A stretch of 61,198 nt of DNA, counting the filler, from Squatina squatina (Eukaryota): NCBI GenBank assembly GCA_031763465.1. It is 3 parts of 3 records of this genome, joined end to end, with 100 filler letters (N's around TTAATTAATTAA, not from the genome) between each part and the next. Parts side by side here need not be neighbours in the genome. Positions count along the whole stretch, not along the records: positions 15,057 to 45,588 come from JARFOE010000100.1; 2 more parts are not named here. One strand, 5' to 3'. This document shows positions 1 to 61,198 of this stretch, in pieces. The translations under genes and the position numbers were made by a program. The notes under the pieces are model-generated. The model saw nothing but the letters and a program-made list of their open reading frames with translations. It was not told the origin of the DNA and did not search any database. How positions within the stretch are numbered: position 1 is the stretch's first letter; each line of letters begins with the position of its first letter.

Positions 1-1640
1 AACTGGCAATGCTGGAGCAGAAATGCCTCCACAAACTCCAGCCATAGGAAGGCCATTACAGAGTAGTGCCAAGGAGATTTGCAGCCCATCTCCAGCACTA
101 TCAGCAGCAGTCAAGTTTGCCATGGCCCTGAAATTTTCCAACTCCAGCTCCTTCCAGATTAGCTGAGAGGTCATCAGCAGTATTATCTAATATATTGTCC
201 ACATATGTGTCAAGACAGGTAACCTTTAAGCAGCAACAGCAGTAGGACAGGGTTGCCCAATTTTACTGCACTGTTGAGATTTCCCAAGATACACTATGTA
301 ATTGTTGGCACTCACGAAACTAAACAGGCCTCTAAGCAAAATGCCCAACTGAAAGAGGTTCTAATCCATCAGTGTATAGCTAGCCAGTGGCCCACCAACA
401 TTGTACAATAGACACTTCCTAGGCAGTAGTCACAATGCTTTAATTATAAGAATCATCTGTGCCAAGCTTATTCGAAGGTAATGACAGACTGGAAGGATGA
501 CGCCTCTGGTACAAAAGCTTCCCTCTGCAGCCTTGGCTATTGGTAGAAGCGGAACATGGATAAAAGACCCATGCTGCTACCAAGGTGGATCTACTAAGTA
601 AACGCTTCTGTCTTATTATTGGAAGTATGCCACTTCTTCATTGACATTATCAAGTGGAATTAGTGCTGCATCACTGTAAAAAATAAAATCTCTGGCACAA
701 TTATCTGGCCTCCTAGCTTGGAAGATAGAAATGGATAACAAAAAAGGGAAGAAAAATATATTTTTCTTGAGGATGAATAGTGTGTTGTGCTAGAATGTAA
801 GTTCCACCTGCTCTCCGCCACCTCTGAAAAGGAAATACATGGCTGCAGAAACTTGATCAAGCAGATAACAAGCTTTCCTTGGTGTAGGTTTACGGGGGTT
901 CCAGTGCAATGTAGAAGCGCTGAAAAGAAATTTCAATTGTCACTGAGCCAAGTCTTTACATTGGCATTGAGCTGGAGGAACAGCACTTTTAACAGGTCGT
1001 GCCAGGTTCGGGTTCAATGGGCTTGACTGAGGTTGAATTGAACTGTACTCAGACACTGTTCCTGGGCTGTTCATTCATCCATGCTTAGTGGCTCTTTCCC
1101 ACCAACCAACAGAAAAATAAAACGTCTCGTTCCCTACAAATCAGTTCTACCTTCAAACTAAGATAACACATGGTGGCATTAAGGTATTGTGAAACTCTGG
1201 AAGGTGCTTGCAACTTCACGATATCTTCATTTTCACATTTATAAAGTTTTAATGAGCAATGCCACTTTCTGAACATAATTATGAAGCTCACTTCTGGCAG
1301 GACGCAGAGTACAGAGTTCACAGATGCTTACGGATTTGATAAATAGTTGCGTTGCCATGGTTATGCAACAGCTGCTGCAGTTGTCACGCCTACCCTGAGT
1401 GAGCATGTCTGCAGACTGTGGCAGGTGCATCCCATGGTTCAGGCGACTATTTATTTAGCTATGACACTAATTTCATTGTCTAATTCCAGCTCAACTCTTA
1501 ACAAACATCTGTTAGCGGAACACGAAGGAATTTAGATGCANNNNNNNNNNNNNNNNNNNNNNNNNNNNNNNNNNNNNNNNNNNNNNNNNNNNNNNNNNNN
1601 NNNNNNNNNNNNNNNNNNNNNNNNNNNNNNNNNNNNNNNN

Positions 1641-1935
1641 TAATCGAGGTGTTCGGGGGTTTATATATAGAATAACAGATACCCGGGAGTGAGTTACAGG
1701 CTGGAATCTAATCGAGGGGTTTGGAGGATTTACATATACAGACACCTGGCTGCGCAGTGCTCTGGAGCTGCCGCACAGGCACCTCGCTGGCTATTATGTG
1801 GATGTTGGATTACGTGTGTGAAAATGTGAATGTGAATGGGTGGCGCAGCCAGTCAAAGAAACCGAGCCCGAAACAAATTTTGACGGAGCTTTGCATGGGA
1901 GTGAGTTACAGGCTGGAATCTAGTGAAGTGGTCAT
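1641..1935. repeat. ~68-bp tandem repeat remnant (GGGAGTGAGTTACAGGCTGGAATCTAATCGAGGGG...)
   Basis: TAATCGAGG recurs at 1641 and 1709 (68-bp period). GGGAGTGAGTTACAGGCTGGAATCTA recurs at ~1685 and ~1897 with unrelated sequence in between. The array runs into the N gap on the left. Confidence 0.7.
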
Positions 1936-2669
1936 GGGATTATAGAGATTTCTCCATTACCCCATGGCCCTCAGGATGATGAATGTCTCTCCCTCGACAG
2001 ACACACCAACACTGCGCAGTAACTTTCCACAGGACAGTTGACAAGCGAGAATTCTACATTTCGTGTGGCCAGGGTCAGACTCATCCAGATGTTAAGTGAC
2101 TTAAATAAGATTGACGCTCGATACACTGACACTGGGCTGCTCCGCGAGGCTGCCAACAGGTACTGCCACTGAAGCCCTTCTGTCGGTTTAATAACTGTCT
2201 GGGTCCCAATGTGTTTCCCCTTTGTTCTCGCTCACGTCTCTGACTGAGCTGCCAGACCAAACAAGGTCAAATGTTACTGCGGTGCCATGAGGGATCATAT
2301 ACTACACGGCTCGAGGGTCACAAATGCCAGAGGTTGAAGATGAAAGGTCACCCCATCACTATTCCCCCTCCTCCCCCCCAACTCCACTGCCCTGTGTGTC
2401 TAGTCTCAGCCACACTGCTGGGCTTAAAGCAGAGGCAAGATTTCTGCTGACAGGAAGGACAGAAAGTTAGACAGAAAGTATCTTCTCGAGGCTCGGTGAC
2501 AAGTTGTTCTGGTTGAAGCCTGGGAGCAGATTCCCTGCCTGCCCACCTAGTTGTAGGAAGTATCTGGCCGAGTGAGACCTGGATTGAGAGAAAAATAGAG
2601 ACTTCAGACCCACCCAAAAAAAACACAATTATTGTGTAAAACTGCAGTATTACCAAGTGTACACCAGCA

Positions 2670-2962
2670 TAGGGTGACCAGATGTCCCGTTTTTTGAGGA
2701 AGTGCCCCGGTGTCCCTACACTTACCTCAAAACTGCTCAACTGTCCTGTTTTTCTTGTGCCCACTCGAGTGCGCATGCGCAGTCCCAGTGAAGAACTGAC
2801 TGCACAAGCGCAGTACCGCCGAAGAACGCACTGCACATGCGCAGTATCGGCGAAGAACGAACTTTCCGTCGAAGAACGGACTGCGCATGCGCAGCGGAGA
2901 CCGGGCTGCGCACGTGCAGTCTGATTGGCCCAGTTTGGGACTCTTCCAACCTGGTCATCCTA
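2670..2962. mobile_element. Non-autonomous hAT-type DNA transposon (MITE), Blackjack-like termini
   Basis: Terminal inverted repeats TAGGGTGACCAG (2670) and CTGGTCATCCTA (2951-2962). Flanking 8-mers CACCAGCA and CAATAGCA match at 6/8, consistent with an 8-bp hAT target-site duplication. Confidence 0.75.
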
Positions 2963-5429
2963 CAATAGCAGCTATTAGAAACTGTACTTACTTTTTCAAA
3001 TCATTTGTATGCCCCTTTTTCATATTTTGATGGCAATCTCTCAATATTTAGGGTAGTTCAGCCACGGATGTCATTTGTTTCTTTGCTACAAGCCTTTAAT
3101 GGCATTGAAATTTACAGCACAATAGCAAAATGGTGGTACCAATGCAGAGTGGCATTTTGTATCTGTGTAAGTGCTTAGTAAAGGAATACACTAATCCAAA
3201 ACCAAAATGGTGTAATTTTCCGCCTTGCTACTTATCCAATGCAGTCAAATGTTATTGCCTCATATACTCTCTCACTTGAATAAACTCCGTCCATTCCTTT
3301 CTCTGCCCCACACCTACTTTTTATGACTTGAATTAGTTGCCATGTGGTAGCTATTATATGCACCATGTATTTAATTATGATATGGTATCAATATTGTTTT
3401 TTTTATATTCCTACAAAGTCATAATACAACTAACATAACGAAGAGGTAAGTGTGCATATTAAAATTGAGTATATACCCAAATGACAGGGTATTTTACTCA
3501 CCTCTGTTTACTTTTATGGCAAACATTATTGTAGTAACAGCTGCCTTAGATAAATATGCTACCAGATATATATGTGTCATAAATAATGATGATGATAAAA
3601 ATGATAGTCCGAAGCATGAAATAATTCTGAGTCTATTCTTCTTCCAATCTNNNNNNNNNNNNNNNNNNNNNNNNNNNNNNNNNNNNNNNNNNNNNNNNNN
3701 NNNNNNNNNNNNNNNNNNNNNNNNNNNNNNNNNNNNNNNNNNNNNNNNNNTTTTCTATGTTTCTATATAAGCATTGAGCAGATGAAGTCATCAGTGTCAC
3801 ATCATTGTCTAAGAGTAACAGACAATATGTAATGCGAAAATAAGGTTCCTGAAGCCAGATTACTTCGTCTTTGTATATTCTTCTTCTGAATGGAAAAAAA
3901 ATTAGTTTCAGTCCAGTTCCTGTCATCCACCCATATGCATAAGCAAACAATGATGATAAGTAACTATGCACATTTTAAGCTTTCCTTGTCTGTGTACTTG
4001 GAAGGGATGTTTGCACACACTTACCTGTGTAGTCACATATCAGAGGTCCCTCAATATCCGCCCCAAAGCAAATAGCCTTTTTATGATTTTTTGTCACATC
4101 ATTGCAATTGTTCATGCAGTCACCATGGAGTTTCTGGGCCTGCCGGATATGAACAGCCTCCGTAGCCACTTGGGAAAGAATGTACCGGGGAGAGACAGGA
4201 TACCTTGGCAAACAAAGCCCAAAGAGTAACCTTATAGGGGGAGGAGGATGGAAATGCAGTCACTATTATTGTGTACTGTGAAACCAGTCAATCTAAAAAC
4301 AAATAGAAAAAGCATTAGGGCCTTGGCAAAGTAATAATTTAAATATATATAATTAGTAATCCTTACTGTTCATAAATTTTAGCCCTTTATCATCTCAGCA
4401 ATAATATATCAGAGATCACAAATAAAGAGTCAAAATGTATATGCAGCATTTTGTTAGAGGTGTTCAGCAATCCTTTCAATGCGTCCATTTGAACTTAATA
4501 TTAAAATCCAGTTTTTAACACTGACATGCTGAAATTAATTCCTGTGAAAGACTTCTGTGTTTATATTTGCTGGATGTGTTGTTTTATTGCCTTTATTAAT
4601 CATTATTTTCTGACATTTTGACATTTTGATATAAATTACTAATTTTTAAAACAGAAGTTAGTCAGAAGAAAAACATTTACTGAGCAAAGGCAAAGTTAAC
4701 ATCAGATGTCACTCAATTCAATGCATCATAGACAGAGGTGCATTGCCCATCTTCCATCTCGGCTCATGAGTCATGTATTTGTTTTCCTGTGTGGGACTTT
4801 CTCACTATATACGTGTATCTCTCTGTTTTTGTATTTGTGAGTATGTCTCGTTCTGTTTTTAGATCTGTTTGACTTTTTCATAATGAACCAAGATGAGGAG
4901 ACAAGGGCCGATTATTGTGCAAGATACTACCAAGGTTTAAAAGAGAAAAACAAAAGTAACAGTGTGGTTCTGTCCTGTCAGACCCCTCGGATGCCTGCAC
5001 ATATAGCAGAAAGCAGCCAGAATTAAGCTGGCCTCTGCAGCAGCAGGTGAATCACAGACTGCAGCAAAGTCCCTTTGGTATCGCTCCTGTCCTGAGATAA
5101 GAGCCACAATAATCCCAAAAGGATCCTGAAGGAAAATACCAGCCGGCCACCTCACATCATTCTGTGATTGCAAAAGCACCATGGAGCATCAATATTTGGA
5201 TAGGAGCTTCCATGCTGACCTCACTTGGGGAAGAAAGTCACAAGTCATGTTGTTAGGGGCGGGAATGTGGCGCTGTTGCATTTTCTGACTCCACCCACCC
5301 CAAAACATGTTCGTAAAATAAGCAGAAAATTCAGGCTTCTTAACTCCTGTGTAATTTTCTGTATTAGTGGCTGATCTGCCTGTTTCTGCCAGTGTGATCC
5401 TAGAAACAGTCCTAGTTATCTTTAGTTCT

Positions 5430-6000
5430 AATGGCTTTGTATTAGTTTATCCACTTTCTCACCTTTAGTCCCAACCTTTGCCATTGGCAGACAATTCTTT
5501 TACTATAGGAAGAACTGTCCATTTTTATACCTTTAAACATCCGACTATCATTACCCTCGCTTATCCTTTTTCAAGCTTTGCTTTCTCCCTAATTCCTCTA
5601 ATCTATATTGTTTGGTTTCATCTTCCTACCTGAAACTTTTTTCAACCCTTCTATTCTCTGCAGTACTCAATTGATCATTTCGCATTACTGCTTCTCTTTA
5701 CTGGTACTCACTGCTTTTTCTACCTTTTTCATTTAGCAAACAGGTACTTTGTGCAACTCATTTAAGTAGTCCACCCCCTCATCTGTCTCACCTACTGCAT
5801 CCAACAAAAGCCATGCATTGTTAACGAATAGTTCACATTCATTGATCTCCCAACCCACATCAACCCTACTGTAGGGTCCCTTCAGAACTTTAATTTGAAG
5901 ACACTTCTTACAGCAGAAGTTGTGTCTGACCTCCACAGTTCTAACTACTAGAAACACACCACAACCCACCAAAGCTGTGAGGTACATTTCATGCTTCACC
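5430..6000 (-). mobile_element. Degenerate CR1 LINE ORF1 remnant
   Basis: Minus ORF 5733-5999 has GCGVF...FCCKKCLQIKVL, resembling the Cys-rich N-terminus of CR1 ORF1. A downstream RVMIVG segment resembles the start of the esterase domain. Heavily decayed. Confidence 0.35.
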
Positions 6001-9000
6001 TCCTATGTTACTAAGCTTGAATTACAGTCCTAGGGACAACTTTCACCTCTTTCAGTCATGAGTGGAGGAATGCCAGTGGGGAAAGACTATCCAATAATGG
6101 ATCCGTTGGACATTTAGGAAAGAATGAATATGGCAGCTACCTGTTCTCATCTTCACTCAGGTTAACATCTACAAATATATGTAAATTAAGTAATATCTCC
6201 TTATTATTGGGAAGTAGAATTCAAAATGGATTCAATTACTTCCGAAATCTAACTTTCAATTGCCAGTGTAAACATGCCAAATTCTGTACTCTCAATCTGT
6301 CCTGGTATAATGCTTCCTCTGCCCTCCTNNNNNNNNNNNNNNNNNNNNNNNNNNNNNNNNNNNNNNNNNNNNNNNNNNNNNNNNNNNNNNNNNNNNNNNN
6401 NNNNNNNNNNNNNNNNNNNNNNNNNNNNGTAAAATTGTGGTTAAAAACATGATAACAGCAAGTAAGTTTTTATAGGCAGGAAGCGCATGGAGATATAAGT
6501 TACTTAATATATTATAGGTGATCAATCCTTAAAGGCACAGAAAAAAGGATCCTTGCACTTTGAAAACAAAAACTAAAGGGTGTACATAAAGTACAAATCC
6601 AAGTACTAACAAACTCAGCTAATAAGGACCTCAAACCCTCACACAGGGTGGACTTTACATTTTTAACATAGCCATGGAAAATTGTTATTGCACAGCACAT
6701 GTAGGGAGCCTGCACAAACATCCAGTTCTTATAGGTTAAGTGAGATAAATTAGCATACTGGAGCCTCACTGTTCTCAGCAAGGAGCCTGGAGCACACCAT
6801 TGACTGGCAGCTGCAACAGCCGTCAGAACTGGATCCACTCAGCAATTACCAGTTCGGAAATGTCTTTGCCTTGATTGTGACAGACAGAAACCAACTGTGC
6901 TTTGATAGTGAGGAGGAATGGGCAAGCCAGGCCTCGGAGAGTAAAATCTACGTACAACCAGCTGCAGCCTGCAGGTCACACTTCCATGTTAGCAAAACGA
7001 TGTTATTCAATATTTGCCAAACATTGAAGTGATTCATCACCGCGCATAAGTGGATCTAAAATTTCTGTAATGGCCTGCGCAAGATTAACAGTAGGTATCG
7101 AGTTCCCACTGCGCTGACCCAGTTGGGAAACAAAACAGCGGGAGGCCAGTTGGAAAGGCACACACAGCGGTGGCTACTTTCAAATGTCAGCTCCCCACAC
7201 CCAGTATGTGAAAGGTAAATGTATTCACAGAAGTTGGTGAACTCCTTCGAAATCCAATAACATCAGTTTGTACCATAAAGTATGCTGGTGGCATATACTG
7301 AGTGCAAGTCAGGGTGCCTAACCTAGTGCCTACTAAGAAGGGTGACCAATAATAAATATTGTGCTCTGGAATTACTCAGTAGTTTGGCGCCGTTAATTGT
7401 CGTGTTCTGTGGAAAAAAAATGAAAGCTTCAGGTCTACAGTATAAACAATACATTGAAATTTTATATTGCTTTGTCGCAAAAGCATGCAATGATTTACAC
7501 ATAATTAATAAAAGAAAGCTATCTATTTGTATTTTATTAAGGCATCATACTTTAGCTTCTCTAATATGTCAACACATTCTATGAGGCAGATCAAATAAGA
7601 CTAATCCATGTTAGGAAGATAAAAGTATTTTAATCAACTAGGTTTACATCATGTAATCCTTCTATTATTGTATTAGGTGACAGCAAATTTACAAGTGGCA
7701 CCTCTCAAACAAAACATTTTCCTCGCTGCTTTTTCTGATGTTTTATGACCCCTGATCCAAATATTACTACCACTATTACACCATAAAGTGAAACATTTAT
7801 TGGCCATTCCAAGGAAAATGAAATGGTGGTTGTGTTCATAATTCATTTCTTTTTTTAAAGTGTAATTTTATACTTTTTAATATGTAGTAAATCAAACTCT
7901 TAAAGATGATTTTCTTTGGTGGGGGGTGGGGTGCAGTGCGTGGTGNNNNNNNNNNNNNNNNNNNNNNNNNNNNNNNNNNNNNNNNNNNNNNNNNNNNNNN
8001 NNNNNNNNNNNNNNNNNNNNNNNNNNNNNNNNNNNNNNNNNNNNNAATGAAGTGGAGAATTAAGGTGACAGACGACTGGAAGTTCAGGATCACGTTTCCC
8101 TTACTGTTTGCCATCGAGGATTTTCCCATATATAATAGTTATGAAATATGCAGCATGATTTGAAATCCAGCAAAACAGTAGAAGGCAACTCAGGGCAATG
8201 AGTCAATGCATTCTTAAAAGATAACCTTACAGCCCTGAAGACAAGAGTAAGGTAGAAACATGACTTTATTTCAAACCGCCCCTTCATCATCTACATATAT
8301 ATCAAAATGTCTGCTGCATTTTTTTGCACTAATTTATCATACAAGTAGCTACATATCAGATGATACATAATATACTGTACGTTGGGTTTCCCATAGTAAC
8401 AGAAGCAACAAGAACCCAAAAGAACAAAAAACAAGAGCAGCAGTCCAACCCAAGCAACATTCCTGAGGCAGGGACACCATCACTCTATACTCTGTCAACA
8501 TTAAATAAAAAGGTAAAACATAAAACACCATTCATGTCTTTACCTTAAAAAATGTAACCCATAATAAGTAAGAATCTGCCTGTTAGGACCTCGGGTTCTG
8601 CCACATACAGTAAATGATAAGCCACCATTCAAANNNNNNNNNNNNNNNNNNNNNNNNNNNNNNNNNNNNNNNNNNNNNNNNNNNNNNNNNNNNNNNNNNN
8701 NNNNNNNNNNNNNNNNNNNNNNNNNNNNNNGCACATTGTTTCTTTCATAACCACCGGAGCTTGCACTGAGTTTTCACAATGGGATCGAATCTCTCCTCAA
8801 CTGGGCAATGGGGAAGAAGGGCCCTGCTCATGAAGCTGATGATATGAGAGGAACAAGGCTGATGTAAGATGCAGAGATACGGGGTGCGTGAGTCCACGGC
8901 TACGTCTGTGGGTGTACACTGACTGTCGGTACGAAGGCAAATGTGGAAGCCGTTTTGCATGCTGCATGACCATCCATTACAGAACGGAATGAGGTAGCTT

Positions 9001-9339
9001 ATGTGTGGATGCAGGTGTTTTTAATTTTTTTTAAGAGCACAAACACCGGCAAAGACTAATTGGGCCACAATGGCCTGATTCTGCGCTGTCAATTTTATGT
9101 AATTCCAAATGTTTGAAACTTAATTCAAGTCCTCAAAGTGTGGGGTTTAAACCCACGTTCTCTAGTCCAGTAACAAATGCACGACACTACTGTGCCCATG
9201 CTAGTGAGTTAGCAATTACTGAAGAGGTATGTGAGTGCTGAACGGACCAATTTTATTTCGTTCCTGCTTCTGTGTCCAGGACCACACTTCTCAACTGTGA
9301 ATCTTTCCAATTTCTTCTGAACAGTTCAAATACATCAAA

Positions 9340-10980
9340 TTATACAAACATTAGACCATGGAAACAGGCTATTCTGGCCGATAATTCAGTATTGTTGTTT
9401 ATCCTCTCTATGAGCAAGAGTTCTAATTCACATACCTGGCCTGTTCCCATATCCCTTTATTCCTCAAATCACTCCATAATCTCCTCTGTAGTATACAAAC
9501 ATCCCCAATTTTTCAAGTTTTTCTTTGTATTTGCATTCCCTCTTCCCAGGCAGCATTCCAATGAATCTGTGCTCTATTGACTCAACATCGCTCCTATGGT
9601 ATGGAGCTCAAAACTCACATAGTACTCCAACTATGGTCCTATTAAGGTTTTATATAGATTCACCATTACATCTCTACTTTTATATTCTACACCTCTTGTC
9701 ATAAAACCTGGCATTCCATTAGATTTTTTTTTAATGGCCTTAACCACTTGAAGTGTTGCTTTTAATATCTTGTGACCCTAAACTCCAGAACCATTCCACA
9801 TTACCTCGCCTGTTCCCATCAAAGTAGAATTACTTTTATTTAGTTTTTTGTTTTACCATGTACTATCTCACGTTTACTGATATTGAATTCCACTTTTCCC
9901 AGTCTTCATCTTATTAATATCTCTTTGCAGCTTTCTTTGGTCCTCAGATTTATTTTCTATGCCTCCTGTTTTATTATCTTCTGCAAATTTGGACACCACT
10001 GTCTCTAGTCCATATCCCAAATATTTATGTGCACAGTGAACAGAAGTGGTCCCAGAACAGAATCCTGTGGGACACTGCTACCATCTTCCATCCACTCTGA
10101 GAAACTATCCTTCACTCCTATTCTCTGCTTCCTCCCTTCAAACCAGTTTTTAATTAAATTTGCTACCATTCCCCTAATCCCATACCCCTTAATCTTCTCC
10201 AGTAGTCTCCTATGTGGTATCTTGTCAAAGACTTTCTAAAAGTTCATGTACACCACATCCACTGCATTTCCCCTAATTATCATATTCATAACGTCCTCAA
10301 AGAACTAAACTATTAATCCTGATATTCCTTTGTTAGCTGTCTCTAATTACTTTTTCTTCATCCAGAAATTTAGCAGTTTCATCTAAATTTCAAAATGTTC
10401 CCCAACACAGATGTTAAACTAACTGGCTTGTAATTACCTGGGGTTAGTTCCGTCTGCCTTTTTAAAAATGGATATTAGATTGGCCACTTTCCAATCCACC
10501 CACGCACATCCATTCTCACTAGAACCTTAAAGTATAATTTATAAGGCCTCTGTTATTTTTTCCCCTATTTTCCTCAGGAGTCTTGGATTTATCAGCACTT
10601 TGTTCTCCTTTAGTTTAATTAGCTTCTCTAATACTTTTATTTATGATGATATTTCTTATCCTGCTTTTAGCCAATTCAGGGTTTATGGCTCCCAATATCT
10701 GATGTGAAGTCCTTGTTAATTATTGCCAGCAATCTCCTAACATTATTCTCTCCTGTCTCACATTTAGCAATTTGCAGAATACTTTAATTTTCCACTTAAT
10801 AACCTTTGAGATTCTCTTCACACATTTCCTCTTTGCTTTCTATCTCCCTCTCTTAACCTCTTTCTTTATTTTCCTATATTCTCATCATACTTTTATTGTA
10901 CCCCAATGCCTTCATCTTCAATTAGTTTATTTCTAACCTCTTTATTTGTTAACAGCACCTTGAAATTGAAGAGTATACCT
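9340..10980 (-). mobile_element. Old CR1-clade LINE fragment (RT and 3' end)
   Basis: Minus strand reads SSVPQDSVLGPLLFTVHIN (~10025-10080) and VSKFAEDN (~9970-9998), which are decayed PQGSVLGP and FADD RT motifs. Many stops; boundaries approximate. Confidence 0.8.
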
Positions 10981-11699
10981 TTTTAAATTATATATATTCC
11001 TATTCTGCACTTTTGCCCCTGAATAGCATAGAGCCCTACTTATTAAGTTATAATCATTTCATTCCTTCATTAGCTTTCAATCATGTGGCCTTACATGATC
11101 TTTGCTGCTGTCATGGGAAATTGAGAGAAGGCTGTGCTGACCTCCATAAGGGAGGAACAATGGGGATGTGGGATGATCGGATAGACACTGGACATTGAAG
11201 CCATACATGTGCAATGACATGAAAGGCTGCACATGTGTTGATGTACAAAAAAAAACATCAGGAAGCAAGGCACAGCTGAACAAGGCAAGCTCCAAGTAAG
11301 GAGTAAAACCTAACCCCCTAAGCCCTGAGGGAGCATGGGTCTCTTGAAGGAAACATATTGGATGAATTTCCAACAGGACATAACAATTTTATGGGCAAGT
11401 TTAAAGACTTTTATAAGTGATTAAAGTTTTTATGTGTTTATGTTATGAATTTTATGGTTATCGGGCTGAAGAAACAAAATGGCACTCAAAGAAATTAGAA
11501 AGAAACTGTTTGAGTGATTTGATTGCTTGGTTTTGTGTTTGTTGTTGATTCCAGATTGGTGGATTTAGGGGGGGGAAATGAACAATTTAATTGGTTGGTT
11601 TTGTGCAGATCGCTGGGTCCTGATTGGTAATGTTTATGTTCCTACCTGCCTAGCAACACCTGGACACTGGGCAAAACAACATGGTTAAGGGACAGAAAA

Positions 11700-11920
11700 A
11701 TGTAGTATGAATATGCTAACCATTTGCCCATTAATATCTTAAATCGTAATTTCCAGGCTTAATAATGGGAGAATTCCAATTTTCCAGATAGGAAGTAAAA
11801 CAACAGTGGAAAAACTAAGGAGAAATGCATATATCTGGAGGTAGTGCAGGATAGCTTCTTCACTCAATTTGTATAACAGCCAATGTGGGCAGAGGCTATT
11901 CTGGATCTATTCTAGTTTTG
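11700..11920 (+). mobile_element. CR1 LINE endonuclease fragment
   Basis: IMGEF and FTQFV*QPMWAEAILDLFLV resemble the APE-endonuclease motifs GDFN and FLxQxVxxPTRxxAILDLVL. Confidence 0.6.
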
Positions 11921-12018
11921 ATTTAGTAGCTGTTTTTTTAAATCCACTCATAGCGCATAAGCAGGTAACAAAATTGCCTGCAGTTTAAACTCTTGCACTG
12001 AGGTGATCTCAATACAAT

Positions 12019-12791
12019 GGGCCAGATTTTGTTGTCTAAATAATGGTGAGGCTAAGTGCACTCACCGTTTTTTATGCGTGAATGGTACAGCAACTTCAGA
12101 CGAGGGGCAGAGGCATAGTTAGATGCCAATAACCAAACGTTGCTGTCCGTGTTGCTGCGCTCCACTGTTAACTTCGCAAAAACGGTATTTTTCTGTCTGC
12201 CTCCCCATTGACGTGTATTGAATGTCGTGAAGTTGCTGTATTTGCACGGTAGATATGAACTAAGCCCGCCACAGGTATTTAGGGCTAGTAATTACAAGCG
12301 CAAGTGCCGATTTAATGATTGGGTTAGTGTTGATGACTGTCCATCAACCTCTCTGGCACCAGAAATTAACTAATTATAAGCGTGGAATTTTATTCCTTCA
12401 GGTTGTGACTTGTTTTAGGAGATTTTAAAAATGTCAAATTTTTAATTTTTACATTTTGTTTCTAACTTTTCCTTTCTGTCTTTTTTTCTCTCTTAATCTA
12501 ATCTTTCTTTCCCTCTCTTTCTGTACATAATTTGATATTGAATTCACCCTTTTTAATTCACCCACCTTCTCAGTCCTTCCAGTGTTTATTTTCCAATCCT
12601 TAAATCTCATTGGCTGAGGTGATACCCTCTTGGTTGCCCTATTCACTCATGTCCCAGATGCCCTGTTTCTCTCACTGCGCCATTATCAGCTCGCACTTTC
12701 AGAAACTTAGTGGGCAAAAACGTTTGGAGTTGAAGGGTGCAGGGGCAAGTGTAACGAATGGCAGATGCCCTATTACAGCAAAATCTAACCC
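12019..12791. mobile_element. PIF/Harbinger-like MITE
   Basis: Inverted termini GGGCCAGATTTTGTTGT and ACAGCAAAATCTAACCC with 3-bp AAT on both flanks. The internal part (~12340-12720) is similar to 48715-49070. Confidence 0.65.
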
Positions 12792-12892
12792 AATGTTGCA
12801 AGCTTTGCCTGTTATAGGGTTGAGAGGGGGAATAATGCAATCTTAAACACTGATGTGTAGTTAGTTTGGTTCTTTTTTAGATGTGAGTGATC

Positions 12893-13012
12893 AGATATTC
12901 TGCCCGAACTGGAGGAGAGGCATCCACGAAGGCGCCAGCCACTTCGAGCTTCTCCGGCGGGAGCACGTGGAGGCCAAGCGCAGGCAGCGGAAGGAGTGCA
13001 CGGAAACCCGAG
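12893..13012 (+). mobile_element. RTE LINE 3' fragment
   Basis: PNWRRGIHEGASHFELLRREHVEAKRRQRKE is nearly the same as the C-terminus of the RTE copy at 44800-44900. Confidence 0.8.
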
Positions 13013-15000
13013 NNNNNNNNNNNNNNNNNNNNNNNNNNNNNNNNNNNNNNNNNNNNNNNNNNNNNNNNNNNNNNNNNNNNNNNNNNNNNNNNNNNNNNNN
13101 NNNNNNNNNNNNAAGCTGGAGCGCATGTGTCAGGACATCAGATGAGGACAGCATCGGGCTCAGCTGTGATGGCTTTCGTGGTCAAATAGCCCGTCTACAC
13201 TCTGCACTCACGCACGGCCATTTGGCAAAGTTACCGTAAGACAGCCATATGTGGAAGCATATAACAAGTGGAATCATTGTCTTCAGGGCAGGAACAGAGA
13301 AAGTGGAGGGGGAAAAAAAAATGCAGAAATATGCTCTGTTGGGTACTATAATGTGTTTTGCATGACTGAATTTTCCCACAAAAAGCAGACTGCGAGAGGT
13401 AGTTTAATCACCAATGATAAAGTAAAACTGTAAAATAATAACTAAACAAATGATAGTCGGATAGTATTGTAGCCTGAATAATGATCTGTTGAAAACATTA
13501 AGCTTCAACCGGTTAACTTTTCGAGTTTAGAAATCAGCACTGGCCAAAAAAATCTTTTGTCAGCTAAAGCTGTAGACAGGAATCAGCTTTTAAACAGTTA
13601 CTTCCACATTACCATTACAAGCCAAAAGGTTTTAGCCGTTTCCATAGTGGTCTGGAAGAAGGATGGTGAAATTCAATATACACAGGTTCAACTAAGGTAT
13701 TATTTAATAAAAATTCGCAGTGTCAACAGAAGTCTGAAAGACTGAGAGTGAGGGAAGACAAAGTGATACAGGAAAGCAGGAGGCTACAGAGGGAATGACA
13801 ACAAAACCTTGAACAGACCCCCGATCTGGAGGCCATTTTAGTATCTATGTGATGCAAGCATTTAACGTGCTTGGTTCAGCTGTCTAAACATTAGGTGCGC
13901 TCTGTTTAGTTTTCACTTTTGGATAATGGAATTCTTGGTGATTTGTCATCCATGCATCATGTTTGGATCATAGACTCCAAAGTAAAAGCTCACCACAGAC
14001 ATTTTTGCTATTTGCATCACTGCAGGATGTGAGTATTCTATAAACAGGATGTAGGTATTCTGAACAACAGAATGGGGTAAACATTTTCCGGAANNNNNNN
14101 NNNNNNNNNNNNNNNNNNNNNNNNNNNNNNNNNNNNNNNNNNNNNNNNNNNNNNNNNNNNNNNNNNNNNNNNNNNNNNNNNNNNNNNNNNNNNAGCAGCA
14201 CACGTTTGAAGACACAGGGAGAGATTGCATCCGATCCACTGTACTCTAGAGAACAGGGGATTCGATAAACTTGGTGTGGATAAAACTTGATACTGGCCAT
14301 AAGGAAGGGATCTCGTTATGAACTTTATTGAGTTTAGGAATTCAGGAGCAAAATGAGACAAAAAGTCAGCTTTCTTTTCAGGACAGAAAAAGTGCAGAAA
14401 GGAGGATTTGTAGGCGATATAAGAGACAAACTTGGCAAGAGGCCAGAAGAAGCAGCTGCTGGGAAGGCAGGAAGACAGCAGTTGACGTATCCTTTCAAAA
14501 ACATTGTGTTTGGCAGATCTAATGGTGAATTTTCAGAGGTTACAAGGAGGCTTGAGATGCTTCAGAGTGATCAAGAGGCCAGGTGCAAGAGGCAGAATTT
14601 TACAGGAGACTGCAGAATGGTAGGCATGATTGATCCAAGGTGCAGTACTGGATTTGATGGAAAGGGAAGAATAAAGGGCATCAGCATTAACTTCACTGGC
14701 ACAGATTGAAGACTCAGAAGAATAAAAGCAGCAATTAATCCAGAAAAAAAGCAGCAAAGAGTTTGCAAAGGCCATCCCAGCTGGACAAAAAAGGAGCTGA
14801 CTGCTCTGTGATTAAAAACATCCACTGATTGACAGTAAATCTGGAATGTCAGTCTTTCCCCATGTGGGTAGATTTAATGTATGCTTAGCCAGCACATACT
14901 CATTCATCTGCTAAGCGGGTGGTCTTCAAATCACTTTTCCAAACTCGACACTAACGNNNNNNNNNNNNNNNNNNNNNNNNNNNNNNNNNNNNNNNNNNNN

Positions 15001-15012
15001 TTAATTAATTAA
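15001..15012. other. Artificial scaffolding linker TTAATTAATTAA
   Basis: Palindromic 12-mer with stops in all six frames, centred in 44 N + 12 + 44 N = 100 bp. Confidence 0.92.
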
Positions 15013-15829
15013 NNNNNNNNNNNNNNNNNNNNNNNNNNNNNNNNNNNNNNNNNNNNGTGAGAGATTTGCAACTGCATTCCCAACTTCAAATTCAGAGCTT
15101 TCATTTCAACGACAGCACCTCATTCTGAATTGTAGTTTTGTAAAAAAAAATTTATAAAGCTCATTCCTAAAGATCAATTTAAACCGCACATCATATTCAA
15201 TGTCGCTGACAGGTGTGCATTTCTGGTTTGGGTTCAAATCCAATTTGCATGATCTGAAACCAAAATAATAAAAACTTCAGGTGCATGACATCTTTACTGG
15301 ATATGACCCCGCACCAGTGGGCAACACAAATTGACAAATAATTGAAAATCTCCCTTTACTTAATCAGAAATGGTGAGTTTCTGGCTTCTGATGATTCATC
15401 TGATCAACAAATTCTTAGCAGGTCTCGATTATAAAAAAAAAAACTGTTTTTCCATTTTAAAAAACGGTGTGTAAAACTTTTGCTGATCTCCTGGACCAGA
15501 AGTCCTAATTCACACTGGCATTTTTTTTTCCACGTAAAGCAAAATATCAAGAGCTCCATGCATAGCAATTTTACCACGTACTGGACATCCAAGCAACAAC
15601 TACTTATGCTTCTAAATTAACTAAGAATCAATGAAAACATTCATTAAAATGTTCAATTTCATTTTCGTTGATTTGCGCAAGCGCCCCCAACTTCCACAAA
15701 AATTCCAGATAATTACAAGTGTGGACAATGAAGGACCAATGTCCAAGCAGCCATTTGAACTGCAAATGAAAGTGAAGAATTATCTTCACATATGCACTGT
15801 CAGGAACAGGAATTTATAGCTGTACTTAC

Positions 15830-15867
15830 AACATTCTGATTAACGAGATGACCTACAAACTTGCAGG
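15830..15867 (-). CDS. CWC22: Pre-mRNA splicing factor CWC22, partial exon (MIF4G region)
   Basis: Reads (A)CKFVGHLVNQNV followed by a GTAAGT donor; matches the CWC22 segment ASKFVAHLINQNV. The 5' part of the exon lies in the N gap. Confidence 0.85.
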
Positions 15868-16848
15868 NNNNNNNNNNNNNNNNNNNNNNNNNNNNNNNNN
15901 NNNNNNNNNNNNNNNNNNNNNNNNNNNNNNNNNNNNNNNNNNNNNNNNNNNNNNNNNNNNNNNNNNNNNNNNNNNNNNNNNNNNNNNNNNNNNNNNNNNN
16001 NNNNNNNNNNNNNNNNNNNNNNNNNNNNNNNNNNNNNNNNNNNNNNNNNNNNNNNNNNNNNNNNNNNNNNNNNNNNNNNNNNNNNNNNNNNNNNNNNNNN
16101 NNNNNNNNNNNNNNNNNNNNNNNNNNNNNNNNNNNNNNNNNNNNNNNNNNNNNNNNNNNNNNNNNNNNNNNNNNNNNNNNNNNNNNNNNNNNNNNNNNNN
16201 NNNNNNNNNNNNNNNNNNNNNNNNNNNNNNNNNNNNNNNNNNNNNNNNNNNNNNNNNNNNNNNNNNNNNNNNNNNNNNNNNNNNNNNNNNNNNNNNNNNN
16301 NNNNNNNNNNNNNNNNNNNNNNNNNNNNNNNNNNNNNNNNNNNNNNNNNNNNNNNNNNNNNNNNNNNNNNNNNNNNNNNNNNNNNNNNNNNNNNNNNNNN
16401 NNNNNNNNNNNNNNNNNNNNNNNNNTGAACATAAAAAGGGGGAAATACTTGGAATACAAAGTCTCATCCCCTCCAAACTGGTTAGATTGAGAACGATCTT
16501 CAACTTCTAGTACTTTTTAAATTCAAGATTACCCTCTCCAACTTTTACCATGTCTTCATTAAACTCAACCCATATTTAGCAAATACTGTTTTGTCACCAT
16601 CACAATCAATGTAACTACAGAAAGAGAGAAATCCTACTAATGCTTATTTATGTCACCAGCAAATGAAAAGATTTGGTTTTCTTCAAAAATGAGCACCCAC
16701 TTGTTGAACTTTTAGGTTGAGGACAGAGCTTATACGGTCTCCAAATAATGTTTATAGCTGTTTTGTCATACCATGAATACTCAAAACTTCCTACCTATAC
16801 TGACTCATTCGAACACATCGCTGATTGCTCAAGGTATATAAAAATGAT

Positions 16849-16895
16849 GCACACACACACATATATATATATATATTAATATATATACATACATA
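16849..16895. repeat. Compound (CA)n(TA)n microsatellite
   Basis: Seen directly; lies in the intron next to the CWC22 splice donor. Confidence 0.85.
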
Positions 16896-16896
16896 C

Positions 16897-17025
16897 CTTC
16901 CCCGAACAATATTTTCTTGGAGAAGTTCATGAATAATATTAGCTATGTTTGAGACATTCACTTTGTTGATGAGACCATTAATTGACTTCTTTAGAGCTTC
17001 CCAGCTCATTCGCTGATATGCCAAA
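16897..17025 (-). CDS. CWC22: Pre-mRNA splicing factor CWC22, internal 129-bp exon (start of MIF4G domain)
   Basis: Reads (S)[42 protein letters not shown](R), a hallmark CWC22 sequence. Polypyrimidine tract with TTATAG acceptor (AG at 17027-17026) and GTATGT donor; phase 2-2. Confidence 0.96.
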
Positions 17026-17153
17026 CTATAACAAAAAAAGAACAAGTGTGGNNNNNNNNNNNNNNNNNNNNNNNNNNNNNNNNNNNNNNNNNNNNNNNNN
17101 NNNNNNNNNNNNNNNNNNNNNNNNNNNNNNNNNNNNNNNNNNNNNNNNNNNTG

Positions 17154-19277
17154 TTCCTTTCCATCTGCACTGTCCAAAATGGGACTCTGTTGTCTTTGGC
17201 TGGATACGTGTGGACTCTGGATATTTAAATTTTCCACCTCAGAGCTTTCAACAGTTTGCAGGTCCTTGTCACCTGTTGGATCAGATGACAAAGTACTGTC
17301 TGGTTCCTTATTTTCAGGACTTACTTTCTGACAGCTTCTTTCATCTATTCTCTCTGTATCTGACAGAGACTTTCTACTTTTTTGAGAACTGGGTGCAACC
17401 CTAACTGGAGAGGATTCTGAAATGTCTGAATCGGTTTTGTAATCATGTTTCTTTTCACTAGAAGACACTCCATCAGGGCTTTGCATTTCTTCAGGAGATA
17501 TCGGATTTCCATATATTGTACCACATGAAGTTGGGCATTGGAGTTGCTCTTGTAAAGGACTATGACTCCTAGAAGGGATCTTCCCAGTACTGTCTGCAGG
17601 ACAAAGCGTCCTTTTTTCATCTGATGATTCGAAGTCTTCAAACCTCTCCTCTTCTTTACCATCTGGACTTCCTCTCCCACTATTGGTATATGAGCACAAT
17701 GGCGAAGTCTCTGAATTAGATCCTTTCTTCTCATGCCTGTGCAGTGATGTAGGCTGTTCTAAATCAGAACCAGGCTTATCATTATTCTGTTCTTCACTGG
17801 ATGTTGATGAGGATGACGAGGACGATGACGACGATGAGGAAGAGGTAGTGGAGGAGGAGGATGAGGAAGATGAGGAAGATGAGGTACTGGACGATCTTCG
17901 TCTTGAACTTTTAGAAGAGTTTCTACTCCTATCTTTTTTACTATTCCCTGAATCAAGATCTTTACATTTCGATTCTTCATGACTGACAATTGCAGACAAA
18001 TCTTTCTCAGAACTTGTGGCAGAGCAGGATAGAGCTCTACTGCTTGTGGAATGAATGTTTTCAGGCCAATTTTCTTTTCCTTGGTCAGAACTTGGTTCTT
18101 GGGTGTCTTCTTCCTGCACTGCAGAGGTTTTACTCTCTTCGAGACAATCTGGCAGTACCATTCTGCTTTTATGAAAATCAGGAATTTCATTATTGGATGA
18201 TCTGGGACTTTCTGACTCTGATTTGTGCACTTCTCTTTCACTTGAACAGGGCGAACCATCAGGTTTTTGTTGCTGGGCTCGAGGAGTACATTCACGTTCA
18301 TCACCTCTAATTCTTGAAGAGGGACTTGGAGATTTTTGCTTTGTACTTTCAGGGCTATTATTTCTGGAACATTCTCTAACAGAGCTCACTGCAGACTGTG
18401 TTTGTTTTCTATAACTTGGCGACCGGGTGCTTGGCTCATTACTGTCTGGACTTTCAGAAGTATTCCCTCTCCCTTGTGTAACAATACATTCTTCTTTCCT
18501 TCTCCCTGGGTCAGTTTCCACTAATTTATTGCTTTTCTGAGAGTCATTTCTGACACTTGAAGAATGTGAATCAGGACTCTTTGAACTTTTAAAATCTTCT
18601 CTGTGGGGACTACGTGATGAGCTCTCAGATCTTCGATTTCTGCCATCTCTGCTTTTCTCCTTTGATTCAAGACTCGGATGGAATTGCCTTGACTTTGAAG
18701 GGCTATAGTTTCTAGAATGTGTTCGACGTGTACATTCTTCTAGCGGTAAACTCCTGTTACAGGCTGGACGCGTGTCCTTAGATATTCTCTTGTCCCGACT
18801 CTCTGGACTTCTTCTGTGGCTATCAGCTTTTTCTAATCTACTACTAAACTTTGAAGTACTAGCCTCTTTCCTTGATGACCGACGAGGACTTCTGGAACTG
18901 GACCTGTATTCCCTCCTTTGTTGTCTGGGAGAAGAACTATTCGATTTTCTTCTGTGTCTTCTATTCCTATCATCCCCAATTTTGCTCCTTGAATCTGGGC
19001 TGTATCTTCGCCTCTCCTGGGGACTACGGCTTCTTGAAGGTTCCTTCCAAGAGCTCTCTGGAGAGCGTCGTCTTTTGTCACTCTCTGGAGAGCGTCGTCT
19101 TTTGTCACTCTCTGGCCTTCTATCCTTTGACCAGCCCAGTTGTTTGATATCCAAGCGTCTTTCTTCTCTGATGGTAGGTTTTTCATCCCTTCTTTCTCGA
19201 TCAGATATCCTTAGTCGATGGTCCCCATGTGAGAGAATTCTATCTCTTCTCTCAAAGTGGCTTTCCTCTTTTCTCCT
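17154..19277 (-). CDS. Large exon fragment encoding an Arg/Ser/Pro/Glu-rich low-complexity region, probably part of CWC22
   Basis: 708 uninterrupted codons spanning the whole contig and open at both N gaps. RS/RSP dipeptides, many SP sites and a poly-Ser tract. Same strand as, and adjacent to, the CWC22 exons. Coding status is well supported; the gene assignment is inferred. Confidence 0.75.
19054..19115 (-). repeat. In-frame 27-bp tandem duplication (PESDKRRRS x2.3)
   Basis: CTCTCTGGAGAGCGTCGTCTTTTGTCA is identical at 19054-19080 and 19081-19107, followed by a partial third copy. Confidence 0.95.
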
Positions 19278-19377
19278 NNNNNNNNNNNNNNNNNNNNNNN
19301 NNNNNNNNNNNNNNNNNNNNNNNNNNNNNNNNNNNNNNNNNNNNNNNNNNNNNNNNNNNNNNNNNNNNNNNNNNNNN

Positions 19378-19545
19378 CAGCATCTGTGAAGAAAGAAACA
19401 GTTAACGTTTCAGGTCGATGACCTTTCATCAGAACTCTGATGAAGGCTCATCGACCATAACCATTAACTTTGCCTGCCTCTGTATCTGCTTAAAACCTGT
19501 TGCATCTCTTAACTTTTTCCAGTTCTGATGAAAGGTCATGAATTA
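19378..19545. mobile_element. Penelope-like element terminal-repeat relic with inverted arrangement
   Basis: Three copies of a CTGATGAA(A/G)G...TCAT motif: one on the minus strand (19400-19436) and two on the plus strand (19437, 19525). Inverted/partial terminal repeats are typical of Penelope-like elements. Confidence 0.55.
19400..19436 (-). ncRNA. Minimal type I hammerhead ribozyme-like motif
   Basis: Minus strand AGUU-CUGAUGA-A-AGGUC-AUC-GACCU-GAAA-CG-UU-AACU. It has both catalytic boxes, a perfect 5-bp stem II, a 4-bp stem I and a palindromic AACGUU in place of stem III. Confidence 0.6.
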
Positions 19546-19967
19546 AGAATCAATCTTTGATTCTGCAAATTTCATTGTTCCACATATTTTAGAACAAACA
19601 TCATCGAACATTTAAAGAAAATCCCTTCTACAGGTATAAAGGAAAGGATTTGCAAACTTTGAGAAGCGGAAAAGGTTTTTCTGTACTCAAAGGATTAATG
19701 GTCAATTTTCGCAAATCACTTATTCACATGTGAATTACTGCATTGACATAGAATAAAATGCTAATTTTACATTGTGAGTATTCATGGTATGAACTCACTG
19801 TGTTCTCCTCCAGCATATTCCGTGCTGGAAACATTCATGATGTGATGTGATTGTTATGATTTTCAGGCTTCATCAGATATTTCTATTATGTTCAAACAAG
19901 GAGCACTTCAGTGAGTGAGCCCTTACTTCCTACAAACTAAAGTGTGACTTTATACATTATTGAACGT

Positions 19968-20536
19968 GTCCTTGAACATGTTGTCGCCTCCCAAATCCGT
20001 GCCCATCTTTCCCACAACTCCATGTTTAAATCCCTCCAATCAGGTTTCTTCCCCTGCCACAGTACTTAAGTGGCTCTCAAAGTCACAAATGACATCATTT
20101 GTGATTGTGACCAAGGTTAACTGTCCCTCCTCATCCTTCTTGACTTGTCTGCAGCCTTTGACACGGTTGACCACTCCATCCTCCTCTAACGCCTCTCCAC
20201 CGTCATCCTGCTGGGTGGAACTGCACTCACCTGGTTCCATTCCTATCTATCTAATCGTAGCCAGAGAATCATCTGCAACGGCTTCTCTTCCCGCCCCCGC
20301 ATTGTTCCCTCAGGTGTCCCCCAAGGATCTATCTTTGGCCCCTCCTATTTCTCATCTATATGTTGCCCCTTGGTGACATCATCCAAAAACACAGCATCAG
20401 TTTCCACATGTACGCTGTCGACACCCAGCTCTACCTCACCACCACTTCTCTCGACCCCTCCATGGTCTCTAAATTGTCAGACTGCTTGTCCGACATCCAG
20501 TTCTGGATGAGCAGAAATTTTCTCCAATTAAATATT
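19968..20536 (+). mobile_element. L2-clade LINE RT fragment
   Basis: LDLSAAFDTVDH, GVPQGSIFGP and MYAVDTQLY motifs spread across shifted frames. Confidence 0.88.
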
Positions 20537-20636
20537 NNNNNNNNNNNNNNNNNNNNNNNNNNNNNNNNNNNNNNNNNNNNNNNNNNNNNNNNNNNNNNNN
20601 NNNNNNNNNNNNNNNNNNNNNNNNNNNNNNNNNNNN

Positions 20637-21615
20637 TCGGTCGCCCGCTGCCTGGGCCTATTGATGGCCAGCCTGACCAGGCCCAGGAGCAGAACCACGA
20701 GGAGGGCCTCCGACTGGCCCGCTCTCCCCTGCACCAGGTGCCCAAAGGTCAGGAGCGTGGGACTGAAGTGCAACCAGAACTTGAGGAGCAGCTCCCTCAA
20801 ATAATTAGAAGAGGGGCTGCAACCTCACACTCAACATAAATGTGGAACATGGATTTCTCCAAGCCGCAGAAATTATGGGTGACCTGGGAGTCTGTGAACC
20901 GACTTAAAACCTTGTTGCTCAGGACTGCTCCGTGCAACACCCTCCAGGCCAAGTCCCCAATAAACAAGGGGGTGACTCCCACATAGAGAGACCTCCACTG
21001 GGGACCCCCGCCTCCTCCAGACCGCAAGATGGTATGCCACGGCATGTCCGGATGGCAGACGAAGATGACAAAATGGAAGGTGTGCAGGAGCATCCCATAC
21101 AGGAACCCACTCTGCGCGGAACAAAAGGGCAGGGAGCGGCATTCCCGGAGGTGGCTCAGGTTATGAGGCGCCGGCACCCGAGGGAGGTTTCAAGACGCGG
21201 CGCCGATGAGGAATTCTGGCCGGACAGGGTCAGTTCGGACGGGATCGCCCCACGTGCTTGAGCCTCCTCGACACACCTGGTGGAGTCAGGGCCCTGTGCC
21301 ACTTTAAGCATCTCGATGGCTTTGTCTGTGAGTCGGGTGTCAGCCCAGGACAGGCACTGTGCCAGCTCCTCCGGTGACATCCAACCCGCTTCATCGCCAT
21401 CGAGGAGGTCCCGGACTCTGGTCACCTTGGCAGCCATAGTCCTACCCTCCTTAAACCGAACCACATTCGGCCACATTATACCGAAGTCGTGGAGGTGCGG
21501 ATTCTTGAGCAGCGGCTCCTGAAGGATAGCTACCGCTCCCGATGGGGGAGAACTGCGCCTGCAGCTGGCCTTGTTCCAAACCCTTAGCAGTTGCTAGTAA
21601 AAGACAGGCAGAACT
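20637..21615 (-). mobile_element. Tx1/L1-clade LINE ORF2 C-terminal fragment
   Basis: GDLAWRVLHGAVLSNK...NFCGLEKSMFHIYVEC resembles the zf-RVT / C-terminal zinc-knuckle region. GC-rich and frameshifted. Confidence 0.8.
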
Positions 21616-22413
21616 ACCTATTATGCCACAATGATTAGCNNNNNNNNNNNNNNNNNNNNNNNNNNNNNNNNNNNNNNNNNNNNNNNNNNNNNNNNNNNNN
21701 NNNNNNNNNNNNNNNNNNNNNNNNNNNNNNNNNNNNNNNACTAATTGAAATATTGCTGCTAACCCTGCGATGATGGAGAAATAATAGATCCATCACACTC
21801 AATGAAATAGATTTGTGCTATTTTTACTCTTCTGTAAGCCAGCCCAAAAATAAGTCTGATGTGGCAGTAACAGCAGATGACTGTAATATGATACAGTTTC
21901 CCTCAGAGAAATGCTCAGGATGAATCACCTTACAACAAAACCACTGTAAGATAAATCAGTCAATTTTGGCAACGACTACTCCTGGAACTGCACAGATTCT
22001 GATTTCATTGTCAGTTCAGCAGGGGCTGCATTCATTTCTACTGACTGAGATGACAAATAACAAAGTCCATATGCGTCTGGTCATTGTGTAGAAAAAGGGG
22101 CAGTGGAATGATTTGATAGTGGTGACATTATCAGATAAATCAGGCTATAGAAAGCAGTTGTTTCAGTGCCATTACCTGAAAACTTAAATTTACTTGTATT
22201 TGGCATAAAGACAGAAGGGAAAATTAATGCAGCTGTGTCTTGTGTGCCAGACAAATTTACGTTTAATGTTACTAACATTTGCAAGATGAAATCGAACTAG
22301 GTGTGCATTTGTGGGAAAAAACTGAAATCATTGGTGAAAATTCACCAATCCCACATTACTAGCAGGGTGTCAGAATTGGAAATTGGGATACAACGCTGTA
22401 GCACCAATTCAGT

Positions 22414-23159
22414 GATCTGGAACTTGCGGTTCTGATGACGGAGAACTGGCAGCGTTTGCCATCATTTCGCCTTTGAAGCTGCCCCCAACTTCAGAATTTA
22501 GCGCGTGCACAGCCGAACACGGAAATCCTGAAGATGTGGGCTGTCATTCACTGCTCCTCCATAGGCTGTGCTGTGGAGACCCCCAACCCCCAGAGCCGGC
22601 AATCAGTGAAATCACGGATCCAATGAAAACTTCCCCTTTCCCGAACAGATATTGATGTTAGAAACCCCTTAAAAAGTTAGACCCATTCAAATGAGGTGTA
22701 ACTGGGTTTTTATGGGATGTCTGAGTAATAACTGTTGATAAACAACTATTCTGGCCCTGAAAAACGAATTTTACATTGGTGGAATGTCAAATTTCTCCAT
22801 TAAGCTAAACATAATTAGATTTTAAGATTAATAAAAAAATGTTTTTTTTTAAGTCTGTTCATGATGTCCCAATCTTTGTTTCAGTCTCTATAAAATTTCA
22901 GAAAGTCATGGATTATTCATGCTTTCAATTTCCTGGTCCCTTGGCTGTGAGAATTTTGCAATGTGATTGGCTGCTTCAACAGCTTGTTGACATCACAGCA
23001 ACTCGCACGATGGGATTCCCCACTACACTACGTTGATTTCAACTGCATGTCGGAAAAGCCGAACTTCTCGTGACAGAGACTGCAAGATCTTTGTGTGAAG
23101 CTTACTTCGGGGTCAGCGGTGAACCCCTTTGTTTCGCCGCTGATCGCATATTACGGGCC
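22414..23159. mobile_element. Probable degenerate MITE
   Basis: Weak inverted termini. Its left end resembles 30590-30722 in the reverse orientation, which shows it is repetitive. Confidence 0.4.
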
Positions 23160-26100
23160 ATTAACTTGTCCCTCGGTGGAAGCATGGGAGCAGTGAATCC
23201 ACCCTATAAAGAGATGGGTCTGTTTGGTGATTATAAAGTTAGAATTAAAAAACGGTTGGTTTGTGCTCCTTGGAGGTTCAGTGGATGAATTCAATGGGGG
23301 AAGGCGAGGCAGCAGTTTGCTGCATCTTGAGGGACTAAGGCTTGAGGCCTCTGAGTGTCTAATGCACAGTGTACAATAACTTTACCCAAATGCCCTTGAG
23401 ATGAGTCTGTGCACCAGTTTGTGGGAATGCTTGGAGAATGTAAATTAATTAACATGGAAAAACTGCACAGATTCCGAACTTTCAACCTCAATTTGAAACC
23501 ATTTTGTCACAGAAAAACTCCCTGAACTATCCCAAAGGCATAGTTGATGAAGACATTGCCTTGTATGGTACTGAAGGACGTCTTAGTTTTGCACTGTGGT
23601 CTGCGCTGAGTTCACTAACCTCAGTGAAGCCGGTAATATAGTTAACCTCAGCATCCTAAGAAAGGTGGCCAAAAAAATCAGTCAGAGATCCTGCTTGTCC
23701 TCGCTGCCCTATATTGAGCTTCTCAATATTCATCTCCTATATTCACATATGAAGCGTGGCCACCATAGTATCAGAGCACAGCTGGTGCCCGTGGAGCCAT
23801 ACCCTAGTGTGAGTCACCACTGTACAGAGAAAAGGTGTTGAGCGGAAATAAATGCGGATCCCATTTATTCACTTTCCCTTTTCTATTTTCGAGAGGTTTT
23901 CTGCAAAATGTTCCTTTATCACCACCCCCCCCCCTCTCCCCCGCTATTTTATTCTCCACTGTCACTATTCTGCTTTACAGGCCCAGCTATTTGGAATTCC
24001 CCCAGTTAGCCTTCTGTACCTTCAGAAATGTTGCCTCCACTGTCCTGAAGCTATTCCCCCCACACATCTGCTGCCATACCCATGTCCATTAGGTAGGCAT
24101 GAGCCTTGACAGTGAGTCTCAGTAAACTATTCTACCACAGGGGAAAAAGCAGCGCCATAGCCCAGCACAATCTTGTCCTCACTTAGTATCCACATGCAGG
24201 CACTTCCAGCAGGGGATCTCTGGAGACCAATCACGAGTGGGAACACTGCCTATTTTTCTCCTGCCTAATCCAGCACAGGCTAGGGGTCAAATCTGGGACT
24301 TTCTCTTATTGCCTCGATTTTAACCCCCGTTGCCCAGCGAGAATGGTGCATGGGGGGAATTAAGATCCGGCCAAGTTGACTTATCAGCCTGAGGTCACTC
24401 TGTTCCTGCCTGGTGCCATTTCATCCCCGCCGACTTTCAAGCTGGCCGAAGCTCCCGCTGACATCATCAGTGCCGCGACATAATCTTAACTAAAATTCAG
24501 GAGGAGTCCAGCACCACCTGGAACCCGACAGCAGAACCATGGGAGGCGGTGCTGACTAGCCAGAAGAGTTCGTTAAAAATGGTCCACAAGGAGTCATTGG
24601 GCATTCCCAGCCCCGACCTCCCCTCGATCTTGGTGGAAACCACCCCTGACTCACTGGATACAATTGTTGAACTAGTGAAACACCAGTTTTTTTTCTACGT
24701 CTGTTCCTCTGGNNNNNNNNNNNNNNNNNNNNNNNNNNNNNNNNNNNNNNNNNNNNNNNNNNNNNNNNNNNNNNNNNNNNNNNNNNNNNNNNNNNNNNNN
24801 NNNNNNNNNNNNTTCTGGTGACACTCTAAATCACTACATTAAGTCTGCACATTATTGTTGTATTATAAGCTTGCAAAACCGTTGTCCTGGCAAATTTAGT
24901 GATGCATGGTGATATGACATGATCAGGAGAGACACGTGCAAAACAGAGATGGAAGTAAGAAATGCATGTGTAAAGGTTCTCTGGGAATAGGGGACTGCAT
25001 TCAGCAGATGTCTTTCACCATATGTCTCAATGAACTGGCAAGTATTCACCTTTCAAGACAAGATATACACCATCTTAGTCTATTAATTTCTTTATCTACC
25101 ACACACAAATGTTATTTCTATGACATAGCTATAAGTTCCTCTTGTATTGCTTTTATGAAGCTGTATAACACAAATTAATTATCATTTTATCTTATCTAGT
25201 AACCTGGATGTGTAGCACAAAATTTAAAATAATGCATAAACCTTAAGCAGAGATATACAACTGGAGAAAGAAATAAAAGAAAACAGCAAAAGCCATTTCT
25301 CCAGCACTCCTCACGTCGGAAGACAGATCAAAGCACTTAGCACGAAGGAAAAGACCATGAGGCTCTTCTGTTGCTGAAGTGCAGCTCTTTCCAACTCCCC
25401 ACATATTCAATCCCGATGTGAGAGATGCTGAATGGCATAAAGGTGTGATCAGCTACAATATTACAGACACCTTACTTCTATTTTGTTAATCTAAGGAATA
25501 TACTTTTGAATTAATAATCACAACAAAAAGAAATTAATTTGAGCTCAAATTATTACCAGATTTAATGACAAAACCGACCACTCACACTTGGATCTTCAAT
25601 AGTAAACCAACTCAGACAGCAAAGAAAACGGAGAAACAGACACTGATAATTCTGCAACCACAAGCAGAAACCTGCAGCAAAATACTGGCCTCTGCAGTAG
25701 GAAAGAAGCCAGCCCAGATGGCATTACCTGGAGGGGAGGCACCGCTTAGGGTGTATGGAACAAATAGCGATGGCTAAGAAGAGAGAAAGGGATGGAACCA
25801 AGGATGAGGGAGAGCGATGAAATAGGGAGAAACAACAGCAGGCATTTCTGTAAGGTTTTTCACATGCAAGAAGACAACTCCAACCACTTTAGCTTAAGGA
25901 AGGAAAGAAACAATGGACACTAAGTGCAGTTACGAAAGGTGCACAATGCATGGACTCTTTGAAACCAGAATCCAAAATTCTTGAAATTATTTCCAGGAAG
26001 TTTTTTGCAATTGTATTGATCTTACAAGGAGATCTCTGTGGGAGTTCACATGTGACACTGAAGACTGGCAATGATAGGACTGCCCTGGATTTCTGGGTGT

Positions 26101-26312
26101 CCTTTCTTTAAGGCTCTAATGAAAAGCAAAATTGAATGGGCTATAAAGCAGGCGGCCAATCGCTGTGGTCTATTTCCTGCCTGGCAGGAAGAGTTAATAT
26201 CGCCTACCACCAGCCTCCCCCCCCGGCCACCCCCACCCCCCAATATCTCTCCAGTGGAGTTCTTGACAAGAGCTGCACAACTTATATTCCAGTTTAGTCA
26301 TATCTAATGGTA

Positions 26313-27007
26313 GAGGGCGAAATTCGGCCTATTTTTTCGCCCCGCTAAGAGGGCACAAATGCAAAAAAATAGCACTGGGAGGCAGCTATCTCACCTCCCG
26401 GGAAATTCCCCAGTGGGTCCTTGAGGCACAAAGGCCCTTGCGGCTTGCCCAGGGAATTTCGTGGCAGGTCGGCGCGCAACATCATAAAAGTGCGCGCCGA
26501 ACCCATACCACGCAACCACATCGACTTACCGCACCCTCTGCGCCCTGCAGGTGAAATTCCCTCACAGGTTACGGCGGCCACGCTGGTCGGGCCCCATTAA
26601 AGGGGAGGGCCGGAGCACCGGCGGCCGCCATATTTAATCATCGGCCAGCTCTATGATCGGCCGATTCATGGCGGCCCACACCCCCGACTGGGCAACCATC
26701 TGTTCGCCTGGCACACCAATTAGCATGCCAAGCTTATGGCCCAGTCACCAAGGTCCCTTTGAGGGAGGGAGCGCACCATGTCTGACGTCAGTGCACTGCA
26801 GCACAGGCGCACCACCCTGACGTTGTCAGAGAGGCGCTGACATTGTCAGAACCATGCTGGCAACGTCCGGGGCCGTACGCCCCAGTACCACCCAGGGAGC
26901 GAAGTGGATATTGCTCCGCCTCACTCCCACTGCAGTACGGGGAATACCGCAGGGGTGTAGTTGCAGGAGCCAACGATAAAACTGCTGGCTCCCGGAATTT
27001 CGCCCCC
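26313..27007. mobile_element. GC-rich PIF/Harbinger-like MITE
   Basis: TIRs GAGGGCGAAATTC and GAATTTCGCCCCC (12/13 match) enclose a CpG-rich non-coding interior. Confidence 0.65.
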
Positions 27008-27104
27008 ATAGTATAAGCTCAAACACAAGCCCACTGGATACTCAGCTATACAATGTGCAAGTTTGTCACGATAAACTTTGTGATTTATCACTCCACATTA
27101 TTTA

Positions 27105-27161
27105 AGAGCATAAGAAATAGGAGCAGGAGTAGGCCATACGGCCCCTCGAGTCTGCTCCATC
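27105..27161 (-). mobile_element. CR1 LINE 3' tail fragment
   Basis: AGAAATAGGAGCAGGAGTAGGCCATACGGCCCCTCGAG has the same tail as the CR1 at 35255. Confidence 0.8.
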
Positions 27162-29075
27162 NNNNNNNNNNNNNNNNNNNNNNNNNNNNNNNNNNNNNNN
27201 NNNNNNNNNNNNNNNNNNNNNNNNNNNNNNNNNNNNNNNNNNNNNNNNNNNNNNNNNNNNNCCCGCCACGGTTTCTAATAAATAACCTGGATTCAAAAGC
27301 TAAATATAAGCAAGTGAAACTCAGAGAAAACACCACAGTTAAATATTCTGCTGACACTCACAATCCGTTCTCAGACTGAATAATGACTACTTGCTCAAGG
27401 TTTTATTGGGGAGGTTGCCAACACCTGTGAAACCCTACCAAAGCACGAGCCACCGATTTCAGGAGAGAAAAGAAAGGGTGGAGATAATGGGCTAGAGTTT
27501 CCTCCATGTCAGATTTACCACCAGAACTAAATTTCTGCCTATTTGTGTGACACTGCTGTAACGGGGTTTTTGACTGGGGAACTGACGCCGAACAACTGCA
27601 TCCCATTTTCCTGCACCATCCATCCTGAATCTGCCACAGGCTGGGTGATAAATGGAAGGGAAATGTGAATACAAATATCTTTTGCTCAGGTTTACTGTCT
27701 TAAAAAAACTTACATGAAGCTCGTTATATGATGCTACAGTACTGCTGTGAAGGAGACCCTGAAATTAATAATGGTGGCTCAGTGGATATTGTTGAATATG
27801 AAACTATAATTTTGAATTGTATTACTGATGGGAAGCTGTGAAAACAGAAATAAGTTAATTATAGTTATTATATATACCTTGGTATTCATCCCTAGATTAA
27901 ACATACATTATTAATAGCCTGAGCTTTTATGTGTATTATCTGCCCGACAGACTGCTCCACTTCCATGCATCCTCATTGTGTTGAAATGAGGACACATCAC
28001 ATTGTTGCCTGCTCTATCTGATGCTTTCCCCGGATTTCAAAACGATGGAACTCTTTACCTCCCTCAGTTTTTCCATCTTCCGACAATCTTCTGGCTTTTA
28101 AGACCAAAGTTAAACCCAATTCCTGTTAACTGAAAGTAACTTAATTTGAATTACTGGATAATTAAATTTTTAGCANNNNNNNNNNNNNNNNNNNNNNNNN
28201 NNNNNNNNNNNNNNNNNNNNNNNNNNNNNNNNNNNNNNNNNNNNNNNNNNNNNNNNNNNNNNNNNNNNNNNNNNNCCCCTAAACAAGCGACCTTTGTACA
28301 CTGGGTTAGCAGTGCTGTCAGTTAAATAACTGCAATCTGAAAGTAAATCATGAAATGAAAAAAAGTGCTTGGGTATGTAATTGACTTCTGCACCTGGTAA
28401 GCAAAGAGAAAAGATACAGGTAGCACAGTTTGACACCTAGACTTTTAATCAAATAAAAAGTTAAACCACTCGTCAGTTGGCCAATTGTTCATATTTTGCA
28501 TTGCATAAATGCTTCGTAAATTTTCAAAGCATTAAATGCATTAAATGGTTCCTGTAAACTGCTATCTGCAACAATCCACCGTGTGACCACAACTTAACCT
28601 TCACAGTGTAGGTAAAGGCAGCTTGTATCCTCTGAAGAGCTCAGTGATCCAAAACTTCTCATTTTTATTTTACGGCTTGCTCTCTCGTGTCAGAACTGGT
28701 GGATGTCGGAGCAGAGTGCACTTCAATCAAACCATAAAAAATGTAACTTTCCTAACAGCCAGATTGCCAGGATTAATAAAAATCCTTCTCAGAGTCCACC
28801 CAATAAGTACCCTGGAAATGTTTTTCCTACTGAGGTCTGAGTTGTAGTGCANNNNNNNNNNNNNNNNNNNNNNNNNNNNNNNNNNNNNNNNNNNNNNNNN
28901 NNNNNNNNNNNNNNNNNNNNNNNNNNNNNNNNNNNNNNNNNNNNNNNNNNNATGTTTTCCACTCTGGTTGGGTGAGCTGCTGAGAAAAGGATGGTGATAG
29001 AGGGCACTGTAATCGTTTTTTTACATCTAAATGCAGCGCAGTGTTTTGTGAATATTTCTTTTCTTCAATTTTCAG

Positions 29076-29126
29076 AATTCAGAAGGAATTAGCCGAAATC
29101 ACACTGGATCCGCCCCCGAACTGCAG
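29076..29126 (+). CDS. UBE2E3: Ubiquitin-conjugating enzyme E2 E3, 51-bp exon
   Basis: TTTTCAG acceptor, (R)IQKELAEITLDPPPNC(S), GTAAGT donor. Missed by the ORF track. Confidence 0.95.
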
Positions 29127-31759
29127 GTAAGTGAGGTTGATCAATTGGCAGGTTGCAAAATGTGACCAAGTTCCCAAACAGTGATGCAATTTAAGTGAAT
29201 ATGTCATGCCAGTGAATGCATGTCTTTTGCAGTTTCTGTACAAACAGAGGCATTTGGTAGATAACTAATATCTTAAGAGGGATATGAGATAAGGCATAAA
29301 TTATAGGGAACAACTGTTCAGACTTCTGTGACTGTGAATGCTTGAAAGCAGGCCAACATCTTAAAGATATACAAAGGTTTTTANNNNNNNNNNTCTTTTG
29401 TGGGGCATGTGAGGGGGGAAAAGAACCCATTTAACTGTTGTAGCTGGAGTGTAACTTTTGTGTTGGACTTTTTGTTTTCCTGAGGAAAATTACTGACTTC
29501 GTTCATGAGATGGAGCTTACTTTTAAACCGATCAAATCTTCAAATTTTACTTTGGATTAATTAACCAATTTTTGACATTTGCCGTCAAGTCAATGTAGAA
29601 ATGCACATTAGTTATACCTGAGAATTTCAGAAGTTCTCAATGTGGAAGAGAAGTGAAGTAAGGTTGTCTTCANNNNNNNNNNNNNNNNNNNNNNNNNNNN
29701 NNNNNNNNNNNNNNNNNNNNNNNNNNNNNNNNNNNNNNNNNNNNNNNNNNNNNNNNNNNNNNNNNNNNNNNNAAGCTCGGCAAGTTAGACCTGAAAAATA
29801 ACAAAATAACATGTGTAGTGTTGACAAAAGGGAGTGAACTGCAACATTTATCCCTAAACAAAATTGTCTAACATATGCCTAACAGAACATACTGTAAAGC
29901 TCCTGATTTAAATGAGTTTTAGTGGTCTTAGCCTTGCTTCTACTGGGCATGGTCCACAGAACAAAACTGCCAAAATTGTATTTCAGATTTCATTGTTTTT
30001 CTGCAATATGTCATTAGTTAGAATGACATTGAAATACATAAGGATAAGATCAAATCCATGACATCCCTCGTCAAACAGTCCATCAAAAATGAATGAAAGA
30101 AATAGGGTTTAAAACCTATCTACTTCACAGATAACCACGATGACCTAAATTACTAGCAAGAAATATTTAAATAATTCAGAAAAGCAATAGCTCATTTATT
30201 AAAACTTTAATATATATACTAAAGTTCTAAATATGTACCTTTTTATTATTCACATATTCTCAATGGACTGTTAGGCCATTGTAATCATGATTGAATTTAG
30301 TGATCGTAGTTTAGCTTTGCTGAGATTATGTGACTCCATTTGGTTTATCATAATGGAGAAATTTGACATTCCACAAATATAGAATTGGTTTTTCAGGGCC
30401 AGAACAGATGTTTAGCAATCAAAATGCCATTAAAAACCCAGTTACTCTTCTTTCCACAATACTTAACATTTTATGGAGTTCTAACAGCGATATTAGAGCG
30501 GGAAAAGGGAAGTTTTCACCAGTTCAAGTGACTTCAGTGATTGCCTGCTCTAGGAAGTTCCACAATGCAGCCTGTGGTGGAGCAGGGAATGATTGACTGC
30601 AACTTCGGGATTCTCACGTTTATCTGCGCAGACACTGAATCCTGAAGTTATGCTCAGTTTCAGAGGAATAATGACAACGAACGCAAACAGTTTTATCATC
30701 GTTACCACCGCAAAATCTAGACTAGCTTAGTCTGTTTACACCTCCCATTTTCCAACACCACATTTCTTTGCTAATTTAAAGTTTGCAGAATAATTTCCTC
30801 CAACGTTTACCATTTGCAGCTTTATCGATGATTTGTAATTAATGGTATTTTGATTAATTTGTTAAAGAAGGTTACAGCGAGCATTCTAAAATAGAATAGA
30901 ATCATAGAATCTTACAACACAGAAGGACGCCATTTGGTTTATTGCAATTGTGCTGACTTTTTGAAAGAGCTATTCAATTAGTCCCATTCTGTATAAATTG
31001 AGAAATTTTCAGTTGGCATTTCCTGAATGGAGTTGCACTTCAGAGTACATGACATTTTACATACTTTGTCCAATCTTTACAGATCGGATACATATTCCAA
31101 AAAAAATTAAATTGTAATGCTAGTAAATTTCCTGCTTAAGTCAGTGCTTATCTAGATTTTTGTTCTGTTTCTGTCAACCATAAATGTGATCCACTTAATC
31201 ACTGTAACTGTGACTAAATCCAACTTAAAACAATTCAACACATTAAACAGTCAATTTTTCAAAAAAAGCACTTTGGTGTCCAAAAGATAAGTGTGAGCTG
31301 AAGGGAATAAAGACCGAGAGTTATGCTAAATATGCTTGAACCGATTTTACTGTTGAGGAACAGGTATGTTAATCTTATGTGCAGTCCACCTGGGTGTACT
31401 AATTGATACTCATTCACATTTCTAATTTAATAGCCGGCAAGCAATTATTCCTAGCTACTTATGTTTATTCTTATATTTCCTAAGCAGTCATTCCTGAATT
31501 CATTGACCTTGCCATCATAGAAATATTTCTGTCACAGGCAGAGAATGAGTTACTGTAACATGAGAATACTGCATTTATTGTTGACTGTTGCACTGAATAT
31601 GTAAGGAAAGAAGTTTTGAGATAAAAGGCTACATAGTTGAAGTTAAGGTACCTCTAAAGGATAATTTCCTCTTGTCTAGTCTCAATCCTCTTACCTAGAT
31701 TCTGTCCTTTTATCCCCCTTGTCCAGTCTTTACCTATTTACATCCAGTTATGATGTAAA

Positions 31760-32075
31760 GGCAGAAAAACAGTAGGTCAGCATCATCTGTCACAAGAACA
31801 CAGATGCTTTGATGTTTCAGGTAGAGACCCTTCCTCAGAACTGAGATATTATAGATGAACAGTATTTAAAAATGGTTCAGTGGCCAGGACAGTATTCTGA
31901 CTTGATGTGGGAGATCCCATCCCCGTTCCAAGAAATAACCTGCTCACTGGAAATGCTGGCCCATTTTATCCATCTGATGAAAGATGCCTGTCCAAAAAAC
32001 ATCATGTGTCTATTCACTTCTCAGATGCTGATAGGTATGCTCTGTATTTCCATTAGTTTCTGTTTTTATTTCGAT
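31760..32075. mobile_element. Degenerate palindromic Penelope-derived repeat with a second hammerhead-like motif
   Basis: Left arm on the minus strand reads GUU-CUGAGGA-A-GGGU-CUCU-ACCU-GAAA-CA-UC (31806-31843). The right arm starts CTGATGAAAG (~31974) and ends in ...TTTCTGTTTTTATTT, inverted relative to the left arm. Confidence 0.5.
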
Positions 32076-32442
32076 AGGTTGGTGATTATGCTGCAACCAG
32101 TTGTATATGTTGAAATTGCATTCCAAACAAGGCAAATGTGCAATGCTTTCATAGCTGCTTTATTTCACGTGGTTTGTGAAAATAAATATTCTTGGAAATT
32201 TAAGACTATTGCTATAACCACCTCTCTTTGTAGATTAAATTTCTTATCCCTTTTTTCTAAGTCACCTCAACCCATTTTCCTTCCTCCTGGAGGTTATTTA
32301 TCCTGTTAGATCCTTTTCAGCCCTAGATGTGAGCACGAGTTAGTGGCATAATTTACATAGTGCATGTGTCACCATTGACAGCATTATTAAATCTTTTGTT
32401 TGCTGTAAAGAACAACTGTTTGTCTTTGCATATTATCTTTAG

Positions 32443-32876
<434 letters not shown>

Positions 32877-32976
32877 NNNNNNNNNNNNNNNNNNNNNNNN
32901 NNNNNNNNNNNNNNNNNNNNNNNNNNNNNNNNNNNNNNNNNNNNNNNNNNNNNNNNNNNNNNNNNNNNNNNNNNNN

Positions 32977-33308
32977 AGAGGATGTTTCCTCTCATGGGTG
33001 AGTCTAGGACCAGAGGACACAGTCTCAGAATAAGGGGGCGCCCATTTAAGACAAAGGCAAGGAGGAATTTCTTCTCCAAGAGGGAATCTTTGGAACTCCT
33101 TGCCACAGAGGGCTGTGGAGGATGAGACCTTGTGCACATTTAAGTCTGAGGTAGATAGATTTCTAATCAGTAAGGGAATCAAGGGCTATGGGAAGAAGGC
33201 AGGAAGTTGGACTTGAGAAATGTCGGATCAGCCATAATCCAATTGAAAGGCAGAGCGGGCTCGATGGGCCAAATAGCCTACTCCTGCTCCTACTTCTTAT
33301 GGTCTTAT
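32977..33308 (+). mobile_element. CR1 LINE 3' end
   Basis: RMFPLMGESRTRGHSLRIRGRPFKT...RRNFFS, then the tail GCCTACTCCTGCTCCTACTTCTTATGGTCTTAT. Confidence 0.9.
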
Positions 33309-35250
33309 GGTACAGCCTGGGTTAGATACAGAGTAAATCTCCCTGTACACTTGTCCCATCAAACGCTCCCAGGGCATATTGAGCACGGGTCAGATACAGA
33401 GTAAAGCTCCCTCTACACTGTCCCATCAAACACTCCCAGGGCAGGTGCTGCATGGGTTTGATACAAACTGAAGTTCCCTTCACCTTATCCCATCAAACAC
33501 TCCCAGGGCAGGTACAGCACGGGTTAGATACGGAGTAAAGCTTCCTCTGCACCGTCAAAGCAAAAACATCCTGGACAGGTACAGCATGGGTTAGATAAGG
33601 AGTAAAGCTCCCTCTACACTGTCCCATCAAACAATCTCAGCACAGGTACAGCCCAGGTTAGATACAGAGTAAAGCTCCCTCCACACTATCCCATCAAACT
33701 CTCCAAGAACAGTTACAGCACAGCGATACGTACAGAATGAAGCTTCCTCTAAACTGTCCCATTAAATACTTCCTGAACAGGTACAGTCTGGGTTAGATAC
33801 AGAGTAAAGCTCACTCTGCACTTGTCCCATCAAGTACTCCCAGGAGAGGTACAGCACGGTTTAGATACAGAGTAAAGCTCCCTCTACACAGTCCCATCAA
33901 ACAATCTCAGCACAGGTACAGCCCGAGTTAGATACAGAGTAAAGCTCCCTCCGCACTATCCCATCAAACACTCCAAGAACAGTTACAGCACAGCGCTAGG
34001 TGCAGAATGAAGCTTCCTCCAAACTGTCCCATCAAACACTTCCAGCGCAGGTACAGCATGAGTTAGATACAGAGGGAAGCTCCCTGTACATTGTCCCATC
34101 AAACACTCCCAGGGCAGGAACAGCACGGGTTAGATACAGAGTAAAGCTCCCTCTACAATGTCCACATCAAGCACTTCCAGGGCACAAACAGCGCAAGTTG
34201 CACACAGAGCAAAACTCCCTCAACACTGTCCCTTCAAACACTTCTAGGGCAGGTACAGCATGGCATCAGAGTAAAATTCCATCTACACTGTTCCATCCAA
34301 CACTATGAGGACAGGTACAGCACGGGTTAGGTACAGAGGGAAGCTCTCTGCACAGTTCCTCATCAAACATTGTCAGGTCAGGTATAGCAAGGAGTTAAAC
34401 ACAGAGTAAAGCTCCCGCAACACTGTCTCATCAAACACTCCCAGGGCCGGTCGAACACAGAGTTAGATACAGAGTAAAGGTCCCATTATACTGTCCCATC
34501 AAACACTCCCAGGGTAGGTACAGCATGGGTTAGATACAGGATAAAGTTCACTCTACAAGGTCTCATTAAACACTCTCAAAGCAGGAACAGTACACATTAG
34601 ATACAGAGTTAAGCTCCATCTACATACAGATTTTTGAGAAAAAGGGAGTCAGAGGTCTGGGGAACAGGCAGTAAAGTGAAATTGAGGCCAAAATCAGATC
34701 AGCCACGATCTCATTGAATGGTGGAGTAGGCTCGAGGGGCTGAATGGCCTACTCCTGCTCCATTTCTTATGTTCCACATTGTCTCATCAAACCCTCCCAA
34801 ACAAAGCAGGTACAGCACCGGCTACCAACAGAGTAAAGCTCCCTCGACACTGTTCCAGCAAACATTCCAGGGCAGGTACAGCACGGGTTTAGATGCAGAG
34901 TAAAGCTCCCTTTACATTGTCCCATCAAACATTCCAAGCAGGTACAGCACGGGGTTAGAAGCAGACTAAATTTCCCTTTACACTGTCCCATCAAACATTT
35001 CCAGGGCAGCTACAGCAGGGCATTAGATATAAAGTAAATCTCCCTCTACACTGTCCCATCAAACACTCCCGGGTAGGAACAGCATGTGGTTACATACAGA
35101 GTAGTGGTTCCTCTGCACTGTCCTATCAAACACTCCTAGGGCAGTACAGCATGGGTTAGATATAGAGTAAAGCTCCCTCTACGTTGTCTCATCAAACACT
35201 CCCAGAGCAGGTACAGCACGGGTTACCAACAGAGAAAAGTTCCCTCTACG
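33309..35250. repeat. 67-bp tandem satellite array (~27 units) in the last UBE2E3 intron
   Basis: Consensus GCAGGTACAGCACGGGTTAGATACAGAGTAAAGCTCCCTCTACACTGTCCCATCAAACACTCCCAGG. GTAAAG at 33401, 33535 and 33602 gives a 67-bp period. Interrupted at 34625-34770. Confidence 0.95.
34625..34770 (+). mobile_element. 5'-truncated CR1 3' end inserted in the satellite
   Basis: GATCAGCCACGATCTCATTGAATGGTGGAGTAGGCTCGAGGGGCTGAATGGCCTACTCCTGCTCC tail. Confidence 0.85.
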
Positions 35251-35254
35251 TAGA

Positions 35255-36870
35255 AACATAGATAATAGGAGCAGGAGTCGGCCATTTGGCCTCTCGAGCC
35301 TGCTCCATCATTCAACATGATCATGGCAGATCCTCTAACTCAACCCCATTCTGCTGCTCTCTCTCCATTTCCCTTGATGCCTTTAATATCGAGGAATTTA
35401 CCTCTTTCTGTCTTGAATCTACTCAATGACTGAGCCTCCACAGCCTTCTGAGAGAGAGAATTACAAAGATTCACCACCCTCTGAGTGAAGACATTTCTCC
35501 TCATCTCAGTCCCATATGACTCACCCCTTATTCGGAGACTGTGACCACTAGTTCTAGACTCCACATACAGGGGAAACATCCTCGCTGCATCTTGCCTATT
35601 GAGCACTGTATATTTTTTTTACGTTTCAAGGAGCTCACCTCTCATTCTTCTAAACTCTAGAGAACTACAGGCCTGTTCTACCTAATCTCTCTTCATAGTA
35701 CAATCCCACCATCCCAGGAATCAATCTGGTGAACCTTCGTTTCACTCATTCTATGGCACGTACATCCTTTCTTTGCGAAGGACACCAAAACTGTACACAA
35801 TAATCCTTAGATAAGGACACCAAAAATGTACACAATACTCCAGGTGCGGTCTCACCAAGTCCCTATATAACTGCAGTAAGACATCCTTGCTGCTGTACTC
35901 AAATCCTCTTGTAATAAAGGCCAACATATCATTTGTCTTCCTAATTGTTTGCTGCACCTGCATGTTAGCTTTCAGTGACTGGTCGACTCGGACACCCAGG
36001 TCCCTTTGCACATCAACATTTCCTAATCTATCATCATTTAAAAAATACTCTGCCTTTCTGTTTTTCCCACCAAAGTGGACAACTTCACATTTTTCGACAT
36101 TATACTGCATCTGCCATGTTTTGCCCATTCACTTAGCCTGTTTATATCACCTTGAAGCCGCTTTACATCCTCCTCACAACTCACATTCCCACCTAGTTTG
36201 GTGTCATCAGCAAACCTGGAAATATTACATTTGGTCGCCTCATCCAAATCATTGATATAGATTGTGAATAGCTGGGGCCCAAGCACCGATCCCTACTAGT
36301 CACTGCCTGCCAACCTGAAAATGACCCGTTTATTCCTTCTCTCTGTTTCCTGTTTGTTAACCAATTGACAATCCATGCCTGTATCTTACCCCAAATACCA
36401 TGTGCTCTAATTTTGCACACAAACCTCTTGTGTGGGACCCTTACAGAAAAAGCTCTCTGAAAATCCAAATACACCACATCCACTGGCTCCCCCTTATCTA
36501 CTCTGCTGGTTACATCCTCAAAAAACTCCAGTAGATTTGTCATACATGATTTCCCTTTCCTAAATCCATGTTGGCTCTGCTTGATCTTGTTATTGTTATC
36601 TACGTGTCCTGTTATCGCATCCTTTATAATGGACTCCAGCATTTTCCCTGCTACTGATGTAAGGCTAACGGGTCTGTAATTCACTGTTTTCTTTCTCCCT
36701 CCTTTCTTAAATTGTGGGGTTACATTTGCAACTCTCCAATCTGCAGGAACTGTTCTAGAATCTATAGAACTTTAGAAGGTGACAAACAATGCATCTAATA
36801 TTTCGAGAGCCACCTCTTTCAGAACCCTGCGCTGTAGATTATCAGGTCATGGAGATTTATCGACTTTCAG
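35255..36870 (-). mobile_element. CR1 LINE ORF2 (RT) plus 3' tail, 5'-truncated and frameshifted
   Basis: NYRPVSLTSV, QHGFRKGKSC, DVVYLDFQRAF, LGPQLFTIYIND, RFADDTK and LVRPHLEYCV motifs in successive minus ORFs; ~35-bp internal duplication at 35778-35840. Confidence 0.95.
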
Positions 36871-39025
36871 CAGAATACTGTCACCATCAGTCCAAGAACA
36901 TGGAGTTTGTTGCCTTTGTTGTATTCACTGAGATGTATGCAGGCACTGCTATGGTAATAATCGCTTCCCTGGTCCTTGCACGCAAAAGAAAACTGTTTGA
37001 CATCACTTAGTTCCGGAGAGACCTTGTATCACTGGGGTCACCAGCCAGCGTTTCCCGGATATCTATCTTAGTGTTGTCTACTCAACACTCTTAACACTGA
37101 TTTGATCTCCATTCGCAGATTTGCCACTAGACTGTGCCGAGGGTTATTTCATTCGGGCATCAGTGGGCAAATTGGATCACTTGTTCTGAGGGTTGGGAGT
37201 AACTGATTTCAAGGCCATTGGACTGTAAATAAGTCCACCTGACATACCAACGGACTTAAATTATGAACCATATAGTCAACATATTGACCAAACAGTAGCT
37301 ATCCAATGAGTCTCCAAGGTTGGACTCTTCTTTGTCCAAATCCTTTTGAATACGGTCAGTTTTGCTTGCACATTACAGCTAGTTCCATAGCTTAGTGAAA
37401 TCAGTAATTTTTGTAGTCTTAACAAGTACTTTCCTCTATATCCGTTTATCTGCATTGTGAATAAAGGAGCCATAACTCCCTAGCGATCTCCACTCATGGC
37501 TGACCCAGGTTGAGCTTTTATTTTTAGTTGCAACCAGAGGTTTTGTATTGAGCTATGTTTTGATACAATTAGCTAATTAGTCATAGTTCATAATCCTTTA
37601 ATCTTTTAAGTTTAGCATAAGTGTGTGTATTTGATTCCATATGTCTATAACCTCACTGTTGGCCATTTGTGGCTGCCGCTTTGACAAAATTGCCTTTTAA
37701 CTTCAAGGACAGCCTTTGCACTGTCGTGGCAGTCACCAGCAATATTGGTTACATTTTCCATTTGTTTTGGCGTTTTTTCCCCTGCGTATTCATGCCATCA
37801 ACTCTGTATGCTATTGTACACTTGCATGGAAAAGTTAAGATTTCTATCTTGAGTGCAGTGAAACTCTCCTAGCTTTGCAGAAACTTGTAGTAGACTCAAA
37901 GCATTGATCTAGACCTGGGAGGTAGAAATAGCTTGCCAGTAAGGCATATTGACGGCCTGCACTTGAATTCAAAGCCACGAGTGTGACCTGACCACTTGAG
38001 TTTATGCAATATTAAGTCTAAGTTCTATGCATAGAATTGGGATTTGTACTACGTTGTTGTCATTAACTGAACATACTTTATAAATATACATACGAATCAG
38101 ATAGGGTTGCTGGGGATTGGGTGAGAGGGAAACAAACACTACCTGTTTTCTCCTTTACCAGAATCTGAGGCCAGACCTTGCCTGGATTGTGGGTAAACAG
38201 ACTACAGTTCTCAAATTGTTAATAAGGGGCCATGAGCATTGTTCTGGCATTCCTTAATGACAAAATGGAAGGACGAGTTGTCCAGCAGGCAGACAGGCAA
38301 TTAATTGGTCGCTGGAATCTTGCAGTTACACTTGCTGGACCTGTTGTGCAGTCCTGAGAACCAGAGGCCAGGACTTTTGTGTAAATTAAACATTAAAGAT
38401 GGAAAAATGGCAAATACAGATTTTAGGAACTGAATTAATGCAATAAATGGCCTTGGCAATCTTCCTTACTCAGCAGGTATGGAAAGAGAAGTTTTATGAT
38501 GGGCGATGTGATGCATTCTTGAGAAGTCAAGTACAGCAAAAATATGTTTTGTTTGTAATGTTACATTAGCAATTATTCCCTTGAAAAGAAAATATATTAA
38601 TTTGTAGGGTTGAAGGTCACAGTATACCATAAAACCTTGAAAGCAACACACAAACTATTTTCCATTGTCTTTGGCCCAGGCATGCCTATTTGCAAATAAT
38701 GCCATAAGTTAAGTTTTGACCTGCTTTTATGATCTACTTTTATGTCATTGTTCCTTTTGAAAATTGGTATTTTTGGAGGTGTGTCTCAGTCTCTAGTAAT
38801 TTCTCTTTGACTTGTTTTTGAAAAACATTTTTAATGGTGTCCTATGCAACACTGCTGCTAAATTGATGAAACCTCATTCATTTCATGCGTGCATTTGGTG
38901 GGGAAAAAAGTGGTACATGAAGAAATACATCAAAAGGGAATGAGGGAACTGGTGGAGAAGTGAATAATACACATCCTTACATTTTTCAGCTTTGGCTTAT
39001 TCGTTCATTTCTTTTTGTTTCACAG

Positions 39026-39123
39026 CGGATCCTCTAGTTGGGAGCATAGCAACTCAATATTTGACCAACAGAGCAGAACATGACAGGATAGCCAGACAGT
39101 GGACCAAGAGATATGCTACATAA
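39026..39123 (+). CDS. UBE2E3: Ubiquitin-conjugating enzyme E2 E3, last coding exon
   Basis: TTTCACAG acceptor, (A)[38 protein letters not shown] and DRIAR distinguish UBE2E3 from UBE2E1/E2 (YMTN, DRMAR); synteny with CWC22 agrees. Confidence 0.97.
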
Positions 39124-39775
39124 ATTGCATCACTTCCTGTGTTGTGAAAAGGAGCAGGAGGCATTATTTACAATGTGCAACAATTCTTTATAGCCTTTAC
39201 AATACGGACTTCTGTGTATATGTTATACTGATTCTAATCTCTGCTTTTATCTTTTGAAGATTGGGACAAGCCCCTGTAAAAGGTAAATGCTATTGAAGTA
39301 GATCTTTGTAGCAGTAGATTAGTTATGTTTAAATGCCTACTTGCAAGTCTGCTTCTTTGGGATATCAAAATGTATTTTGTGACGTAATAAGGAAAATGTT
39401 CCTCAAGTCAACCAAATATTATGGTGCATTTTAGCCTAATCCATTATCTGTATGAAATCTATGATAGCTGTAGATTATTAGAATTTTGGCATTCGTATTA
39501 AACCCAGTTCCATTTCCGATCATGTGGTACATGCTGTTGNNNNNNNNNNNNNNNNNNNNNNNNNNNNNNNNNNNNNNNNNNNNNNNNNNNNNNNNNNNNN
39601 NNNNNNNNNNNNNNNNNNNNNNNNNNNNNNNNNNNNNNNACATGCTGTTGTGAATCCGTTTTACCTTTTGTCAATTTGTAATGAAGAGATTTCATTTAAA
39701 ACTTTGTAGCTCTAAATAATGAGCACCTGATGTATCATCTCAAAACACAATAAACTTGTTTCCGAGGTTATTTAT
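39124..39775 (+). other. UBE2E3: UBE2E3 3' UTR
   Basis: Lies between the stop codon and AATAAA. From memory it closely resembles the mammalian UBE2E3 3' UTR (not aligned here). Confidence 0.8.
39749..39754 (+). promoter_or_regulatory. Polyadenylation signal AATAAA
   Basis: Canonical hexamer followed by T/GT-rich downstream sequence (TTATTTATTTATT...GTGTGTT). Confidence 0.8.
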
Positions 39776-41057
39776 TTATTTTATATTCAGTGTGTTATTT
39801 GGTGGGGAGAGTAGTATAGCTTGAGCTGTATGGTTGGATGTTATGATTGCACTTGTTGCAGATTTCTACAAAGATGGCAAGATCACTGGATAACAAATGT
39901 GGATGCAATAGAAATAGCTTTGTGGAAAGTAACTAAAGCTCGGTTTTGATGGGGTTTAAGTAACAAAATGCCACTGTGTAGGTGGTTGACTACAGGTAAA
40001 TGGCAGTAGACTAGCATAAGCACGCATTTATACTGGCAATTTCTCATTGATGCAAAGTAGAATCTGATGCACATTGATTAAAAGTGCCATTATAATTGAG
40101 GAATCAAATCCTAATCTGTTTCTATAATGTGCTATTAGGTTTTTATTATGATGAAGAAACAAGCGCTCTTGCCCATTTTACCTTAACATTAAAAAAAATA
40201 GCTGCCGAGTCTCAGGCCAAGAGTGGTATCATGATAGTGCCTAATATGTATTGCCCATTTAGGGCTGAACATTCTGGACATGTATAGACAGGAGACGGGG
40301 AGGAGGCTAATGACAAACAAAATAAATTGTTAATTAAATTGTAAAAAATTTAATTTTTTTAATTTAACGATCATCTCAAATCAAAATATTATTCATGGGA
40401 ACAGCTTTGATCATTTCCATCTAAGTGGGGTCTTGGAGTTGTGAGGCAATTTTATACCATTTCTAATAATGTAATTGTGAGCAATTAATTTGGTTTGCAA
40501 TGTGCCCAAATTGGGCGGAGAGTTGAGATTTGGACTAGAAGCAGCACTGCTTCAAAAACTGTTTTGTATTTCACATGATGCTGTCATCTATTTGTCTGAG
40601 AACTTCTTTGCTTCACCTTACTCAAAAACATAATTTCTTTACAATTGACATAATTCCACGGTAACAACAGAAGAAACTATATGGTGTCTTCTGTACTGCA
40701 TGTCTGCATTCACAACACCCAGGGATTCACACCTCAAAAATGCCCATATGGAAAAACAAAATCATGATTAGTTGAAATAATCAGTGTCTATACTGATTAG
40801 TTATACTGATTCGCTGAAATACCCCAATGACTAACTGCAAAGCATTTCCATTTCCACNNNNNNNNNNNNNNNNNNNNNNNNNNNNNNNNNNNNNNNNNNN
40901 NNNNNNNNNNNNNNNNNNNNNNNNNNNNNNNNNNNNNNNNNNNNNNNNNNNNNNNNNCGCAGTATTGTGCAGATGTGAATTACATTTGTGCAGTGACAAA
41001 GGTGCACTGTGTTTGGTGGGATACAGTACTTAGAAGTGCAGTTGCAATTTAATTAAT

Positions 41058-41612
41058 TTGTCCATCTTCCTCACCACAACACTCCATCCCATCTCCATGA
41101 AACTCCCCACTGGAATGGAGCTAATCTACAGGACGAGTGGGAAACTGTTCAACATCCGCTGCCTCCAGTCCAGAACCAAGGCCACCCCAACTTCTATCAT
41201 TGAGCTGCAGTACACAGATGACGCTTGTGTATGCGCACACTCGGAGGCTGAGCTCCAATCCATTGATTCATTCACTGAGGCATACGAGAGAGAATGGGCC
41301 TAATGCTAAACACCCGTAAGACAAAGGTCGTATACCAGCCTGCACCAGCCGCACAACACTGCCCCCCGATTATCAAGATCCACGGCGAGCCCCTGGACAA
41401 CGTGGATCACTTTCCATACCTTTGGAGCCTCCTCTAGGCGAGGGCAGACAGATAACGAAATCCAATACTGCCTCCAGTGTGCCAGCACAGCCTTCGGCTG
41501 CTTGAGGAAGAGAGTGTTTGAAGACAAATACCTCAAATCTGGCACCAAGCTCAGTCTACAGGGCAGCAGTCGGGGATATGATCAATGTACAGCAGGCACC
41601 TCAAAGCACTGG
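41058..41612 (+). mobile_element. RTE-clade LINE RT fragment
   Basis: IFL...ELIYRTSGKLFNIR...IELQYTDDACVCAHSEAELQ (a YADD variant); similar to the copy at 44050. Confidence 0.88.
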
Positions 41613-41775
41613 ACAAAACCAGTAGTAAGCTACATACTTTGAACAGATAAGGGCAATACATGTCATGGCATTTATNNNNNNNNNNNNNNNNNNNNNNNNN
41701 NNNNNNNNNNNNNNNNNNNNNNNNNNNNNNNNNNNNNNNNNNNNNNNNNNNNNNNNNNNNNNNNNNNNNNNNNNN

Positions 41776-41835
41776 TGGCGGAGCAGGCTCGAAGGGCCGA
41801 ATGGCCTACTCCTGCTCCTATCTTCTATGTTTCTA
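41776..41835 (+). mobile_element. CR1 LINE 3' tail fragment
   Basis: GGAGCAGGCTCGAAGGGCCGAATGGCCTACTCCTGCTCCTATCTTCTATGTTTCT. Confidence 0.8.
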
Positions 41836-42841
41836 TCTAGGATTATCATCTTTTCTTCATGAAAAGGTGCTCCTTCTAGTTACAGAGATATGTTAGTGAA
41901 GTCATCTCTAGCTTCTTGGAATTCTTTGATTATAATTTGTTTCCTGACCAAAACAGGATCAGGAGGTACGCAGGACATGGTCCCTGCTTCTCCTATTGCT
42001 TGTGCCTCCACGGTCTGAAACAATTCCAATAAGTGGATAGGGAGAAGCAAGTACTTCAGCTAACAGTAGCTGTCTCATGCTTGATGCAAGGATTATCACT
42101 CCCCAGCCCATTCACACTATTGACCATGCTGTCAGCTGTTGAAAATTGCATAACCCCTTACCCATTATAATTCTCTTTATGGAAAGCATTCTGGTTTGCG
42201 TTGGGAACCCCTCGTTTGTCTGCTTAGTGCATCCTTTTTCTTGTCTTGAGAAGGGCATCACAAATTGGTGGTAGGCCTTAGATTACCAGAGGCTGAACCA
42301 CCATTACCTCTCATAGAACTCCGAAGTCCCACAACAACAAAAAAAAACAATAACTTGTATTTATATAGCACCTTTAATAGAGCTAAACATCCCAGAATTG
42401 TCCTGGAGTCTCCAGGAATGAAAAAATAATCTCCAGGATGCTGCTATGAGCAACCTAGGAAAGAAATTATTGGGGCATTAAAATGTGTTACCAGACACAT
42501 ATTAACAGAGCACGGTCTGCTCATTATGGTGGTAGCAGTGGACATGACAAGAGTGGTATGGGACTACATGAGGGCTGTTAGACCTCTTTATCTGGAGGAT
42601 GACTAAGAGCTTGAAAATATGAATATATGTAAGAGAAATGTACAAACTCTTTGTCAACATTTTTGTAGGGGGACATGAAGGAGCGGCGATATAAAAATGC
42701 CAGTTGGCATCTTTTCAAGAACAAGGTGAAATGTTTTATTTTAATTGGCTGGCTTCTTAACTGATAACTATTGCTCATTGTCCCTTAGAATAGGATTTTG
42801 TCCTTTTATGAACCAGGCAGAAGACACGGTTTGGACCCATT

Positions 42842-43566
42842 GGGGGAAAAATTCAGCTGCTTCGCACCTCCTGTTAGCACGCAGTGGGGTTGCTAATGGG
42901 GTGCTAAGGGGTTAGTGATGCCCATGAACCTCAATGCCGGATTAGCGCTAGCGCTAATTCTTACCGCCTGGGCCTCTAGTGACAGATCGTGACGTCATAA
43001 AGTTTGCAGCGACCGATTACCGCCCCAGATGTGAAGTTGTCTCCCGTCCCCTGCTGTAACGCCGGGCATGAACAACAGTAGGTCGAGGAGGTGTTGTCAA
43101 CTTGGTTGGCCGCTTGGGGAGCGCTAATTAAAGGGAACGGTTTTCAGGTAGGCCAGCCTTTATTATTTGCACCAGTCTGGTGCCTGCTCAAGTTTTTTTA
43201 ATGTTTCATTGCTGCAAGATGTCCAAGCCCTCCACTTTGTGAGAGTGTTTGGGGCGGTAGTTGTAGTCACGCAGGTCGCCTTGCAATGCAGAACTGCCGA
43301 CAAGTAGGTTGTGCACCTTCCCTTTAAGTGAGGGAAAGAGCTTCTGATGCCGTTAACAATGTGCTCCACATTGTTCAATGCTCTGCCACTACCGTCCCGC
43401 TCTGGGACTTTAGCGCCCTAAGAGAAGTGGTTAACACTTGATTTAGCACTCCACTTCCCTCTTGGAGCGCTAAAGCTGAATTTCCTGGCAGGAGAGAATC
43501 ATTAGCGCCTGGAGCTACTTTTTCTAAAGTTAGCGCCCCAACCGGGGTGCTATGGAATTCTAGTCC
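42842..43566. mobile_element. Probable PIF/Harbinger-like MITE
   Basis: Imperfect termini GGGGGAAAAATTC and GAATTCTAGTCC with ATT on both flanks. GC-rich interior with repeated TAGCGC/GCGCTA motifs. Confidence 0.5.
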
Positions 43567-44049
43567 ATTATTTTTATTGATCATAGAAAAACTTGCTTTT
43601 TATCGTTGGATTCTGCCTTAATCATTTTCTATCTGATCTCGGTGATCCTTCAATCTGGTTTGGATGAAACAGTACTAAATCTGCGTCATCCATCCTGGTA
43701 AGCATTTGTTCAGCGGGATGTTTATTTTCAAGTTTTAATGGGAAAGTTTTGTTATTGTGGTGAGGTAAAGATACAATTAACCGCAACACGAAGCTCAAAG
43801 GCATCATCATAGGATCTGGAAGATGTTATTTGTGATTCCAATTGATTGTGAGATAAAGCTCACAGATGCCCCCAACTGGACTCCAATATCCGTTTAAGTT
43901 CAAATCAGGCAGTAGTACACTCCTAAAACTTTGTGTCCAATCTGTTATTAATCAAAATCTGTTATATCAACATACTGCACTACTTTCACTGCTGCTGCTC
44001 TTCTACCTCTTACTCTTAATCAGGATTTTGAAAACTCAGATACTATTAC

Positions 44050-45060
44050 AGTGCAGTACGCAGATGACAGTTCCATGTGTGCATACTCGGAGGCTGAGCT
44101 CCATCGTCAATTCATTTACTGAGGCGTATGAGAGAATGGGCCTCACACTAAACATCTGCAAGACAAAGGTCCTACACTAGCCTACCTCAGCCGTACAACA
44201 CTGCCCCTCGACTATCAAGCTCCAAGACGAGTCCCTGGACAATGTGGATCACTTTCCATACTTTGCAAGCCTCCGTTCAGCGAGTTCTGACATAGATGAC
44301 GAAATCCAACACTTGCTCCAGTGTACCAGCACAGCCTTCAGCCGCTTGAGGAAGAGAGTGTTTGAAGATAAAGACCTCAAACCCGGCACCAAACTCATGG
44401 TCTACAGGGCAGCAGTAATACCTGCCTTCCTGTATGTGTCGGAGATACATGAGTCAATGTACAGCAGGCACCTCAAAGCACTGGAGAAATACCACCAATG
44501 CTGCTTCCACAAAATCCTGCAAATCTACTGGCAGGATAGGTGTACCAATGTCAGCGTCCTCTCTCAGGCCAATATCCCCAACATCGAGGCACTGGTCACA
44601 CTCAACCAGCTGCGATGGGTGGGCCACACCGTCCGCATTTCTGACTCAAGACTCCCGAAACAAACACTCGATTCCAAGCTTCATTACAGCATGAGATCAC
44701 CAGGAGGGCAATGGAATCGCTTCAGGGACATCCTCAAAGCCTCTCTGAAAAAATGTAACATCCCCACCGACTTGTGGCAATCTCTGGCCCAAAACCACCC
44801 AAACTGGAGGAGAAGCATCCATGAAGGCGCCAACCACTTTGAGCTTCTCTGGCAGGAGCACATGGAGGCCAAGCACAGGCAGCGGAAGGCACGCGTGGAA
44901 ACCCGAGCATCCACTCGCCCCATCAAACACCACCTGCCCCATCTGTGGTAGAGATTGTGGATCCCTTATCGGACTATTTAGTCACCTCATAACCCACAAC
45001 TCCGGAGGGGAAACAAGTCATCCTCGACCTCGAGGGACTGCCTAAGAAGAAAGAAAGAAG
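44050..45060 (+). mobile_element. RTE-clade LINE, 5'-truncated, with 3' microsatellite tail
   Basis: QYADD at ~44055, then DHFPYFAS...TKLMVYRAAVIPAFLY...QLRWVGH and a C-terminal CPICGRDC...H motif; ends in an AAG-rich tail. Confidence 0.92.
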
Positions 45061-45632
45061 GGGAGTAACTCTCTGACATCGAACAGTAGACATTTCCCCA
45101 TTTTGGAATACTCAAACAGTGCTGAATTTCCAGCCTCGCCGAGCCTCCCACCTCCCGCCATGCGTCGCCGGCGACCCTGCGCAAATTTATGCCCCTTGCC
45201 TTTAATGACTGGTTTTCCACTCTGTCACAGTTCAAAAACAAAGAAGAGCTTCATTAGCACACTCAATTCATACTTATTTAGGCTCCCATTAACAACGAAT
45301 GGGAGTCGAGAACACAGGGGTATAGGTCATGTGGAGAACCACCAATGAGGCAGGCTTTCATTGAGTCCAGGCAGAACTGCCAGCCACTCAATTTCACACA
45401 AGCGTTGCCAGCAGTAAAAATTTGCTGGGCAAAAAAAAAATCAACCATAGTTAGTCCGAGCAAGATTTAAGTCTACTTCAGTATCAGTTTCTCAAATTGC
45501 AGCAGTGGTATTAACAATCTCAGCTGTGATAACCTTTCGCCCTCTTCTACAAAGAGCAATTACCATTTTGTGCCTGTTATTTTTTCAGNNNNNNNNNNNN
45601 NNNNNNNNNNNNNNNNNNNNNNNNNNNNNNNN

Positions 45633-45644
45633 TTAATTAATTAA
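45633..45644. other. Artificial scaffolding linker TTAATTAATTAA
   Basis: Same 44N-12-44N construct as at 15001. Confidence 0.92.
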
Positions 45645-48464
45645 NNNNNNNNNNNNNNNNNNNNNNNNNNNNNNNNNNNNNNNNNNNNCACACAGCAAAA
45701 CTGACATTCAGTTTGCCCAAAACAATTTATTTTCTGATTGTACTTGACGAACAGAGTGTCACCTTTTTCTGCTCTCAATTCTTCTGAAAGATCGGTGTGT
45801 TCCCCATGGAGACAGAATGAAACCTGTCTTAATGATCACCTTCCTACAGAAGTCAAGAGTGTTTCAGTCTATTTTATTTTTCCCACTGTATTCATTAAGA
45901 ACAAACTCTGCTGTATTGCAAGTTACATTTGCAGCATCCAAGGATACATTTTCATCTAAGATTAAATAATGTTGCAATTAGTAATGATAGAAGTAATAAC
46001 AAAAAGGCAGGATCAGAAGTTCAATTTAACATTCTTAAGCCATAATGCATATTTACTATGAAAACACACTCAAGCACAAAAGCAGTGTTGATGATGCATT
46101 AAGAACTGCCAGAACATATAATATTGTTTGTGTCATCCCGTTCCAACATATACTTGAATTGTTAGGGTTTCTTGTTTCCTTTCTTTCCATTATNNNNNNN
46201 NNNNNNNNNNNNNNNNNNNNNNNNNNNNNNNNNNNNNNNNNNNNNNNNNNNNNNNNNNNNNNNNNNNNNNNNNNNNNNNNNNNNNNNNNNNNNGTATTAA
46301 TCAATCGAGAAATGGCGTCATGATGATTGTAAGGCAAGCGGTAAGTGTAATAAATCATTTATTTGAATCAACAACAGTCACAAATAAACAGAAAAAGTGA
46401 TAGATTTGTGTGTGACTTTTTAATGGATTGATGAGGACTAATGATACTGAAATCTGGATGATGCGGCATTGCAAAAGTGACGGAAAGAACCATCACTTGT
46501 TTAAAGAAAAATCTACAAAAGGTTGCTGAAACCATTCCTTCACTCAATGCGTAATGGTGAATATATCAGTCAAATAAAATCTTGTCATGCTGTCATGTGA
46601 TGCCATATCAGTGTCAGCACTGTCATCATAATGTTTGCATGTCTGCTGTTCCTGTCCTGCAATGTAAACATATTGAAAGAGTCTGTGCCCAAGGGAAATT
46701 TGTTTCAATAAAAAGAGGGCTTGTAGGTAGGTCTTCTGTGAAGTAGCAGATGGATCCCCAGGGGATGCTAATAGCTGTGGTGCCATCCGCAATTTCAGTT
46801 AATCAGCTATCCACCCATTGTTAATACAATAAGTTTTTTTCAGTAAAATATGTTATTTGTTCTCTTGTTTCCTAAAATGGAATTGAAGAAATGACTTGGT
46901 ACCAAAAAACAAACAGTTTAATTTTTGTTGTTAAAATGTTAAATTTGCACAGTTGCATTTATCGTTCCATTGAGCAGTTTTACTTCCCACTGGTGGTAAA
47001 TTAATACACATAAAATGCTCTGAGTTCTTAGTACTTGGCTGGTAAATGGAGTTAATTGACCCATACTTAACCACCCTAATAGCCACAGACTGGATAATTT
47101 TCCCTAATGCTTTATAGCTCAAGACACTGGTTTTCATTAGCTGGATAATACATTCCATTGTTCCTTAATAGCTAAACAATGAGAAATGAGTGCCCAGAGT
47201 TTCTATTGTACAATAAGGAGTAATTTAATTGTACTGAGTGCTATTTCATTCTACTTCATAAGTTTTACATTAAGTGGGTCTGCTCCAATTACATTTCAAT
47301 GTAAATTTTGGAAAGTTGAGTGGTGTTTGAATTGAAGTCTTTAAAATAATAAAGGGATTTGATAGGGTAGATACAGAGAAACTGTTTCAACTGGTGGGGG
47401 AATCCACAGCAAGGGGNNNNNNNNNNNNNNNNNNNNNNNNNNNNNNNNNNNNNNNNNNNNNNNNNNNNNNNNNNNNNNNNNNNNNNNNNNNNNNNNNNNN
47501 NNNNNNNNNNNNNNNNAAATCGGAAACTTCCCGAAATGGTGGAGACCCGGAGCAACTGCTGGTGTTATGGCGGGGGACTGGTGGAACCCCTGAAGAACTT
47601 TGGTCCAAGTAAGTTTGATTGTGAAGTAACGAGTTGACATTCCGTGCTGCATAGTCACAAAATCATTGCAACAGAGAATTGTTCAAGGTTATTTTTGAGC
47701 TCATACTTCTGTAGAAGTCTAGAGACAAATGAAGAAAAATCAACATCACATAATAAGGATGTGTGGACATCTTTTTGCTCTTGAAGGAGACGTTGATTTG
47801 TCAAAGAACTGCGCTGAGTAGCATTCCTTTTTCTCCACAATTACTTCAGTACTGAAGGAATTGAAAATCATATTTTTAGCCATTTACTTCAACTGGAGAA
47901 TCAATAGCATGTATTTTGGCTCATTGTTATGCTCCGCACTGGCTGTTGAGTAACATCCTCACATTCCTGTTAACTTTGATGTTTTATAATTAAAGATTTA
48001 TTCATATTTGTTTGTGTATGAGAGACTTTCTGTTCTTGCCTCTTGGCACTTTTAAATTTAATAGAAGTTTAACAGTCTGCTTGAGCTCAGAGTTAATTTA
48101 AAGCAATTCAAAGATAGATGTCCAATATATTAACAACAAACCTTATGAGGTACAGTTATGTAACTATTCATTTCAAACACTGCTATTTATTAAAATGAGA
48201 CCCAATTTAACTTCTTCATAGTCACCTTCCCATCACAACTTCATCACATCAAATGAAAGAAATGGGCTGTGCAATATCACTGGGACATGCACATCGAAAC
48301 AGTATAACCTCCATTTCTGAACCAAAAAACAATGAAATTACTGGCTTAGATTTTGTGGTAGAAANNNNNNNNNNNNNNNNNNNNNNNNNNNNNNNNNNNN
48401 NNNNNNNNNNNNNNNNNNNNNNNNNNNNNNNNNNNNNNNNNNNNNNNNNNNNNNNNNNNNNNNN

Positions 48465-48520
48465 ACTCCGGAGTGGAAGCAAGTCATCCTCGAACCCGAG
48501 GGACAACCTAAGAGAAGAGA
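48465..48520 (+). mobile_element. RTE LINE 3' tail
   Basis: CAAGTCATCCTCGAACCCGAGGGACAACCTAAGAGAAGAG matches 45014-45055. Confidence 0.75.
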
Positions 48521-48524
48521 ATAT

Positions 48525-49156
48525 GCAAATCGGCCAGCAAATTCAGGTAACGCAGTGAATTGCGCACAAATGGCTTCTCGTCCTTAAGCTCCCCGTTATT
48601 TTTAAGAAATTGCTGAGTTTGCACGTTAATTGTTCATTAAATTCGCCACAGAAAGTTAATCCGATAATTAACAGTATAAGCAACTTTTTAACAATGTGAT
48701 ATCTGTTAATGCAAATGGCAATCAACCTCTCTGGCCGAGAATGAGAACAATTTAAAATGTTCAATCTACTTCCTGCTTGTAGTCAATTGTTGTGAGAGAT
48801 TTTAAAAATGTCAAATCTTACATTTTTAGATATTTTTCTTACTTTTCCTTTCCGTCTCTCTTTTTTCTCTCTCAATCCAATCTTTATTTCCTTCCCTTTA
48901 TTTCTCTTTCTGTGCCTGATTTGATTCTAATTCACCTTATTTCCTTCCCAGTCCTCCTTCTGTTTATTTATCAATTCTTAAATTTCATTGGTTAAGGCTG
49001 GTCCCAGATGCCCTGTTGCCCTCGTCGCGACGTCACCAGCTCGCACTTTTGGCAACTTACAGGGCAAAAAAAAATGTTGAGCTGAAGGCTGCAGAAAAAA
49101 GTCTAGCTCAACTGGGGTACACCTTGAGACGCCCTGCTCCAGCACATTCCAGCCCA
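48525..49156. mobile_element. Second copy of the 12019-12791 MITE family (left end interrupted)
   Basis: Shares ATCAACCTCTCTGGC, GATTTTAAAAATGTCAAAT, the pyrimidine tract and GTCCCAGATGCCCTG in the same order; ends CAGCACATTCCAGCCC. Confidence 0.7.
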
Positions 49157-49784
49157 TGGCTTTGGGAAGGAGGCAGCCAGCTGGTTCCCTGTCAGTTGCT
49201 TGAATCTACAAGTTAATGGCATCAGCAGCTTTCTCATGTTTGCGATGTTGATGCAGGCAATGCTGCAGCCTCACGTTGTTGCCAAGTCATGTGTTTTTTG
49301 AGGACAGGTGAAAATCCAAAATGTGAAGCACCAGGTGATTGGCTCTTAGTCATCTGCATTGTGACTGGCCATTACTTCTCCAAATGTGAAGCATGGAACC
49401 AGCCAGAAGAAAACCTAAATTAGTTACAATATTTATGGAGCGAGGTGGTGCAGGAGCAGACAGAGCAAAAACAAGTGTCAGTGCTGAGCATGGTCAACAG
49501 CTGACACTAACAGCAAATATGCCAAACGAGTGCATTCTGGCTCCTTTTCTTGGATTTGTAAATGAAAATGTTGTTATTGTCAACAGTGTTCCATCGTGAT
49601 TCCATTACAGTGGTTTGTGCTGTATTTAATTACCAGGCAGAAGGAAAATCAGAGTAAATGTAAAATGCTGCAAAAGTTTCAACTTTTCCACAGGGTCTTC
49701 AAACACCGAATGAAGCATGATCACTTCTAAACAACGTGAGAAATTGAAAGAACTCGTGAGCTAAAGAAATGAGTATATCTCAGT

Positions 49785-50200
49785 GTGCGGCTCTGCTTGA
49801 AAGATAATTTAATTTTGGTACAAGATTTGAACACATAATCCAGGCTGATACTTCATTGCAGTACTGAGAGAGTTCTGTATTGCTGGAGGTGCCATCTTTC
49901 CGATGAGATATTTAACCAAGGTCCAGCTATTCAGGTAGATGTAAAAGATTCCATGGCGCTATTGGAAGAAAAGCTGGGAATTCTTCTGATCCCCTGGCCA
50001 ACATTCATCCCTCAACCAACACCAATAAAAATAGATTTGCTGGCAATTATTTGTTGTGTGTGGGACCATGCTGTGTGAATATTTGCTCCCACGCTTTCTT
50101 CCTTAACAACTTCACCCCCGTCTCTCTCTTGATGTTTTACTTCAAAAAAAGTATTGGGATGTCCCGAGGATATAAAAGGCACGATAATTCAAGTTCTTTG
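49785..50200 (+). mobile_element. Deu-domain SINE (SacSINE1/AmnSINE1-like), degenerate
   Basis: GGAGGTGCCATCTTTCCGATGAGA...GTAAAAGATTCCATGGC...CCTGGCCAACATTCATCCCTCAACCAAC resembles the DeuSINE central domain; similar to 57855-58202. Confidence 0.7.
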
Positions 50201-53200
50201 TTTCTTTCATTTGCAGCACCTAACTATTGATATATTAAAAATGTTGGGACTGTTTTTAACTTGTGACTGTGGCAATAAACGGGTGGTAGTGGGCGGTCGA
50301 ACTATTGCTGCCCATTTACCGTCGAAAGTTAAAATATGCCTTTTTATGTCGATGGTCACCACTTGCTAATTTTTTTCCATTATAAATCCCTCTGTCCACA
50401 TTCACAGTGGAAGCTGCCTATGTAAACCTGTCACGCTTGTAATCACACTCTCCTGCCCCATGCCCAGGCTCCACTCCTTCAGTTGTACTGGCTGTTTCAA
50501 TTATTTTTACTGCCATCTTGGGCCCTACTTTGCCCAACATCAGTACAACATCAGGNNNNNNNNNNNNNNNNNNNNNNNNNNNNNNNNNNNNNNNNNNNNN
50601 NNNNNNNNNNNNNNNNNNNNNNNNNNNNNNNNNNNNNNNNNNNNNNNNNNNNNNNCTTGAGTTAAAGAAATAAAGGCGCTTACAGTCCTTCTATATAAAG
50701 GTCCTTCATTGTGCGTATGTGTCTATAGTTCCTGAAGTCATGAACCTTGTAACGTAGAGTAAAGGCCCGCACCTATTTACCTACAAAATGCGTGTTGGTT
50801 TTTAAATCTGTAGCTAAAACTAATGTCAGTCAATATAAAACCAACAGACTAATGTTCAATTAAAAATTCTTCTCGCACACTGTGAAATTTGAATTAGCTT
50901 CTAATGTAAAAGTAATGCTGTGTGAAACTAACTTCTTTGGAAACTGACGAGTATTTTTTAAATGTATTGATTAAACAGCTAATGAAAGGCAACTTGTGAA
51001 GGACACTATGATAGAAATTGATGTTTACTTGGTTTCGAGAGTGGATGACTCATGGAAATAAACACAGATTCTTCAAGAGCTAACATAAAGTCATTTTGAA
51101 AGTGCTGTACCAAACGCAAACTATTAAATGCAGCACAGACATTTCAATCAAGCACCATTCCAATTTATTGACTTGACGTTTTTCTGATCCAACAAGACGA
51201 GACATTAACTAACAAGGTAAGATGTTGCCTCCTCGCATTGCCTTACTGTTGTACTCATCTTCTGATATATTCACTCAATGGGTTTGTAGCACCTGCACCA
51301 AACTGGAGCCCAGTAGTCCAGTTGAAGAGNNNNNNNNNNNNNNNNNNNNNNNNNNNNNNNNNNNNNNNNNNNNNNNNNNNNNNNNNNNNNNNNNNNNNNN
51401 NNNNNNNNNNNNNNNNNNNNNNNNNNNNNGTGCACGTCTGAACTAAGAGACCTGAGGATTGGCAGCAATTGATTCTTGGCTCTCATCTACATATTCAGGA
51501 CGAGCTGCCAAGACCAGTCGAGCCTCCACAGTCAGCCCCACCAAGCAGAAAAATCAATTGTGAGCCACCTGTATCACTGGCAACAAGGAGGCGAGCAGGT
51601 TTGGAACAGTGCATGGGGAGGGGAACCATCATGACTACTGTGGAGTCAGGGGGAAGAAACTTTAAAGAAATATTATATATATATATATATAATAACAAGC
51701 TTGCCTTTATTTGCTGGTCACAGGGGGCACTGAAGAATCCCAACAACTGCCCTGCCCTGCCCATCGGGAACAGATATTGTGGAGGGGTCCTTCAACACAG
51801 TCAAGGGGGCCTAACACCTGTTTTAAGCGGCACCTGATGAATTTAGCAGTGGGCTCGACGTCTAGGCAGATTGGGCGCAGGCCGTCCCACTGTTTAATTG
51901 GAATATTTGTGCTTGTTTTACACCCGAACAAACGGGCACGACGCATATTAATTTCTACCCCGATGCCTTAGAAGAACTTACGATAAAAACACGGAGAATA
52001 AGAAGGAATAATCGTTTCACCACTTTCGTTTTTATCTCAGTGAGCCTTGACAATTCTTGCAATTTTTGCTACTCAAATTGTTAGTGACTGAGGCAATCAC
52101 TGTGTAGCGGTTTTTATGTGCAGTGATACAAACGAACATGTATCTTGCAAACCTGCTGTAACCGAGAGCAGCTTGATTCTTCTAATAACTGGAACGAGCA
52201 GATCATGTCTTAACTTTGTCCTTTTGAAACTACTTTGAATCCTCGATGCACGGTAGTGTGATGACAACCACTGTAAACACAATTATGCATGCTGTCAAAG
52301 GCAATTGCTATAGTAATAACTAAATGCCTTGGTAAACGTCCTGCATCTGAAGGGCTTCAAAAACAGGCCTATAATTAAAATCCTTTCGTTCTATAGAACC
52401 TATTTAATCAACTATACCTGAGCTAGTCTTTTGATTTCCCTGGACTTCAAAGTATATTAAATGTTGATATTTGCATNNNNNNNNNNNNNNNNNNNNNNNN
52501 NNNNNNNNNNNNNNNNNNNNNNNNNNNNNNNNNNNNNNNNNNNNNNNNNNNNNNNNNNNNNNNNNNNNNNNNNNNNCCTGTCTTCCATTTTGTGTCACTG
52601 GCCTGCCCAACATTCTCCATTTTGTACTGAATTCTACAATACCCTTCCCAACTGGGGCCTTGAAATGTTGATCTGACACCTGCATCTCAGGCCTCCCTCA
52701 CGGCAATAATAATGCATACCCTATAATGAGAGCTGATTGTGTGCCTCAAGTTAAGATCAGCCCCATTGAGCTTGCGATATTCTAAATTGGGCAACCCAGA
52801 ATGCCTGCCCCTTGAAGCTGACTTTAAATCCCGTATCCGATCCACCAACATGCAAGCTCCTAATTACAGCTGATTTGCACAGCTGGAACTTGACTTTTAG
52901 TCAAATGATGATGACCCTGGAAATATGCACAGGGTCAGTTCACTGCAAACCAGGCAGATGCTGTTCTTGTATCGCAGCACTTTTAACTGGGCTTACACTC
53001 AATTGGAGAATCTAGGCCAGTTTCTCTAACAAATGTTGGCTTTTGTTGGTTTAAAGTCAGATGTGACCTTCAAGCAGTAATATAAATGGTTCTTTAGAAA
53101 CTGATTTTGTTGTGTTTGTAACTTTACAATCTGACAATACAGCAGTGCTGCTTCAAACGCAAGGTCACACACAAAGGATTTAAAATGTTCACATTTATGA

Positions 53201-55303
53201 ACACGAAATTGCAGTTGATGCATTCTAGGTCTATGAGCCCATGAATGTCTGTCACGCTGATGATCTAAGGTTATGCTCACAAAGTTGAAGCATCTTGCGT
53301 GCCTAAATTCATTCTGTAATGGGCAGTATTGTGGGGCTTTTTTGGTCAGCTACAAGCGTGACATTACTCCAAATTCAAAATTGCTCTGAGCCAGAGATAA
53401 AATATGGATTTAATTAAACTGAATGAAAAACACACTCTTCTAGTTTGCAGTTAGCTGTATAAAATGCCGACGGATTAACTGTAAAAATCTTATTTCCCAA
53501 TGCGGGTATAGCAATAACGTTTTGCCACGAAGGACTACTTTGGCCAGCAAGATGGCATCTCCGTTCAGATTATAATAGGCCATGAAGTGAACGGGAGTAC
53601 ATTTACGCCGAGAGGAAAGTTTAATGCTTGCTATCACATGCAGCCTAATGTTCTCATGTTCCCACCTGTACTATCTTTACTCCGTTACATTAGAAAAGAC
53701 TTCACAGTAAACCGCATTTACTACAGTAGAAAATTTGTGAACTACATTTGAAGGCTAACTGAAATCTGCCTTTTGAGTGGTGGGTCTAATGGTCAGCAGA
53801 ACTTTACATCTTCAGTGTTGGACTGTACTGAAAAGGAAAGAATGACCATTCCTTTCCTGCAGGCACAGTTTGAAGCCAGATATACCATATACATCCAAGT
53901 CTGAGCTTTTAGATCCAGTATTGTTCCTCACACACCTCTTCGAACTATGGGAACCTATTCAGACACAAGGTTATCCAGAGTATGACAACTGACAGAATTC
54001 CATTTATGCTCCAAATACATTCACTTGAAGGATGAATAATGTAGATATCTTTAGGATCTGACCCAAAGCATTGAATATTCAGCTTTACANNNNNNNNNNN
54101 NNNNNNNNNNNNNNNNNNNNNNNNNNNNNNNNNNNNNNNNNNNNNNNNNNNNNNNNNNNNNNNNNNNNNNNNNNNNNNNNNNNNNNNNNTGGTATGAGGT
54201 GTAATGTGCAGGAGTAGGCTTGGGAAGGCAGAGTGGTTGGCTTGATGTGACAGGCACATCAGGATGTAGATGAGTGCGGCATTGCACTCACCTTTCCTGA
54301 CCCCGTGAGATCATTGAATCTCTCGTGGCACAAGATCCATGTCCTCCTCACCACATCCCTGCTACAGACCTCCTCTGCGATCTCTAACCTGCAGTCTTAG
54401 TGTCTCTGGCTGGTCTTTTTTGGCCATCTGCATGGAAATGACCTGCAAACTCCTGACAGCTAAATCTCTGCACAAAATGGAGTCAGCAAGAGTGTTCCCA
54501 GTGGACAAGGAAGCAGGTGTAATGTGGAAGTTTTTATGTTTTTTCCAGCTGTCACTTAATGGTCTCGCACAATGGCCATTGAGCTTCCGCCTCCCTTTCA
54601 CAGGCAACATTCCTGAGGTGTGTGAATCCCATGCTCAAAAAATTAGAACCAAAACCTAGTCTTAAAAAGCCTCTTAACTGTCTCTCAACAAGCATTTGAG
54701 TACTTCAATGAGGTTGCACGCCTCTCCCGAACAGGTCCATGGTGTGCTGGGAAACATGCCCGAGTTAAATGCCTAAGTTGGTGGGATGACGGCGAGTTCC
54801 TGATGTGCTGGCAATTTCCGTTTTTTTTCTGCTGACCCGACCCCAAACCCATACGCTCAGCATTGGGAAAATTCCTGCCATAGCGTCAGAGATTGGATCT
54901 TATCCACTGACAAGGAAAGGGAACGGTTCGCCTAAGTTACTGAAGTGTTCTCAGAAAACAAGAAACAAACACTGAGAAGCAACGGCCATGTGAGCTGAGC
55001 CTGGAACATTGTTTGGATGTTCCAAAGTGTGACTTACGTGTCAACTTGCATGTCAGCTAAATATCACAGATATTATAGAAGCTCATCCAGCAGAATTTAA
55101 TGCTTCCATTCCTAGGGAATGGCTGAGCTGGTAAAAGCTTTGGGAATGATTTGGCATTGCATCACGTCTAGCAGCTAGAGTGGAAATTAGACAAGTAAAT
55201 ACACAGATTTATTGCATAGTTGATAAAGAAGAGGGTGTTCTTGGCTGGATGAAAGTTCAATGGGACATTTCGCTATCAAGAAAAATGTGATTCNNNNNNN
55301 NNN

Positions 55304-56250
55304 GCAGGGATATTCAAAACTGAGCATCAAAGATCAGTAACATTTGTAAGGACAAGGAAGGAATGATCAGGGACAAACTAATGGTGGGAATACAAAATAA
55401 GGTTGTGGGTGGATGACTTTGATTAGATGTGTGTCCAATGTTCGAGATGACGGTGATGAAGAAACACCAGAAAGAAGCATTAAAGCAGCAAATGTCATTG
55501 CTCAAAGCAGGTGATCCACCATGCGTACCACAAGCCACAACAGCTATAGATGCATTCGTGCAAACTGACAACGAGGTACACGATGGCAAACACAAAAAAG
55601 AATTGTAATAGCTCAGGCAGATAAAATTGATGCGGATGACTGCTACACAGCAGGCAAGAACTGACCAGTCAGAAATGCCAAATACCAGAAGGAGGGAAAA
55701 TGGGCATTTTGTAGTTGTATTCAAGCAAAGAATATATACACCGAGAGAGAATGATGCATGATCTAGAAAACGATTAAGTTCAAGAGGTGATATCACTCAA
55801 TATCCTGTATATTAGCTCCCTGTTGGAAATAGGAGCAGGGGCAGATAATAGATTGAAGACATTACAATCAAATCTAAGCTTGACTCCAGGGCATAAGCAG
55901 ACGTCATAACACGGGCTGTACAACAAAACCGGCTCAAGAATAAGTTGCTAGATATCATCAATTAAGTATTTATCATTTTCCGAAGTAAGGCCGGACAGAC
56001 AACAAACACTGGCTGTCGCTCATCCTGTAAAAGCATGTTTGGAAATTCCAAATGGCAAATCTTAACAGTAAAGGGATTTATGGTTTAAAAAAAAGCTTGT
56101 GTGAATTTAGGCATGGTAACAATAATGTATAGTTTGACAAATTACTAATACTTTACTTAAAAACATATTAAAAAAGTACAGTGACATCACTAATGGTTTT
56201 GGCGAAAGGCCTTGAGGCTATAAAATATAGCTAAGTTCAGAATATCACCA
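55304..56250 (+). mobile_element. Ty3/Gypsy LTR retrotransposon gag-protease relic
   Basis: MIRDKLMVGIQ...EALKQQMSLLK at 55363, a decayed zinc knuckle *PVRNAKYQK..GKMGHFVVV (~55660-55725) and a protease-like KLDSRA*ADVI (~55875-55907), in gag-pro order. Right boundary uncertain. Confidence 0.7.
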
Positions 56251-57854
56251 ATAGTCTAAGGGTGGCCAATTCTTTTATTTTGGCGTTAAAGTAGCGTCAA
56301 ATCGGCGTTAACGACCTAATGCCGATTTTGGGCGCTAAATTTACCAATGGGAAATTTGTCTCCTGTTAACACTGGTGCTAAATGGGTGTTGCACCTCTAG
56401 TCAGCGTCCAGTGCTAGATGCCGTCAATGACATTAGAAGTAGGTGCAACATCCAAAATGGCCACCCGCTGACATATTCGATGAGGCTATTGAAGCGTAAA
56501 AGTAGCAGAGTCAACGCCCATTTTTTGGGGGCATTGACACCCTCAATCTTATGCTTTGTAGCGCTAGTTAAAGGCCTGGGAGTGGGCTCCATTTTGAGNN
56601 NNNNNNNNNNNNNNNNNNNNNNNNNNNNNNNNNNNNNNNNNNNNNNNNNNNNNNNNNNNNNNNNNNNNNNNNNNNNNNNNNNNNNNNNNNNNNNNNNNGG
56701 GAACCCCGGGTTGTATTGCCCCTGTAAGGTCCTGCTGCTATTCCCTATTACATCTTTCTATTTTACCTGGTCATAAATTCTTTTGTAAGGTTTGGTTAGT
56801 TTTTATTCCCCCTTTGCTCTCACCTTTCAGGAAGAAACAGTTTCATTACAATCAAGCAGTGACCTCGCTAAAAGTGAGCAAAATCAGCCTAATTATAAGA
56901 ATGCTCAGATGTTACTAACAGTCCTGTCTGCAATTCGAACTTATTTCAAACTCTTCATCAGTCGCCTGGTCCTTGATGACTAATATAGCTGCCAGGCTCC
57001 CCTAATAGAGTTCCTATTTTGGAAGACAAGATGAGAATTTGTTTTGGCACTTCAGTGGTGTGGTAGTATAGTATCCCTGTGGTCATGACTAAAATTCACA
57101 GAAGTGTCTGACACTCAGATTCAGCAGCTACACATGAAGTCACTCTTATAAATCAGAGTAATCTTTATCCCTTTTTAAGTTGTGATGTGAATATTGCAAC
57201 TCAATACCTAAAGCTATAGTGAGGTTTCATTATGAACACAAATGTTTAATTTACTTCTATAAATGGAAGCCTTAATATTCCTATGACAATTGAACCTTCA
57301 GCTCAATTTCAAACCACATGACTTGGATATTATTTTTGAGAACCAACTATATATGAGTATGACATTTTAGTACTGGATACATATATTTCCATATACAAGA
57401 TGTAATTGTGGTAGAAAATAAATGGCTATTTCTGCTTTTTAATTTGTCAGATCCAGGGTACTGGCAGATAAAAGGGTTTGGAACTAATTAGGCAAGATAC
57501 GCCATTAACTTGAATAGCTCAATGTCAGGTTGAGGAGATTCCTGCTGATTTAGAGAAAGTTTGTGGATGCTGGAGATCGATCACTGTTGATTCTGCTCCA
57601 GAGTGCTTGTAAATAAAGAGCATGGGGAATGAAAGTGTCACTNNNNNNNNNNNNNNNNNNNNNNNNNNNNNNNNNNNNNNNNNNNNNNNNNNNNNNNNNN
57701 NNNNNNNNNNNNNNNNNNNNNNNNNNNNNNNNNNNNNNNNNNATTTTGGATTTTCAGATTAGGAAGGGGATATGAGAGGTAATCTTATAGAGGTACATAA
57801 ATTGTTAAGGGAATGCAAAAGGTTATCAGGAATATTACTTTAAATTACGTGTAA

Positions 57855-58202
57855 ACCATGGTTCAGAAGTAGCACTCTCACCTTTGATTCAGAAGGTCAT
57901 GGGTTCAAACTCCACTCCAGACACGTAAGCACATAATCCAAGCTAACACTTCAGTGCAGGACTGAGGAGTGCTATACTGTTGGAGGTACTGTCTTGCAAA
58001 TGAGACATCAAACCATGGTACGATTTGGAAGAAGAGCAAGGGAGATCTCCCTGGTGTCCCGGCCAATATTCATTCCTCAACCAACATCACTAAAACAGAT
58101 TATCTGGTCATCATCAAATCGCTGTTTGTGGGGCCTTACTGCATGCAAATCGGCTGCTGCATTTCCTACATTACAACAGTGACTACACTTCAAAAAGTAC
58201 TT
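57855..58202 (+). mobile_element. tRNA-headed Deu-domain SINE (SacSINE1-like)
   Basis: A-box-like TGGTTCAGAAGT and B-box GGTTCAAACTCC, then Deu-like core GGTGTCCCGGCCAATATTCATTCCTCAACCAACATCACTAAAACAGATTATCTGGTCAT. Confidence 0.75.
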
Positions 58203-58339
58203 TCAGTCTTCAGTTCTGATTACAGGTACAAACCCGACTCGTGATCACCTATTATTTTCTTTTTACAGATGGTGACTAGCCTCTTGTGCATTAGCAGCAT
58301 TTTCTCTCTTTCATTTTTGCCAGGATTGTTGTAGTATTT

Positions 58340-58900
58340 CTGGAGAANNNNNNNNNNTAAATTTGACTCTTGCCTTGCAAAATACACCTTTCATTTATCT
58401 AATTGGCTCTTCTTTGTAAACAGGTCATCTTGCTCATTTCCTTTCAGTCCAGCACCTTCAAAGTTTGCCCTGTATCCTCCATCTGTATCTTCATTAGTCC
58501 CTATAATGATCAAGTAGGCAGCAACTTAATAAAGATGTTGAACAACACCAGTGGAGTTGACACAGAGTTTCTGCACCAGTTCTTGGGGTTAATTTACTTC
58601 TACATTGACCAGCAATCAGTGTTCATTAATTCTGATTGTAAATGTTTCTTCAATATTCTTGAAACGAGTACAAAATTAGGAAAGCGTTCTCTTTTCCAGA
58701 TCTCCCACCAAATCGCATATATTGAACAGGTTATTTCAGTAATTATTTCAACAGCACTGCATTCCACAAATTAACATGGGTATCCATAGTATTTCCTCTT
58801 GAAATCTTTAAAAGCATTCTTTCCAAACCAATTCACTTTAAACCTGATTGACATGTCAATGAAGGATTTTTCAGTTTCAATTTCCAGTCATTCCCTCAGA
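58340..58900 (-). mobile_element. Ancient LINE RT relic
   Basis: Minus strand keeps FIDM...AF...YGYP and TG...CV...LFNIFI motifs in RT order, with many stops and frameshifts. Confidence 0.4.
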
Positions 58901-59019
58901 CAAAAGCAACTAATTTCAGACAAATATAGAGTCTCACCATATTAACTAAACATTCCTATAGAATTCTACAAGCGTACTAAATGTACCTGATACGGATGAC
59001 TTTCAACAATTGAGTACAA

Positions 59020-59857
59020 GGCCCCAATTTGGCTGCGCCAAAACTGGCTGCAGCATTTGGGGCCTCACAGCTCAAACTGTGCCGCATCACTAGCGATGCA
59101 CAGTGATGTGGCCTTGGTGACTTAGTCAACGTTCCGGGTCAGCGTAACGTGGCAACGCTAAATCAGCGTTGCCATGGCGCTGACCCAGTGGTGACCCGAC
59201 CAATGCCGCGTCACTGCCAGGTTGTGCCAGCAGCGTGGCATGTACCACACTGCCGGCGCAACCACGCATGCGTGAGCTGCGGCCCCGCCCCCTGCATTAA
59301 AGGCAAGGGCCACCGGTTTTCGCTGAGCTGAATAGGAGGATCGATGGTCCACTGGGCCATCAGGTTAATTTTAAGTTTTTTTTTGAGGGTTCCAGCATGC
59401 CAGAGAGCACGCTGGCAAGGTTGGGGTGGGGAGGGGGGAAAGGGGGAAAAGGGAGAGAAGAGGTTCCTCGGGGGAGATTAGGATGCCAAACATGATTAGA
59501 GATGATGTCCGACGGCACAGGCCACATGTCCTTAAGTGCCTCTGGCAACAATAGGGGAAACCTGTTGTTGCCACTGCCAGTAGCATCAGGGTGGGGGAAA
59601 ACGGGACCGGGGGGGGGAAAAAACGTCTCCAATTCCACACACCGGTGGAGGGGGGTGGGTCCGGGAGCGGGCGCTGAGGGGTTGTCGCGCGGCATGACGT
59701 CGCACGTCTGACACCAACTGTGTTCCCGGCAGCGGGGCATTTAGCTCGCCAGGGCGGCAGGCCCAAAACCTAATTTTTCATCCTCTACTCTGATTTCACG
59801 CCCAGATTGCGCCACTAATCGGCACAATTCAGACAGGTCAGACGAATTAGGAGTCCC
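59020..59857. mobile_element. Probable GC-rich MITE
   Basis: Sharply bounded CpG-rich block in AT-rich context with weak inverted ends (GGCCCCAATTTGGCTG and CAGACGAATTAGGAGTCC). Confidence 0.45.
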
Positions 59858-61198
59858 AATATCCTTTGAACTCAAGCTATTCAATTTAGTGGTACACAAT
59901 GGCAATGAATGTGTTATTTGTAGATGTGAATCAGGTATTAAAAATATTTGATGTTGAGGTCAGATGTCAAAAGCAAATGAACCAACAGGAGATCAGTTCA
60001 CAAGAGAACACTTGCACAAGGAGAAAATTAATCTAAATACAACTTTCTTCAATACATTATAGATTGACATACTTGCACCCAGCCAAGAGGAAATATATCA
60101 AAAGTTCTCTCTTCTAGAAGGCTTTAGCTACGTTTATTTACTTCGAAAAGAAAATGACAATAGAAAGTTGCCAAGGGATAAGAGGACTCTAGTCCATGAT
60201 GACCATTCTCAATCCACACTTCGCATTTTCAATCCCATTATTAATATCAATGTCCTACTTTTAAAGACATACATACAAGCTATTTAAGTAACAGGATGAA
60301 AGTTCTATTCATCACAAAACTATAAATCCATTTGGCCTGCAAATCTCCCAGCGACACATGAAATGAGAGAACAGAAACTAGAAGAGCTTTGCTGGAATTA
60401 TTGGCTCTGNNNNNNNNNNNNNNNNNNNNNNNNNNNNNNNNNNNNNNNNNNNNNNNNNNNNNNNNNNNNNNNNNNNNNNNNNNNNNNNNNNNNNNNNNNN
60501 NNNNNNNNNTATTCGATAGTTAAAAAGCACTGGGAAAAAAATGTCTTAAATGATGGACAACTAAAGATCATATCCAAAGATATTACAGTACAAAAGAAAA
60601 CATAAGAGTTCTGCTTTGCCACAAAGTTGTTCCATGTAGAAAGGGCTTTCTGAAGCAATCTTCAATTGAGGTTTTCAGATGTTGTATTCTACTGTGTCTA
60701 AATAATTCCATTTTAAAAATGAGCAGAGAAACAGCCCCAGGTGCTAAATGTAATTCTGCTGAACATAACAAAAATAATTCATTAAAACTGCTGGTGTTGT
60801 TGAAACCTGTGGAGTTTATATTTTAAATTAAATACAAGTGCAAGGTTTTTAATTAATCAATAAAACATGAAACCTTGTCATCCTCCAATGATTTGAAATA
60901 AGATGAGGAAATTACTTCAGAAATCTTAGTTACACAGTCCAGTGTTGCAGAAAAATAGAAGGAATATTTCAGTGAGTGCTTTTTTACCCCCCTTGTTTCA
61001 TTAAAGTGTTTAAAAGAGGGTATGTACATTGCAGTATCACAGCAGCTTTCACATTCGTGTTAGTCAGCTACACTCACTTGATATAAATTATTTACTTTGA
61101 CAATGCAACAAATAATGCCAAAGGTTTATAATAAAAATTCAAATTGCATTAGATTAGATTATCTAACATGATGGGATCTTCTTCATTCTATGAATTAT

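Follow-up and report, generated by a model that had tools for sequence, protein, structure and literature searches.

Minimal type I hammerhead ribozyme motifs (min-HHRs) were described in the pseudo-LTRs (pLTRs) of metazoan Penelope-like elements (PLEs) by Cervera and de la Pena (2014, PMC4209133); a single motif showed no cleavage, and cleavage by dimers was weak. Hammerhead dimers were also treated by Lunse et al. (2017, via the review PMC6765202). In the Poseidon element PAc of Anolis carolinensis the motif needed the protein of the element, and cleavage was not needed for insertion (Frangieh et al. 2024, PMC11167929). Non-LTR retrozymes, whose type I hammerhead descends from that of PLE pLTRs, were reported in the single chondrichthyan sampled (bioRxiv 10.64898/2026.07.22.740005).

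We analyzed a stretch of 61,198 nt from Squatina squatina (the window), made of three parts of the genome assembly (1.5 Gb in 1.15 million contigs). The motif is situated in the middle part, on scaffold C100, with 22 bases between it and an assembly gap of 100 N. The following features were delineated:

14957-15056 and 45589-45688: joints between the three parts of the window
17154..19277, minus strand: large RS-rich exon of CWC22, outside the element (79% identity to the Mustelus protein over residues 70-768)
19278..19377: assembly gap of 100 N, hiding the rest of the arm A tail and CWC22 codons 1-69
19378..19399, minus strand: start of the downstream segment and tail of the element, entering the assembly gap (family comparison)
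19400..19436, minus strand: arm A, carrying the minimal type I hammerhead of a Penelope pLTR (sequence reading)
19437..19469, plus strand: arm B, an inverted and decayed second copy with a disrupted GAAA box, fused to arm A in head-to-head orientation (family comparison)
19472..19520, plus strand: pLTR piece normally directly upstream of the hammerhead, a pyrimidine tract ending in CCAG (88-94% match to family copies)
19521..19539, plus strand: piece C, a third copy that breaks off in loop II and forms the right-hand edge of the insertion (family comparison, contig alignments)
19538..19960, no strand: unique flank right of the insertion (aligns to contigs of two other organisms)

Our preferred reading, to which we assign a probability of about 0.88, is that the motif is the minimal hammerhead of an abundant Penelope-like pLTR, present here as a probably inactive, lineage-specific insertion stub. 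The copy belongs to a repeated family and is fused head to head with another 5'-truncated copy whose hammerhead is broken.

Compared with the min-HHRs of PMC4209133, the shark family is similar in being of type I with a short stem I, an additional residue separating position 9 from 10.1, a palindromic 15.2-16.2 segment and no stem III, and in occurring mostly as dispersed single copies, with dual motifs on opposite strands. It differs in its 5 bp stem II, in the triplet GUU and in the pair 10.1-11.1, mostly G.U, or else A-U or G-C, where min-HHRs have a conserved G-C; the main text of PMC4209133 names no cartilaginous fish. With PAc (PMC11167929) the family shares a pLTR hammerhead and two reverse transcriptase (RT) start sites defining a tail, and for PAc no RNA ends were seen at the cut site; unlike PAc, it has a Zn-finger linker, which places it in another clade, and its hammerhead is a putative ribozyme. 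Endonuclease-bearing (EN+) PLEs of the Neptune clade (Craig et al. 2021, PMC8557442; Arkhipova et al. 2013, PMC3846280) have in common with it a GIY-YIG domain with CCHH, the linker, an inverted copy and a 30-40 bp tail; unlike in their inverted insertions, the arms in the window measure merely ∼35-135 nt, and the clade was assigned from motifs. The retrozymes of bioRxiv 10.64898/2026.07.22.740005 also have a type I hammerhead of PLE pLTR origin, but they are arrayed head to tail and include two or more complete hammerheads, whereas the window has an inverted stub with one intact core, the same-strand pieces B and C both being broken. The copy at 19400-19436 is thus an ordinary member of the already known min-HHR kind.

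The hammerhead motif and its family

The minus-strand letters from 19436 to 19400 proved exact on re-reading, and the sequence bears out the two catalytic boxes, the stem I AGUU/AACU and the perfect stem II AGGUC/GACCU of the original prediction. Stem I (4 bp) has its 5' side at 19436-33 and its 3' side at 19403-00. The box CUGAUGA occupies 19432-26 and is followed by an extra A at 19425; the 5 bp stem II with its loop (AGGUC/AUC/GACCU, closed by an A-U pair) extends over 19424-12; GAAA is at 19411-08, then come CG, U16.1 (19405) and U17 (19404). The predicted cut site falls between 19404 and 19403, after the GUU triplet.

Arm A has the CUGANGA and GAAA boxes, U16.1-H17, a stem I in the range of 4-5 bp, a stem II, the extra nucleotide between 9 and 10.1 and the palindromic 15.2-16.2. 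The pair G10.1-C11.1, typical of min-HHRs and outside the descriptor, is replaced by A-U. A self-complementary stretch had been proposed in the place of stem III; stem III of a dimer would be ACGU (A15.1-U16.1) rather than AACGUU. The cleavage site had been described as UU and weak; the triplet is in fact GUU, and U occupies position 17 in 51 of 52 sampled copies, making GUU the family norm and not a sign of decay of arm A.

In the whole genome the family pattern gave 884 exact matches (0 for the reversed control), and with the flanks fixed and the 37 central letters left free there were 1124 matches. Variation was assessed in 52 copies picked regardless of the state of the core. Both boxes were intact in 32 of these copies; both boxes and all stem pairs were kept in 13. 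That arm A keeps them too, next to a decayed arm B, counts against our preferred reading, but arm A had itself been selected for intactness. Of its 37 positions, two depart from the majority sequence of the family (N7, C>U, and 10.1, G>A), each by a common variant. The pair 10.1-11.1 was G.U in 35 copies, A-U in seven (as in arm A) and G-C in five; the G-C form had 286 matches genome-wide against 2 for the control. The pair 2.1-1.1 was U-A in 36 copies and U.G in 13. Pairing was kept in three of the three common non-CpG stem variants.

The original prediction had named covariation and excess conservation of the core as checks; neither was found in the 52 copies. There was no two-sided change in the stems except at 10.1-11.1, with A-C seen once where 1.1 were expected. 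With CpG and polymorphic places left out, substitutions numbered 17/468 in the core versus 39/780 elsewhere (Fisher p 0.32). Little covariation is to be expected, because the sampled copies are dead copies of one family; a core no better kept than other places is what neutral decay of dead copies would yield, and speaks neither for nor against function in the parent element. As for a second hammerhead family suitable for covariation analysis, none was seen among 200 listed matches of two patterns (222 versus 102 for the control and 148 versus 209), and these listed matches were mostly indel variants of the shark family or noise. A second subfamily (e.g. L202, L203, L105 and L107) is distinct in the sequence preceding stem I, and C at 11.1 (G-C) is more frequent in it.

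Coincidental agreement with the hammerhead descriptor would fit this absence of covariation, with the folding of the 37-mer by itself, no better than that of shuffled sequences (z −1.1), with the eight matches of a loose hammerhead descriptor in the window, and with the Rfam search of 18000-21000 (E≤10), which returned five weak unrelated matches and no hammerhead. Still, all published min-HHR features but one are combined here at the place expected in a Penelope pLTR, in >1000 copies, and we consider coincidence extremely improbable.

The parent Penelope-like element

Alignment of flanks to PLEs, another check named in the original prediction, revealed coding pieces of RT and GIY-YIG endonuclease (EN) upstream and a Penelope tail downstream; therefore, the motif belongs to the min-HHR class of PMC4209133, in support of the Penelope-type minimal type I hammerhead originally proposed. 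In longer copies the hammerhead is preceded by a ∼270 nt pyrimidine-rich stretch and, upstream of it, by the C-terminus of a GIY-YIG endonuclease. Endonuclease translations of three loci (L055, L020 and L053) have a CX4CxxC linker and a CCHH pattern; the Pfam GIY-YIG match, with E-value 0.007, is below the curated cut-off. RT motifs were found upstream of the endonuclease piece. The RT piece from L067 and the EN piece from L053 are, respectively, 62% and 59% identical to one Rhincodon protein (P0003), which has matches to both RVT_1 and GIY-YIG; L067 and L082, each taken alone, had no Pfam match.

No single locus with RT, EN and hammerhead was found; they are connected through two loci that overlap, L067 and L020, the latter having the linker/EN, the pLTR and the start of the hammerhead together. 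No intact ORF was seen, the RT and EN pieces coming from broken copies. The order of these pieces (RT, then a C-terminal GIY-YIG endonuclease), the 30-40 bp tail, the 5' truncation and the inverted copies are those of EN+ PLEs, and the hammerhead has the pLTR location of a min-HHR. A C-terminal GIY-YIG domain with CCHH and a CX2-5CxxC linker are motifs of the Neptune clade (PMC8557442); the linker and CCHH of the shark family point to a Neptune-like Penelope element as its parent. Our literature search returned no paper on hammerhead-bearing Penelope elements in elasmobranchs or on this shark family, which Repbase, Dfam or supplements may hold.

Where the copies begin and end

The ends were mapped in 100 tail-anchored copies, the first 100 of 1628. 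Of the 86 copies with a readable 3' end, 41 ended at one site and 33 at a second site ∼36 nt further on; judged by sequence comparison, these two sites are the Penelope tail, which has been tied to two RT start sites (PMC11167929).

The 5' starts were concentrated between −10 and 0 relative to C3, with 22 of 100 copies (0.039 per base). Thirty-seven copies started within +1 to +33 (0.013 per base) and seven between −57 and −11 (0.004 per base), of which three look like boundary-call errors; ten copies end at gaps. No cleavage footprint was seen in this sample: one copy starts at +28/+29, the cut site, five start at +26 to +29, and no peak stands out from the 37 ends in +1 to +33. The accumulation of starts within 10 nt upstream of the core, with 1 of 100 at the cut site, suggests that the stubs copy an uncut 5' end of the element RNA, which would be the simplest reading. 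The family thus bears on the purpose of the Penelope hammerhead, the ends piling up at the 5' edge of the motif and not at the cut site. A literature search returned no paper on such a 5'-end pile-up.

A splice acceptor before stem I (pyrimidine tract and CAG, as in D. virilis) was considered as the cause of the pile-up. Three of 54 upstream flanks matched the pLTR, all as its native continuation; the stubs have no upstream exon in common, which argues against splicing. Flanks were also inspected for a cap-derived G before the start. The letter preceding the start, in 66 non-native flanks among the 100 listed copies, was G in 25, A in 25 and T in 16 (p 0.023 versus an assumed 26% of G); inverted junctions inflate the number of G, and in a mixed set of flanks G was found in 11 of 54. 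The letters around −4 (CCAGUU) fit what we take to be the initiator consensus. An Inr-like site in a pLTR has been noted earlier (PMC3846280).

Tentatively, and with more doubt than confidence, these observations could be read jointly: the element RNA would start at the first letter of stem I, at the initiator-like CCAGUU, the stubs would be DNA copies of its uncut 5' end, and the motif would serve as a 5'-end fold of the RNA recognized by the element protein rather than as a processing nuclease. If so, the junction in the window would record two 5'-end cDNAs joined at their ends, and the family, despite its GUU triplet and G.U closing pair, would have reached thousands of copies while leaving no sign of cleavage.

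Separately, three copies (L170, L212 and L249) that start near the cut site resemble one another over ∼20 letters upstream, which suggests that they were fused to another repeat or inserted in one.

The composite insertion and its neighbor CWC22

The inverted arm B and the truncated piece C had not been part of the original prediction. Arm B differs from the family majority at 6 of 33 places. Penelope insertions typically contain inverted copies with 5' truncations (PMC8557442, PMC3846280), and 18 of the 100 tail-anchored copies formed head-to-head pairs. Relative to C3, each of the two arms in the window starts between −4 and 0. We infer that the element RT initiated downstream of the hammerhead, at a site in the tail, and extended its copy as far as the first letters of stem I, and that a second copy of opposite direction was joined to the first at the stem I end.

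Alternatively, the head-to-head unit could be mobile as a whole, a small non-autonomous element of palindromic structure, instead of arising anew at each insertion. The exact junction of arms A and B does recur, at six places in the genome with the window included, along with several near-exact ones, and three loci (L006, L008 and L018) share a common core variant in one arm. However, the junctions of the 18 inverted copies are scattered, ∼2 of them having both arms start at the 5' edge of the motif; the pile-up of 5' ends suffices to make a junction recur; and the third piece is private to the window copy. We regard a palindromic element as improbable and retain the independent joining of truncated copies.

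For RNA read across the insertion, folding predicts a long hairpin (z −6.8). The hairpin would pair CUGAUGA with its mirror image, and therefore neither stem I nor a cutting-competent dimer is predicted to form. With arm B included, hammerhead-compatible folds lie 24.5-29 kcal/mol above the full ensemble, with a predicted stem I probability of 0.0; without arm B they are still placed 7 kcal/mol above it. For the active dimer the predicted nearest-neighbor energy is −9.7 kcal/mol versus −19.3 kcal/mol for the best dimer. All these energies are predictions that ignore co-transcriptional folding and proteins. Arm A is likely to be inactive, as its mirror-image neighbor is predicted to fold over, and thereby sequester, the catalytic core. 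On our preferred reading, cutting in the parent element would require either dimer formation through ACGU or assistance from the element protein.

One further family copy on the same strand, and no other, was found in the window, near 31838, and it is degenerate. This more decayed member of the family (31806-31842, minus strand) has C at position 17, and its palindrome is disrupted; because it is spanned by an aligned contig of organism E, it may represent an older insertion that is shared.

CWC22 is on the same strand as the motif, as originally noted; residues 70-768 of the Mustelus asterias protein, used for comparison, map to 19277-17154. The gap separates the motif from CWC22, whose 5' UTR exon was not located. 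In the contig of one relative, 1341 letters follow the equivalent of 19277 with no listed piece matching 19378-19960; the gap is therefore likely to exceed 1.3 kb. Runs of relatives that we guessed to be RNA gave no cover at 19578-19919, with none of the listed joints leading to a 5' UTR exon, which speaks neither for nor against expression. In two other organisms the contigs that match the flank stop aligning at 19538, the insertion edge formed by piece C, leaving 320 and 757 unaligned letters beyond. The insertion is thus likely absent there and likely lineage-specific, an empty-site reading that depends on where the two alignments stop, the continuing letters of these contigs not having been seen.

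Could the copy have been adopted as a regulatory ribozyme in intron 1 of CWC22, or upstream of the gene, cutting the pre-mRNA at GUU? The motif is on the CWC22 strand, arm A is intact while arm B is decayed, and GUU is among the cleavable triplets (PMC3138052). Such adoption is nevertheless very improbable, given a core predicted to be paired in its context, no intact same-strand partner in the window, an insertion likely absent in two other organisms and an unproven placement relative to CWC22 across the gap. The first three points equally go against the original suggestion that the 19400-19436 copy could act. A role of the copy in CWC22 control is not supported by any observation, and as an insertion stub it would do nothing to the gene. 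Intact-looking hammerhead cores near genes should not be taken as gene regulators.

Shark CWC22 has an RS-rich N-terminal exon of ∼700 codons, the proteins of Mustelus and Stegostoma being 1809-1812 aa long; the gaps 17052-17151 and 19278-19377 hide further coding sequence of the gene. A CpG-rich region at 26157-27156 (observed/expected up to 0.83), which no read links to CWC22, is a possible promoter or repeat. Segments 32443-32570 and 38968-39123 (plus strand) we take to be exons of a UBE2E-type ubiquitin-conjugating enzyme gene, divergent from CWC22; the two genes adjoin in human too. Fragments of presumed LINE reverse-transcriptase frames were seen at 19948-20536, 35751-36771 and 43857-44951.
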